Notes: generated by a model not told the origin, from the letters alone. 64,000 nucleotides of DNA from Carpediemonas membranifera BICM (GCA_019828565.1 JAHDYR010000069.1:564799-628798); one strand, 5' to 3'. Counted from the stretch's first letter, positions 1 through 64,000 are shown. Program-made: numbers and translations.

Positions 1-591
1 CTTGGTCTCTACCACAGCACCGCCAGAGGCAGCGCTGGCGTCGCGGATGTCGCTGGCCTTCACCTTCTTGAGCTTGGCGCCCTTCTGGATCTGGGACAGG
101 AAATCCTTGGGTGCTGGCGGGGCGGCCCTCTCGCCCGGTGGGGGTGGGGGCGGGGCATTGATGGCCGGCGGCGGCGGGATGTTCATGGCCGGCGGCGGGG
201 GAGGTACGGCGGGCTTCGGGGCCGGAACAGGGGGAGCTGGGCGTCCGGACGGGGGAGCGGCAGGCTGGGGGCCTCCGCGGATCTGGTCTAGGAAGCTGCT
301 GCGGACATCGGGCTTCACGGCAGATCCCCGCTCGGCGTCGGCTCCAATCTTGCTGGGAGCCGCTGGAGGCGGCGGAGGAGCGCCGGAAGGACGCGGGGGC
401 GCTGTTCTAGGGGGAGCACTGCCAGGTCCATACAACGCTGATGCTCCACTCTTGATTGTAGCGGGAGCGCGAGACATGTCAAGGCCTCCTTCCTCTCCGC
501 GGCCAATGTGGCCGTCGTGCTCGAAAGTTGTTGGTGCACCAATCTCCAGAGGAGCTTCTTCCTCTTTCTTCCTAAAGAGATTCTTGAACAT
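1..591 (-). CDS. WASP-like actin regulator (CRIB + proline-rich + WH2), 3' end runs off the window
   Basis: Manual minus-strand translation from ATG at 591 gives MFKNLFRKKEEEAPLEIGAPTTFEHDGHIG (CRIB motif IGxPxxFxHxxHIG), poly-Pro tracts, and WH2-like SSFLDQIRGG and DFLSQIQKGAKLKKV. Not in the ORF track because there is no stop in the window. Confidence 0.8.
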   Translation of the reverse strand, partial: MFKNLFRKKEEEAPLEIGAPTTFEHDGHIGRGEEGGLDMSRAPATIKSGASALYGPGSAPPRTAPPRPSGAPPPPPAAPSKIGADAERGSAVKPDVRSSFLDQIRGGPQPAAPPSGRPAPPVPAPKPAVPPPPPAMNIPPPPAINAPPPPPPGERAAPPAPKDFLSQIQKGAKLKKVKASDIRDASAASGGAVVETK

Positions 592-1037
592 CCTCTCCTA
601 AGTCGTTTCAAGCGTCGTTTGTTTTTGTGCTTCGAAAGAATGAGCGCGTCAAACACCCGAGTCTTCGAGACAGAAGTGTGTGTTTTACAGAAGGAGTCGG
701 GTCGCGGAGAAGGTGAGGGGCGACTCTGCTTCAGCGCAAGCCGAGGTGTGCACAATTACAAAATTTTGTCCTCTGATTTGAATCATATCAAGCGACTCAT
801 CTCCAATATCTTGGACTCGATGCATCCGCCGTGGCAAAGCAGAGTATGTTCCAGCTGGCTGTACTGTCGCGAAAAATCGCTGAGCCTGAACAAGCAGCTC
901 TGCTTGCTCGAGTGAAGATGTCCACACCTCGACAGAGGGATACCCGTCGACAAAACAACGGTGGCCTGGTAAGAAATGTTTAATGGGACAGAATAGCTAT
1001 ATGGCCTTGTCGACAGAGTGTCGGCAAGTCACCCGAC

Positions 1038-3005
1038 TTACTTAATCCTCACCATAGCCGAGGCAACAGCCACACTGCGTCCCAGACCAGGCACCACCGC
1101 CTCTGCCTCCACCCGCACAACTAGCCCCGCAGCATTCGTCCTGAACGGCACACCCGCTGCCGGCCCGCCGGTCTGGACGGACGCGACGAACTTCTCCACA
1201 CTCCGCTGCAGCCGCTGGGGGTGGCGATCCATCAGAGAGGCTGATGACTGCACGGGCAGAGTCACTAGGCCGCCGGTCGCCTCAAACTTGGCGCTGATGG
1301 TGACTGGGGCGGCGATGGGTGGGTCCAGAGTCGTTTGGATGGTGCAGTCGGTCGAGTCACAGTCTACAGTCAAAGTCAAGTCGAAGTCAGGGTTGACCCG
1401 GGTTAGAGGGTCGACTCTGGATGAAGTCAGCCATACGGCGATAAGACTGGCGACAATGAGGGCGAAACTCGCCCGCCACGGAGCACGGATGGAGAGCACG
1501 ACCGGAAGCAGAGGGAACACCACGACCACACCCGCGATACACGCCACTGTGGTCACCAAAACAGCCGGACGGCCTACCAAGTCGTGTGGCAGTGATACTA
1601 CGACAGATGCCGCCGTCGCAGCGGGAAACACGACAGCCATCGCAAGCCTAGAGTATACAGACAGCCTCGCCCCGGCAACCTGTGCGGCCAGAGTGACTAT
1701 ATCGCCCAGGCCGTGGGCGACCAGGGTGGGTATGAGGAGGAGTGCGAGGGCCGGGGCAGAGTATGACAGCAGTACGCCCAGCACCGCCATGGCCGCCCGT
1801 GTTGCGGCAATGGCGGCCTTGGGCTGGGTTGAACGGGGCAGCAGGGCCATGCAGGCAAGTTGGACAGCAGCCGCGGCCAAGGCGGCAGGGGCGGGAGCAA
1901 CAGACACCCCGACCAGGGCCAGGGCTGAAACTCCGCAGGATAGGGGCAGAAACGTGAGGGCGGAGGTCACGGAGTACATCGAGTCGACCAGGACCCATGG
2001 GTGACGGCGGAACTGGAGAATGACTGAGACGAGACAAATGATGAGGCTGGTCCAGGCAAAGGAACGCAGGAGGTCGATGCGGACTGCAAAGGAAGGCCAT
2101 AGAGTGGGGATGGCTGCGGCTGTCGGGTTAGCAGTGACTGGAGTAGATTTGAGAAGTGTCTTAAACTGCGAAATGACTCTGCCGAGGTCAGCGCCGGGAC
2201 CGACGAGGACGTCTAGTCCATCGGCCGGCCGCACCAGGCCCGCAGCCATACTAGGGGTGTTCATGCCCATGGCGCTGATGAGGTCCGCAGTTTCAGCCAG
2301 GGCTGTGGTGACAGGGATGGGGATAGCACTGAGACTGTCGGCGGAGGTTGGGGTGGCAGAGACTAGTAGTCTGCCTAGGCCGTGTAGTGTCAGATGGATG
2401 ACTCTGGTGACTTGGGTGAGCTCGGGCACACGGCGGACGGCGGAGAGCATGCCGTGGAGAGGATCTGGGGATATTATAAATGCCGTATCATGAGATATGG
2501 CCGGGTCGAGTAAATATGGTATCGCGTGTGCTAGTAAGAGTGCGTCAGAGTCGCATGGTCCGAGGGTAAGGTGGACTGCGAGGCCGTGGGAGACGCGGCG
2601 GTTCACTGGTTCTGTCTTGACCACAATTAGGGGCGAATGGAAGAATTCTGTGTCATCTGCGACAACGTGGCCCTGGTTATCGTGGTATTCGACCGTGCCC
2701 TTGACTCCTGCGGCTTTGAGGGCAGCCTTGAGGTTGGACGCCAAGTGTGGGTATGCGACTGATGGGAGGAAGCACTCGCAGCTCTCATCAAAGGAAGACT
2801 GGGATGCCATAAGCGCCCTTGTCTGGTTATTCCGCGAATATATCGCCTGGAGTTGTGTTTTCGAGATCGTTGAGGATGAACCAAACACCGCGGAGTCATA
2901 CAGGGCTGGAAGAAGGAGTAGGGAGAGAATGAATGCTATTAAAGCGATTAGTACCGGTGATAGAGGCCCCTTGACGGCAACGGCAATGGCGGTGAATCTC
3001 GTCAT
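1038..3005 (-). CDS. Multi-pass membrane protein, possibly Gaa1/GPAA1-like GPI transamidase subunit
   Basis: 656-codon ORF with one N-terminal TM, a ~300-aa soluble domain, then about 7 hydrophobic segments. The Gaa1 assignment rests on topology only. Confidence 0.5.
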   Translation of the reverse strand: MTRFTAIAVAVKGPLSPVLIALIAFILSLLLLPALYDSAVFGSSSTISKTQLQAIYSRNNQTRALMASQSSFDESCECFLPSVAYPHLASNLKAALKAAGVKGTVEYHDNQGHVVADDTEFFHSPLIVVKTEPVNRRVSHGLAVHLTLGPCDSDALLLAHAIPYLLDPAISHDTAFIISPDPLHGMLSAVRRVPELTQVTRVIHLTLHGLGRLLVSATPTSADSLSAIPIPVTTALAETADLISAMGMNTPSMAAGLVRPADGLDVLVGPGADLGRVISQFKTLLKSTPVTANPTAAAIPTLWPSFAVRIDLLRSFAWTSLIICLVSVILQFRRHPWVLVDSMYSVTSALTFLPLSCGVSALALVGVSVAPAPAALAAAAVQLACMALLPRSTQPKAAIAATRAAMAVLGVLLSYSAPALALLLIPTLVAHGLGDIVTLAAQVAGARLSVYSRLAMAVVFPAATAASVVVSLPHDLVGRPAVLVTTVACIAGVVVVFPLLPVVLSIRAPWRASFALIVASLIAVWLTSSRVDPLTRVNPDFDLTLTVDCDSTDCTIQTTLDPPIAAPVTISAKFEATGGLVTLPVQSSASLMDRHPQRLQRSVEKFVASVQTGGPAAGVPFRTNAAGLVVRVEAEAVVPGLGRSVAVASAMVRIK

Positions 3006-5304
3006 GGCTACGGATAAAGCCCCACTTTGCCCATAGGTTCCGATCGGTCTCGGTGCATCTGGGGCCATCAATGCCTCCCCGGACGATGCTGAGTGTGCAT
3101 AAACCGCGACTCGTGTTTTCAACCCGGACTGTCTATGAATGGAATCGCCTGAGGCCGGGCAGACTTGGGCGTCAGGCCAAGCATACGGTGCATGGATCAG
3201 CATTTATGGTACAGGGGGGCAGGTCAGGCGTCTTGCCCGAATCAATCGGCTGCCGTCAAGGCGATGGCGCAGGGGATTCGTCATCGGCCGCCACGGAAAG
3301 GCGCAGAGGGGAGCTGGCGTGGCGGATATGTGTTCTTGTGTACCCTTGCAGCATCAAAGTTGCTTCGTGCTCGTCTGGTTTGGTCTCAGCAGTGGAGATT
3401 TCGTTCCTAAAGCGGATTACTGGATTGAGAGCGGATTTGTTCATCTTTCTGTTGAGAATGCTAGTGATAGCGGTATTCGTAGCAAGAGTAGTAGCAATTG
3501 GAACACTGTAAAGAGACATTTGTTGGGATGCGAGTCTTTGGTCCGAAAATGGATCCCAGGATAGATTCTTCCAGATCTAGATATAGCATGATCTAGCAGT
3601 CTATCGCCATCAAATCTGGGGGCATATCCTGCTTTGAGTCGCCCGTGTCTCTTTTCCAGTAGGTTGGGTCCAAAGGTGCGAAACTTATAATTCCATAGAG
3701 TCCAACACCATCCCAGACCCGGTGTCGATGGCGTCACTATGAATGAGTTCATGGTCGACTCGGCCTAATATAGTAGTCATAGAATATGATCCAATTTGGA
3801 TAACTTAATGACTTGCACTTACCTTACCGTCGGTTTGTGGAGAAGAGGCGTTTCTTACTCGGTGAAAGATGTCTTCGTGGAACATAGTGAATCGGGCAGC
3901 AACTGGGGCCTTATGTTGGCTCATGCTTGTCAGCCCGGTCGTGGGCAGAGTCGACCAGTGTCGGGCGGCATCATTGGCCGGTGAGTGTGTCGTGGGGGTC
4001 TCTCTCAAGGTAGATACACTCATTCATCGCTCTCAAGCGTTTTATCACTGGGCGGGGATTGTTCCCAGTCGTTGTCAGATCGTCAGATCAGCACTATTGG
4101 TACCAATACATGAACGGCCGCTGAGGCAAGCATGCCTCCGGCAGTCATTTGTACGGCAATCTTGCGTTTGTATGTTATAAATTGATCTTAGATGTGTGAA
4201 AAGTGCTTTGAATAGCAAATCTGACAATTCGGGCAGTTCGGACGAAAATGGCCCCCCAATTGGAGACATTTCAATGGGGGCTTCATGCCGCGGACTGCCC
4301 TCCCGCATACACTCGCCAACCCCAGCAGCTGCGGGGGTCAGTCATGTGTATCTTCTAGGTTCTAACGTCCTAGGTCCATCAGATGTCGCGCGGCAGTCTC
4401 ACTGCATGCGCGCTCCTAGCTAGAACCCGGGTTCCGCGCCGTGCAAAGTGGCGCTGTTGACCCGGTGTGCTGCAAGGGCCAGAGGCCAATGCATAACCAC
4501 GCGTTCGAAGACACCGTGGTGCACCGCTTGGATTGACATCATGTGATGGTTGCGGACTTATCTTGTTGCCGCTCCAGGGTCCCGTCGGCGCACCTGATTG
4601 ATGTTGTTTAGTTCGGCACTGTGAGGTGACCAAAACAGAGTAAAGGAGAATAAATGTGATCTATTCATGCAAACAGAATACTGAGCGGGAATTCACTGTT
4701 AAAGGTTCAGGGAAGACTGTTCTTTCCGAACATTCGTTGCCTTGCAAGAAAAAAGATGACGAGTTCAAAGGCAGGCCACTCGACAAAGCTCGAAGTTCAT
4801 GCAGTATGGCGTTCATTTCCACCCCGATAGACCTCTCCCCATGCTCAACAACCAACTATCATCATGGGTCCCCGGGCATTAGTTTAAGAAGTGTGCAGTG
4901 TCAGCGTGCACACAGCCCACGTCCAGCCTAGTTCTAGACGTTTCTAAGGCTAATGCTCCGCTTTCAGACACTGGCTGAGTGGAGTCCGAAGTCGGTGCTC
5001 GGCGTGGCCTTCTCGATCATCTCGCTGACACGGCTCATCCATAACTACCGTCCATAACTACCGTCGAGAGCCACTGTCCTGCGTCACAGTGGTGTACCGC
5101 GGCTGGCATGGCGTCGACTCGCCACTCGCCAGCACAATCGACTCGGATGACTTGGTCGTTTTCGGAGCAATGGAGCGAAGATGCCCAAGGTTCGCGGTTT
5201 CCAGCAATTTTTACACAGATGGTGTGTAGCAACAGCAGTAGACCATCTGCTTCTCCGCGAATTCCCTCACACAGCGCGCCTGACGCGTTTGATCCGCCAA
5301 TTCC

Positions 5305-6993
5305 ATGATTACACAGCCACTGGTACATATTGAAGCCGCCTTCTCACACAGCGACGACTGTAGAGCAGTTGACGCTCAAATTCGCTTCGCTAGCTCCGAG
5401 CACCCCGGCCCCGAGGGCATCCAAATCCGCCGACGAGGCGAGACGCCGATCACCATCCAGGACCTCGAGCAGATCATCCAGTTCCTACTCAGCGAGAGCA
5501 TAGAACCCGAGACGCTAACGATGGTGCTCACCGAGCCCGCAGTCACAGTTACGATGGCCGGTGGCAAACTCAAGGCCGACCATGCGAACAACCGGGTTGA
5601 GCTTGTACTCGAAGCATGGAACACGCGCTCCATGGAGAGTTACGTCAGCTTACTGACACTGACTGGACACAAACACACTGTGCACGCGGTTGCCACCTCC
5701 CCCGACGGCACCATCTTCACAGCCTCACAGGATGGCACAATCAAGCAGTGGGACTCGGCCACTGGTCGTTGTATCAGGACCATGAAACTTAGAAATGAAG
5801 CTTTTTATGATGCCGTGTCGCCGGACGGGTCGACCATCGCATATGGTGGCGATGACGGTCTCATCAAACTCTGGAACGTAGCCACAGGTCGGGTGACTAA
5901 GACCCAAAGCGGGCACACTGATGTTGTGCACTGTGTTGCATTCTCGTCCGATGGCCGCACCCTGGTCTCCGGATCGTATGACAAAACCGCCAAGGTCTGG
6001 GACGTCGAGACAGGGCAGTGCAGGCTGACACTAACAGGGCATAATAATTCCGTGCATGGCGTGGCCATCTCCCCTGATGGCTCGACCATTTACACTGGAA
6101 GTGTTGACGGCACGATCAACCAATGGAGCACCACTACTGGCGAATGCATCAGGACCATGAACCATGGCAACCCAGTCTGTAACGTTGCGTTATCACCAAG
6201 CGGCACCATCATCGCATCCGGAGACAATGTTGGCTTCATCAAGTTCTGGGACTCCGCAACCGACCAGCTGACTCGGACCCTTGATGGGCACACCGATATT
6301 GTGTGGAGCCTCGCCTTCTCCCCCGACGGCAGGACTCTGGTGTCTGGGTCCAAGGACAAAACCATCAAGCAGTGGGACGTCGCGACCGGGACACTGATCA
6401 GGACGTTATCGGGGCACGATGACAAGGTGATGGGCGTCGTCTTCTCCAGAGACGACACCTCGATCGTGTCTGGGTCCAGCGACAAGACAGCCAAGGTCTG
6501 GAGCGCACTCCCCCGCACCCTCCAGTTCCAGGCCACCGTCAACCAGCTCTGCTCCAGCCCAGTCGCCCCCGACGCCGACATCGCAATCGACCCTGGTGAC
6601 TCAGTAGCACTCACCAGCGACCTCGCTCGCATCCTCCTCCACTTCCTCGCCACTGGTATGCCCCGCTCCTTTACGATGACGCTGACCCACCCCGCCGCCA
6701 GAATCTGGCTGGATGAGAACAAGTTCGCCAAGACAGACTCCGAGGACGCCGAGCTGGCCATGCTCATCAAGCTCGTTAACGCATGCAGACGCGAGCAGAT
6801 TCTTGCCGACTTCTTCTCGGGTGCCGTCTCGGACGTTGTCCTGGTTGACACGACAATCGAACAGCTGAGGCAGATCGTGGCGCGCGTGACCTCATCGCAG
6901 GTCGCCCCACGAGATCTCTGCATCAAAATGGCCGCCCCGAGTTCGTCCGTCATCAGAATGGCGGATGGACTGTTTGTATCCGAAGGTCCATAA
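5305..6993 (+). CDS. WD40-repeat protein (7 blades) flanked by three copies of an unnamed ~55-aa domain
   Basis: Seven GH...WD repeats such as GHTDVVHCVAFSSDGRTLVSGSYDKTAKVWD. Probably the 5' part of a longer decayed gene continuing to 9704. Confidence 0.85.
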   Translation: MITQPLVHIEAAFSHSDDCRAVDAQIRFASSEHPGPEGIQIRRRGETPITIQDLEQIIQFLLSESIEPETLTMVLTEPAVTVTMAGGKLKADHANNRVELVLEAWNTRSMESYVSLLTLTGHKHTVHAVATSPDGTIFTASQDGTIKQWDSATGRCIRTMKLRNEAFYDAVSPDGSTIAYGGDDGLIKLWNVATGRVTKTQSGHTDVVHCVAFSSDGRTLVSGSYDKTAKVWDVETGQCRLTLTGHNNSVHGVAISPDGSTIYTGSVDGTINQWSTTTGECIRTMNHGNPVCNVALSPSGTIIASGDNVGFIKFWDSATDQLTRTLDGHTDIVWSLAFSPDGRTLVSGSKDKTIKQWDVATGTLIRTLSGHDDKVMGVVFSRDDTSIVSGSSDKTAKVWSALPRTLQFQATVNQLCSSPVAPDADIAIDPGDSVALTSDLARILLHFLATGMPRSFTMTLTHPAARIWLDENKFAKTDSEDAELAMLIKLVNACRREQILADFFSGAVSDVVLVDTTIEQLRQIVARVTSSQVAPRDLCIKMAAPSSSVIRMADGLFVSEGP

Positions 6994-7080
6994 GGTATGC
7001 CGTTGACGCAATCATATCACTAGCGAACAGCAACACCAGCATCCGGGCAGAACTGTCTTGGGCGAGGACAAAACTCTCCG

Positions 7081-9704
7081 ATGCGAGGACCACCGCTTGC
7101 TTCCTTCCAGGTCATGGTGAACTTCGCCGCAGTCGACCAAGCTGCTGGGCTGAGCGACATGCTCGAGGGCCACCCCCTGCTCTCCATGCCAACACTTGAC
7201 ACTGGCGACACTCCGCCGCTCGCTGGCCTCATCGGCCGACTCGGCAAGGCCAGACGCCATCCAGAGACCCGCATCGCCGAGTACGAGGCGGTCATCGCCC
7301 AGGCCAGCGCCGGTGTCGAGGCACTCGAGGCCAGGATCATCGCTATCCGCGCTGCCTACCAGGCGGCATCGGCTATCGTCAACGCCGCCGAGTCTTTCCC
7401 CTCGCATGATGAGATGGCCCGCGTGCTCAAGGCCGCTGACAACGAGGTCGTCGGCTTCCCCACCCTCGCGCCCGAGCAGCAGGCCAGGTACGCCACGCTC
7501 CGCGCCTTCCTCCAGCCGGTCGTCCGTGAGACGTGGCTGCGAGCCCTCCGTCGGAAGGAGCTTGGTGATGACACGAGCGCCGAGGAGCGCACTATTCGCG
7601 GGTTGACTGGCCTGGTGGCCGAGGCTGAGGTCCACCTGGCTGGGTTCGCCGAGGCCGACGCCATCACTGCACAGCTCCGGTCGCTGGGCGACTACCAGCA
7701 CCTCAAGAGCTCGATCGCCAACCTCGAAGAGACGGTGGAGTTCTTCAGTCGACCCCGTAAGAACGGCGCAGCCATGTTCAAGGAGGCGAAGGAGGACCTC
7801 GAGAAGTCCAGGGCCAAGCTCGCCAGGATGAACGCCGTCCTGACTCGCCGCACGCCGCAGCTCGTCCGGCTCTGTCCCGAGCTGGAGGCCCTCACCGCAC
7901 CGTCGGCCTGCCTCTTCACCGAGCTGCGAGAAATGGGGCTGGCCCACCTCATGGACCACCCCGAGATGCACGCCGACATGTCGTTGTCCGACTTCACTGT
8001 CAAGTCGACCGTCAGCGAGAACAGAGCGCTGTGCCAGATCGTGGCCCGCGACGGCCAGACCTTCTTCGCCAAGACCTTCAAGGTCGATACCGCGCACCAG
8101 AGAAAGCTCTGCGACCGCGAGGTGTGCATCCTGTCGCGCACATCGCACAGCCCCGCCGTGCCCAGGCTGCACTTCGTCCTCGTCGACAGCGCCGAGCAGA
8201 CCTGCACGATCGTCATGGAGCGCCTCGAGCGCCACCTGCGCGACGCCCCAGCCGACTCGCCCGACACTCAGCGCAGACTGCTCCGCGGCCTGCTCACCGC
8301 GATCCACGACCTGCACAGCGCGTGCATCTGCCACCGCAACCTCAAGCCCGAGAACGTCATGCTGCGCGAGGGCCACCCCGTGCTCGTCGACCTCGAGACG
8401 GCCTCGAACATGAACGCCGTGAACGCAACTGCGACCGGAGTCAACATCGGCACGCTTGCCTTCGGCGCTCCCACCGCGAGCGACGCCCTACGCGACGTGC
8501 TCTCCCAGGCGTCGGCGACATGGCATTCACCGTGCCCATCTTCCGCGAAGGCACGCTGGTCTTCACGCCCGACGCCCTCGACATGCCGCTCGACGACCTG
8601 CGCCCGGTCCTGCTGGGGCTCGGCCGCGTGCTGCAGCTTATGCTGCTCGACGGCATCAGGCTGTCCGCGGACATGGTCAGCGACGCCTGGCTCGTCGCGC
8701 TCACGGGAGGCCGCGTCGACCTGGGAGCGCTGATGCCCATCGTCGACCAGGCGTTGCAGACATCGCTCGAGGACGCCACCGCCACGTGCCCGCTCGAGGG
8801 CTTCGAGGACGACCTCAAGGCGTACGGCGACGAGGTGAGACGCCGCTTCGCCGATCGCATGCAGATCATCCGCAACGGCATGGCCGCGAAGACGCGCTTC
8901 AGTGAGAAGGTCATCGCGCTGACCCCCGCCCAGCTGCGGGCCCTGCCCGTGCGCCCCAACCCGCTCACGGTCGACGCCGCGCTCGCCCCGCTGCGCTTCC
9001 CCGCGGACAGTCATGGCGTGCAGGACGTCCTCCGCGCCGTGCTCGAGGATGCCGAGACGCGCCGCCGCTTCGCCTTCCACGTGTTCGGCGGCCAGCTCCC
9101 CCAGCCCGGCTCCGTCGGCGTGACCCTCCACGACCACCACCGCGTGTACGCCGACTGCGCCAGCGGTGCCCACCTCCCTCGTCTGGAGGACGCCGGCCAG
9201 ATGCGCCAGGCGGTGCTCGACTCGGCTCCTGCAACAGCAGGCGCGGCAGCCGACTTCTACGTCATCCCGCGACGCCAGCAGGCATACTCCCACGCCGAGA
9301 TCAAGACGCTCGTCGAGCAGAACGACATCCTGCAGACGTGCCGCCTTGTCACGCTCGGTAGAGGCGCCGCTGTGAACGTCCCCGTCATCCGCCGCTGCCC
9401 CACATGCGGCGAGCTGACCTCGCGCGAGGGCGACCTGGACAGCTGCAAGATGTCGTACTGTCAGTGCGGCCAGGATTTCTGCCACAAGTGCCTGCTCCGC
9501 GTGGCCAACCAGGAAGAGCACATGGCCCACTTCGGCGGCGAGTGCGAGATGGCGCCGCGCCAGACAATCGACCTACCCGAGGGAGTTGAGAGGCAGCGCA
9601 CCGTCACGTGCCCCCGCTGCCATCGGTCGGCCACGGTCAGCGCGAACCGGAGGCAGGTCACGTGTCGCGGGTGCAGCCGGACCATTGACACGAGAGCAGA
9701 GTAG
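7081..9704 (+). pseudogene. Helical region + protein kinase-like domain + degenerate HECT + RING2/IBR-like zinc finger; frameshift or deletion near 8470-8520
   Basis: Kinase motifs FFAKTF, HRNLKPEN, LVDLE and GTLAFGAP occur in ORF 7081-8733, but the kinase C-lobe is absent. ORF 8031-9704 supplies HECT-like LGRVLQLML, RRRFAFHVFGGQLP and YADCASGAHLP, and CPTC...SCKMSYCQCGQDFCHKC. Confidence 0.7.
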
Positions 9705-10608
9705 TCTAGCTGATGATCCCTACCGCCTGGCATGGAGTGATCATGACTGATTCACGTAAAAAATAAATCCCGCCGCTCAAAAATAAAGATGGGTCAGCCA
9801 TTCTGTATGAGCTTCTATTCGAATACAATGGTGTGAGTTTCAGCCCTCTCCGACAACTATTCGTCATGTTCGATGTCTATCAATCGAAGTTTGGGCCGAC
9901 TCCAAACGCACTTCGGGTAGTACCCCAGCAATTTGTCGCCCGGGCGACGGCCAGTGGCGGCGGCTGACGAAAGTTAGTGCGCCACGGTCAACGTCTGTCG
10001 GTGCAGTTTATGCTGACAGATGGTCGAAGAATCGCAGCGCGAAGCTGCAAGACCGCGCCAATTCGGCGTCCGCCTCGTGGTAAGCGAGGTACCTTCGTAA
10101 CTTACTTAGTTCGACGGCCGACGGTGAGTTATCGAATATTTACACAGTGAAACCAGGGGTTTCTTGAATAAATGTTCTTCCCCTTTGCGCCCGCTGGTAA
10201 TGGCCCGGATCCAGATGTTCGAGGGCTCTACAAGCTTTATGGCAGAGCGACAGCGATTCGATGGTTGTAGTCGAGGTGACGGTATCGCTCAGCTTCGGAC
10301 CCGCACTCTTGAGTTGACTTCGAAAGTCAGGTGAACATGTTGCCAACCAAATTGATGGCTGACATAGGTTCGGAATGGACTCTAAAGCATGCATTCACAC
10401 ACGAGCTGGAGTGGTGGCAGTTTGGATGGACCTGATCAGCCAAACAAATTCAATTTATCAGCGGACATGCGCTGTTTTACGCCACAATCCTGCGTATTAT
10501 GCCTTATACGCCGCTACCCACCCCTGCCGACTCACACTTCGGTCACCTACCTGACAATGACAGCTCTGATACGACGCACTTTATCGTTTTCACACACAAA
10601 TCGCCCAA

Positions 10609-12214
10609 TCACCTTGCCCGCTTCACTGTAGCGAATGCCTTGGGCAACATAAACTCGACCAACACGCGATATGACCCAGGACCCATGAATCGAAGCGGCT
10701 TGATCACAAGCTCCACAGCCTCAGCCGGCTTCAGCTCAAGGTCACGTCGCACAAGGCGTGTAGCAATGGTCTTAATAGCGCTTGTCCGTTCAGTAAACGT
10801 GCGGCCCTCTGCCCCGGTGACGTCGACTATGGCGTGGACTGTCGGCAAGAGCTCAGCGACGAGAAGGCCGCGCATGACGAATAGGCCGGGTGCTGAGGGC
10901 CGGACGAATGTGACAATGTCGGTCACAGGTTCAGGCGAGTCAGAGTCAAATAGATTCAGGAGATAATCAGATGGACTGCTCACTGCGGCAGAATACAGGT
11001 CCGGTGACACTGTGGGAAGGCACTCGTTGATGTTATCAAGGCACTGCTCCACGGCTACAGGGTTAGCATCACAGAACTTGACACCCGTCCCGCGTTCGAG
11101 CAGCGGCAGCACCATCGTTCCAATCCCGCAGTTTAGGACCGCAACAGGCCCGATTGGACCCCGTTCGAGCATGCTAGCGGCCAATTCAGCGTGCAGTGTC
11201 TCTATCCCGGCCACGTGGGCGACTCTCTCGCAGTCCAGGCTGAGTCTATGGGAGCCCTGGACAATTATGGTCTTCAGGGCGTATCTCCCGTAAATCACCT
11301 TAATTGGGGTCACCCCAAGGTCGTCTGGCGGGCCAGTTGTCATGACCACTGTTCTGACTGACGGGTTCTTCTCGACCACTAGCCTGCCAAGGACGAAACG
11401 GTACTTGTAGAGCTCTGGAGAGAGATCCAGACACGCGACATGTCCCCTCTCCTCAAACCGAGGCGGTGGTGGGATTCCAGTACCGAGCAAGAGCTTTTTG
11501 ACCGCTCTATCGTAGTCATAATGGCCATACATAATCTCAACCCCGTAAGTGTCAATCTGATACTCCAGCCCCGTCGCGTTCATCACCTCCTCAATGTCGT
11601 CCTCCGCGACGCTGTCGTCCATGATCACCATGGCCTTCTCTGGGTCCTGTTCACACGGGAAGATCTGGGCGAAGTAGAGCAGGTTGATACGGGATGTGCG
11701 GGGGTCAGCGTCGAGTGCGGCGGCGGTCTTGTCTGTGTCCACCTTGTATACGACGACGACGAGCGTTAGGAAGTGTGTTTTGAAGATGGATGGGTCAAAC
11801 ACGACCGGCATGTCGGCTGGAGAGCCTGGCATGGCGTCGTCTTTCGTATGACGCATCATATCGATGAACTCTTCGGCTGACTGTGGCAGGATCTGCGTGT
11901 TAAAGCGCCATTGCCAGATCTGGTTGGTGCTTGATGCAATGATGATCGGATCGCTGCGTGAGGGGAGAGCGGGGGACATACGTCGAGATTGCATTGCAGA
12001 AATCGCGGTTCTGCAACAGATCAAGGAAGTGAAGGCACTGGGGATAGCGTAGGAACTTCAGATAGCGAGGATGCCTCCAATATGAGAGGTATTTGAGGTA
12101 GTTGCAGAATTCTGGACGCTCGAGATACTTCCGCTTAGCCAAATAGCCAACATAGTTCGGGTTAGCAAGCAGCTGGACAAATTCCAGCTCTGCAATGAAC
12201 CGGTTGTCCTCCAT
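10609..12214 (-). CDS. Med31 (SOH1)-Trm5-like tRNA methyltransferase fusion; exons 12214-11982 and 11953-10609
   Basis: Exon 1 is Med31 ([17 protein letters not shown]...[30 protein letters not shown]). Removing the 28-nt GT-AG intron puts it in frame with a Trm5/Met-10-like ORF ([22 protein letters not shown]). Confidence 0.8.
11954..11981 (-). other. 28-nt spliceosomal intron
   Basis: GTATGTCCCCCGCTCTCCCCTCACGCAG. Removal restores the Med31 C-terminal Q-x-x-x-W-like segment (NQIWQW). Confidence 0.8.
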
Positions 12215-12392
12215 TGCTTCATTTATGTTCTGTTACGTAAATACCAGCACACATAAATGAGGCAGCGTGGACTATGACGACCATGGGACGGACCCAGTCG
12301 CGCTCATGGTCATGGGGCGGCGCTTCATAGCACCGCTCCCTTCAACACCACCAGCAGACGAACGAACAACACACCCTTTACACTCATCGCCC

Positions 12393-14054
12393 CTAGTTCA
12401 TGCCCATGCGGCATACAGGGTCGTTAGCAACCATGTCGAGGTCGAGCTTGTGTCCTACGAGCTTCCTGATCTTATCGATGCCGCACTTGATCATGGTCGG
12501 TCGTTCGAGCGAGAGGCCCCATGCAACGACAGTGACGTCAGCAGGCAGCCCCATGGGACGGAGCATCTCTGGCCTGAATACGCCACTGTTGCCGACCTCG
12601 ATATACTTGTTGAGGCCCGGGTGGAAGGCGAAGATTTCCATCGATGGTTCCGTGTAGGGGTTGTACGCGGGCTTGAAAGAGACCTCGGGCATGCCGAGCT
12701 TGGTGAAGAACTCGCGGATGATGCCCATGAGGTGGCCGATATGGAGTCCGCGGCCGCAGACGAAGCCTTCCACCTGGTGGAACTCGGCGAGGTGGGTCGC
12801 GTCGATTGTCTCATTGCGGAACACGCGGTCGATCGAGAACAGCTTCACAGGCTCGAACTCGCCAGTAGCCACGTACTTCTGTCCGATAGCGTGGAGCATG
12901 CGGGCAGACACGGCCGTGGTGTGGGTCCGCATGATGTTCTTCCGGCTCTCCATTGCAGACCACTCATACTCATAGCCGCGCGACTGCTGGCACTCCACGT
13001 CGGTCTCAGCGCCCTTGATGTGGCCAAGACCGTGCTCGTGGGTCTGTTGGACGGAGGAGAAGTAGTCGGGTTGGGCGACGTCCGTGCCGGCCAGGGCCGG
13101 GGTCTTCATGAAGAACGTGTCGTGCTCGTCTCTGGCCGGGTGCTGCTGGGGCTGGAAGAGCGTGTCGAAGTTCCAGAAGCTGGATTCGACGTAGTGGTCT
13201 GTGGGCATCTCCTGGAAGCCCATGTTTGTCAAGATGTTACGGTACTCGGTGCGGACCTTCATCAGAGGGTGGAGGGCGCCGTGGTCGGGGACAGCGCCCT
13301 CAGCGCCGAAGTTCAGGGGCTTGAAGGTCATGTCCTGCCACTTGCCACTGAGCATGTCGTCGGCAGAGAGCTCCGTCTCGAGGACGACGTTGTACGTGTC
13401 AATGTTCGGGCCGACGGTGACGTTGTACACCGTGGTGGGCTTCTTGGCGATCATCTTGGAGTAATCACGCTTGAAGTCCTTGGCGGTGATGTGAGAGGGG
13501 AGGGTGTTCGACTTGGCGACGCTTTCGAGGGTGGCGCGGAGGGCGTCGCTCTCGGAAACTACGGAGTCGAAGGCGGCGGTGAACTTCTCGGTCTTAGAGA
13601 CGAAGATCTTGACGATCTTTTTGCCATCGGCCTCCTCTTGCTGCTTCTCGGTGGAGATGGCCTGCTTCTTGCGAAGACGGCCCATGATGGCGTTCAGGGC
13701 GCGGTCGTCCACAGCACCAAAGGTCTTGGAAAGCTCCTGCTTGAGAGTGGTCTGCTCAACGGGCTCCTCGTTGCCCTGGAGGATCTTGGCAAGAAGAAGG
13801 TCGGAAGAACCAGAGGCAAGGATTGCCTCGCCTTCAGCGGTAAGGAAGTACTTGTCTACAGCAGTCTTGGTGAACTTAAGTGCATCCTTGCCAGGATCAG
13901 GGCCCAGAGCGCGGAGACGAGACTCGATGGTCTCGATCGAAAGCTGGGACTCGTCATTTGTATTCTTGACAAGCTCATTGTGGATATCTATCGAAGAGAT
14001 GGAGCCATTCCCCTTAACAAGCTCTACAATACGGTCGTCGAGTGACTGAGCCAT
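12393..14054 (-). CDS. FARSA: Phenylalanyl-tRNA synthetase alpha subunit (eukaryotic)
   Basis: [71 protein letters not shown]. Confidence 0.97.
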
Positions 14055-14281
14055 GATTCTACCTGCTGAGCAGATCTGACAAAACCCTGCATGGATGAGA
14101 AGAGTTTGGCGGCTAGAATGAAGTTGGTATGGGCATAAATGGGTGCTTCGTGTGTTTCTAGTGCACTTTCAATCACATTTCATCAACGATAAAATATTGG
14201 ATGAGCATATGATCTGCCAACAGAAATCAGCACCTGGCCAGCGCCACTCTTCACCACCCTGCATGGCCCCATTCTATCTAT

Positions 14282-14914
14282 TTACGCAATCTCCACGCCC
14301 GTCGTGGGCTCAGCCACCTCCGCCTCAGGCTCGAGCTTGTGGGCCCGGCGCTTGATCTCGCGCTCCTGGATTTCAAGCTTCCGCATTCTGGCGTGGATAA
14401 GCTTTGTCTCCTCCTTCATAGCCGTGCGGATGATCTTTCCGAGATGAGCCTCACGCCTGTCGCGGTGGGCATGCATATCGTTGAAGTGGCGCTCCCGCAT
14501 ACCGAGGTGGCGGATGGGGTGGCGGAGGTACTCTTCCATCCGCTGGGGCCGGGGCACCGTGCGGATACGCTCGTTCTCGAAGAAGGGGTTGTAGGTGAGG
14601 AATGCTGCCGAGACCACGTTGGCAATAGGATGCTGGACGTCGGAGGGAGGCTTGTCGAAATTCTTCGCGGCTTCCTCCACCTTGCGGAGGTCGTGGCGGG
14701 CGAACTTGCTACGGTGGTGGAGGTACTCCTCACGATTGATCTTTGCCTGCTCGATCTCCGCGATGACGCTGTCCTCGGTCTTTGAAGGACTGCGCTTGTT
14801 CAAGCGGTTGAGAGAGCGCGGCATGGGGCGAATGGGGTGCTGGAGCTGCACAGCAAAGCCCGTGTAGCCCCGGGTGGCGTAGCCAAGACGGTATGATGGT
14901 TGTTCAGTGTCCAT
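14282..14914 (-). CDS. Hypothetical basic/coiled-coil protein
   Basis: 210-aa ATG ORF with typical codon bias. No recognised domain. Confidence 0.6.
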   Translation of the reverse strand: MDTEQPSYRLGYATRGYTGFAVQLQHPIRPMPRSLNRLNKRSPSKTEDSVIAEIEQAKINREEYLHHRSKFARHDLRKVEEAAKNFDKPPSDVQHPIANVVSAAFLTYNPFFENERIRTVPRPQRMEEYLRHPIRHLGMRERHFNDMHAHRDRREAHLGKIIRTAMKEETKLIHARMRKLEIQEREIKRRAHKLEPEAEVAEPTTGVEIA

Positions 14915-15191
14915 CGATGAGTTTTGATTCTGTTGAAGGTTCTAAAGGCGTTCAAGCGTTCTTAATTCGCATCGGTTCTTCGCATGGTCTAATCCGGCAA
15001 AACCTCAAAGCCCCCTGACAAGTGAATGTTGGCCCGTGGCAGTGCCTCTGAGATGAAGAATGGTCAGCAGAGAGTGATAATCCAGACTGTTCTCACTCCT
15101 CATCTTGCCACCACCATGAACCATGAAGACAATAATGGGACGACGTTTATCCTGGATATGGTACAACACCCGAATGTGAGTTAGCCCCTCT

Positions 15192-15947
15192 TCACTCGCC
15201 CGATAGCGTGTCAGCGATCCAACGGTGCACAGCGACGAAATCAGAGAACGAGATGTTCTCAATGTGCCCCTCAACCTCAGCAGCCTGTGGCATGGCGTGT
15301 GCGGGCAGAGTACTGAGGATGAGCGTGTGTATGGCCGCCCCCGAGACCATGGGCAGGAACAGGGTCACGACGACCCTGCCGATCGTGTACGCCTCGATGA
15401 CCTTCCGGCCGCTAAAAACAGAGTAAGAGTGCACTGTCGCATCAGTAGGAGCGACGTCTATGCCTTCAGCTGAGGCTACGATTGCTGCTCTCGAGTCGAG
15501 GACGCCGTCGCGGAGAGTGGTTACGCCGAGTCGCATGGAACCAAAGGAAAAGTTCGCGCCGCCGAGAGCCTCGTTCATGATGAGGGCGCCAATACCGGTG
15601 GCGTACATGCGGATCCCGTTGGTTACTGGATCGACTGCTTTGACCCATTCAACGAGCTCATTGATCCAACGGAGCATCGGAGAGCGCTTGTTCTCGGTAG
15701 AAACAAGAAGTGAAGGGTTACACCCAGCAACAACCACTACGTCGTAGAATCCATTGAGTACAGCGTCCACACGGGGTAAAATATGCTTAAACGCGTAAAA
15801 GCACGACATCGCGGCGTTTTCGTTACCAACAGCGCTGAGAATAGGGACATGAGCTCCTTGCCAGTCTCTATCGGTATAAATAACAGCAATGCGCATATGT
15901 CTGGTCATGAGACGTCGATAGACCGTCGTTGGAATTTTTTTGTGCAT
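15192..15947 (-). CDS. Class I glutamine amidotransferase-like protein, probably catalytically inactive
   Basis: YDVVVVAG...WINELVEWVK...MYATGIGALIMNEALGG parallels the GICxGxQxxxxxLGG elbow but lacks the Cys. Confidence 0.55.
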   Translation of the reverse strand: MHKKIPTTVYRRLMTRHMRIAVIYTDRDWQGAHVPILSAVGNENAAMSCFYAFKHILPRVDAVLNGFYDVVVVAGCNPSLLVSTENKRSPMLRWINELVEWVKAVDPVTNGIRMYATGIGALIMNEALGGANFSFGSMRLGVTTLRDGVLDSRAAIVASAEGIDVAPTDATVHSYSVFSGRKVIEAYTIGRVVVTLFLPMVSGAAIHTLILSTLPAHAMPQAAEVEGHIENISFSDFVAVHRWIADTLSGE

Positions 15948-16648
15948 GTCGCCATTCGCTGAGCGGAGACCGAAACAATCGACCTGACTCAGCACGGTGG
16001 CTGGTGCTAGACGTGTATACGTGCATGTAATATCTGGACATGTCTCAACTCAGGTTTTCGGGGATTCCAATAGTTTTTTACGATGACACTAAGAACTATG
16101 TCCGAAGAGGCCAGCGATGAACTCGGTCAGGTGGATGGCAGTCTTGGTCGTGAAGTATCCGAGAATGAGGCTGGCGGAAATGAGGATGACTGGGTAAGGA
16201 GCACTGGTTGGACTAACAGAGAAATACCCGCTTTTCTGAGGCAAATAAGCCGTAGTAGTTTGTGACGATAGATAGAGTTAGCAGGCGTCGCTTCATCGGC
16301 TTCATCGGTGCGAAATCGCACAGGTTCGGCGTTACCTCACGCGTATTGAAAGTTTCGGTCGCATTCACGTCGCTATCTGTCATATATTGATGTTTTCTCG
16401 CTTATTCGTGGCTATGATGCCTTGTCTGCGCTTTTGCATGTCATACTTGATGGCGATGACGGGAAAATGGGAAAGACCATAACAACGTAAATCTGAGGAT
16501 TCAAGCTCAGGAGCACGCCATATGGTAGTGATACGCTCAGTTTAGAGCACAGGAACATGTGGGTTGACCATTGTTCGAGCAATGCGATGATTAGCGGATT
16601 ATGCTGCTCTTTTCGTCGAAACAAGAACATGGGAAGCAAGTGTGTTGT

Positions 16649-17990
16649 TTACATGTCGGCGTACTCCTCCTCCTCCTCGTCGAACTCACCCTCCTCCTCG
16701 GCGGTGGCCTCCTGGTACTGCTGGTACTCGGAAACGAGATCGTTCATGTTGGACTCGGCCTCAGTGAATTCCATCTCGTCCATGCCCTCACCAGTGTACC
16801 AGTGAAGGAAGGCCTTGCGACGGAACATAGCAGTGAACTGCTCAGAGACGCGCTTGAAGAGCTCCTGGATGGCGGTGGAGTTGCCGATGAAGGTGGCAGA
16901 CATCTTGAGGCCCTTGGGAGGGATGTCACAGACGGAAGCCTTCACGTTGTTGGGGGATCCACTCAACGAAGTAGGAAGAGTTCTTGTTCTGGATGTTGAG
17001 CATCATCTCATCAACCTCCTTGGTGGACATGCGGCCACGGAAGAGAGCAGAGGCGGTGAGGTAGCGGCCGTGACGGGGGTCGGAGGCAGCCATCATGTTC
17101 TTGGCATCGAACATCTGGGAGACAAGCTCGGGGACAGAGAGGGCGCGGTACTGCTGGGAGCCGCGGGAGGTCAGGGGAGCGAAGCCAACGAGGAAGAAGT
17201 GGAGACGGGGGAAGGGGACCAGGTTGACAGCGAGCTTACGGAGGTCAGAGTTGAGCTGGCCAGGGAAGCGGAGGCAGCAGGTGACGCCGGACATGACGAG
17301 GGAGACGAGGTGGTTGAGGTCACCGTAGGTGGGGGTGGTGAGCTTGAGGGTACGGAAGCAGATGTCGTACAGGGCCTCGTTATCGATGCAGAAGACCTCA
17401 TCGGAGTTCTCAACGAGCTGGTGAACGGAGAGAGTAGCGTTGTAGGGCTCGACAACAGTGTCGGAAACCTTGGGGGAAGGCACGACAGAGAAGGTGGTGA
17501 GCATACGGTCGGGGTACTCCTCACGGATCTTAGCGATCAGAAGAGTGCCGAGGCCGGCACCGGTGCCACCGCCAAGGGAGTGGGTCATCTGGAAGCCCTG
17601 AAGGGCGTCGCAGCCCTCAGCCTCCTTGCGGACAACATCGAGGACGGCGTCGACGAGCTCAGCACCCTCGGTGTAGTGGCCCTTGGCCCAGTTGTTGCCA
17701 GCACCGCTCTGGCCGAAAACGAAGTTGTCGGGGCGGAAGAGCTGACCGAAGGGACCAGCGCGGACAGAGTCCATGGTGCCGGGCTCGAGGTCAACGAGAA
17801 CAGCGCGGGGGACGTAGCGGCCGCCGGTAGCCTCGTTGTAGTACACGTTGATGCGCTCGATCTGGAGCTCGGAGTCACCGTTGTACTTGCCAGCGGGGTC
17901 GATGCCGTGCTCGTCGGAGACAACCTCCCAGAACTTGGCACCAATCTGGTTACCGCACTGACCAGCCTGAATGTGGACGATCTCTCTCAT
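16649..17990 (-). CDS. TUBB: Beta-tubulin (one-base frameshift at G-run 16952-16956)
   Basis: [24 protein letters not shown] and an acidic tail. The span is 1342 nt = 3n+1, and deleting one G restores EWIPNNVK. Confidence 0.97.
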
Positions 17991-18323
17991 TTTCTGTGTA
18001 GGAAGGAGAAATTTTGCCATGTCTTTGGTCCTCTCAATGATTCTCTCAACAATGCTGCAAAAGCAGAGCATCAAGAGCTTATGAGCATTGTGAAGCTCAG
18101 GCGCCAGCCTGGACCTCAATTCATGGCTTTGTTGAAACAAACGAAGTATGTGTCGAAGTGACGACTCCGCCGCAGAATTTCCACAGTCGCAAGAATTTCT
18201 GCCATGCTCTAGATTAAGTGTCCCGAGGGTCTTTGCCTCCAATTGAAGGAGCCGGGAAGTGGTAAAGCCATTTACAAAGGACGGCAGGGTTCGTTGCCTC
18301 AATTCCGACGCGGATTCGCAGTT

Positions 18324-19142
18324 TTACAAAGAAAACGCCTCCTTGAAGGCTGTTTGGTTCTTCATGTTTCCAGCTGGAATAGCGAATGTCACATGCCTGA
18401 AGCTCCCCTCAAAGTCGCCCAAGAGCAAGTCGGCGAACATCTTGGCGATGTCGGCGGAGCTGTTCTTAAACACGCCGGCTCCCCAGGCGCCAAGGACGAG
18501 AACGTCATGACCCTGGGCGGCGCACACATTGAGCATGATTCTTGCCCTCTCGTCCATAACAGCCTGGGCCTGAGCCAGCTCCCCAGTATTATTTTTTGCC
18601 TCGAGGGCGCCTCTATTAACTGCAGCCGAGGACACGACAGAGACAGTAAATGGCTCAATGAGTGCGCCAGAGTCGTTTCGGATGACTGGGACGTCCCTGC
18701 AGTGGGTCATGGCGTGGGTGTACAAGCATGTCCCGCACGCCTTGCCGACCTCATAAATCTCGTGGCCGACGATGCACGGGTAGAGCCCGGTGGACCGGGC
18801 AAGGCTCTCCTCCTGTGCCTGACTCCCACCGAGGAACCCACCGCCCGGGTTCTTGGCGGAGGCGAAGTTGAGGACCATGACGGATTGCTCGGGATGCGTG
18901 GCGGTAAGGCGAGCAGCCGCCTCGAGCGTAGTCTCGTCAGTGATCTCTATTGTGGTCGCGTGCTTGCCCTTGGGCGCCTGTGGGACATTGGGGGCGTTAT
19001 CCGGGGAGTAGTATGTCAGACTGCCCTTTGCCGCGGCCATGGCAGCTGAAATGTCGATATTGCGGCCGTTGATAGTGTAAAAGCCTTTCTCTAGGATCTG
19101 AAGCGTCTCCTGTGCAAGATTAGCTCTCTTTCCGCGGTTCAT
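18324..19142 (-). CDS. TIGR02452/DUF2263 family bacterial-type poly(ADP-ribose) glycohydrolase
   Basis: VLNFASAKNPGGGFLGGSQAQEESLARST and LVLGAWGAGVFKN signature motifs. Confidence 0.9.
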   Translation of the reverse strand: MNRGKRANLAQETLQILEKGFYTINGRNIDISAAMAAAKGSLTYYSPDNAPNVPQAPKGKHATTIEITDETTLEAAARLTATHPEQSVMVLNFASAKNPGGGFLGGSQAQEESLARSTGLYPCIVGHEIYEVGKACGTCLYTHAMTHCRDVPVIRNDSGALIEPFTVSVVSSAAVNRGALEAKNNTGELAQAQAVMDERARIMLNVCAAQGHDVLVLGAWGAGVFKNSSADIAKMFADLLLGDFEGSFRHVTFAIPAGNMKNQTAFKEAFSL

Positions 19143-19398
19143 GATCTGTGGGCGCTCATCATTCGCGAGATTGACCCCAGCAAGATCCAATCACACTCAG
19201 ATCCAATGCGACCAATGTATGATACCTGTCTGTTCATGGCCAGGCGCTGCTGTAACGGCCAAGATTTCTCCACCAGCCCCTTTCGATCAGACTGAGAGCG
19301 CCATCGCCGGCCACTCTGAACCGAGTACACCCCCAAAAGACTCTAACGCCACAGCATCTCACCCCAGTCACGCTCTCGGGATATTTATCACGGAGACC

Positions 19399-20105
19399 TC
19401 ACACGCACACGGTGCACGATGCCTTCGCCTGCGCCTCGATGACGTTCGACCAGACCTGATCCCAGTCCACGGAGTCCCACCACTTCTTGAAGTACTCAAT
19501 CTTGCGGTTCTCGTAGTCGACGTAGAAGGCGTGCTCCCACAGGTCCTGGCACAACACTGGGAACATGTCGAGAGTGGCGACGGGAGTGTCTGCATTGGAA
19601 GTGGTGACGATCTTCAGCTCGCCCTCGTGCTCGACGAGCCAGCACCAGCCAGAGCCGAAGTGCTGCATGGCGGCTGTCTCCCATTCGCGCTTGAAGCAGT
19701 CGATGGACCCAAACTCTTCGGTGATGCGGGTCTCGAGGGAAGGGGGCATGGGCCGACTGTTGCGCGTCATGCAGGACCAGAAGAAGCTGTGGTTGAAGTG
19801 CTGGGCAGCGTTGTTGAAGAGCTGCTTGCGCTGGGGGAAGGCGGCGAGAGAGGAATTGGCCTCGGGGTTTGCGGCCTCGAAGATGACCTGCTCAACGGAG
19901 GCATCCTGCATGTTGACCTGCTTGGCGAGCTTGTTGAGCTTGTTGACGTATGCCTGTGGTAATAGTGCTGGACTTATTGACAAACCTTGTGGTGCAGCGC
20001 GTGAAGATCAAGCTGGTGGCCAGAGAAGACACCATCAAGGCCGTGACCGTCCATATAGGCAACAGGGGGCATGGCAAAGAGAGTTCTAGTGAAAGTAGAG
20101 AGCAT
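19399..20105 (-). CDS. Fe/Mn superoxide dismutase (Fe-type); intron 19954-19985; putative organelle presequence
   Basis: Exon 1 reads MLSTFTRTLFAMPPVAY...LDLHALHHK and exon 2 reads AYVNKLN...FNNAAQHFNHSFFW...FGSGWCW...DLWEHAFYVDY. The 32-nt intron is GTTTGT...CCACAG. Confidence 0.92.
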
Positions 20106-20443
20106 CGTGTTCGATGAAATGGTTGTATCTTGACTGGTCTCGATCCGTCTCGCTGCCCCGGCGTGGCTCCCGCGGCACCAACAAGACGAGCACAGCACAT
20201 TTATACCGTATATAGAGCACACCTCACGCGTTGGCAGGCCGGTGCCTTGGGATTTGGCCATCTTTACGCGGTGACACAGGGCTCGACTGGATCTAGCGAC
20301 CCCAGTCCCGGCCCTGGCGCGGCTCCTCGTGCTGCGTAGTAAGAGTTATAATAAGCGTAATCATTCTAGCGTCTGCAATCCGATTTGGCTGCTGCGAATC
20401 AATCTAAACCCTCAACCTCAGATCAATCCGCCTGCTCAGCCCA

Positions 20444-21916
20444 TCAGCCCCGACTACCCGAAGCCACAGAGACCTTACCGTCCCCCACCCCATTCCCACC
20501 AAACTCAACGCCACCCCCGACTTTCCCACCTTCCTCGGGTCCATGGGCGACCATGTCAAGCAGGATGTCCCATAGCTCAACAGTCTCTGCCGGAGTCGTC
20601 CCCGCGTCTATCTGGTCCCGGCAGGACTGGACTGCTGTGTTTGCGGTCAGGGGGGAGGCCCAGACGACGCTGTGCATCAGAACCCGGGCCGAGACCACCT
20701 GGACATGGGTCGAGGCATGCTTCTGTGTGTTGTAGAGAAGAGGGAAGACAAGCGTATCGAGGGCAATCTCGAACTGATCCTTGATGACCGCTCGCATCGT
20801 TTGTGTTAACAAGATGCGAAGGGCTGCCTCCGCAATGACCTCATGGTGCGAGCTCACACATAGCCCGAACAGATGAAGGGCGAGGGGCATCACACTGTCG
20901 TACATGGCCAACGGTGTTAGGGCCAGTATCGATTCAAGCTCTGATAAATTCTTAACCGCTTTTCCAGGGTTAGATAACGGCCAATATCTAATTAAATCTC
21001 TAACCACAACCACTGCAAGTCCCGCGTCCTTTTCCACGAGTCTTACTACACACCGACTTAGTCCATCATGGAACGGGGCCGTGTTCTCGACTCTATGAAG
21101 CGGCATGAAAGCCGTATGGAGTGCCTCACCATATTCAGCCTTGAGGGGCGCGCTGAGTCCCTTGATGATTGTTCCATAGACCTCTAGGAGCTCTGCCACG
21201 CCTCCGTGGCGGTGTGGGGTAGCCGCGTACTGCTCCAGGGCCGCGGTCATGAGCCGTCGAACCAGGGGTCGGTGCCCTGGCGCCCGTGTGTATATGCGGT
21301 GCAGCTCGGTCTTGAGGTACTCCCGCTCCTCCGCATCGTCTGTCCTTAGCTGGTCCACCAATCTTGCGATGAGCGATGGTCTAATCGCATGTTTGAGCGT
21401 CCGTGGCTCGACTGATGGGTCCATTATGAATCTGAGGAACGTCTCATGCACCAGCTGAAGCACCGGCCAGTGTACATGCCCAGGTGCATCCCAGATCTCG
21501 TTGGTTGGGTGGATAATATTTGCTGCAATCATGCCCATTAACGCCGAAACTGTCTCTGGGGAAGCGAAGGGGGCAGTGGTCTTCGCTACGTGGTCTAGTA
21601 CGTCGAGGAGACTTCGCCGCTTAACCTCGAGCTGGCTGGCGGTCCGCGAGTTAATCTCGTCTCCTGGGCGAATGAATGAGGTCCCTGTGCACTGTTTCAG
21701 CTTCATATTGAGCATTGACGTTCGTTCTAATGGTGATAACAGCCCAATTGATGGGTAATTCGTATTATCAGCAATGATTGCACGGTTTTCAGCTCCTCTG
21801 TGATGATGGTTGAAAGCTACCGCCTCCCTCTTGTCTGAATCGCCGCTCCCTGGTCCCAAAAACTCGTGTGGAACGTTCTTGTGCCGTCTATGGTGCGTGC
21901 GGCGCCGTCGTTCCAT
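20444..21916 (-). CDS. Protein phosphatase 2A regulatory subunit B' (B56)
   Basis: KLKQC, WPVLQLVHETFLRF, EREYLKTELHRIY, GVAELLEVYGTIIKG, LIRYWP, SSHHEVIAEAAL. Confidence 0.92.
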   Translation of the reverse strand: MERRRRTHHRRHKNVPHEFLGPGSGDSDKREAVAFNHHHRGAENRAIIADNTNYPSIGLLSPLERTSMLNMKLKQCTGTSFIRPGDEINSRTASQLEVKRRSLLDVLDHVAKTTAPFASPETVSALMGMIAANIIHPTNEIWDAPGHVHWPVLQLVHETFLRFIMDPSVEPRTLKHAIRPSLIARLVDQLRTDDAEEREYLKTELHRIYTRAPGHRPLVRRLMTAALEQYAATPHRHGGVAELLEVYGTIIKGLSAPLKAEYGEALHTAFMPLHRVENTAPFHDGLSRCVVRLVEKDAGLAVVVVRDLIRYWPLSNPGKAVKNLSELESILALTPLAMYDSVMPLALHLFGLCVSSHHEVIAEAALRILLTQTMRAVIKDQFEIALDTLVFPLLYNTQKHASTHVQVVSARVLMHSVVWASPLTANTAVQSCRDQIDAGTTPAETVELWDILLDMVAHGPEEGGKVGGGVEFGGNGVGDGKVSVASGSRG

Positions 21917-22334
21917 TCAATCGTTGTGATCGCAGTCGCGCCCGACTTTGACCGCCAATCAGTATTTCTAATCTGATTGGACATGACACACACAACCATG
22001 ACCGACCCCAGTCGCCCGCATGCCGTGGCTTGTCACTTCTTATGGTACTGGGGACATTCGTGGAAAGTGATGAGCGGGGCGAAGACCCTGGTGTGGCCCA
22101 GGATAGACACTGGTGGGCTAGTAGTATCATGCTGAGGGACTACTCCGCTGACAAATGGAGAGTACTGCCAAGGCGAGCAGATTAGACTTGCAACACTCGG
22201 ACAGTTGATACACCCGAGACCGTAACCCATGAACCCGCCTTGTATGGTTGGCAGTCCGCGCACCTGATCCCCGCCAAGAGTTCGGAATGACTCAGTTCAA
22301 GTCGATTTGGTCAAATCTGACAAAACAGGAGTAC

Positions 22335-23230
22335 ATGAGCAGTTTGAGCGAAGAAGAGCTTCAGGACCTTTATTCTGTTCGTGTTCCTAATCAAGCTTAT
22401 CTAGTGGGTAGATACGATTGAACTCAGCCGCCCGAAGAGGAACATAGCCCGTGATTTCAGCGACGCCTGCATGTTTGCTGAACTAGTGCACCAATTCCAT
22501 CCAAATCTTGTTGAACTGCATAACTACTCTCCTGCTAGCTCATTTGATCAGAAGAAGTACAACTGGCAGACACTCAAGAGTTCGTTTCCCTTCCCCATCT
22601 CACGCTGAGAAAATCCTGGGCCGGAGCAAGCTTAATCTCCCTCTCAGCAACGAAGAGATCGCCAGCCTTGCCAAGGCAGAACCTGGTGCCATTGAGGAGC
22701 TCCTCTGGCGTGCCCGGCCGGCGATTGACTCTTTCGTCTTCGTTCCCAAGTCCTCCAGGCCGCGAGAGAGGGAGCGGCCATCCTCGTACATGGAGCGCCA
22801 CAAGGTGGACAAGGATGAGGAGTCACACCCGCCTCCCCGTCGCCACAGGACCCGCCCCTCGGACAGCCCGAGCCCGAGCCCACGGGTGAGCAGAGGGGGT
22901 TCAGCGGAGCCGTACCAGTCTGGCAGCGTGTCGTATGAGTCGGATTATTCTCCCATGTCCCCACCCGCGGGTAGAGCCAATGAAGATGACTATGACGAGT
23001 TTGCCGATGAGTTCGACGACCGGGCCCTGGCCGAGGAGATCGACCGCGAGTTCTCCGATGTCACGGCCCGGGGTGGCCCAACTGTGGAGGAGTATATGAG
23101 GATGAAACACGAGCTTGACGAAAAGAGGAAGCACGTGGCCATTCTCGAAGCAAAGAATATGAAGCTCCAGGAGCTGGCCGCCCTCAGGGGCGAGCAGGTC
23201 CGTACATTGAAGGAGAAGTGCGGCATGTAA
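22335..23230 (+). CDS. SPEF1: SPEF1/CLAMP-like calponin-homology protein; introns 22377-22404 and probably 22580-22607
   Basis: Spliced translation MSSLSEEELQDLYSWVDTIELSRPKRNIARDFSDACMFAELVHQFHPNLVELHNYSPASSFDQKKYNWQTLK matches the SPEF1 CH domain. C-terminal coiled coil is VAILEAKNMKLQELAALR. Confidence 0.88.
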
Positions 23231-23564
23231 CACTAGTAATTTACCGATAATTGCCATAAATCCCTGATCTCTGGTGTGGTGACTTGAGGATCGTGGGTAG
23301 ACCATGTTTCGCGATCCTTCAAGCTGTGAGCTCTACTCAAACGATGCCATGACTTAGGGGCGGTTTGTGGCGATTTGGGCGATTAGTGATCAGTCACCGA
23401 CTCATGGGCTATGGTTGCGGTACGGTGGGCCTGCCCGGCAAGTCAGTCATAAACAAGTCATATCAGACACGACATACTAAGCCGCATTTTAATGCTGATG
23501 CCGTTTTAATACCGATTGCTGCCATATTGGCCGGGTGCTGCGTATTGTTTCATTGACCTTACCA

Positions 23565-24197
23565 CTACAAGAGGAACAGCGGGAGATTGTGTGGGAGATC
23601 CGGATCAGTCACACAGGGCTTGGGAAGCCGAACGAAGTTCAGTTCGGGCACTTTTTGCTGGATGAGGGCGCGGCGAGCCATGACGGGGTAGCTCGGCATT
23701 GAGGGGGTCGGTTTGGCAGTGTCCTTGGGGGCCTTGGAAGGAGCTGCGGCTACATGGCCGCCGGCCTGGAGGAAGCGGGCTCCGTGAGTATCCTGGAGCT
23801 CGGCGCGGGTGATGCCGAATGCCTTGATAACCCGTTTGCGGAACTTCTGGAGATGAGAGGCGACGTTCTCTCTGGTGAGTCCCTCGACGGCCATCTCGTT
23901 GAGGATGAGTCGTGGTGTCGCGGATTTGACGCCGTGCTTAATGACGACGCGACTGAAGCGCTCCTCAAGTTCTGGCGTCCAAGTAACGCGGCGCTTATAC
24001 ATTGCAGTAGTCATCGCCACAGCCATGGCGGTGTTATCGCTAAGCGAAGAAGCCATTGAGACTGGAGAAGAATGGTTGGCAATGAAAGAATTTGCTGGCG
24101 ATGACGTCGCAAGCGCAGGAGCGCAAGCTAGAGCCGCCATTTGGTTCTGTGGTATAACAGCTACTGTAGCTGAAAGAGCTGGAGTGTCATCAGACAT
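23565..24197 (-). CDS. GARP/G2-like (SHAQKYF-class) Myb transcription factor
   Basis: KRRVTWTPELEERF...ATPRLILNEMAVEGLTRENVASHLQKFR. Confidence 0.9.
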   Translation of the reverse strand: MSDDTPALSATVAVIPQNQMAALACAPALATSSPANSFIANHSSPVSMASSLSDNTAMAVAMTTAMYKRRVTWTPELEERFSRVVIKHGVKSATPRLILNEMAVEGLTRENVASHLQKFRKRVIKAFGITRAELQDTHGARFLQAGGHVAAAPSKAPKDTAKPTPSMPSYPVMARRALIQQKVPELNFVRLPKPCVTDPDLPHNLPLFLL

Positions 24198-24960
24198 GCT
24201 TGTGCGTATTCAAGATCAAGCACAGTTCTAAGACGATCCTGCCCGCCTGATTTTCTGCAGAAGATCTCGATGATCCGATCTAGATTAGTTAATCGGACCA
24301 GATCTGGACCTGACACTGGATGACGAGGCACATGATGGTCATTGACTCGGGCCAGAGAGGGTTAAGTGGTCGACGGCAGGCGCAGCACATCAGATCTCGG
24401 ATCCGATCGTGTCGGAAGATCGCCTCTGAAATGGTCGAACTACAGCTCAGAAAGGGCTGGAAGGTTGGATTGAGTCAGGAAAGGCAGATTCAGTCGAGGT
24501 TCTCAAAAGTCAAATGACTAAATCCTTGCACGACCAATCAGGAAATGAATATCCAAGGTATAAAACTGCCCAATCCACCATATGAATGCGTGTGCATGAA
24601 CTATATGCGATTATTCATCTCTGGTTTGTGCCGGTCATGGTCCCTAACATGGGTGGTTCGACCGCGCGCCTCGAAAAGAATTTTATGAGTAGAAATGAGT
24701 GGAGCTATCAGGTCACGATAGGCAGAACTGTCTTGACTCTAGGCAGAACTAAGGTGAACGCATCAACCACACGAGGATGAGAACCAAGATGAGAGAGTGG
24801 TTGCTGGGCACAGCTGCACAGACACGCAACACCTATTCGTGCGGCGAATAACTAACGGTGAAAAGGTCAACGCGGTTGGCACCGGCGACTGAGGGCGAGT
24901 AAAGGCGCGCTCGCTTCACGACAGTGAGTAAGAAACAAAAAACGCAAGTAAAGGGAAGCT

Positions 24961-25197
24961 CTATATCATAACATGATAGTTGAAGTCATCCGAAGGCCTG
25001 AGACCAACCCTCCACACCAGTCTGAAGCAAACGAATGATACGAAGCAAATGCACGGACAGCATGCCGTAATAACCACCATGCAGACGAAGAAGAACACTA
25101 CAAGTAACCTCCAAATCTCATCGGGACCAGCAGTCGCCGTCATAGCTTGGATTATCGTGTATCCAAAATGGCGATGCGTTAAAATGCACGCCAACAC
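24961..25197 (-). CDS. Possible small single-pass Cys-rich membrane protein
   Basis: Hydrophobic LLVVFFFVCMVVITACCPCICFVSFVCF segment. Short ORF with an uncertain start. Confidence 0.35.
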   Translation of the reverse strand: MLACILTHRHFGYTIIQAMTATAGPDEIWRLLVVFFFVCMVVITACCPCICFVSFVCFRLVWRVGLRPSDDFNYHVMI

Positions 25198-25402
25198 TTT
25201 ATCAGCAGATCAGCGGCTGCAGAGGAAGCAAACCGAGCTACACGCCCGCCTTATGCCCAATTCACCACAAAAAATTCATAGCTAGCAATACTAGCCCCTC
25301 TTCGCCTCCAATCACAGACATGTCTTCTTGAGATCAATCGTAATCCAGAAAATTGGAAACTGGAAATAGGCTTTACTCTGTTCAAGTCATATCTGCATAT
25401 GT

Positions 25403-27994
25403 TCACCATGCACCCATCAGATCATCGTCCGAATCATCCTTCGGCGGCTCAGAATCTCCCCCAGTTTCGTTTGCGATAAACTGCGGAGCAGGTCCAGGAG
25501 TCACATCAGGAGATACGGATCTGATTGGATCCTTCATCGCCAAGGCCATGGCCGGTAGCTCCAGGGCGTCTGGCCTGCTGAGCGGCCTATCCGAGCCCTC
25601 GCCTCCAGCCACAGTCGACTGAGTCACGAGGATGTTGGATGACCTGCTCGCCGTGGTCACCGACGCAGCCAAGCCTGTGGCGGCGGGGTGGGTCGCCCCT
25701 GAAAGTGGGGATGAGGCGTGCAGGCTAAGGTCGGTGTTGGGGGCGGGGAGGCCAATGCCGGAGACCTCCACGTCGGACCGGACGGAGCCTGGGGTCGACC
25801 CGCCCTCGCTCTCCCGACCCTCTTCAACTCCGGGGAGGGTGTGCGGGCGCGGGGGTTCCTCTCGTTGGTCTGTCTCCTCGACCGTGCTGGCGGTGAGCGA
25901 GTCGTCGTCGGACTTATCGACGTCTGACACGAGCTGTTCAGCATCCCCCATGGACATGAGATGGGGCAGGTGCGGAGTGGACGCCCCGTCGTCGACAATA
26001 ACACTGCCGAGATCAGACTCCTGGCGGATAGACGTGGGCACAGTGCGGGTCATCGGCACGTTTTCATCATCTGATGAGCTGGAGTCATCTGAGTCAATAT
26101 CAAACTCGGAGTCGGAATCTGACTCGCGGTCAGTGAGAGCAGGGGGAGCGGGCGTCTCCATCTCATCGTCCAAAATCTCGCCGGGTGTTCCGACAACAGG
26201 CGTCTGAAGAAGGGCGCCGTTCCCCGAAGCCTTGAGGGGAGACCCAGCTAAGGGAGAGCCAGCCAGATTCTCGCCGGCGTCTTCGATCGGAGTCAACATG
26301 GGCGCGGTGTCCATGTCTGCAAGGCGGGCGACACTATCGCTGACAATAATTGTCTGCTGCGTGTCCGTCCGAGACGAGTCAAGCTCCGTCTCCGTTCTCA
26401 GGGTCAGTACTGAGGCTGACTCGGGCTCCTGAGCTTGGCTCGGGGCAGACACGGGCGAGGTTGACTTGGGTGGAGTTGTCATGGGCAGAGAGTCAGATTT
26501 GTGGTCAGAGTCGCTCTCCGAGTCAGAGTCAGATCCAGAGTGTGAGCTGGCGTCTTGCTTTCTTTCAGACAGAACCACCGAATGCTCCGAGTCGGTCGAC
26601 TCCTCCTCCTCCTGCTCGGACTGGACAGGTTGCAGGATCGACGGTGCTTGTCTGCTGGCCGGTAGAGGCGGAGTGATGTTGCTACTCGCCTCAGCTTGGG
26701 TAAGAGTCGACTGGCCGGCTGCCTGGCCCTCAGCGAGGCTCTTTTCGCCCCTACCGCTCGACATGACGTCGTCAGTGCTCTCAGTGGAGTCCGACTCGAG
26801 CACGAGGCCCTCGTCCTCCCGGGGGATGCCCAGGCCCGGCGTGGCTGTGATACGCTGGAGCTCATGCTGGGGTGACGTCTTGTGGACGGCGATGGGGCTG
26901 GGGAGAGTAGTCTCGTCGTCGGACTTCTCGGACTCAGAATCGGATTTGTTAGATTTGCCTGATTTCGAGGATTTGGACGAGCTTGAGGAAGAAGAAGAGG
27001 AGCTTGACGACGACGAGCTGGACGAGCTAGATGAACTCTTGTCGGACATGCCGCTGTCGCTCTCCCCATCATCGTCGGGGAAGTCCGAATACGCCGCCCG
27101 CTCGCCCTCCGGCATCTCCAGGCCCAGTACACGACTGGCATCCAGGGGAACGTGTCTAGCGTCGTCGATAGCCCGGTCGGCGTCGTCAAGAATGCTCGTC
27201 TCGGCCACTATAAAGGGCGTCTCCAGAGGCTCCTCGGGAATGGCGCCAGGGATGTCTATAGCCTGGTCGAGGTCCATGCCGCCGTTGTCAAGCTCCCATT
27301 GCAGGCGTCTGATCTCGTCTTCCAACCGTGCCCTGTCCTGCTCGAGCAGCATCGTGCGGTGGTAGTACTTGTTCAAGCGCTCCTCGAGGGAGGCCACGCG
27401 GGTGACCTTGGACGAGGTTTTAAGAGCCTCCACCTCCTTGGTCTTTTCGACAAGAGCACGCTGGAGCGAGGTGATTTTCGCCTGGTGCTTGCGGATCGTA
27501 ACCGATTCGGTCAGCTTTGAGCTGAGTGAGGGATCCATGACTGTCTTGGCCTTGAGCAGCTCCTCGTATTCGTGAGTCCTACGGGCGAGATCGTGTTCCA
27601 CACGCTGGAGTTTCACCTTTTGAATGCGCGCATCCTTCTCATATTCGCAGACTTTGCGGCGTAGGCGCTGAATCTCTTCGGCCATGGCCTCGCGGTCGTT
27701 GACGAGGACGCTGCTCTTCTCATGTTCGCCGAGTCTTCTTTCCCTCTTGGCGACTGTCGAAAAAGTGGCCATGACGGCGTTCGGATGACTGTAAGGAGAA
27801 ACACGCTTCGTCTTCTTAGGAGTAAGTTTGGGTTTCACGGTACTTCTCGTTGCGCTTTTTGCGGGATGTGCAGAAACAGGCCGAATACGTTTTCCAGATT
27901 CAGGGCGAGCGCCGTATGCCTTTTCAATGGCAGAAGCCGGGCGATCTGCCCGAATACTGCGTCGCATTGATGCAACAGACGCAGGACGGCTCAT
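25403..27994 (-). CDS. Coiled-coil protein (IQCE-like N-terminus) with long Ser/Asp/Glu-rich disordered tail
   Basis: 863-aa ORF. MAEEIQRLRRKV...KVKLQRVEHDLARR...LKTSSKVTRVASLEERLNKYY resembles, from recall, the IQCE coiled coil. Contains a poly-Ser tract. Confidence 0.7.
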   Translation of the reverse strand: MSRPASVASMRRSIRADRPASAIEKAYGARPESGKRIRPVSAHPAKSATRSTVKPKLTPKKTKRVSPYSHPNAVMATFSTVAKRERRLGEHEKSSVLVNDREAMAEEIQRLRRKVCEYEKDARIQKVKLQRVEHDLARRTHEYEELLKAKTVMDPSLSSKLTESVTIRKHQAKITSLQRALVEKTKEVEALKTSSKVTRVASLEERLNKYYHRTMLLEQDRARLEDEIRRLQWELDNGGMDLDQAIDIPGAIPEEPLETPFIVAETSILDDADRAIDDARHVPLDASRVLGLEMPEGERAAYSDFPDDDGESDSGMSDKSSSSSSSSSSSSSSSSSSSSSKSSKSGKSNKSDSESEKSDDETTLPSPIAVHKTSPQHELQRITATPGLGIPREDEGLVLESDSTESTDDVMSSGRGEKSLAEGQAAGQSTLTQAEASSNITPPLPASRQAPSILQPVQSEQEEEESTDSEHSVVLSERKQDASSHSGSDSDSESDSDHKSDSLPMTTPPKSTSPVSAPSQAQEPESASVLTLRTETELDSSRTDTQQTIIVSDSVARLADMDTAPMLTPIEDAGENLAGSPLAGSPLKASGNGALLQTPVVGTPGEILDDEMETPAPPALTDRESDSDSEFDIDSDDSSSSDDENVPMTRTVPTSIRQESDLGSVIVDDGASTPHLPHLMSMGDAEQLVSDVDKSDDDSLTASTVEETDQREEPPRPHTLPGVEEGRESEGGSTPGSVRSDVEVSGIGLPAPNTDLSLHASSPLSGATHPAATGLAASVTTASRSSNILVTQSTVAGGEGSDRPLSRPDALELPAMALAMKDPIRSVSPDVTPGPAPQFIANETGGDSEPPKDDSDDDLMGAW

Positions 27995-28051
27995 TTGAGT
28001 TCCCCGAACGGCCTTCGAAATTTGGTGTCCTTTGCCTGCACATTGGCTGAA

Positions 28052-28117
28052 TGAAGTCTGCTATAGACGATTGAGAGTCTGTTTTACTGCTTGCACTGTG
28101 CACTCTATGATACTTCA
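28052..28117. mobile_element. Solo LTR-like repeat (66 bp, family C) with perfect 5-bp TSD CTGAA
   Basis: TGAAGTCTGCTATAGACG...TATGATACTTCA is flanked by CTGAA at 28047-28051 and 28118-28122. It is nearly identical to 37774-37838. Confidence 0.9.
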
Positions 28118-28254
28118 CTGAAACACCCATCTGACAGCCGCATAGACCCTGTTACTGATCAGCAACACGATGCTGATGCAATACAGAAAGTACCTCTGCA
28201 TATTAATTTTCTGTTGCTTCACTCAAACAGTCTTCCCGCTTCAATGAATTTTAT

Positions 28255-28872
28255 CTACAGGGCGCACGAGAATCCGCGCTTGGCAGGCTTGGCATTGACG
28301 TTCAACGTGCTGGGCTTAGGCTGCTCGTCCTCTTCAGCCTCTGCGCGAACCAGCCTGTCGACAATATCCCCAGCGATCTGGTAAAATGCCTCGTTGACGT
28401 TGATGTCCTCCTTGGCCGACGCCTCGAGGAATGGGACGCCGTACTGGTCCGCGAGAGACTGGCCCTCCTCCGTTTGAACTTGGCGATTCTCCTCGTCATC
28501 GCACTTGTTGCCGATAATGATCTTGTTGACGTCGCCGCTGGCGTTCTTGGCGATGTTCGTCATCCAATGCTGAATGTTCTCGAAGGATTGGCGGCTTGTT
28601 ACATCGTAGACAAGTATAACGCCCATGGCGCCACGGTAGTAGGCGTTGGTGATAGTGCGGAAGCGTTCCTGGCCAGCAGTATCCCAAATCTGCAGCTTGA
28701 TCTTCTTTCCGTTTGTTTCGATGACGCGAAGCTTGAAATCGATGCCAAGTGTGGTAATAAAGGAAGGAGTGAACTGATCCTCACTGAAACGGAGAAGAAG
28801 GCAACTCTTGCCCACAGCGGAATCGCCAATGAGCAGAAGCTTCATCAGATAATCGTAAGGATTCGACGTCAT
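28255..28872 (-). CDS. RAB8: Rab8/Sec4/RabE family GTPase
   Basis: [47 protein letters not shown]-terminal CAAX (CAL). Confidence 0.9.
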
Positions 28873-28913
28873 GCTCCTTTCGATTTCTTCGGCTAAAGTG
28901 CGAAATGGGGGAC

Positions 28914-29009
28914 TGAAGTCTGGAAACAAGTGTGAAGTGTTTAAGGGGTATACCTCCTACGCGGTGATAATGGCTCTAACTGCGTCTACATAGTCATGTA
29001 AATACCACA
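28914..29009 (-). repeat. 3' LTR of element A (96 bp)
   Basis: Identical to 37673-37768 and preceded on the minus strand by PPT GGAGGAGGGGTAG. Confidence 0.95.
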
Positions 29010-29037
29010 CTACCCCTCCTCCATCAGAGCCATGCTT

Positions 29038-29477
29038 CTATTTCCGACTCTGACCGACTTTGCGCAAATGCTCGTCAACGCACTTTGCAAGTTGGCTATG
29101 GTCCTCCATGTACTTCAATAACACGATGTTGGACCGCATGTCTTCGTCTGTTGCCACTCTCCAGGTGTCTTCGCTGGCTTCGAATCCCAGCCACCTGCAC
29201 CTCACTTCCGGTGTCCTGTTGGCGTCTCTTCTAATCCTCCAGTCCACTATCTTCTTGATATACGCCTGGCTTCTATCTAAGGCGCATGCTACTTTGGCCT
29301 TCTCTTCGCTCCACTCTCCCTCGGCGACTTTCAGGTGAGAAACGTGCTTCTGATACGTCTTCTTCGTCTCTGGGTCTCGCACAACGTACGAGTTCGCCTT
29401 CCCGGGGACCTTCCTGACCACCATCAACGGTCCGCGCCACTTGAGGTCGTACTTCTTGCGAATCTCCGCGTCGCGAT
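29038..29477 (-). CDS. Element A integrase C-terminus (GPY/F region + chromodomain), cut off by element B
   Basis: DRDAEIRKKYDLKWRGPLMVV...YIKKIVDWR...VRCRWLGFEASEDTW. It joins in frame to ...GYWVFVDR at 34005 when element B and one TSD copy are removed. Confidence 0.9.
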
Positions 29478-29530
29478 TGTGGTATGGATAGAACAGCTAG
29501 CGAAAGAGGTTTAATCAATTGATTGGGACA
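29478..29530 (-). repeat. 3' LTR of element B (53 bp)
   Basis: TGTGGTATGG...TTGGGACA, identical to 33952-34004. Confidence 0.95.
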
Positions 29531-32500
29531 CTACCCCTCTCCTCGAGGTGACGGCGCACGACGGACGTGCGGGCGGCGTCAGAGTTGGGACCCTCCCACG
29601 TGGCCTTAGCCTCAGGGAAGCCGAGCCACTTAATGAGGAGGTCGCCAGTCTCGTCGTCGACCTCTAGGACTTTCTCGACGTAATACTCCTCGTCGTCGGT
29701 AGCCGCGATGCGCAACAGTTCGGCGTCGCTGAGGGGGCCTTGGCAGATGCGGATTAACTGGCTCAGGTGGACCCGGCGGCTCTTGCCGCCAGTGAGCGGC
29801 GTGATCTCCGCTGCGTAACCGTCGGCGGCTGTGATGCGGAATGGGCCGCGGTGGCCGTGTAGCTTCGTGGGGCTCTCGTTCTTACGAAGGACCAGAGTGC
29901 CCGGCTCGATCGGGGGCGTCGGCTCTGCGGTCCTTGTCATTGCCTGCTGGCGGTTGAGGGCCTGGTCGGCGAGGATCTGGAGGTGCTCGGTGAGCGCGTC
30001 GATGTAGGAGGCTATGTCGTCCAGGGGAGTATGAACTCTACCCTCCTCCTTGGGTGCGATCGTGAAGTCGCGAGCGGAGGCATGCTTGCCCATCAAGAGA
30101 GCAATGGGTTCGACGCCGGTGACGGAGTGGACCGTAGTGTTCAGGATGTACTGGACGTATGGGACCACGGAGGCCCAGGCGTCGTAACGGTCAAACATCA
30201 GACAGAGCACACGTAAGTGTCGCTTGACTTCCTGGTTGCGTCTCTCGGCCAGGCCGTTTGACTGAGGGTGGAAAGGGATTGTCCGGTGGTACGTGACCTG
30301 CAAGCGATCAAGGAAAGCTTCTATCATCCGATTGCGGTACTCGGGGCCGTTGTCCGAAAGGAACTCGCGAGGCACACCGTAGCGTCCGATGATGGACCAA
30401 AGTGCCAGCCCGACCGTCGTCGCGTTGTTGGAAGCTGTGGGGATGAGCTCCGTGAAGCGGGTAAACATGTCGGTTGCCACCACGATGTATCTGAAACCCT
30501 CGGAGTCGACAGGGAAAGGACCCATGGTGTCTACAGCGATGGTCTGGAAGGGTCGGTCGCGCAGAGAAGACTGCGTTGTGGTCTTAATGAAAGCGGAGAG
30601 GCGTGCCTTAGCGCAGTACACGCAGGTTGACACGACTGCGTGCACGTCGGAGTGGAGGCCTGGCCAATCGTGCCCAAGCTGGCGGACGTTCCTGATGGTG
30701 GCCTGCTCGCCCTCGTGGTATCGGTGAGCTTCTTGCACGATCTTGCGCTTGGCGTCTTCGTCGAGCTCGGCCTCTGAGACGTTGTTGACCTGCGTGACTG
30801 TGGCCTGCGGGTTGTATCGACTGAGTGCGTCGGCCAGTGTGTTCTGCGCGCCTGCGATGTGTCTGATGACGAACTCGAACTCTTGGATCATAAGCAGCCA
30901 GCGGAGGTGCTTACGGTTTTCCTGGCCAGCCTTGGAGTGCAGGTAGACCAAGTTGCGGTGGTCCGTCCAGATCGTCAGGTCCTGGTGGACTCTAAAGATG
31001 GGCGAGAGGTCAGGCCGAGTGAGGCAGTAGATGATCGCGAACAGCTCCTGGTCGTACGTGCACCAACGCGACTGTGTGTCGTTGAAGACCTTTGAGAAGA
31101 ATGACACGACGCGCCATGTGTTGTCCGAGTCAAGCTGCAGTAAGACACCGCCGATGCCTTCGAGAGAGGCGTCGGTCTCGAGGCGCCAGGGCCTGCTCTG
31201 GTCCGGATGGGCGAGGACCTCTTCGTCTGTCACGGCCTGCTTGAGCTGATCAAACAGAGCCTGAAGCGTGTCGTCCCAGTCGTTGAAGGTGTAGGGTGGG
31301 ACCTTGCTGACCAAGGCCTGGAGCGGCTTGAGGCGTGTCTGGCAGTCGGGGATATAGTCACTGAGGTATGTGAACATACCGATGATCATGCGTAGGTCCT
31401 TGACCGAGTGAGGTGCGGCGAGGTCCTGCATGGATCTGACACGAGTAGGGCTCATGCGGCGGCCCTTGCCATCGACGATATCGCCGAGGATCTCGATAGA
31501 CGTCGCCCCGAAGACACACTTGTCGCCGCGGAGGCGGACGTTGCGTTCCTCTGCGATACAGAGTAGGCGGTCGACGTGGTCTAGAAGCTCCTGAGGTGTC
31601 TTGGCTCGACCAAAGATGTCATCGATGTAGTTCTTCGTACCGTCGGCGCGCACAGGGGCAAGGATTGCCTGGATGGCCCGCTGGAACTGTGACGGTAGGT
31701 TACGAAGACCAAAGGGTGCAAAGTTGTACTCTTTGAACCGGCCTGGCAGCGTTATAGCGGTGAGGTACTTGTGGTCTTCGCGTACTGGCATTTGATGAAA
31801 ACCTGACCGGAGGTCATAAAGCGAAGAAGTACTTGGCACCGATGAAGTCGTTGGTGAAGGTGCGGATATCTGCGAGGGGGAACCTGTCTGGTGTAGTTAC
31901 CGAGTTAAGCTCGCGGTAGTCGGCGCAAAGTCGTAACTCGCTTGACTTCTTCACTACGATGACGGCTGCGGATGCCACGTGGCTGTAGGAATCGCGTACG
32001 ATGCCCTGTCTGTCCATGTCGTCGATAATCTCGTGCACTCTTTCGGCGGTGGATGCCGTGAGCGGTCGAGGGGCATGGTTGGGTAGGGGTGCGCCTGGCA
32101 CGATGTCAATCGTTGCGGCGGCGATCTGGGCGCCGTCAGGGTGCAGCTCGCCGAATACCGGTGCGTGCCGGCGGATGACATCAGCCATCTCGGCTTTGAG
32201 CGGGAAGTCGCTTGCGATGCGTGTGCCAAGTGGGCCCGCGTCGTCGCTGACGATGTTGTTGACTGCGTGGAAGTCATCGGTCTGGTCGTCGGGGAGGCCT
32301 TCGTCCTCGCCGTCGTGAACTTGCGGGCGGAGGCGAAGCATGATGCCCTCGTCGGACATGAGGCCTAAGAACCACAATATATCCGAGCCGATGAGGACCT
32401 TATCGGCCCTGCCGCTGATGACGTGCAGGGGCCAATCGATGATCGTTCGGCGGTCGCCCAAGCGGTCCGCGACCAGCGTTGTCTCGAAGGTGCCGTGTTG

Positions 32501-33939
32501 CTGGAGACCTTGGTCGTCAGGGCCCGTCAGCTGGACCATGTCGGGGCCCCTCCTGCCAAACTGGGCGAGTGCGTTGGCGAGGTCCAGCGAGATGGTGGAC
32601 ACTACGGAGCCAGGGTCGACCGTCGCTGAGATAAGCGTGTCACCTATCGTCACTGGAATCCGGAGAAGCCGGCCCGGCGAGTAAGCGTGCTCGGCATGCT
32701 CTACGTTCTGAACGCTGCCTTGTTGGGGGCTTGTTGGGGGGTGTCGGTGTGAATGGTGTGGCCTGCTTGGGGTTCTGCCTGAACTGCCAAGGACCCTTCG
32801 ACGTCGATGGTTGCTGGGGCTGCTGTGGTTGTCCAGCGGCCTGTCGTTGGGGACCAACTGCCTGCGGCTGGCGTGACTGGTTCTGCTGGGCGGCTGAGGC
32901 TTGGTGTGGTGTGCGTTGAGAGGCCTGGCCCTGGCGGGGATCTTGAGGTTGGCGGCCCGCCGGTGTGGCTCTGTTAGCCTGACTCTGGCGCTTCAGCAGC
33001 CGGCACTCTTCAGTAGAGTGGCCGCCGGGACCGTGGACGCGGCAGGTCTTGCGGCCGTTGCCCGGTGTAGCGGGGACCTTGGCGCCTGCCATGGGACCGG
33101 AGGTCCTCTGGCAGAAGGACCAAGGCGTGACGATCGTCCCATCGGAGTTAGTTGGCAAAGCCAGGATGCGGTGCTGGACGTCATCGATGGTGGTGGCGCC
33201 GTCGGCGAAATCCTCGAAGGCGAGGGCGGCTTCGGTGACGTCAAAACCGCGGGTCAGCACGCGGAAAAGCGTGGATATCAGCCTCTTCTCGGTGAGGGGC
33301 GTGTAACCGTTTTCTTCTGTCGGGAACTTGGGGTTCAGCTGGCGACAGTGCTTGCCGAAAGCTAGGAACATCTTCTGCATAGAGGTGATGTCTCCACCTG
33401 TGAGCGTGGTCCTTTCCAGGATCGCCGCCGCGCGAGCGCGCTGGGTTAGCCCGCTGGGCGGGTGTCAGCTCGAAGTACGCGGTGTAGGTGAGCAAGAGGT
33501 CCGCCCGCTCGCGGAGCTCCTCCCTCGAGAGGCGCTCTGAGGCGTTGGTCGAGGTGTCTGGGGCCGTCGGTGGCGGACTGACCGCCTTGAGGGCTGCGGT
33601 GATGAAGGCCTGCTTCAGCTCGTCTGAAGCGATCGAGGCCGCTTGGGTGTCTATATCCTTGAGCTTGGCCAGGAGAGCGCTGAGCTCCTCGGCCGATTTG
33701 TCGTCGTCGTTCTTCTCGGGTTCATTCTGCTCGGAAGGCTTATGAATGGGAGGACGGATCTCTGTCTCAAAGAAGCATTGGAAATCCTCGAATGTTGGGA
33801 ATCTCGTTGTCGGGATGAACGCCGCGCGGATTTCGGCTAGTTTCTCGCTCCCGAGGAAAAAGAGGATGCTAGACGGCTGCTTTTTGCTTGCAACATGAAG
33901 ACGATACTCGTCTAAACGGCTGTTGCTGACTAAAACCAT
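29515..33939 (-). CDS. Element B gag-pol (Gag, protease, RT, RNase H, integrase, chromodomain), split by frame changes near 33450, 32700 and 31817
   Basis: Knuckle CRVHGPGGHSTEEC, protease VDPGS, RT LRLCADYRELN / DLRSGFHQ / YIDD, RNase H TDAS, integrase H-H-C-C with VDTMGP / SDNG / NGLAER, chromodomain YYVEKVL...IKWLGFPEAKATWE. Confidence 0.93.
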
Positions 33940-33951
33940 GACAGTGATCAC

Positions 33952-34004
33952 TGTGGTATGGATAGAACAGCTAGCGAAAGAGGTTTAATCAATTGATTGG
34001 GACA
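33952..34004 (-). repeat. 5' LTR of element B (53 bp)
   Basis: Identical to 29478-29530. Confidence 0.95.
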
Positions 34005-37000
34005 GCGATCCACGAAGACCCAGTAACCCGCTGCCACGCGCGACTCAGGGTGCTGCCGCTGAATGTCAGCCGCTCGCTTCTGGCTGTCCTGCTTCTTCTT
34101 CGCCGCTGTCTGCTCCATATTCCTTCTTCTATTTTCTTCGTTCTGGATCATCCTGCGCGCAGCCTCCACCTCCTCCATCCTCTGTTCCTTGAGCTTGTCC
34201 ACGGTCGCTCTGGTTCCATCCGCCACTACCAGTCTCCACGCCGACGACCCGGTCGCCCTCGAACGCGCCGAGTTGATGATGTTCTGGATCGACGGGAGCA
34301 GACCCTTCCATCTCCTGGTCTGCCGTTCATACATCTCGCACCGCAGGTGGCGGTTGACCTCTTTGTTCCACCGCTCGACCACGCCGTTCTCCTCGTGGTA
34401 GTACGGCGTCGTGTGGTTGACCCGCGCCCCGGTCTCCCTGGCCCACGCGTGAAACTCGGTCGATGCGAACTGCGACCCGTTATCTGCTACCCACTCGACC
34501 GGCATCGGGAAGTGGGTGAGGTAGAACCTCTGCAATGCCTCGATGGTTTCTCGTGACGACACTGTCTTCAGCGGGACCAGGGTGACCCATCGCGACGTTT
34601 CTTCCACAACTGTCAGGATGTTCCGGTACTCGCCGTCGGCCTCTTTCATGACGATGGTGTCCACGAACACTCGACCATACGGTCCCAGCGGCTCGCGCGG
34701 CGCTCGACTGGTACGGGTCGCCCCCCATACCCGACTTCTGGCACACGGGGCATCGTTTGACCATCGTTGACACGTCAGCTTCGGCTCCGTCCCAAGACAG
34801 TCCGATGTCCTCAAGCTTCCACAGGGTCTGTTGCACCCCATGGTGGCCCTTCCCAGCGCCGTGTACCTCCTTGAACCTCGCTTCCTTCTGACTCTCCGGC
34901 AGTGTCGGGCTCGCCTCCTGTGTCGTCCTGAACTCGTCTACTCTGAACAGCAGTTGCCCCTGCGGTCTCGGCTTGCTCTCTTCTGTCTCAGCGCCGGCTG
35001 CCGCTGGGCCATCCTCGTCTGACTCCGTCCGACTCTGGTCCGGAATGTCCTCCTGCTCCTGCTTCGCCTGCTCCTCTGCGAGCGCCGCCCTCGATAGCCC
35101 GTCGGCGATCTCGTTAAGGCTGCCCGGCACGTGCTCCACGTCGAATTTGTAGTTGGCGAGCTCGAGTGCCCACCGCTGCACCATGTCGTCATTGGCGCCC
35201 CACACGTACGCGAGGTTCCTGTGGTCACACCACACCTTGAACTCCTGCGTTGCCAGCAGACGCCGAGCCTTGCGGATCGCGTGGACAATGGCGAATGCCT
35301 CCTTCCTATACGTGCTCCACCTGCGCTGCGAGCCGGACAGTGCCTTCGACAAGAACATAATCGGCCGCTTGCCGCCCTCGTCCTCCTGCATCAGCACCGC
35401 GCCGACCCCCTTGTCCGACGCGTCCGTGTACAGCGCGAGTCTCTTCGCCGGGTCCGGGTGTGTCAGCACCGGCGCGCTCGTGACCGCCTTCTTCAATGCC
35501 TCGAGCGCCCTGTCCTGGTCCGGCCCCCACGGCGGCGCGTCCTTGAGCTCCATCCTCCTGATCGGCTCGGCCAGGTCCGCGTACCCCGGGATGAACTTCG
35601 CGAAGAAGTTGAAGATACCCAGGAGGGCCCTGACGTCGCTGACGTTGTGCGCCGGGGCGAGCTTCTGTACACCCTCCACCCTCCACTCAGGCACGGACCG
35701 TCCCTCCTTCGACACAGTCCAGCCCAAGTACTCTACCTCGTCAAGGTTGAAAGCGCACTTCTTCTCGTTAAGCTTGATCTTCCGCTCCCTCACCCGGTCC
35801 ATGACATGCCGGAGGTTGGCCTCGTACTCCTCCACCGTCTCCCCGAACACCAGGATGTCGTCAACGTAGATGAGGCAGGCCGTCCCCAACATGTCCGCGA
35901 ACGCCTCCTCCAGCGCTGCCTGCATATGGCCCGCCGCCGTCGACAACCCGAACGGCATCGTGTTATAGGTGAAGTGGCCGTCGGGTGTGGTGAACGCCAA
36001 CAGCTCCTGCGTCCCCTCCTCGACCGGCACCTGGTGGAACGCGCTGCTCGCGTCCAGGGCTGCGAACTTGACCTTGCCCTCCAGCATCGTCATGATGTCG
36101 TCGATGGCCGGGAGGTCGTGCTGGGGATCCTCGATGAACTTGTTCAAGCGGATATAGTTGATGCACGGGCGCCACTCCCCACCCTTCTTCTTCGCCATGA
36201 CCACGCGCGACGACCAGGGCGACTTCGACCTACGGATGATCTTCGCCTCTTCCAGTTTCTTGAGGTGCCCCGACAGTGCCTGCTCAATCTCCGGCTGCCG
36301 CCTCCTCGGCAATTCGAAGTAGGGCACCGCATCATCACTCAGACTGATCTTGTACGGCTTCAGGTCTGCCGCGCCGTCGGCCGGGCCGAAGCAATCGGCA
36401 TACTCCTCGCGGATCTGCTCGTCCATCGTGGCCAGCAACTCCTCATCGCCGTCGACGTCGGTCGTGGTGGCCTCCACGTTGATCAGGCCCAGCTCGGCAA
36501 GGGTCCTGAAGCAGATTGTGGGTTTGCAGCCAGCGATCACGTCCCAGTGGAGCGTGACGTCGACGTCTTTCTTCAATGCGAGTCTGACCTTCTTCGATCC
36601 TCCCGTCAGCACTCTCGCCGTCGAGTTGTCGCCCAGCTTGACCCACCGGTCGGCCCACTTCGTCCGGATGCCCCACTCTCTGGCCAACTCCGGCGGGATG
36701 AAATTGCTGCTAGCACAAGTATCGAGCCGCACCACATGCTCCTTCAGCCCGACACTCATGCTGCACTCCCAAACCTTGCTTCCCACCCCCGAGGCAAAGA
36801 CTAAACACTGATCGGGTTTACTGGCGTCCGGACAGTCCTTCGCGACGTGCCCCACCTTACCACACCGATAACAGCGACGGGTGCCTCCGGCTATCTTCGG
36901 CTCTGGGCAGTCCTTGGCCATGTGGCCCCCACCCCCGCAGTTATAGCAGTGCAACTTCTTCTGCCCTTGCTCTTGCTTCTGCACGTCTTTCTTCGATGTA

Positions 37001-37650
37001 GACGATGTGGGGGGCTCCAACAGCCCAAACTGCTTCATTGCCTCGCGCTTCTTCCTCTCCCACAGCATTACTGATTGCATGACTCCGGCTGAGTCAGTGC
37101 ATGCGTCAACGACGCCCTGGAGTATTGCGTGTTGTCCTTCGTGCTTGCACGCCTCCAAGATCAGCCTCTTCGTTGCATCTATCGGGATGTCCTCTATCTT
37201 CTGGAACAACACCGCCGCTCTCGCTGAAATCCTGTTGAGCACTTCGCTTACGCTCTTCTCAGGTCCATTCGTCAAAAGCTGCGTCCGTGCGAACACTTCA
37301 GTGGGTAGGACGAGCTCTTCTATGCTCTTCTTCCAAAATGCGTCCTCCTTCTTCTGGTGTGCGCGTCGTGCCTTCTTGACGTCGTCTTGATGCTTCATGT
37401 ACTGCTGAGTCGACACCGATCCGTTACCGTTCGTCGCACATGTCGGCTCCACGAACTCGTCGATCCTGGACTTCCCTGTCTCGCGTAAAACCTGTCTCTT
37501 CAACGCAGGCTTGACCAGGGAGTGAAAAGGCTTACGGTGCTTGCCGTCGTCTGCCTCCAGGCTGTACTCGTCGTAGATGTCTCGTACTCGCATATACTCT
37601 TCGATCGTGAGGTCCTTCATCGGTGGACCTATCGTTACGTCTTCTCCCAT
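34005..37650 (-). CDS. Element A gag-pol single ORF (two CCHC knuckles, protease, RT, RNase H, integrase core); frameshift near 34725
   Basis: [45 protein letters not shown]...CPVC, VDT / ADNG / NGVVER. The frame change coincides with a C6 run. Confidence 0.94.
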
Positions 37651-37672
37651 TGCGTCAAACCGTAGTAATTAC

Positions 37673-37768
37673 TGAAGTCTGGAAACAAGTGTGAAGTGTT
37701 TAAGGGGTATACCTCCTACGCGGTGATAATGGCTCTAACTGCGTCTACATAGTCATGTAAATACCACA
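37673..37768 (-). repeat. 5' LTR of element A (96 bp)
   Basis: Identical to 28914-29009. Confidence 0.95.
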
Positions 37769-37773
37769 GGGAC

Positions 37774-39852
37774 TGAAGTCTGCTATAGACGATTGAGAGT
37801 TACTTTACTGCTTGCACTGTGCACTCTATGATACTTCATTACCCCTTCCCGCTCTCCCTTCCTTCTTCTTGAGAGTGATATTTCGATAGTCAGTCATCAT
37901 CGTCGGGGGTGATCAATCAGTGCTTCTCCAGTCCAGCCGGCAGTCCAGTACTTTCACACTTGCCTTCTGTCATACATCGCCGCGTGTTGCCACCACGCCA
38001 ATCTCTCCTTGCCCGTGCATGACCAGGCTCTGCACCAGGCCATCGTTATCGTCGCCTACCGACGAAGTGGAGAGTACCGAAACCTCGCCGCCGACTCACT
38101 CGTCGACCGCTTCCTGGGCGCGAAAAAATACGCTGCAGTTCGGCGGGTTGTCACCTCAATAGCCGAGATGCGACTGTGGCATGACGAGTTCATCATCCGC
38201 CTCTGCACCGCCTTCAGGGCAGCTCGTCAACAGTGCCCTCGCGAGTTCGACGTGTGGCTGGGCGAATATGCCACGAGCACCAAGCTGTCGCTCGTCAATG
38301 CCCTTGAAGGTTACTGCTGGCGCCTGGCGAAGATCATCACTCGGGTCGACACTGCCCTGACTCAGCGTGATCCAGACGTGCCCCGGGACGACATCACCCG
38401 GTTGCGCACCGAACAACGCGCTGTCAAGGCGATAGTTGATGAGCACCTTGCAAAGATCTCAACTCCGGGACGAGTCGACGAGGGCGTTCTACTCACGCTG
38501 CCCTGTGTCTGGCGGATCTCCGCGGCTCTGGGAGAGCTCACGGATATGGTTGCGGCATTCAACACCGCCCATCCACCTCTTCCGGGTGACAAGCCGCTGG
38601 CGGGCCCCAAACTTGTTCCGCTTGTCCCGATGGCTCCGGTCCGCCCCGGGTTCATGCACGTTCCCTGTTCTCTCAACGTGCTGAACCCGGCTTAGCTTCT
38701 GCCCAATTTGGGGTCGACCCGGAGCATCACGCCACTGAGCGCATGACGCGAGAGCAGCTGTAGGCTCTTCCTCCGAACATCCGTCGGGTGCTGTCTGTCA
38801 AGACAGATGGGGTCGCCGTGGACCTCACGGTCCAAGTTGGTGCTCTGCCATACGTCAGCAGACGTGCCAGTGGCAACCCGACGATGAAGCGAAAGGCTCG
38901 GGAGCGTCTGGGTGTGGATGACGCAGATGCTCGCCCCGCGCCAGACCCCGATGCCCACCTCATGGGTTTCGACCCGGGTGCTCGGGCTCTGGGTGGATTC
39001 TTCATCCGCCACCCAGATGGCACCACCAGCTCCGGTGTGGTCCCGAAGTGTGGGTACACCAAGACCCCCAGCTTCGCGTTCGATATGACTCCTGCGTCAT
39101 TCAAAAGTACAAATCTAGATAGTCTACAAAACTCGGTTAGGTTTGTGCTCCTCCACGAGCAGGAAATATTCGACGCTGGGATGGTCAAGAGCTTCCGCAG
39201 AGTGCGCCTGACGAACCACATCTTGCGTCAGAAGCACTTCCACAGAGCTGGGGAGCAGCTTGCTCGCACCCTAGGATGGACTCCTCGGCGACTCCCTCGC
39301 GGTATTGCCCCTCCCCGGGCAGCCCCCACCGGGCTGGTTGTCTTCTACGGAAGCGCTAGATTCAAGACGCCCCGTCGGGTGCATCCATGCGCGCCGTATG
39401 GTCGCTTTGCTACCTTACTACCACACATCATGAGAGCTTTCAACATCACTGCTGAAGTGCGGATGACTAACGAGTTCCGAACCTCACTCGTCTGCCCCTT
39501 CTGCCGCGCGAGGTTCCGTAGAACTCGCTACACGAGGCGCACGATGCGATGCCACAACCGGAATTGTCAAGGTGCTCCATGGTACAGACAGCAACGCCTC
39601 AATTCCGATCCTACTACCACCACTTGGCTCAATCTCTCCCACAGAGACAAGACTGCTGCACAGAACATCTTGGATTGCGGCCTCATGACGGATGCACAGT
39701 ATCAAGCCAGTGCTTTCAGAAATCCAGCCCGTCTTCCCAACTATGACCCCAATACACTAATTACGGCTAACCAGCCGCAAGTCTTCGCCTCCGGGCAAGC
39801 TAATTGAAGTGGAGAGACGCAGTGCTTGCACTGTGCACTCTATGATACTTCA
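37774..39852. mobile_element. Element C: non-autonomous element bounded by short LTR-like repeats, carrying a Fanzor gene
   Basis: The left repeat 37774-37838 and right repeat 39805-39852 both run TGAAGT...TGCTTGCACTGTGCACTCTATGATACTTCA (last 30 bp identical). A PPT-like tract lies at 37839-37850 and the flanks are GGGAC / GGGAT. The right boundary could instead be 40557. Confidence 0.7.
37913..39807 (+). pseudogene. Fanzor1 (eukaryotic TnpB-family RNA-guided endonuclease), interrupted at about 38660-38763 and lacking a clear start
   Basis: ORF 38788-39807 has SVKTDGVAV, RuvC-I LMGFDPG, VVFYGSARF, RuvC-II NEFRTSLVCPFC, CHNRNC and RuvC-III HRDKTAAQNI. The upstream frame 37913-38695 ends in KLVPLVPMAPVRPGFMH, similar to the Fanzor1 F-S-L-L-P...P-x-Y-I segment. 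Confidence 0.88.
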
Positions 39853-40459
39853 GGGATGGTTAGACTCCACTCACCCACTTCAGCCCTCGTCTGTACCATC
39901 GGTCTGTCGTGCTTTCAGTCGTCGGTCTGCACGAAAAGATGCGTCGTCCATCGTCTGTGTCGAACGCTGCTGCCTTCTTTCGCGTCTGTGCTCGTCTGTT
40001 ACGCGCTCATCTGTCGTCCATTGCCGGCGTCTGAAGCTCGTGTCGTCTTCGTCATCTTCGTCTGTTGTGAGAGACACTAGTGGTGGAAAGCGGTTGTAGC
40101 AGTAGTAAAGACGCTTTGTGTTGTATGACGCTGGTTTCTTGTGTTTTGAGGGATGCTGCCTGCTGATGAACGCTGAAAAGAAATGATCGATGCAGGCAGC
40201 TCAATATACTCCGATGCCTTCCAAGATATACACGGTGAAGGCTTCCGTTAACAAGGCTATTGGCGAGATTAACGGTGGAGGCGATAACAACGCGCCGCGG
40301 CGAGGAAATCTTGAACCCGGCATGCGTTCTTTCACGCAGGCTAAGTACACATTCACTTGCCTGCTTGCGTGCGTCTCTGCATCTGCGCACGCGTTGACCC
40401 CACCGAGGACGGTCAACCTGTTCCACCGACCAGGAGGTCCTCGCGCAGATCGTCAGTGG

Positions 40460-40554
40460 ACGATTGATAGAGTATGATGAACTACACTGCGATCCTGATG
40501 CTGCTTGGATCACTGTGTGTTTTGGACTCAACAATTCTAATCCTGCGTGGCACA
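40460..40554. repeat. Dispersed structured repeat (family D)
   Basis: 40460-40531 matches 56013-56084 with one mismatch. The 3' part matches 55888-55917 and 56228-56251. Confidence 0.85.
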
Positions 40555-40664
40555 TCAGGGACGCTGAAAGTGGGTTTCCAGACACTCATGACACAACTAC
40601 GCCTTCACTAAGACCTGCCTTATAAACATCTCCATTCAATAGCCGCATCGATCCCTTGCTTCAT

Positions 40665-43235
40665 TTACTCTTGGGCCATATATGCCCGGTCGAACAGCTG
40701 CACCACGGCCGTCGGCTCGCTCTCAAGCGCTGTCCGCGCGGCTTCGTAGTCGCCAGTCAAATAGCTCGCGTAAAACTCCAAATTATGCAGCCCAGCCTCC
40801 TCGAGCCGAGGGATCAGTGCCTGCATGCCCTCCGCGTCGTCCAGCGCCGCATACACGAGGAAGAGACTGTTGAGGTCCTTGGCCTTATCGAGGGCGTCCA
40901 GGGCCACCGCGAGGTCGCCCCACCGCAGAGCTTCATCGCCTACCTGCTGCCACACGGCAGGGTCGTCGAGCACGGCGGCGATCTCAGCGGCGAGGGGGAA
41001 GTCCTCGAGCTTGAGAGCGAGGTCCAGCTTCCTCTCCTTGCTGGCTGTGAGGTCGAGCGCCTCGCGAAGTCTCTTGGCCCCTTCGAGGAGGACGGAGGCC
41101 TGCTCCCGGTCCGCGTCACGCAGGGCCTTACCCTTGGCGAGGGCGGCGTCGAAGTCACCCCGCGCAAGGGCGACCCTCATCTCTACAAAGGCCATGGGCA
41201 CTGGCACGAGACGGACCGCCTTGTCCTGGTCCGCGCACAGTACGATGGGGAGGTCCGTGCCAGAGGGGTCTTCAGCCGTAGTCGCGCCGATAGAGTATAC
41301 CGGCTTCTGAGTGAGGCACAGCAGGTGGGACTGGCGGGCCATGGGCTGGGGGGCAGCACACGCGGGACTCACGGCGGGCCAGACGGTCGAGTAGACCCCG
41401 CTCGCCGTGGTCGTGACGAGAGCAGACTCGACCCACAGCGCAGACTTGGACTTCTCGTTCACTACGCCTAGGAAGCGCCAGGCATCGCCGCAGACGACAT
41501 CAGTGGCGGAGGTGTTCTTGGGAGCCTGGGCTATGGCGGCTTGGGCGATCTCGGGGCAGAACTGGATGACCATGATCCGCTCTGCCATGCGGATAGCAAC
41601 CAGCTGGACATCGTGACCGTCGACCGAGAACACGCGAGACCACGCGACATCCTTGATTGGGGAGTCGAGAGCAATCTGGTTGAGGAGAGGCATCCCTCTC
41701 GCGCCCTCCTCCGGCCAGGCGTAGAAGTTGAGGGCGCTCCTCTCGCTCGTCTGGTTGTTCGCCACACCCATGAGCGGGCCGCCGAAGAGGGCGTTCGCGG
41801 CATACGGCATCGAGATCTGGAAGGCGCGGTCGAATTCCTTGCCGGGCATGGTGTAGACGTCGAGCACGGCCAGCCCGCGCGAGTCTGCATGGACCGTCCC
41901 GAACCTCTGGGGCACGGGCCCCGCCGTCCTCCCGTCCTTGTTGGGCACCTCCCACGCGAAAGCACCGACCGAGAGCGTGCCTGTGACCGACGTCTCTGTC
42001 TTAAAGTCCCGCCTGGTCCAAGTCTTGGCCACCGTGTGGACGGACAGTGTCTGGGCTGAGTCGCCCCGGCCCCGGGTCAGGACGGCCGTGTGCTTGCCGT
42101 CGGGGGAGGCGTGGAGGGCCGTGACGACGTGGCCGGACTCAATGTGGACGAGGTCCTCGGCCTCGAGCTCGGAAACGGCAAAGAGCTCGGTCACCTTGCC
42201 CTGAAGGACGGCAGTACTCTCAGTAATGGCGCGGCGGGCCTGGAAGCGGCGCACGTCGCCTGCTACGATGTACACGTCCTTGGTGGCACGGCCGCCGTTG
42301 AACACAGCGACGGGCCGGCCCTTCTGGAGCTTGACAGTGGTAGTACCGCGGTCATGGCCGACCACGACAGCAGCCTTGTCCGGCACGGGTGCGACAGCCC
42401 AGACCTTGTCCTTGTTCTCGCGGTCATCCCGCATGAGGATGGTCTGGCGGAACACCTCGTGGCCCTCCTTGTCCCAGACGATAGCCTGTCCGTCCTCGGC
42501 CACGGACACGAAGAGGCCGACCCTGGGGTGAGCCGTGAGGGCGGTGATGGCCTTGCTGTGGCCGCTGAGAGAGTATATGCACTGGCGCGTGCGGACGTTC
42601 CACATCTTCACGAGGTTGTCGTCACCGCCGGAGAGGAGAGTCGCGCCGTCGAGGAAGGCGACGGCATCGGCGCCGACGTCGTGGGCGTGTTCGATGGTGC
42701 ATTTCTTGAGAGGAATGCCGCTCGACTTGCTGGCGCGGGCATCCCACATCTTAATCGTCTGATCGAGCGAGGCAGACACCAGCGTGTTACCGCTCGGGTC
42801 GATGGCGAGCTTCATGATGTAATGGGTGTGTGAAGCGTTCTCATCGCCCTTGAGGTTGGGATCGCGGTACACGGCATCGAGCTGGAAGGTAGATAATGAC
42901 CATCTGCGGATGGTGCGGTCGTCTGAGCACGTATAGAGGAAGGATCCATCGGGGTGAACCTTGATGTCTCGGATGTAGTCCGCATGGGCGGCAGAGATCA
43001 CCTTGGAGCTCGTGTACGTGCTGTAGTTGATTGAATAGACGTTGAAGTCATCAGAGCCTGCAAAGACAATGGGCTTGGTGGGATGAAGCGCAAGGCAGCG
43101 AATTGGGGAATATGGGGGCGCAGACACGTTCAGAGAATGAGAGCCCTTCTCCTCGGTGATTGTGATAGTACCATCGTATGCAGCAGTGATTGTAACATGC
43201 TGATCACAGCATACTACTGCCTTAACTCTTACCAT
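40665..43235 (-). CDS. COPB2: Coatomer beta' subunit (Sec27)
   Basis: RVKAV, GSDDFNV, AHADYIRDIKVHP, HTHYIM, SASLDQTIKMW, SGGDDNLVKMW, and C-terminal WQQVGDEAL...AKDLNSLFLVY. Confidence 0.88.
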   Translation of the reverse strand: MVRVKAVVCCDQHVTITAAYDGTITITEEKGSHSLNVSAPPYSPIRCLALHPTKPIVFAGSDDFNVYSINYSTYTSSKVISAAHADYIRDIKVHPDGSFLYTCSDDRTIRRWSLSTFQLDAVYRDPNLKGDENASHTHYIMKLAIDPSGNTLVSASLDQTIKMWDARASKSSGIPLKKCTIEHAHDVGADAVAFLDGATLLSGGDDNLVKMWNVRTRQCIYSLSGHSKAITALTAHPRVGLFVSVAEDGQAIVWDKEGHEVFRQTILMRDDRENKDKVWAVAPVPDKAAVVVGHDRGTTTVKLQKGRPVAVFNGGRATKDVYIVAGDVRRFQARRAITESTAVLQGKVTELFAVSELEAEDLVHIESGHVVTALHASPDGKHTAVLTRGRGDSAQTLSVHTVAKTWTRRDFKTETSVTGTLSVGAFAWEVPNKDGRTAGPVPQRFGTVHADSRGLAVLDVYTMPGKEFDRAFQISMPYAANALFGGPLMGVANNQTSERSALNFYAWPEEGARGMPLLNQIALDSPIKDVAWSRVFSVDGHDVQLVAIRMAERIMVIQFCPEIAQAAIAQAPKNTSATDVVCGDAWRFLGVVNEKSKSALWVESALVTTTASGVYSTVWPAVSPACAAPQPMARQSHLLCLTQKPVYSIGATTAEDPSGTDLPIVLCADQDKAVRLVPVPMAFVEMRVALARGDFDAALAKGKALRDADREQASVLLEGAKRLREALDLTASKERKLDLALKLEDFPLAAEIAAVLDDPAVWQQVGDEALRWGDLAVALDALDKAKDLNSLFLVYAALDDAEGMQALIPRLEEAGLHNLEFYASYLTGDYEAARTALESEPTAVVQLFDRAYMAQE

Positions 43236-43370
43236 TTGTCGAGAAAATGAGCTCGACACGTTGTGTGTCAATTCTGGCAAAACCCTCTTCAACCCCAAGA
43301 ACCAAAGAACAGAGCCGTTCGACATTGACCCACCACGGCTTGCTCAGCAACCTATGGCTCATAATCCGAT

Positions 43371-44087
43371 TTACATGCTAATCTGCTGAATACGCGAGCG
43401 GACAGTGACACGGATCGCGTCAAGCCTAGCAAGCTGCCGTTCCTCGAAAGTCGCACCCTCTTCCTTAGCGCAGTCGTCCTCAGTGATCCGCACCATGAGG
43501 TGTGGCCATCCGCGGGCATACCCGTCGAGGTCGAGGCCGTATCCTGCTAGCCAAAGCTCGGGCAGGTCGCTGATGCCCGCAAAGGTGGGGGCGGGGAAGG
43601 GCGAATGGTGCTCCTTGGCGAAGAGCGTGCAGGTGAAGATGCGGTCCTTGCTAAAGCCCATAGTCTCCTTGTAGTAGCGGGCGACAGAGGCAAGAGTCTT
43701 TCCGCTATCAAAGAGCTCGTCGAGGAGGAGGATCGTGTCCACCTCGGAGTCGATTGTGACGTCACCGGCAAGCTGGATGGTCACGTCGGTGGCCTGCTCG
43801 GTCTGGCTAGCGCCAGAACCATACGATTTGGCCCGAACGAAGTGGAAGGTGCAAGGGAAGTTCACGGCACGGGCGAAGTCCGATGCGAAGACGAAAGCGC
43901 CTTTAAGCAGAACAACACACATAACCTTGTTGTTTTCAAACTGCTTGTTCAGCTTTGCGGCGAGATCGAGCAAGCATGACTTGATCTCGGCATCAGTCAT
44001 GAGAACATGCCAATTCTCAACGGAACTGCACACTTTGTGGGGAGTATAAGTCTGAATCCATGTCTTTCTCGCTTCAGCCACGTCCAT
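43371..44087 (-). CDS. Hypoxanthine/guanine phosphoribosyltransferase
   Basis: VVLLKGAFVFASDF, AKSYG, LLLDELFDSGKTL, WLAGYGLD. Confidence 0.9.
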   Translation of the reverse strand: MDVAEARKTWIQTYTPHKVCSSVENWHVLMTDAEIKSCLLDLAAKLNKQFENNKVMCVVLLKGAFVFASDFARAVNFPCTFHFVRAKSYGSGASQTEQATDVTIQLAGDVTIDSEVDTILLLDELFDSGKTLASVARYYKETMGFSKDRIFTCTLFAKEHHSPFPAPTFAGISDLPELWLAGYGLDLDGYARGWPHLMVRITEDDCAKEEGATFEERQLARLDAIRVTVRSRIQQISM

Positions 44088-44197
44088 GGCAATTCTTTGG
44101 GGCCAGTCAGATTGACCCTCATCAAATGATTTCGTCACGATCGTGTGACTGAACGAAAGAATCGATGTTTTATTACATGTCATCCAACGTGCAACGT

Positions 44198-46063
44198 TTA
44201 CTCCTCGGGCTCCTCTACGGTGCAGTTTCTGCGACTGAACGATATGAGCCACTCCCCGAGCCAAGCCACTGGGTCCGCGGGAGCAGCCTTCGTCATGGCG
44301 ACAAGGCCCTTGGTCAGCGCCTCCTGCATGTTCACGGAGGCCGCGTACTCGGCCAGCTCGTCGGCAGTGGGGATCTTCTGCACGAACTCGGGGAAGAAGA
44401 AACGCACCTCTCTTGCCGCCGACTCGGCTGAGTCCGACCCGTGGACGGCGTTACGGGTCTTATCTACGCCGTAAATGGCTCTGATTGAGTAGAGGTGGGT
44501 CATCCGTGCACCCTCAGGGCTGGTGGGTCCCATGAGGCGGCGGTAGGCCTGGATGGCGTTGGGCCCGGTGATGAGAAGGGGCATGACAGGGCCCTCAGTC
44601 ATCATTGAGACAAGGTTGAGGAAGAACGGCTTGTCCGCGTGCTCCTCGTAGAAGTGGCGCGCTCTATCGTCAGACAGCGTCAGCTCCTGCCTAGAAATGA
44701 TGTGAAGCCCGGATTTCTCGATAATATCAAGAATATAGGACCATGCACCGCTAGATACAGCATGCGGTTTGATCATTCCCAGGGTAAACTGCCACTCGGT
44801 CGTATCAGCTCCAGTGCCGGCCATCGCCTGGATCCGGGCCTCAGTGGCCTCGAGCAGATCGTCAATGACTGCCTGAGAGTAAAACTTGGGACTGAATCCA
44901 ACAACAATTCTGAGATCGTCATTTGCCTCAAGGAAATGGACCCCGCTAATGGGGTTCATCTCGCCCCGGCCCATGACGTGACACTCGACCGACGTCGCCA
45001 TAATTTCGCCCTGCGGGTTGGGGAAGTGGCCAATGTTGCTGACGACAGCGCTGACTGCGTACAGCCCGGCTATCTTGGCGGGGTCTGTCTTGGTATAAAT
45101 CATGGTCCGCCACGGCTCTCCCGCCTCGATGGCCTTGGCCGTCCTTGAAGCTAGGTCTGCCGCGAGCTCCCATAGGTCGGAGTCGGGGTCGATGTCTACC
45201 GCTAGGTTGAATGTGTCGGCGATCGAGTTGATGCAGTCGGCCGGGACGGGGGATTTGGTCGACCCGCGGAGGTCCGCGGCCATCGAGAGGTTGACCGTGC
45301 GGGTCGACACCTCGCCCGCCTTCTTACTGGCAACGTCTGCGATGGCCGCGGCGTATGCGACTGTCAGAGGCCCATTCACAGTTAGATCGTGGGCCTTGCA
45401 CTGCGCCTTGAAGCGCCGGAACAACTCGGGGTCGACCTTGAGGACCTTATCCTGCACAAACACAGGCTTGAACTCGTCGATGTCCTGGGGCTCGGCGAGG
45501 GTCACATAGCCCTCGATGGGGGGTTGGTCGGGAAGGCTAAGGTCTGGCACGAGCTCGAATATGTCGAACATGGGCATCTCCTCAACCTCAATAGCGGCAT
45601 CTGGGTCCTGAACGAGCATGTTGAGGTGCTGCAGGATGTCACGGGTCCAGATGAACGCTGACTTGCCGTCAAACACGCGGTGGTCTCCCAGCACCACCAG
45701 GTTCGATGGACCAGTCGAGTTAGGCTCGGGCTGGAACAGAAAGACGCGGCAGAAGGTCTCGGACACGTCGAAGTGCTCGATGTCCTCGTGCAGAAGTTGT
45801 TTGATTTCCCCACGGATTGCCATTTCGTCGTCTGCGCAGATCTTCACTGCGAGAGGGATCTCGGCAACAGGAGAACGAACAAGATCCTCGCCACTTTGAG
45901 CAGCGTTCAAATACGGGTGCCTGCGGCGTGTTGCAGCAAGCGCCAGGTTCAAATGTTCTACAGAGACGACTGTGCTCAGACGGCTCCAAAGTGCGATTGG
46001 TGCGCCACCCATAGCATTCCAGAACTGTTCACTGGGATTCAATTTGCGGTATGTTGCTGACAT
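44198..46063 (-). CDS. Fusion of a condensation/PapA5-like acyltransferase with nucleoside diphosphate kinase and Dpy-30 (NME5-like)
   Basis: RRRHPYL, HRVFDG (HxxxDG), ADLR and SNIG, then TLGMIKPHAV...NAVHGSDS...REVRFFFP, then LTKGLVAMTKAAPADPVAWLGEWL, all in one uninterrupted ORF. Confidence 0.88.
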   Translation of the reverse strand: MSATYRKLNPSEQFWNAMGGAPIALWSRLSTVVSVEHLNLALAATRRRHPYLNAAQSGEDLVRSPVAEIPLAVKICADDEMAIRGEIKQLLHEDIEHFDVSETFCRVFLFQPEPNSTGPSNLVVLGDHRVFDGKSAFIWTRDILQHLNMLVQDPDAAIEVEEMPMFDIFELVPDLSLPDQPPIEGYVTLAEPQDIDEFKPVFVQDKVLKVDPELFRRFKAQCKAHDLTVNGPLTVAYAAAIADVASKKAGEVSTRTVNLSMAADLRGSTKSPVPADCINSIADTFNLAVDIDPDSDLWELAADLASRTAKAIEAGEPWRTMIYTKTDPAKIAGLYAVSAVVSNIGHFPNPQGEIMATSVECHVMGRGEMNPISGVHFLEANDDLRIVVGFSPKFYSQAVIDDLLEATEARIQAMAGTGADTTEWQFTLGMIKPHAVSSGAWSYILDIIEKSGLHIISRQELTLSDDRARHFYEEHADKPFFLNLVSMMTEGPVMPLLITGPNAIQAYRRLMGPTSPEGARMTHLYSIRAIYGVDKTRNAVHGSDSAESAAREVRFFFPEFVQKIPTADELAEYAASVNMQEALTKGLVAMTKAAPADPVAWLGEWLISFSRRNCTVEEPEE

Positions 46064-46181
46064 TGTTTCTTTGTGCGGAAGAAAACTTGAGAATGCTCGA
46101 AGCGGCGGTAAGCGCCTCTGAGCCCTGCCCATTCTTATGCAAAGCTGAGACTCGCCCGACGTCGATATTCCACCCAATGGT

Positions 46182-49100
46182 TTATGAAACCTCCACGAAC
46201 CCGTCAAGGTCGACTACAGCGCCCTCATCAGGGGCGAGGGTGAGTTCCTCAATGAGCGGGGCACACTTGACAATGAGAACTGCTTGCCACATGCCCACAG
46301 CAAGGAAAGAGGCCTTGGCGCCAAGATCAATCTCACAATCTATCCCAATATCGAGAACTGAAACAGCAATATCAGATTCCATCATATATCTCCAGATACA
46401 GCCGTCCACGCCAATGAAGATCACATCACCAGAAACAGTGACCTTCGGACGCCTTCGGCACTCGAGCACAGCATGCTGCTCTCCGTCCTCGAACGTCGTC
46501 CAAATCCAGTCGTCGTGGAGTGTCAATGCGATAAACTGCGCACCGCCGTCTCCACGGTCAACGATGGTCAAAGGATCGCCTGGCCCAATGTCGACTGCCT
46601 CGATTGGATCAGCTCCGACAGCTTGAAGCGGCCTGGCCTGCAAGTTGTTCCCGTTAAGAACCACAATCCAGTGGTTTGAGGCGGTGAGAACGGTCGACCC
46701 CGCGTGTGCAGATCTTGGTCCCGTTTCAGACATCAGAGTCGCCCTGCCCTCTGACACAATGAGCGGAATGCCGTCATACGGTCGTGAGAGAGGCATTGCG
46801 GCAGTTGGGGCATCCAGTCGCGCGATTTGACGGGTCGTGATGCTGCCTGCCGAACATGCGATATCAATCCTCGTGATCTCATGCGTGATATCGTTTGACT
46901 GAACGAGATACATCCCGGTCGAGTCAGTTCCAATAGCAACCGACCCGGTCAGTGTCACGGGACTCTCCCAAAACTGCGAAACTGACTCAAAAAAGGCTGA
47001 GACGACAAAAGAAAGAAGCGAGATTCCATCTGTGACAAGTATAACGAAGAACCCACCCACGAATCCGCACTCGACCTGCGTGGGATTGATCGGCGGTAGC
47101 GCATGGTACCACGTGTCTCTTTCAGTTAAAATGGCGAGAAAATCTCTTCCATGGTCGACCACAACGACAGCAGCCATGCTTGGGATCATGGCGATGATGT
47201 TCATGGGCGACCTTGGCCGGCAGGTAAACACCAAATGCGGTGGCGCCATAACGCCGTGCCAGTCGATGTTGACGTCCCCGACGAAAAGCGAGGCCTCTTC
47301 CTCTGTAACTTGGGCGATGGCCAGTCCACGATGGGGCAGGCTCTCGGTCGACACGCCTGGCATGAGGAGCTGCGGGGCGACGAGGGAACGGACGCTGCCG
47401 AAGACGAGGAGCTCGTCCGTCTCGGTGGGCTCCCAGCCGTAAGAGGGCGGGGTCGTTAAGTCGGGGAGGACAAGTCGGGCAAGTCGGCCTCGTGCGTTGA
47501 ATCGATCAATGGATCTGTCGAGATCTTCGAATATTGCGATATAATTTGGATCTGGGCCTTTCAGGGCGACCTGGAGCCCGACTTCTGAATATGGACAAAT
47601 CTCGCGGATCTTTCGTAAGGATGAGACCAGCTTTCCGACCACAGTTAGGCCAGTCGGTCGAACTCGGATCATGACAACATAGTGCCGGAACGACACAAAC
47701 GCAATCAAATCAGATTTGGTCCGACCAAAGCTGCATGTGCTATCACGATTGATCGACATCGGTCGGCGTTTGATGAGGCCACGCTGGGCGATCAGCAGCA
47801 GGTCTGAGCATAGCACCATCACTACAGGCTCACCCTCAGTTGCCGCCAGAGCCATCGCCACCGGTGTCCTGGGCATTCGGTAGGAGGCCACGGGCTTGAT
47901 GACATCGGCAGATACGGCAAGGGTGGATATCACGGAGATTGTCTGGACCACAATGAATCTATTCTCACAAAGCATGTTTGTAAGAGGAATCTCGGATCGC
48001 CAGAAGCCTGTCTTGTTTCCCTCCATGTCATAGAATGAGATATCAAATCCAGAAGATATGACGAATCTGTTGAATATCGTCTCGCCCTCGGCCCACTTGA
48101 CAAACCCACAAAACCTGACCCCCTTAATCACAGCGCTGTCGGAGTCGGGACCGAACGGGACGGTGATCGTCACTATCGAGTTGAGAGCATCATTAGTCGC
48201 AGCCACAGCGTTGGCCAGCCTGTCCAACTCCGGCGTGTTTGGCGGCAGGTGAATGGCCAGGGCAGCAGGGAGCTCGTCGACAGAGACGGTGGAAGGTCGC
48301 GACTCCTCGATCGTCTTGAGTGTGAGCAGTATGGCGCGAAGAGGCGGACTCTCAACCCGGTGCACATCATCCTCGAGATTTGAGATCAGATCGCCGAATC
48401 CAAGAATCCGGGTCGACGCGGCAAGAAATGCTAGCGATGTGTATAGTTTCATCAAGTCGCTCTCCTCCAGGTGTGCATGGAGGTATTGGAAGAAATAAAG
48501 ATCGTCCCAGATTTCAACGCGTTCAAAAGATTCACCACACTCTGCCTTATAGTGACAGATCAGCTTATCAGCAGCATCTTCATCCGGCGGGGGTAGTCCT
48601 GGTAAAACCCGGGCCCACACCGTATCAGATCCCACGACCAGACCGAATAGTGCCAGATCTCTCACGATTATGGCTGCCGTGGGGCTGGATGTACCGATGA
48701 GGACAGACGCCAGCTGTCTTGGGGCTGGCCCTTTGAGTACCCGCAAGGCTCTTAGTGCGGCGAGTTCCTCGTTGCTCAGTGCGGCGGCGATGCACTCGCC
48801 CAGCGTCTCCTTGTCCTCATCGAACACTCGCGGATGGTTTGCGAATATTGTTTCGGCCAAAGGCAGTGCGAATCGGGTGGACCATTCCTTGAACATGGAG
48901 AAGTCGTTCATAGAGATGAACGTTGTCCCGCTCGCGTGGGACGTGACGTTCGAGGGTGAGGTGACTGTGACAATGGTTTTGATGTTACTGGCCCCGGGAA
49001 AGAGAGGAAGCCACCACGAGGCGTCGTCAAGATGGTAAAGCACGACCAACACGCGGCGGCGGTCTCGCGAGCTGCGGCCTATGTTAAATGCCCCTAGCTG

Positions 49101-49667
49101 GGAGATGGCCAGGGCGATGGCGAAGGATAGGTCTCCCGAGCTGGGCCGCACGTCCTGACCAAGGGCCGTGCCGAGTGACCTCAGCAGACGCGACCGGCCT
49201 GCTCTGCAGCCGTGCATGAAGTCTATGGTGACTATGTGGGTGAATTTGGGCGATAGCCTGACCATGGCAGATTCTACAGCCCAGGTTTTCCCTGATCCCC
49301 TAGAACCTGTTACGACGACGGCATTGCTGTGGTCTAGCGAGCTTACGATCCGGTCGGTAACGGAAATGGTTACTGCGGGCTCTTCAGCGACGGGGAGTGT
49401 TCCAATCAGCTCTGGAGTGTGGCGAAACGGCCGTTCTTTCCGATTGGTGAGGAGCCGAAGCAGAAGAAGACGCACTAAGAGAGCAAAGGTGATGATTAGA
49501 GGTAGAACCATGATAAATAAGATGATAACAATGACGAGAAAGATCCATTCGTTGAGGCCGGCAAGCACGAGGCATTCAATGGCAACAAGGGTGAAAACGA
49601 GGAAAAGGAAATATACCGGGAACTGATTCGCAAGGTGTTTGATTAAATTATGCGTCACAGCGCGCAT
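46182..49667 (-). CDS. Membrane-anchored P-loop NTPase (STAND/NB-ARC-like) with beta-rich C-terminus
   Basis: Two N-terminal TM segments, Walker A VVVTGSRGSGKT, Walker B-like VLVVLYHLDD, and TIVT sensor-like strand. Confidence 0.7.
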   Translation of the reverse strand: MRAVTHNLIKHLANQFPVYFLFLVFTLVAIECLVLAGLNEWIFLVIVIILFIMVLPLIITFALLVRLLLLRLLTNRKERPFRHTPELIGTLPVAEEPAVTISVTDRIVSSLDHSNAVVVTGSRGSGKTWAVESAMVRLSPKFTHIVTIDFMHGCRAGRSRLLRSLGTALGQDVRPSSGDLSFAIALAISQLGAFNIGRSSRDRRRVLVVLYHLDDASWWLPLFPGASNIKTIVTVTSPSNVTSHASGTTFISMNDFSMFKEWSTRFALPLAETIFANHPRVFDEDKETLGECIAAALSNEELAALRALRVLKGPAPRQLASVLIGTSSPTAAIIVRDLALFGLVVGSDTVWARVLPGLPPPDEDAADKLICHYKAECGESFERVEIWDDLYFFQYLHAHLEESDLMKLYTSLAFLAASTRILGFGDLISNLEDDVHRVESPPLRAILLTLKTIEESRPSTVSVDELPAALAIHLPPNTPELDRLANAVAATNDALNSIVTITVPFGPDSDSAVIKGVRFCGFVKWAEGETIFNRFVISSGFDISFYDMEGNKTGFWRSEIPLTNMLCENRFIVVQTISVISTLAVSADVIKPVASYRMPRTPVAMALAATEGEPVVMVLCSDLLLIAQRGLIKRRPMSINRDSTCSFGRTKSDLIAFVSFRHYVVMIRVRPTGLTVVGKLVSSLRKIREICPYSEVGLQVALKGPDPNYIAIFEDLDRSIDRFNARGRLARLVLPDLTTPPSYGWEPTETDELLVFGSVRSLVAPQLLMPGVSTESLPHRGLAIAQVTEEEASLFVGDVNIDWHGVMAPPHLVFTCRPRSPMNIIAMIPSMAAVVVVDHGRDFLAILTERDTWYHALPPINPTQVECGFVGGFFVILVTDGISLLSFVVSAFFESVSQFWESPVTLTGSVAIGTDSTGMYLVQSNDITHEITRIDIACSAGSITTRQIARLDAPTAAMPLSRPYDGIPLIVSEGRATLMSETGPRSAHAGSTVLTASNHWIVVLNGNNLQARPLQAVGADPIEAVDIGPGDPLTIVDRGDGGAQFIALTLHDDWIWTTFEDGEQHAVLECRRRPKVTVSGDVIFIGVDGCIWRYMMESDIAVSVLDIGIDCEIDLGAKASFLAVGMWQAVLIVKCAPLIEELTLAPDEGAVVDLDGFVEVS

Positions 49668-49799
49668 GATTGTTGAGAGGTGCGCGTTTGTGCGATGCTT
49701 GCCATCTTGACAGGTTTTGCCAGAAAAGGTCCAATGCTACCAATGTGCCCTCCAACGCTCCCAGGCCGATGAACCAACTAGGACTTGCATACATCCGGT

Positions 49800-51437
49800 T
49801 TACTTGATCAAATTGACCTTCCATCTAGAGATCCCAGTCTGCCTTGCGAGCTTCGCCGCCGACTTGAGATAATCATCCGTCCCGCACACATAGACGACAG
49901 CCCCGGACCCGCTGTGCTTCACAGCCGCCTTCATGCTGTGATGGTCCAGTCGACCGTGCGACACAGTTGCCTCAGCCGGGGCGGGTTCAGTGTCAGCCTC
50001 GAGGTCTGGCCGGGAGACAGTGAGGATGAGCTTAAACTTGGCCTGGGCCTGGGCGATGGTGAATAGTTCGTCCACGTACGGGGCCTCGGCTATGGACCGG
50101 ATGGACCAGATCATAGTGACTGGAGCAGAGTCGGCGGTGATTTGCCGGACAACCGGAAGGAACCCGGCCACACCACTACCCGCGGCCAAGATTATGGTCG
50201 AGCTCTTGCAGTCGCTGGTGAAGACACCGTACGGCCCATGCACTCTGAGCCACATCCCGGGCTTGTACATGGCGACCTCATGGCTCCACTTTCCACCCCG
50301 GGTCGCCCGGATCATAAATGTCAAGTTGAGTGACTCCTTGGAGACTTCAGTCCTGGCGATAGTAATGGGGTATGGATCATTGAGGAAGGGCGAGGCTGTC
50401 GGCTTCATGAGCATGGCAAACATGCCGGGGGTGGCTGAGGTAAAGTTGGCCAAACCCCAGAGACCCCGCCGTCTGGGGCGCGTGAGCACGAGCGCAGTGT
50501 CCTTGGTGGTGAGGGCAGTGACTGAGTGGACTCTGAACCACTCGCCAAGGAAGAAACGGTCGGCGATGAGGCGGTAGATGCGGGTAAGGACAACGATAAG
50601 TTCAAAAGCGGCAAAGAATATGAGCAGGCAGGTCTTGTGGATGTGCTTGGGCTTGAACGGCTCGTGCGGCTTAGCGTGCCAGAGTCCAACTGGTATCGTG
50701 GCCCAGAGGAGCAGGTGGAATGGCCACCACAGCTTGTACGGCAGGGACAGCATGCGGCGGACCCTGGACATCGCTGCCCGGCGACGGAGCATCGCTGTGA
50801 GTGCACCTAGCCCCATGAGGTAGATGAGGAGGATGCCCCAGTTGCACCGGACACCCCATGGACCGTCAACTGTGAATGGGACGAACATGGTCTTGAGGTC
50901 AATGTAGATAATGTCGTGGATAGTCTTGGGAAGATAGCCCCACTGCAGTTGCACGGTGAAGACCATGTGGCACAGCCCGCAGAGAAGCACGACGACTACT
51001 GACCAAGCGTGGTAAAGCCAGAGCATGTCGAGGCCGACGAAGCGCTCGTAGAGGGGGAAACGGGCGGCGGCCGGGATGAGGACGAAGATGATCGTCCCCA
51101 GCGCAGTATAAGCGAACCATGTGTTCATCACCTTGAGGTAGCCCTTCTGATGGGTGATCCAGACGATGTAGGCGGTGAGGGCGAGCTCGAGGAAGACGAG
51201 CATAGCCATGAAGAAGTAGTTTCGGACCTTGGGCGTCTTGAGGAGGGATAAGATAGGTATAGAGGCGACTTCTGCAGAATTTTCGGTAAGAAGGGCCTTC
51301 CGGTCGTCCTGGTGGTCTGCAGCTGAAGAATCATGGCCCTCTGCGGCGAGCTCGCCTTGATTCTCTTGCTGAAAATCAACTAGGGGCGTTGATTCAGTAC
51401 TGGACTCGCTCGAAGGCTCCGCCTGGTACATTTCCAT
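49800..51437 (-). CDS. Ferric reductase-like transmembrane flavocytochrome (FAD/NAD-binding)
   Basis: TM His pairs (YHAW...LCHM; PFHL...LWHA), PYPIT, VHGPYG, LAAGSGVAG, WSIR, VYVCG. Confidence 0.88.
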   Translation of the reverse strand: MEMYQAEPSSESSTESTPLVDFQQENQGELAAEGHDSSAADHQDDRKALLTENSAEVASIPILSLLKTPKVRNYFFMAMLVFLELALTAYIVWITHQKGYLKVMNTWFAYTALGTIIFVLIPAAARFPLYERFVGLDMLWLYHAWSVVVVLLCGLCHMVFTVQLQWGYLPKTIHDIIYIDLKTMFVPFTVDGPWGVRCNWGILLIYLMGLGALTAMLRRRAAMSRVRRMLSLPYKLWWPFHLLLWATIPVGLWHAKPHEPFKPKHIHKTCLLIFFAAFELIVVLTRIYRLIADRFFLGEWFRVHSVTALTTKDTALVLTRPRRRGLWGLANFTSATPGMFAMLMKPTASPFLNDPYPITIARTEVSKESLNLTFMIRATRGGKWSHEVAMYKPGMWLRVHGPYGVFTSDCKSSTIILAAGSGVAGFLPVVRQITADSAPVTMIWSIRSIAEAPYVDELFTIAQAQAKFKLILTVSRPDLEADTEPAPAEATVSHGRLDHHSMKAAVKHSGSGAVVYVCGTDDYLKSAAKLARQTGISRWKVNLIK

Positions 51438-51616
51438 GGCAATGGATCTTCGTTCTCGCGATTGGACGTTGATTCGGATGCAAAAAAGAATTTTGTGGAA
51501 TCCAGGGACCATGAGTCGATCTGAAGAGAAGGGCAGGGCTCATCCGATGGAGCAGTGCCTCATCATGCCCCCGCCTGCCCCTTGTTGACTCAACATACAG
51601 TGACGCAAACAAAAAT

Positions 51617-51653
51617 CAAATTTAGTGACAAATTTAGTGACAAATTTAGTGAC
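51617..51653. repeat. 12-bp tandem repeat x3 overlapping the APRT stop codon
   Basis: (CAAATTTAGTGA)3. Confidence 0.9.
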
Positions 51654-52527
51654 CGAGGCTGTTCAGTGCAAGCACCACGTCACACCGCATGTCCCCCAGC
51701 TTGTTGCGGGCCATGCCCTCACACTCTGGGACACGCAGCAACGCGAGGGCACCAGACACCCCCGCGCCTGTCTGCCGGATCAACCGCGCCGCAGCATCCA
51801 GCGACCCACCCGTGGCGACGAGATCGTCTACGATGAGGACCTTATCTTGCTCGTTGAGGAGGCCGTCAACGATCTCGATCTCATCCTTGGAGTACTCCGT
51901 GCCGTACGTCGCACTGATAGTAGCACCGGGGAGCTTGCCCTTCTTACGGCACATCACGAAGCCAGTGTGGGTGAGGTACGCAAGGAGGGACCCGAAGATG
52001 AACCCACGTGCGTCGATGCCCGCAATCTTGTTGAACTTCAGGCCGCGCGCCTTCACCAGCTCTACCATTGCATCCGCCATGTCATGCAGCCCGTCTGCGT
52101 CCACAAGGAGAGTGGAGATGTCCTGGAAAAGAACACCTGGGGCGGGGAAGTCGGGAATGAGGCCGACAAGGGGGAAGAGAGCTAGTTGGGTCCCAAGGGA
52201 CTTGAACACTGCCATGGTCTGGGCAGACTGGTCGGACGGCTCGGTGGGGGCGGCCTCTGTGGAGAAGGAGCGGCCGGTGGCAGTCATGATGGCGCCATGA
52301 ATCGCTGAGGGCGTGCGGATCAGGCAAACTGCCATAGAATGCTCAGCTGACATAGTATAGTCGTTGAGAACAGCCCTTCCGCATTCAATACCGTAGTTTT
52401 GCAGCGCTTCGTCAACGATGCAATCAGATTGGATCTCCTCGCTCTTCATCGCAGCTTGAAGTGTGACACACGCAGAAGCAGTCTCTTCCGCGGTAAGCTC
52501 GTAGTTTGTGATGATTTGGATCTTCAT
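51646..52527 (-). CDS. APRT: Adenine phosphoribosyltransferase with ~110-aa N-terminal extension
   Basis: PDFPAPGVLFQDI, GIDARGFIFG, RKKGKLPG, YGTEYS, LIVDDLVATGGS. Confidence 0.93.
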   Translation of the reverse strand: MKIQIITNYELTAEETASACVTLQAAMKSEEIQSDCIVDEALQNYGIECGRAVLNDYTMSAEHSMAVCLIRTPSAIHGAIMTATGRSFSTEAAPTEPSDQSAQTMAVFKSLGTQLALFPLVGLIPDFPAPGVLFQDISTLLVDADGLHDMADAMVELVKARGLKFNKIAGIDARGFIFGSLLAYLTHTGFVMCRKKGKLPGATISATYGTEYSKDEIEIVDGLLNEQDKVLIVDDLVATGGSLDAAARLIRQTGAGVSGALALLRVPECEGMARNKLGDMRCDVVLALNSLGH

Positions 52528-52786
52528 CGTCTGTCTTGCCACGCTCAGTTCGCCAGCATGACTTTGCGTGACTGTGCGCCACCGTCGATCCTTGATCTGG
52601 TCGACGCCTCACTCGCACATGCTTCCGTATCAGACACAAGGAACTTCATGCCTTCTCGATCTCAAGCCTCGTGGAACTGTCATGAATGCATCAAACCACA
52701 CACACAATGGCGACAAGGCCATGTTATACACCACTAAATGTAGTTTACAGTATAGGGAGTAACAACAAGGAGCCGGTTGCGAAGCT

Positions 52787-53317
52787 CTAGTAAAGCGTGT
52801 GGCCGACCGAGGGCATGTCGAGGGTCGTATCCGGCACTTGCACCAGCCTGCTGAAGCACACCTTCTGCTGGATACCCATGGCCTCTGGGGTGATGTATGA
52901 GCACACGCCCGCAGCCACAGAGACGTCTCCGCTGGCCCTGAGAAGACAGGACCGGAGGACGGGAAGCTTGGCCGTTTCTCCAAAGAGTTGGCGCAGGAGG
53001 CGGACGCGCTCTTCAAAGTCCTCTTTCTCGAGCCCAACAATCTTGTGTGACTGCGTGCACACGATCTCTTTCCAGTCTGGTGAAGGAAGCACATATGCGA
53101 TGTCATCGGCCGAAAGAACGTTCTCAACCAATTCCTCACGAGGTAAAACTTGGTCTCCTTTCCTCAAATCGGCGATTTTGAATGGCGTAGCTACCTTGTA
53201 TATGTCTTGGAATTCAACTTCAAGCTGCTCGATGAAACGCTCAATCGTCGCGTCCTTATACGGGATGGAAATGAACCTCCATATGCCAAGAACATCAATC
53301 TGTATACAATAGCTCAT
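52787..53317 (-). CDS. Hypothetical protein (ubiquitin-like N-terminus, CUE/UBA-like C-terminus)
   Basis: RFISIPYKDATIERF...LVENVLSADDIAYV and VRLLRQLF...LRSCLLRASGDVSVA. Confidence 0.55.
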   Translation of the reverse strand: MSYCIQIDVLGIWRFISIPYKDATIERFIEQLEVEFQDIYKVATPFKIADLRKGDQVLPREELVENVLSADDIAYVLPSPDWKEIVCTQSHKIVGLEKEDFEERVRLLRQLFGETAKLPVLRSCLLRASGDVSVAAGVCSYITPEAMGIQQKVCFSRLVQVPDTTLDMPSVGHTLY

Positions 53318-53417
53318 CGTGTATCGTCCTCTGTGCAGCCTGCCAAACAGGGTGCGCGTTTGCGCACTTGCACGAAAAAAATATATTTGCGGTTTAGGGG
53401 AGAAGGCGGTCGACCAA

Positions 53418-54176
53418 TTACCACAGACCACTCAACCAACCCCCACACTGCCTTAGCTGCGCTCCAATAGACCATAACTGGTGCGCCAGGATTGTATCAT
53501 CAGACTTCAGCCACGCAGTCACGCTCAGTCGGGTTAGTTCGCTAAAGCTCTCGAACAGCTTCTCAACTCCACCCGGTGGTGCTGCTGCAGGTGTCCATGT
53601 GTCTGAATTGACCAGGGTGAGGAGGACATCGGTCAGTCGACCTGCCAGGACCGGGTCCCGACTTCCTTCAAGGCAATTGAGGTACGCGGCCAAAGTCTTG
53701 TACATCAACGCGTCCCCTTGCTGCCGAGCAGTTGCAGTTGCCGCTGCCCGGACGAGGATGGCGAGGACTGAGGCCTGGGCAGGCTTGAGGTCTGACCGTT
53801 GAAGCAAGGGCAGCAGACTCGACGACTGCTGCGGGCATTCGCACTGTTGTATGGCCCCAGCAGCGGCATAGGAGTGGATGGTGAGGGCCTGATCGGGCAG
53901 GGCGTCGAGGGTTCGGCCGAGAAAGTCGTCCTGGTCCAAAAGCCAGAGAATAAGGGTTGAAAGAGGTTGAGAAAGAGGAAAGTCGTTTGTAATGGCTGAA
54001 ATGAACCGGTTAACTGGTCCTTGTGGCGAAATCGCCAGTATTTGTGTGGAGTTCTGTGCTTCTACTGTCGCTTTCTTGCAAAAATTGCTCTTAGTCGTGA
54101 GTAAGAAGTCTGTATAGGGTGTAGACGATGGACATAGTTTGAATAATGCCACCGCCACTGCGAGCTCGACATCCAT
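53418..54176 (-). CDS. Hypothetical helical protein
   Basis: 253-codon Leu/Ala-rich ORF filling the space between neighbouring genes. Confidence 0.55.
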   Translation of the reverse strand: MDVELAVAVALFKLCPSSTPYTDFLLTTKSNFCKKATVEAQNSTQILAISPQGPVNRFISAITNDFPLSQPLSTLILWLLDQDDFLGRTLDALPDQALTIHSYAAAGAIQQCECPQQSSSLLPLLQRSDLKPAQASVLAILVRAAATATARQQGDALMYKTLAAYLNCLEGSRDPVLAGRLTDVLLTLVNSDTWTPAAAPPGGVEKLFESFSELTRLSVTAWLKSDDTILAHQLWSIGAQLRQCGGWLSGLW

Positions 54177-54270
54177 GTTGAACGGAATACTCCGGCCTCC
54201 GCCATATACATATATACATGACTTACATAACACAGAGAGGGCTCCGACATCCGCTTTATCACACCGTGTA

Positions 54271-55104
54271 TCAGGTTATCCGTGCCACGTACGGCTCCTC
54301 CTCTTCTGGCTCACCTGCTGCGGGCCCCACTACCGCCGGGGCCTGCGACAGGGCTGGGGGCTGGTCGCCCTCGATGATCATCTGTACCCGGGGTGTCTCG
54401 ACAACTGGCTCGACCCCCGCGACCTCAGGTCCGAGCATGGCCTCGAGGCGGACCCGGATGCAGTCGATCACTTCCTTCTGCTTCACCGCAAACTTATGGC
54501 CAACCTTTCGTGCCGCGTTCTCCTTCATGTACGTATTCAGCGTGTCCTGCTCCGAGACGAGAACCAGTGCCTGGGCAGCCACGGCAGAGGAGACCCATAT
54601 GCGGACGGCCGTGCGCTGGTCGGTGTACTTCCGCTCCTTCACATAGGCCGAGCGGCCGTCAAAGCCAAGGTCGATCTCGTCGTAGTGCTCCTCGATCCGT
54701 ATGAACAACTCTGACGGCTCCGTGCTGGCGGGGGTCTGCTGGACCGGGATAAAGTGCTCGAACTGGTCCACGATGGCGCAAAAACGGGCCTTGAACTCAA
54801 GATCAGCGCAGACGTAGGAGCACTCCCTGAGGCCGTCCATGATGGCGAGGAAGGGTGTTAGGTGGGCGCTTTCTCCTGCAATCATCGTGTAGGCACAGGA
54901 GAGGAAGATGAGTTGCTCCCACTTGGTGCCCCGGATGACGACACCGCGGTCCTTCAGCACAGTATTGCACATTTCAACGGCTTTCTTCAAGGACTTCGTC
55001 TTGTTGCCACGGGAGTCCTTGTTCGCCAGAGCTCGGGTGTTTTTCGACGGCGTTTTGCGTTCTCGCTTCGGGTTTTCGAGTTTTGGCTTGGAGGACGGAT
55101 CCAT
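54271..55104 (-). CDS. Hypothetical protein
   Basis: 278-codon ORF with GC3-rich codon usage. Confidence 0.6.
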   Translation of the reverse strand: MDPSSKPKLENPKRERKTPSKNTRALANKDSRGNKTKSLKKAVEMCNTVLKDRGVVIRGTKWEQLIFLSCAYTMIAGESAHLTPFLAIMDGLRECSYVCADLEFKARFCAIVDQFEHFIPVQQTPASTEPSELFIRIEEHYDEIDLGFDGRSAYVKERKYTDQRTAVRIWVSSAVAAQALVLVSEQDTLNTYMKENAARKVGHKFAVKQKEVIDCIRVRLEAMLGPEVAGVEPVVETPRVQMIIEGDQPPALSQAPAVVGPAAGEPEEEEPYVARIT

Positions 55105-55374
55105 ATTTGGTTCAGGAGCAGCGTTTGTGGAGTTTGGCCGTTGTGAGGGCGGTGCACGCGATGCAGCTCGAAAAATTATCCGTTTCTTGGGGTTAAGAGC
55201 TGGCGTTTCGAGCGAAGCGGCGTAAATTGATAGAATATACAGAGATCCAGAGGCTACGCTTGTCGCAACAGTGCCATCTCCCATGCATCAAGTTCAGACA
55301 CGCTCAACACGCGACTTTGTGCAGAAATTTTTTTCCGCAAACATGGCATCACATAAACGATAAATAGCCAATCA

Positions 55375-55798
55375 TCAAGTGAGAGCCAAATCGTCGGAGC
55401 TGTCTGCGCTGCTTACGTCGCTCAGCTCAGTCGCGTCGTCTGTGTCAGCATCGTCGTCTGCCTCGAGAAGCAGGGTGCCGTGTTGCCGCATGTGCTCCTT
55501 GACCCGCTTGGCGTATTCCTTCTGGTCCTTTAGCATCAGGACCGCCGTGTTGGGGTGCAATATCATCGAGGCGAAGCTGATGTTGGGCGGAAGAAAGGGA
55601 TAGTTCTCGGGCAGCTGGACATGTACCTTCCATCTGCCGCCTTCATATGGGCTCTCCTTCGGTCCATCAAACCAGACGTACCGCGTGACCTTGTGTTGGG
55701 GAACAACCAAAATCATCAAGCCTATCACCGTTCATCTGGACCTTATAACTGCTCACCTGGATCTTTCGTACATCCATAAGCATTCTCTTGTTCACCAT
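55375..55798 (-). pseudogene. UBE2H/Ubc8-like E2 pseudogene (catalytic Cys region deleted, intron ends decayed)
   Basis: Reads MVNKRMLMDVRKI...LDDF / YVWFDGPKESPYEGGRWKVHVQLPENYPFLPP...HPN, then jumps directly to TAVLMLKDQKEY. The 28-nt intron remnant at 55681-55708 reads GGTTGT...TCACGCGG. Confidence 0.75.
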
Positions 55799-55887
55799 TA
55801 GTGACCTAGATGGCTTGGCGCGTTTTCCAAGTTTGCAAGCATACTTCGCAGGTTATGGTCACAATGTTGTAGCGTTTAGAGGTATTA

Positions 55888-56251
55888 GACTCAAGTATTC
55901 TTATCCTGCGCGGCACACTACCTCCACTCACCGACTTCGCTTGCCAGTGAGCTCGCTATCATTAACTTGCTAAGTTGAGCAAGCACGCGCTGCGGCGCGT
56001 GATATGCTGCGCACGATTGATAGAGTATGATGAACCACACTGCGATCCTGATGCTGCTTGGATCACTGTGTGTTTTGGACTCAAGTATTCTTATCGATTT
56101 ATACATGTACATAAAGTGTTACCGGTCCCACCGGTCCAACGCTGTCAGCGGCCCGACCGGGATTAGAGCCCAGGAGCGGAGCAGCGAGTAACGTTCGCGA
56201 AACGGGAGTAGATGTCGTAGTTGCCGCAGTATTCTTATCCTGCGCGGCACA
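55888..56251. repeat. Cluster of three partial family D repeats
   Basis: 55888-55917, 56013-56095 and 56228-56251 share AGTATTCTTATC(CTGCGCGGCACA). Confidence 0.8.
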
Positions 56252-56500
56252 AATGTCTGAAGGGTCGAACAATGTGTTTATACTGCGCAACACTGCCCTG
56301 TCTCCCTCCTACTCACGTCTTAAGTCGGTAGGGAGATCGTCTTCTCTTTGGGTCTGTTTTTGTCTCACCACTGGCCTCTGTTCGATCCGGGCTGTCGCCA
56401 TTTATCAGCAAGTTGGGTGCACAGTTGCTCTGACAGTTCCTCTGCGAAAGCCTCATTTCATCGCCTTTCAAAGCCCAAAAACAGACCACACTGGGCACAT

Positions 56501-57934
56501 TTACGACACCCACCTCTTCGTTGAGATCTTCGAATCCGGCCCTTCGACGACATGATACGCTGGGTCCGTCTTCCTCGGGTCCTCCAGATGCATCCTCCTG
56601 CGTCCCTCGCTGTCATCCACGTTGACAGCGTCCCTGCGGACATAAAGACTTGAGTCATCCACCCTGCCCTTTGTGGCGAAGGCTCGACCAATGCCGGTGT
56701 CGCTGTGGACAACAAAGGCAGTGCCGTCGGACAGGCCGACAACCGCGTCAGTGTCCATGGACCCAATACATGTGGGGGTGACTGTTACATCAGGATGTGG
56801 TAAATGGGCGCGGATATCCCAACTCTTGAGCAGCTTGCCGTCTGCAGCGGCGAGAGCAACGCCGGACTCAGTCATGGTGTAGGCGTGCATGCCGTCGTCC
56901 GTTGTTGCAATGACTGGGCGGGGTATATCTCTCTGGAGGTGTTCCCGCGGCAGTCGGCCCACCGAAGCCGTCGTCACCGCGTGGGTGAGATTCCGAAAAT
57001 CGTGCAGCGCAATTGTTCCGGAATGCCGGACAAAAAGACTTACTTCTCCGGCACTCGCGATATCCACTGCACCGGCCAGCGGCAGGTCAACCGACGGCTG
57101 GGCCCCGGCCCTGCAGTCCCATCGGCAGACCCTGTCTGTTCGAGTCAGGAAAGTGGCAACAGAGTTCGACCCGGCCAAGGCTGTGACTTGGGCCTTCTCT
57201 GGTGCCATACACAGCTGACTGCTCCTCAGGGTCGGGTCCCAGAGGCGAACCGTCGAGTCGAGTGAGGATGTCATGATTGAGTCGGTAGGAGTCATGACCA
57301 CAGCTCTAGTGACTGACGAGATATGCCCAGGGTTCTTGTGGAACAACAAGTCGGGGTTACCCTCCCTCGAGGAGCAGACAAGCTCCCACGGCTTGTGTCT
57401 CGACTCAGCTTCCTCCGGGATTTTGTACAACTCGACCTTTTCAGACTCCCGGCCGACTAATATCCGGCTGTCCGGCATGGAGAGTATAGTGTGAATCGGC
57501 TTGGTCAGTCCAGACTCGGGTGGGAGGTGCCGACTGATGCGAAAGACTGACGTGCACTGTGGAATGTCGTGCTGGACAAGGTGTGCGCCAAAGGCTGTGT
57601 GTAGGGCACTTTTGGAGAGATTGCATGCTGTCATGGCGCCTGTGGCACGAGAGCCGTCGAGCGTGGGGCACGGTACCAGGCCAACAAGGGAGGGGACGAC
57701 GAGTTCAGGGACAATTATGTCCTCAACATCGACTTGAAAGCTATCTTGCTGCATTTTTGCCTTCCTATCTACGTCTGCAACTCTGTTGGCCCGAGATCTG
57801 GCAATTTCGCTAGAAAAGTCGTTCATGAACTTGTTTCTGGTCCCCGATTGCTGATTCCTCCGCTCTTTCGCCACAGCTACTGTCGGGCGCTTTTGCTTAC
57901 GCTTGCCAAAGCCACCAGCCAGAAGTTCATCCAT
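56501..57934 (-). CDS. Divergent WD40 protein, possibly WDR70-like
   Basis: GHISSV...TSSLDSTVRLWD and an N-terminal GGFGK motif. Confidence 0.65.
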   Translation of the reverse strand: MDELLAGGFGKRKQKRPTVAVAKERRNQQSGTRNKFMNDFSSEIARSRANRVADVDRKAKMQQDSFQVDVEDIIVPELVVPSLVGLVPCPTLDGSRATGAMTACNLSKSALHTAFGAHLVQHDIPQCTSVFRISRHLPPESGLTKPIHTILSMPDSRILVGRESEKVELYKIPEEAESRHKPWELVCSSREGNPDLLFHKNPGHISSVTRAVVMTPTDSIMTSSLDSTVRLWDPTLRSSQLCMAPEKAQVTALAGSNSVATFLTRTDRVCRWDCRAGAQPSVDLPLAGAVDIASAGEVSLFVRHSGTIALHDFRNLTHAVTTASVGRLPREHLQRDIPRPVIATTDDGMHAYTMTESGVALAAADGKLLKSWDIRAHLPHPDVTVTPTCIGSMDTDAVVGLSDGTAFVVHSDTGIGRAFATKGRVDDSSLYVRRDAVNVDDSEGRRRMHLEDPRKTDPAYHVVEGPDSKISTKRWVS

Positions 57935-58096
57935 TTGCGACGACGAGAATGGTTAACCTGCGGCAACCTCAACCCAGTCAAGTTTCACAGCCAGTCTACC
58001 CCAACTACCCCCGCCTAGCCCCACGCCTGCCCCTCCTCAATCTTCGTTGATCCCGGAGGGTAAGATTTATGTGACATCCGTCGCTATTATGTGCTA

Positions 58097-58477
58097 CTAT
58101 GTACGTTGCTCGGTGTTTTCAGGGGAGTTGCGCCTCTCCCTCTCACCGTCCGGCTCCTTTGAATGAATGACATCGTATTTCTGTAGGATGAAAGGCACCA
58201 TCTGCTCAAGGGGACAGTCCAGCACACTCGCCGGGCCGTGTTGGAGCATCTCCATGTATATGGCGGCAGCTATGCGGTGTCCCAGCCGTTCTCGCATCAT
58301 CCGCTGGAGGCCCACGTATTCTCTTGGCAAGCCATGGTTGATCTTCATGAACAAGAGGGGGTGGGACTCCGCAAACCAGTCGAGGATGGTAGTCATGGAG
58401 AGAAGATGACCCCCATCAAGACCTCGGAAGGCCTCGGTGACAGGCTTAGGGATGGTGATCTCGCACTCGGTAGTCAT
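58097..58477 (-). CDS. Hypothetical protein
   Basis: 126-aa ATG ORF with no recognised motif. Confidence 0.4.
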   Translation of the reverse strand: MTTECEITIPKPVTEAFRGLDGGHLLSMTTILDWFAESHPLLFMKINHGLPREYVGLQRMMRERLGHRIAAAIYMEMLQHGPASVLDCPLEQMVPFILQKYDVIHSKEPDGERERRNSPENTEQRT

Positions 58478-58904
58478 GCGGCGGATAAAGTGATAAGGGT
58501 CCTCTTGGATCCAATGTTGTACGTTTGAAAGGAAGTCTGTGTGAACTTAATCGACTAATACGCACAATTCTCGATATTTCCTGCTGTCGACGGATCTGGG
58601 GGCAGGTTTGTAAGAGGAACGAAAGGTAAACGCTCTTGGAATGGATCTACGGCCTCCATTCCCACGTCATTGTACAAAGAGGACATCTGCGGTGTTACGC
58701 CGTGGTTACAGTTGCAGCTACAGGCCTGTCTTCGCACCACATGTCACGGTAAAAACTGCTACATGTAAAAGCACGTAAATCCCTTGACTTGAAACCACAA
58801 TGATAGTCCACACAAGCACAGCCACGGTAATGACTCCGGCAAACCGGTGTTGGGGAAGTTTTACCGGCCAGCTCGGCCTGCCTGTCAAAGAAATCCCGCC
58901 GACT

Positions 58905-60257
58905 TCACCGCCAAAGCTTGACCCTGCCGTCAGCCCCGCACGACCAGACCCCGCCCAGCGGACTCCACGACACACCACTGACAGCCTCGTCGCCGTGCCG
59001 CAGGATCTTGACTGGGTCTGTTGTCATAAACTGCTCACGGTTGGAGTCGACCTTCCATAGGAAAACACCGCCCTTGCCAGAGCCAGAGACAACATAACGG
59101 CCGTCGGGGGAGGCGTCAAGGCCGATAGTCTGGCCTGTAGTGAATCCGCCGCCACGAAGAGAGAAATTGGTCTCCTTGCCGTCGACACGCGAAGTCATGA
59201 ATTTGATACGGCCGTCCTTGAAGTCGATCATCTGGATATGATGCGATCTTGTAGATACAGCCCATCGGTCGGATCCAACCCTACATATCGCAGATTTGGG
59301 GAATCGTGAGCTGGTCCCAAGGACGTCCACGGCCATTGTTGGGGCTGTCACGCTGAACAGCATCACCCGGTTAGTGTCATCGCCGGTCACATAGTACCGA
59401 CCGTCCTCAGAGAACGATATCGCGTTGACATTGCGGTCAAAGAGACCACATGGAAGCATCTCCGGTGCAGCCATCCTCGTGTCCCAGCGCACGACCCGAG
59501 ACCTCGCCGACGCAAGGCCCGAGCCTGACACGCCGACGGAGGCGTAGACGATGGCAGGTTGGCCGGGCTGGGGGGCGAGGGAGGTAGGGTAGAATTTGAT
59601 TGAATCAAAGGCGTCCATGCCCTGGACGTCTCTGAGGGGGGATGTTGTGGCGTGGTTCCGCTCGAGGTCCCACAGCTTGAGGGTGCCATCGTGGGATCCG
59701 CTGATGAGCGAGCCCGCCCCACCCGGCCAGCAGAGCGCGTTGATCGCTTCAGTGTGGCCCTTTAGCACTGCTTCCTCGCTGTAGGACCCTGTAGCGCTCT
59801 CGGGCAGGCTGTACACTGAGACATCACCGTCGACCCGTCCACATGCGACTAAGCCTGCGGGGGAGGCGGCGATGGTGCCCACACCACTCTTGTCCACTCT
59901 GATGGTCTGCCGAAGCTTGGATGGCAGTGGGAACGTCGTGGGGAGCGGCAGGGCCCGGTGGAAGGACCAGGCGTGGCTTGGAACAATCTCTGTCGCCTTC
60001 TGAGTGGCCTTGGCTCTAGGATGCCAGCCAGAGCTGAGCTGTTGCTCAAAGTACCACCTTGGGAGAATGGCTGGACCGATTATGCTGGCGATATCTTCAT
60101 CGGCTCCCTTGCTAGCTTTCTCCCACTTGCTTGTGTCGTCAAACCGCCCCCACGGGCCACTAAAGTCAGACCTTGATGCATCCCATACAATATTACGTGC
60201 GAAAGACTCGTCATTAGCGGCAGCAGCCTTTCTCTTCCGAGTTTGGTTGCTCGCCAT
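58905..60257 (-). CDS. WD40 protein, Prp17/CDC40- or WDR25-like
   Basis: GHTEAINAL...SGSHDGTLKLWD, SPDGRYVVSGSGKGGVFLW, SCGADGRVKLW. Confidence 0.75.
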   Translation of the reverse strand: MASNQTRKRKAAAANDESFARNIVWDASRSDFSGPWGRFDDTSKWEKASKGADEDIASIIGPAILPRWYFEQQLSSGWHPRAKATQKATEIVPSHAWSFHRALPLPTTFPLPSKLRQTIRVDKSGVGTIAASPAGLVACGRVDGDVSVYSLPESATGSYSEEAVLKGHTEAINALCWPGGAGSLISGSHDGTLKLWDLERNHATTSPLRDVQGMDAFDSIKFYPTSLAPQPGQPAIVYASVGVSGSGLASARSRVVRWDTRMAAPEMLPCGLFDRNVNAISFSEDGRYYVTGDDTNRVMLFSVTAPTMAVDVLGTSSRFPKSAICRVGSDRWAVSTRSHHIQMIDFKDGRIKFMTSRVDGKETNFSLRGGGFTTGQTIGLDASPDGRYVVSGSGKGGVFLWKVDSNREQFMTTDPVKILRHGDEAVSGVSWSPLGGVWSCGADGRVKLWR

Positions 60258-60362
60258 GCTCACTTCCTCCCAGATTTACCGTTTATATACGCCATTACAC
60301 GTATCATGGTATGATAATGCAGCCTTTGTCCCGAATCGTGGGTCAGGATTCTCGCCCTTGTC

Positions 60363-63300
60363 TCATCTCATGCTAACAGACGAAACGGCAAAGGGGTTGG
60401 GGGCCGCTTCTCTCAAGGCCCCAGGCTGGGTTTGCTCAGCTGGCACGCAGGCTGCAGTAACATCGGCATCGTTGCCAGCACGTGGCGCTGGATCTTGACC
60501 CGGGCTGGGACCCTGGTGCTCGTCGGGCGGGGCCGCAGACACTGCTGGTCTCGGGCTCGCGGCATCGCCCGCCGCCACTGCCGAGCTCGCACTGCTGTCC
60601 ACAGCCTTCTTCGCTTTCTCCATCGCCTTCGCCCCCTCCGTCGCCCCGGCCCCAGCCTTCTCCGGCCCGCGACCCGCCCCGGCCGGCTGGACCTCGACTT
60701 CCCTGACTTCGATGAATTTGCCCGACTGCGGCGGAGTGACATTGTCGGTCGCATCACGGTCGCTGAGTCGAACCCGAGTCCATGTGCCGGACGCCTTGTC
60801 CTTGAGGTAGACCGCCTCGTTGTTGCCAGACTGTACCAGCCGGCTGCACGCAATAGAGGTCGAAAACTCCTGGCTTTGTGATATGAACGCGGTCAACGGT
60901 CCCGTCGGGGTGACCATCACGAGGAGCAAGAAGGTGGGGCGCACGACAAGGCCGCACACAGGGTATGTATACACCACCTTCAACGGCTGAACGGCAAAGC
61001 GGGTCTGGGTCTTCTGAGGTAAGAGCGCCAGTTTCAGCACGAGCATCGGGATGGTCTGGGCGAGGTCCCCGGTCAGGAACAGTGCCCGCTGCTCCTTGCA
61101 GTAGTAAAGGCCGAACGTGCCCCCCGCGAGGAGCTCCCACCCACTCGGATCGGTCGGGGCCGCAGACACTGCTGGTCTCGGGCTCGCGGCATCGCCCGCC
61201 GCCACTGCCGAGCTCGCACTGCTGTCCACAGCCTTCTTCGCTTTCTCAATCGCCTTCGCCCCCTCCGTCGCCCCGGCCCCAGCCTTCTCCGGCCCGCGAC
61301 CCGCCCCGGCCGGCTGGACCTCGACTTCCCTGACTTCGATGAATTTGCCCGACTGCGGCGGAGTGACATTGTCGGTCGCATCACGGTCGCTGAGTCGAAC
61401 CCGAGTCCATGTGCCGGACGCCTTGTCCTTGAGGTAGACCGCCTCGTTGTTGCCAGACTGTACCAGCCGGCTGCACGCAATAGAGGTCGAAAACTCCTGG
61501 CTTTGTGATATGAACGCGGTCAACGGTCCCGTCGGGGTGACCATCACGAGGAGCAAGAAGGTGGGGCGCACGACAAGGCCGCACACAGGGTATGTATACA
61601 CCACCTTCAACGGCTGAACGGCAAAGCGGGTCTGGGTCTTCTGAGGTAAGAGCGCCAGTTTTAGCACGAGCATCGGGATGGTCTGGGCGAGGTCCCCGGT
61701 CAGGAACAGTGCCCGCTGCTCCTTGCAGTAGTAAAGGCCGAACGTGCCCCCCGCGAGGAGCTCCCACCCACTCGGATCGGTCGGGGCCGCAGACACTGCT
61801 GGTCTCGGGCTCGCGGCATCGCCCGCCGCCACTGCCGAGCTCGCACTGCTGTCCACAGCCTTCTTCGCTTTCTCAATCGCCTTCGCCCCCTCCGTCGCCC
61901 CGGCCCCAGCCTTCTCCGGCCCGCGACCCGCCCCGGCCGGCTGGACCTCGACTTCCCTGACTTCGATGAATTTGCCCGACTGCGGCGGAGTGACATTGTC
62001 GGTCGCATCACGGTCGCTGAGTCGAACCCGAGTCCATGTGCCGGACGCCTTGTCCTTGAGGTAGACCGCCTCGTTGTTGCCAGACTGTACCAGCCGGCTG
62101 CACGCAATAGAGGTCGAAAAACTCCTGGCTTTGTGATATGAACGCGGTCAACGGTCCCGTCGGGGTGACCATCACGAGGAGCAAGAAGGTGGGGCGCACG
62201 ACAAGGCCGCACACAGGGTATGTATACACCACCTTCAACGGCTGAACGGCAAAGCGGGTCTGGGTCTTCTGAGGTAAGAGCGCCAGTTTCAGCACGAGCA
62301 TCGGGATGGTCTGGGCGAGGTCCCCGGTCAGGAACAGTGCCCGCTGCTCCTTGCAGTAGTAAAGGCCGAACGTGCCCCCCGCGAGGAGCTCCCACCCACT
62401 CGGATCGGTCGGGGCCGCAGACACTGCTGGTCTCGGGCTCGCGGCATCGCCCGCCGCCACTGCCGAGCTCGCACTGCTGTCCACAGCCTTCTTCGCTTTC
62501 TCAATCGCCTTCGCCCCCTCCGTCGCCCCGGCCCCAGCCTTCTCCGGCCCGCGACCCGCCCCCGGCCGGCTGGACCTCGACTTCCCTGACTTCGATGAAT
62601 TTGCCCGACTGCGGCGGAGTGACATTGTCGGTCGCATCACGGTCGCTGAGTCGAACCCGAGTCCATGTGCCGGACGCCTTGTCCTTGAGGTAGACCGCCT
62701 CGTTGTTGCCAGACTGTACCAGCCGGCTGCACGCAATAGAGGTCGAAAACTCCTGGCTTTGTGATATGAACGCGGTCAACGGTCCCGTCGGGGTGACCAT
62801 CACGAGGAGCAAGAAGGTGGGGCGCACGACAAGGCCGCACACAGGGTATGTATACACCACCTTCAACGGCTGAACGGCAAAGCGGGTCTGGGTCTTCTGA
62901 GGTAAGAGCGCCAGTTTCAGCACGAGCGTCGGGATGGTCTGGGCGAGGTCCCCGGTCAGGAACAGTGCCCGCTGCTCCTTGCAGTAGTAAAGGCCGAACG
63001 TGCCCCCCGCGAGGAGCTCCCACCTACTCCGGTCGGGCGGGAGGGCCACAAACCCGACCACAGGCGACCTATGACCCAGGCCTAGTTCCCCGCTCGTGTT
63101 TAGTCCAGTGATGTAGCGGGTCGACCCGTCGTCACAGAACATCAAGGGTCCATGCGGCTGGAGCGTGCGGGGTGTGAAGCCGGGTGGGCCGGCGAGCTCG
63201 TAGAAGCGGTTGGGGAGGGGCCTCTGGCCGTTGAACGGTTTGGCCAGGCGTTCAATAATTCTGTCTGTTGCGAAAACTAACGGGCCAACCGTAGTGAGAA

Positions 63301-63973
63301 TGATCATGATCCTTTCACCGCTTGAGACCATGAGAAAGCACTCGTCCCTACGCCATGGTGCAAACCTGGTTATCTTAGGCCCAATATTGGGGCAGAATTG
63401 TAAATCTATGGGCCTCGGTTTGAGTATGCAGTCGCGACTCCCAACAAACACGCCACGCTGCGGAGTGACAAGTATGCAGCCGCCGGGGGTCACTAACCAT
63501 TTTCTCGGGCGTGGGCAAGCTATGCGCCTGTACCCATCGCACAGTGACATCGAGAGGAAGACCCCATTATCAGAGGCCACAAAGTAGACGCTGAGCGTGC
63601 GGCCGCTGACTTGGATACGGCCATACTGTTCAGCTGCACGGAAGCTCTTGCACATAGTCCAGGTCGGCTCCAGCACCCATTCACTGCACCGAGCCTGGTG
63701 AAAGTCGTGGAGCTTCGTTCCGTGTGTCTTGTGTGAAAACAGTGCAGGCCGGCCGTTCGCTGACATGATGATCAACCAAATCAGGTGCTTGCTGAGGTCA
63801 TGAATGAACGGACCCTTTGGTGGCGGGGGGAGCACCCTGGGCAGAGTGGGCGCCCTCTTCATCTCCTCTGATAATAGCTGGGACGCCTTTTGAAGGTATA
63901 TCTTGCCTGCGGGGCATATGAACCGTATGACTGGGGCAGTAAGGAGTGCGCTGAGTGATGCATGCACAGACAA
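60363..63973 (-). CDS. RCC1/BLIP-II-like family protein with four internal 209-aa repeats (two homopolymer frameshifts near 62120 and 62562)
   Basis: RCC1-type motif GLNTSGELGLGH. ORFs 62501-63973, 62008-62736 and 60363-61856 join into one frame when the extra A and C are removed. The start codon is uncertain. Confidence 0.7.
60528..63023. repeat. 627-bp tandem repeat, about 4 near-identical copies
   Basis: The marker ACTGCTGGTC recurs at 60541, 61168, 61795 and 62423. Confidence 0.95.
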
Positions 63974-64000
63974 GCGGGACTTTGGGGTGAAATCGGTCAG

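Follow-up and report, generated by a model that had tools for sequence, protein, structure and literature searches.

A Fanzor1-like gene inside a non-autonomous element with Ty3/Gypsy-type insertion marks in Carpediemonas membranifera

Introduction

By what machinery does a Fanzor gene spread when it lies within a unit that ends in the manner of an LTR? Fanzor and TnpB nucleases are thought to return a transposon to the place that it has vacated, a role that is sensible only for elements that excise. The question is raised by a 64,000-nt stretch of the Carpediemonas membranifera BICM genome (GCA_019828565.1 JAHDYR010000069.1:564799-628798; hereafter the window), in which a reading frame with Fanzor motifs sits between two short TG..CA repeats in a row of insertions that begins with a Gypsy retroelement. 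The original prediction for this locus was a non-autonomous, TRIM-type LTR element, mobilised by the local Gypsy reverse transcriptase and integrase and carrying Fanzor in antisense.

The Fanzor carriers listed by Bao and Jurka (2013) are DNA transposons only. Ty3 has been found inserted near SpuFz loci (Saito et al. 2023, PMC10432273), and Gypsy elements often lie within 10 kb of Fanzor/HERMES genes (Jiang et al. 2023, 10.1101/2023.06.13.544871; review PMC13565253). The latter association is one of proximity only, whereas the Carpediemonas Fanzor resides inside a unit that itself bears Gypsy-type insertion marks. A 2026 review states that there is no evidence for a Fanzor-encoding retrotransposon, our literature search returned no paper linking Fanzor and Carpediemonas, and there is no earlier demonstration of a Fanzor tied to retroelement machinery.

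Results

The window holds a decayed copy of the Fanzor carrier

The features of the carrier and of the neighbouring insertions are collected in Table 1. As predicted, repeats that start with TG and finish with CA flank the RuvC protein. The further description of these as two short direct repeats needs qualifying: both are present, but they differ in length (65 and 48 bp), and true repetition is confined to a stretch of 30 bp (37809-37838 = 39823-39852 = 28088-28117). This 30-mer has three exact copies in the window against none expected, the third of them lying in the solo copy, which was correctly recognised together with its perfect duplication, CTGAA being found on both sides. The TGAAGT with which the right repeat begins overlaps the Fanzor stop codon. 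The outermost 6 bp of the carrier also form inverted repeats (TGAAGT...ACTTCA), with a looser inverted similarity extending over ~16 bp, so that the termini alone are insufficient to fix the orientation of the element. A reading of the two repeats as independent solo insertions was rejected, since neither has a duplication of its own and the inner junctions are common to all copies.

Table 1. Positions of the Fanzor carrier, its parts and the adjoining insertions, counted from the first nucleotide of the window
Feature	Position	Strand	Remarks
Solo 66-bp copy (28052-28117) with CTGAA duplication	28047-28122	+	behind TGC (28037-28039) and 7 nt
Host target motif TAAAGTGCGAA (TGC 28899-28901) and 7-nt spacer	28894-28908	+	same spacing in 23 of 25 flanks
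GGGAC, first target-duplication copy of the stack	28909-28913		recurs at 37769-37773, 39853-39857 (as GGGAT) and 40558-40562
Gypsy A with nested second Gypsy	28914-37768	-	LTRs 28914-29009 and 37673-37768
Family-1 Fanzor carrier, internally deleted and decayed	37774-39852	+	from copy ends across the genome and identity to L004
Left terminal repeat, 65 bp	37774-37838	+	35 terminal bp (variant V1) and 30-mer
Purine-rich tract (PPT-like) adjoining the left repeat	37839-37870	-	similar tracts in Gypsy A and B
Junction of ~400-bp internal deletion	37934-37947	+	AGTCC microhomology; Fanzor start codon lost
Fanzor ORF piece 1, helical N-terminal half	38009-38695	+	ends by TGG>TAG at 38693
2-bp insertion causing a frameshift	38698-38699	+	window against L004; the 2 bases are also left out in contigs
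Fanzor ORF piece 2	38788-39807	+	RuvC-I, RuvC-II, zinc ribbon, RuvC-III; stop 39805-39807
Right terminal 'repeat', 48 bp	39805-39852	+	TGAAGT, 12 unrelated bp, 30-mer (39823-39852)
GGGAT, right duplication copy of the family-1 carrier	39853-39857		4 of 5 bases match GGGAC
Family-2 Fanzor carrier fragment	39865-40557	+	N-terminus matches P0009, P0014 and P0018
GGGAC, last duplication copy, end of the stack	40558-40562		recurrence of the site at 28909-28913

The window copy shares 98.5% identity with the full copy L004 and is dead, having suffered a deletion of ~400 bp (full-copy positions 152-565), two stop codons, one of them GAG>TAG at 38761, and the 2-bp frameshift. An intron at the frame break (38695-38788) was considered and discarded, because L004 is continuous there as a 600-aa ORF; the interruption in the window is thus decay.

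The encoded protein is, by homology, a divergent Fanzor1-like nuclease

ORF piece 2 presents its motifs in the order RuvC-I, RuvC-II, zinc ribbon and RuvC-III, with catalytic D, E and D. Numbered within this piece, D62 lies in GFDPG (38971-38973) and E229 in NEFRTS (39472-39474), followed by a CxxC...CxxxxC zinc ribbon (39493-39567) and the RD of RuvC-III (39643-39648, in RDKTAAQNI). All four signatures are kept across three Carpediemonas families. Direct matches, which like all protein comparisons here were made with natural ORFs or database proteins only, were weak and below threshold, both in Pfam (Cas12f1-like_TNB, E 0.04-0.18 for the window ORFs and the 600-aa natural ORF) and in the PDB (Cas12f and GtFz1, E 0.15-0.8). 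When a family profile built from 14 Carpediemonas proteins was run against 1.8 billion representatives, the matches were almost all from its own kin; three outside proteins, P0050, P0051 and P0052, were also recovered (E 5e-5 to 8e-4). All three lie above the Pfam gathering score for Cas12f1-like_TNB, and P0051 matches SpuFz1 in the PDB with E 1.9e-7. Profile-profile comparison with hhalign gave 98.85% probability and E 4e-17, the catalytic E, CxxC and RD being aligned with DEYLTSQ, CxxC and NRDVMAAxNI of TNB-domain proteins. An AlphaFold model of low confidence (pLDDT 49) found SpuFz 9cey as its top Foldseek match (E 7.8e-6, TM only 0.2); for this same pLDDT 49 model, all six matches with E <= 0.001 were Fanzor or Cas12f, and the 30 that follow were, with few exceptions, Cas12-type, Fanzor or TnpB.

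With the motifs in place and transitive profile homology strong, the prediction of a TnpB/Fanzor1-type RuvC protein with all three catalytic acids holds, and the carrier protein is, on homology, a divergent Fanzor1-like (TnpB/Cas12-related) nuclease. We infer that it would be RNA-guided. An Rfam search for an omegaRNA at the 3' end of the carrier gave no match, and the fold of 39600-39852 was no better than that of shuffled sequences (z = -1.0); contig depth peaks at 39550-39850 in public-run contigs of uncertain type that come without strand, starts or ends.

Fanzor1 nucleases (SpuFz1, GtFz1, PpFz; Saito et al. 2023, PMC10432273) provide the best sequence and structure matches. Common to them and to the Carpediemonas protein are the RuvC D/E/D triad, the zinc ribbon between RuvC-II and RuvC-III, a length of ~600-650 aa, multicopy occurrence and a stop codon that comes just 45 bp before the right end of the element. 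On the other hand, the Carpediemonas protein is too divergent for direct Pfam recognition, its host is a metamonad, and the carrier is without inverted repeats like the 30-nt ones of SpuFz1 loci.

Start-less derivatives of the carrier have moved

In the 24.2-Mb genome of C. membranifera, the 30-mer has 118 copies at <=3 mismatches, with 100 exact copies among the matches listed, against none for the reversed control. A BLAST search of the genome with the element returned about 70 pieces; in those that reach the right end, 39852 is always the last base, and 37774 is the first base wherever the left end is complete. The full copies L004-L007 span 2468-2491 bp, which gives an element of ~2.47 kb present in dozens of copies, and 44 genomic loci were read. 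No fully intact family-1 gene was found in the search made. At least three Fanzor families inhabit the genome: family 2 yields at least 82 matches, one of them with a stop-free open frame of 643 codons, and the third family stands at 52-58% identity. Two of the Fanzor families together comprise well over 100 copies.

Absence of these repeats from the other copies would have told against the original prediction, but they recur there, together with 5-bp target duplications of their own. Internal deletions are themselves inherited, in that identical junctions recur within lineages (window copy/L002/L003; L010/L011/L012; L017/L018; L029/L034), and members of the first three lie at different sites within duplications of their own. 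L002 and L003 thus have the deletion of the window copy elsewhere in the genome, and the movement of copies that have lost the Fanzor start codon indicates that the nuclease is dispensable in cis. Such start-less derivatives at new sites, in a multicopy family, bear out the predicted non-autonomy of the element. The parts always kept in moved derivatives are ~146 bp on the left and ~370 bp on the right.

The carrier and Gypsy A share insertion marks

Perfect 5-bp duplications flank 16 insertions, namely 10 full, deleted or left-truncated copies and 6 solos, and a further 4 have one mismatch. Of 25 independent left flanks, 23 show the order TGC, 7 nt, 5-bp duplication and element. This TGC sits within an 11-12-nt motif close to (A)TAAACTGCRMA, whose exact form has 522 genomic occurrences, compared with 16 of the reversed control. 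Carrier orientation is constant, with the 65-bp unit towards the motif, and the insertion point is 12 nt from it; neither the interval between motif and cut nor the sequence beyond the cut is conserved. We also asked whether the motif could be a promoter or a 3'-end signal, and ORFs near 40 free motif copies showed no clear enrichment either downstream (7/40 vs 11%) or upstream (4/40 vs 7%). A LINE-type 5' truncation was set aside as the origin of the left-truncated copies, because repeated insertions on the motif side, as in the stack of the window, can erode left ends.

Gypsy A encodes gag (zf-CCHC), RVT_1, RNase H and integrase domains between two LTRs of 96 bp that are 100% identical. Among the copies of this family elsewhere, 5 of 10 host-flank LTR ends lie at the same motif with the same spacing and orientation, the other half being without the motif; the motif-facing end of the LTR is its TGAAGTCTG end. 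The termini of the carrier match those of the Gypsy A LTR at 9/9 and 7/9 bases, the former confirming the prediction that the first 9 bp are common to both (28914, 37673). Likewise, the minus-strand purine tract that had been noted beside the left repeat is found there and is similar to the tracts adjoining the LTRs of Gypsy A and B (29010-29022 and 29533-29544). The common motif, spacing, orientation, duplications and termini point to a single integrase specificity acting on Gypsy A and on the Fanzor carriers.

This is further illustrated by the stack in the window, which runs motif, 7 nt, GGGAC, Gypsy A, GGGAC, family-1 carrier, GGGAT, 7-nt filler, family-2 fragment, GGGAC. Judging from this order, three elements entered one 5-bp site in succession, each on the motif side. 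The family-2 fragment lacks its left LTR-like unit, has its ORF start at 40190, and retains a right-end unit (40458-40557) that finishes in ...CACATCA. Gypsy A is likely the helper type. Of the predicted mobilisation by the local Gypsy reverse transcriptase and integrase, the integrase half is supported by insertion marks that match those of Gypsy A, while an RNA intermediate of the carrier would follow only by inference.

Unequal ends and a reassorting left terminus

The asymmetry between the 65- and 48-bp ends is kept in every family-1 copy, and family 2 follows a like plan, with a 96-bp left unit, then a pyrimidine tract, and a right end that shares the last ~35 bp. The 96-bp unit agrees with the Gypsy A LTR both in length and in its first 11 nt. 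A minus-strand purine tract adjoins the full repeat in both families as a candidate PPT. The predicted antisense arrangement of Fanzor agrees with this, the tract being placed as a PPT would be on that reading, and family 2 is alike. On inspection, neither repeat was seen to adjoin a PBS or a stretch complementary to tRNA; on the inner side of the right repeat lies the coding end of Fanzor, with neither a TGG start of tRNA type nor any likeness to Gypsy A at the equivalent place.

For the outermost ~20 bp of the left unit there are two main forms, V1 (~34 copies) and V2 (~14 copies), both confined to family 1, and a third left-end variant has a Gypsy-A-like terminal part. Placed on the tree of element bodies, the variants require 5 changes, against a mean of 5.5 for shuffled labels. 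V1 and V2 are mixed within sister groups of good support whose copies have perfect duplications, namely in L004/L005 (95/99), in L017/L018 (93/86) and in the clade L010-L012 (100/98). Gene conversion cannot be the cause, since homology is lacking past the terminus, and the occurrence of reassortment together with perfect duplications suggests that the end is templated anew at transposition. Inter-molecular strand transfer by reverse transcriptase re-templates U5 in just this way. The reassortment of left ends therefore argues for template switching and against cut-and-paste movement.

Discussion

We propose that the carrier is a trans-mobilised element inserted by a Gypsy integrase, probably reverse-transcribed and equipped with one-and-a-bit LTRs, a reading to which we give a probability of about 0.6. 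Fanzor would be the sole gene of this non-autonomous element of ~2.47 kb, the window holding a decayed copy. An integrase of Ty3/Gypsy type, most likely from the Gypsy A family, would act on it in trans, joining the TG...CA ends with a 5-bp stagger, at a constant spacing from a dispersed 11-nt host motif (TGC, 7 nt and then 5 nt) and in one orientation. Its copying is probably templated and prone to switching, that is, carried out by reverse transcription in Gypsy particles, and the carrier would accordingly pass through an RNA intermediate. One end would have a full 65-bp mini-LTR and its purine tract, whereas the other would have no more than the 30 terminal bp of this unit, an architecture that is thus not that of a canonical two-LTR (TRIM) element. 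The wider proposition is that at least two Fanzor families are passengers of non-autonomous retroelements, copied and integrated by Ty3/Gypsy particles at a fixed point near a dispersed motif; we hold it tentatively, at somewhat under even odds.

A rather unlikely alternative is a cut-and-paste DNA transposon with short inverted ends, moved by a Ginger-like DDE transposase encoded elsewhere. Ginger DNA transposons are integrase-derived, with TG..CA ends, 4-5 bp duplications, long inverted repeats and a transposase of their own. The carrier shares with them the TG..CA termini, the 4-5 bp duplications and, as proposed, a Gypsy-integrase-like enzyme, it has 6-bp inverted ends within the looser similarity of ~16 bp, and its many internal-deletion derivatives with both ends kept recall Ac/Ds. 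However, perfect inversion of the ends is limited to those 6 bp, neither long inverted repeats nor an own transposase were seen in the carrier, and a non-exhaustive genome search revealed no transposase of the kind elsewhere. The parts kept in moved derivatives are asymmetric, and target site, spacing and orientation are those of a bona fide Gypsy family. Colinear inheritance would be expected of cut-and-paste movement, whereas the left terminus reassorts against the body in copies with perfect duplications.

The same reassortment could instead arise if the Fanzor unit between the 30-mers recombined, as DNA or cDNA, with solo 65-bp units already resident at motif sites. Such exchange accounts for the asymmetry, for the reassorted left ends and for the perfect duplications, which would be inherited from the solos; solos are indeed frequent, numbering 9 against 8 two-ended copies among 24 loci taken in list order. 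Yet 30 bp is short for homologous recombination, and the spacing of 30-mer matches disclosed no autonomous element with 65-bp LTRs as a source of solos. A sub-variant beside the 30-mer, moreover, goes with the body and not with the terminus in 2 of 3 informative pairs, a pattern that a crossover inside the 30-mer is not expected to give. We consider recombination with solo units distinctly unlikely and rate it below templated re-copying of the left end.

Templated copying in its canonical form, which the original prediction favoured, does not fit either. In a TRIM/LARD-type element, two LTRs would be regenerated by strand transfers between a PBS and a PPT, with Fanzor in antisense. The carrier is like such elements in lacking gag-pol, in its short direct repeats with TG..CA ends and 5-bp duplications, in the PPT-like tract beside the left repeat, in solo copies with duplications of their own and in mobilisation in trans. 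Canonical replication, however, gives identical LTRs, so the asymmetry of 65 and 48 bp with 30 shared, kept in all copies and analogous in family 2, counts against it. An 'LTR' of only 65 bp, the failure to find a PBS on inspection and a protein-coding passenger on the opposite strand also set the carrier apart, and we regard two equal LTRs regenerated in each cycle as very unlikely. Barely credible is a site chosen by the nuclease itself, in which Fanzor with a guide RNA would make a cut with a 5-nt stagger at the motif, and the break would then capture mobile DNA: staggered cutting at a set distance from a short motif is indeed typical of Cas12/TnpB-type enzymes, and the insertion point lies 12 nt from one, but strict one-way orientation and precise TG..CA ends are not expected from end-joining capture, a 5-bp stagger with TG/CA ends is an integrase product, and the lack of conservation between motif and cut or beyond leaves no guide match visible.

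Should the proposed Gypsy-integrase-inserted, reverse-transcribed carrier be correct, retrotransposition machinery would for the first time be seen to transport the gene of an RNA-guided nuclease, contrary to the prevailing opinion that Fanzor is of no use to elements that, like retroelements, never excise. If the carriers are reverse-transcribed, the nuclease must serve another purpose, which is testable in one small genome. Independently of this, fixed-distance integration beside an 11-nt motif would represent a new case of a site-specific Gypsy and, possibly, a natural targeting module. Yeast Ty3 integrates site-specifically at start sites of Pol III, no more than a base or two from a point that a short promoter-type landmark defines. 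The Carpediemonas insertions resemble this in being of Gypsy type, placed near a fixed point set by a short landmark and flanked by 5-bp duplications. They differ in that the landmark is an 11-nt motif with about 500 exact copies, in that insertions run one way, and in that the site is used by non-autonomous passengers too.

Fanzor carriers integrate precisely at a dispersed motif

Integration is precise, occurring 12 nt past the TGC of an 11-12-nt motif resembling (A)TAAACTGCRMA, which has 522 exact copies in the genome versus 16 for the control. The motif itself could be a promoter, a 3'-end signal or some other element. An ATG frequently lies 0-30 nt after it; enrichment of ORFs beside 40 free motif copies was not clear. 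Nine copies, spaced at 1162-1163 bp intervals at genome C2:158514-167823, form a tandem array with the motif within its unit. Longer variants of the LTR-like left unit of family 2, the second family of Fanzor carriers (P0009 type), occupy the opposite side of the motif at three loci (L021, L035 and L041), 11-12 nt upstream, with their ...CCACA end pointing to it. At L041, both sides of a single motif are occupied. This upstream placement looks like a second insertion hot spot.

Coordinates of the features described in this section
Feature	Position	Strand or context
Motif instances	window 28894-28913, 28030-28051; left flanks of loci L002-L043	
Family-2 LTR-like unit, longer variants	L021:5206, L035:7788, L041:3399	minus strand
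Family-2 LTR-like unit (TGTGGTATTTAGAGGG...) 2 nt from the family-1 right end	L009:1498-1500, L015:1498-1500	minus strand
Family-2 fragment, left-truncated	window 39865-40557	directly after the family-1 Fanzor carrier
Family-2 derivative, small, internally deleted	window 55885-56095	near 56 kb
Mini derivative of family 1	loci L030, L038; genome C7:157091, C14:236927, C13:1009543, C39:733204	
Region of rising contig depth	window 39440-40190	contigs of runs X1/X2

Family 2 adjoins family 1, which also has mini derivatives

Family 2 yields at least 82 matches in the genome, and the "family D repeat" at window positions 40458-40557 is the right end of a family-2 carrier. At two independent loci, exactly 2 nt separate the right end of family 1, to which the window's own Fanzor carrier belongs, from the start of the family-2 LTR-like unit, the junctions reading ...ACTTCA GT TG... 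(L009) and ...ACTTCA CC TG... (L015).

Family 1 has also given rise to mini derivatives, present in at least five copies, which retain the terminal ~370 bp on the right side (ORF end and right end) behind an unrelated left part of ~50-108 nt terminating in CAGTATCGGAAGACTGCAGTAT. The copy on C13 is accompanied, ~100 bp upstream, by ~146 bp of the element left end. These derivatives resemble the "ghost loci" of the known Fanzor1 nuclease SpuFz1, which are gene-less.

Contig depth rises at the right end of the element

In contigs of the public runs X1 and X2, which could represent DNA or RNA of either strand, summed depth is ~390 over the family-1 element body. It climbs to 1,800-29,500 in the final 400 bp of that element and reaches 21,000-57,000 in the family-2 leader that follows. 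Together the two runs amount to just 11 Mb, which falls short of the genome size, so they may be RNA, in which case the rise could reflect abundant small RNAs.

Additional observations

Protein P0007, recorded publicly as a "cytosine deaminase", aligns over its length to the Fanzor family, of which it is a member, and probably bears the wrong name. Window positions 60523-63045 hold four ~627-bp units in a tandem array, with 97-100% identity.
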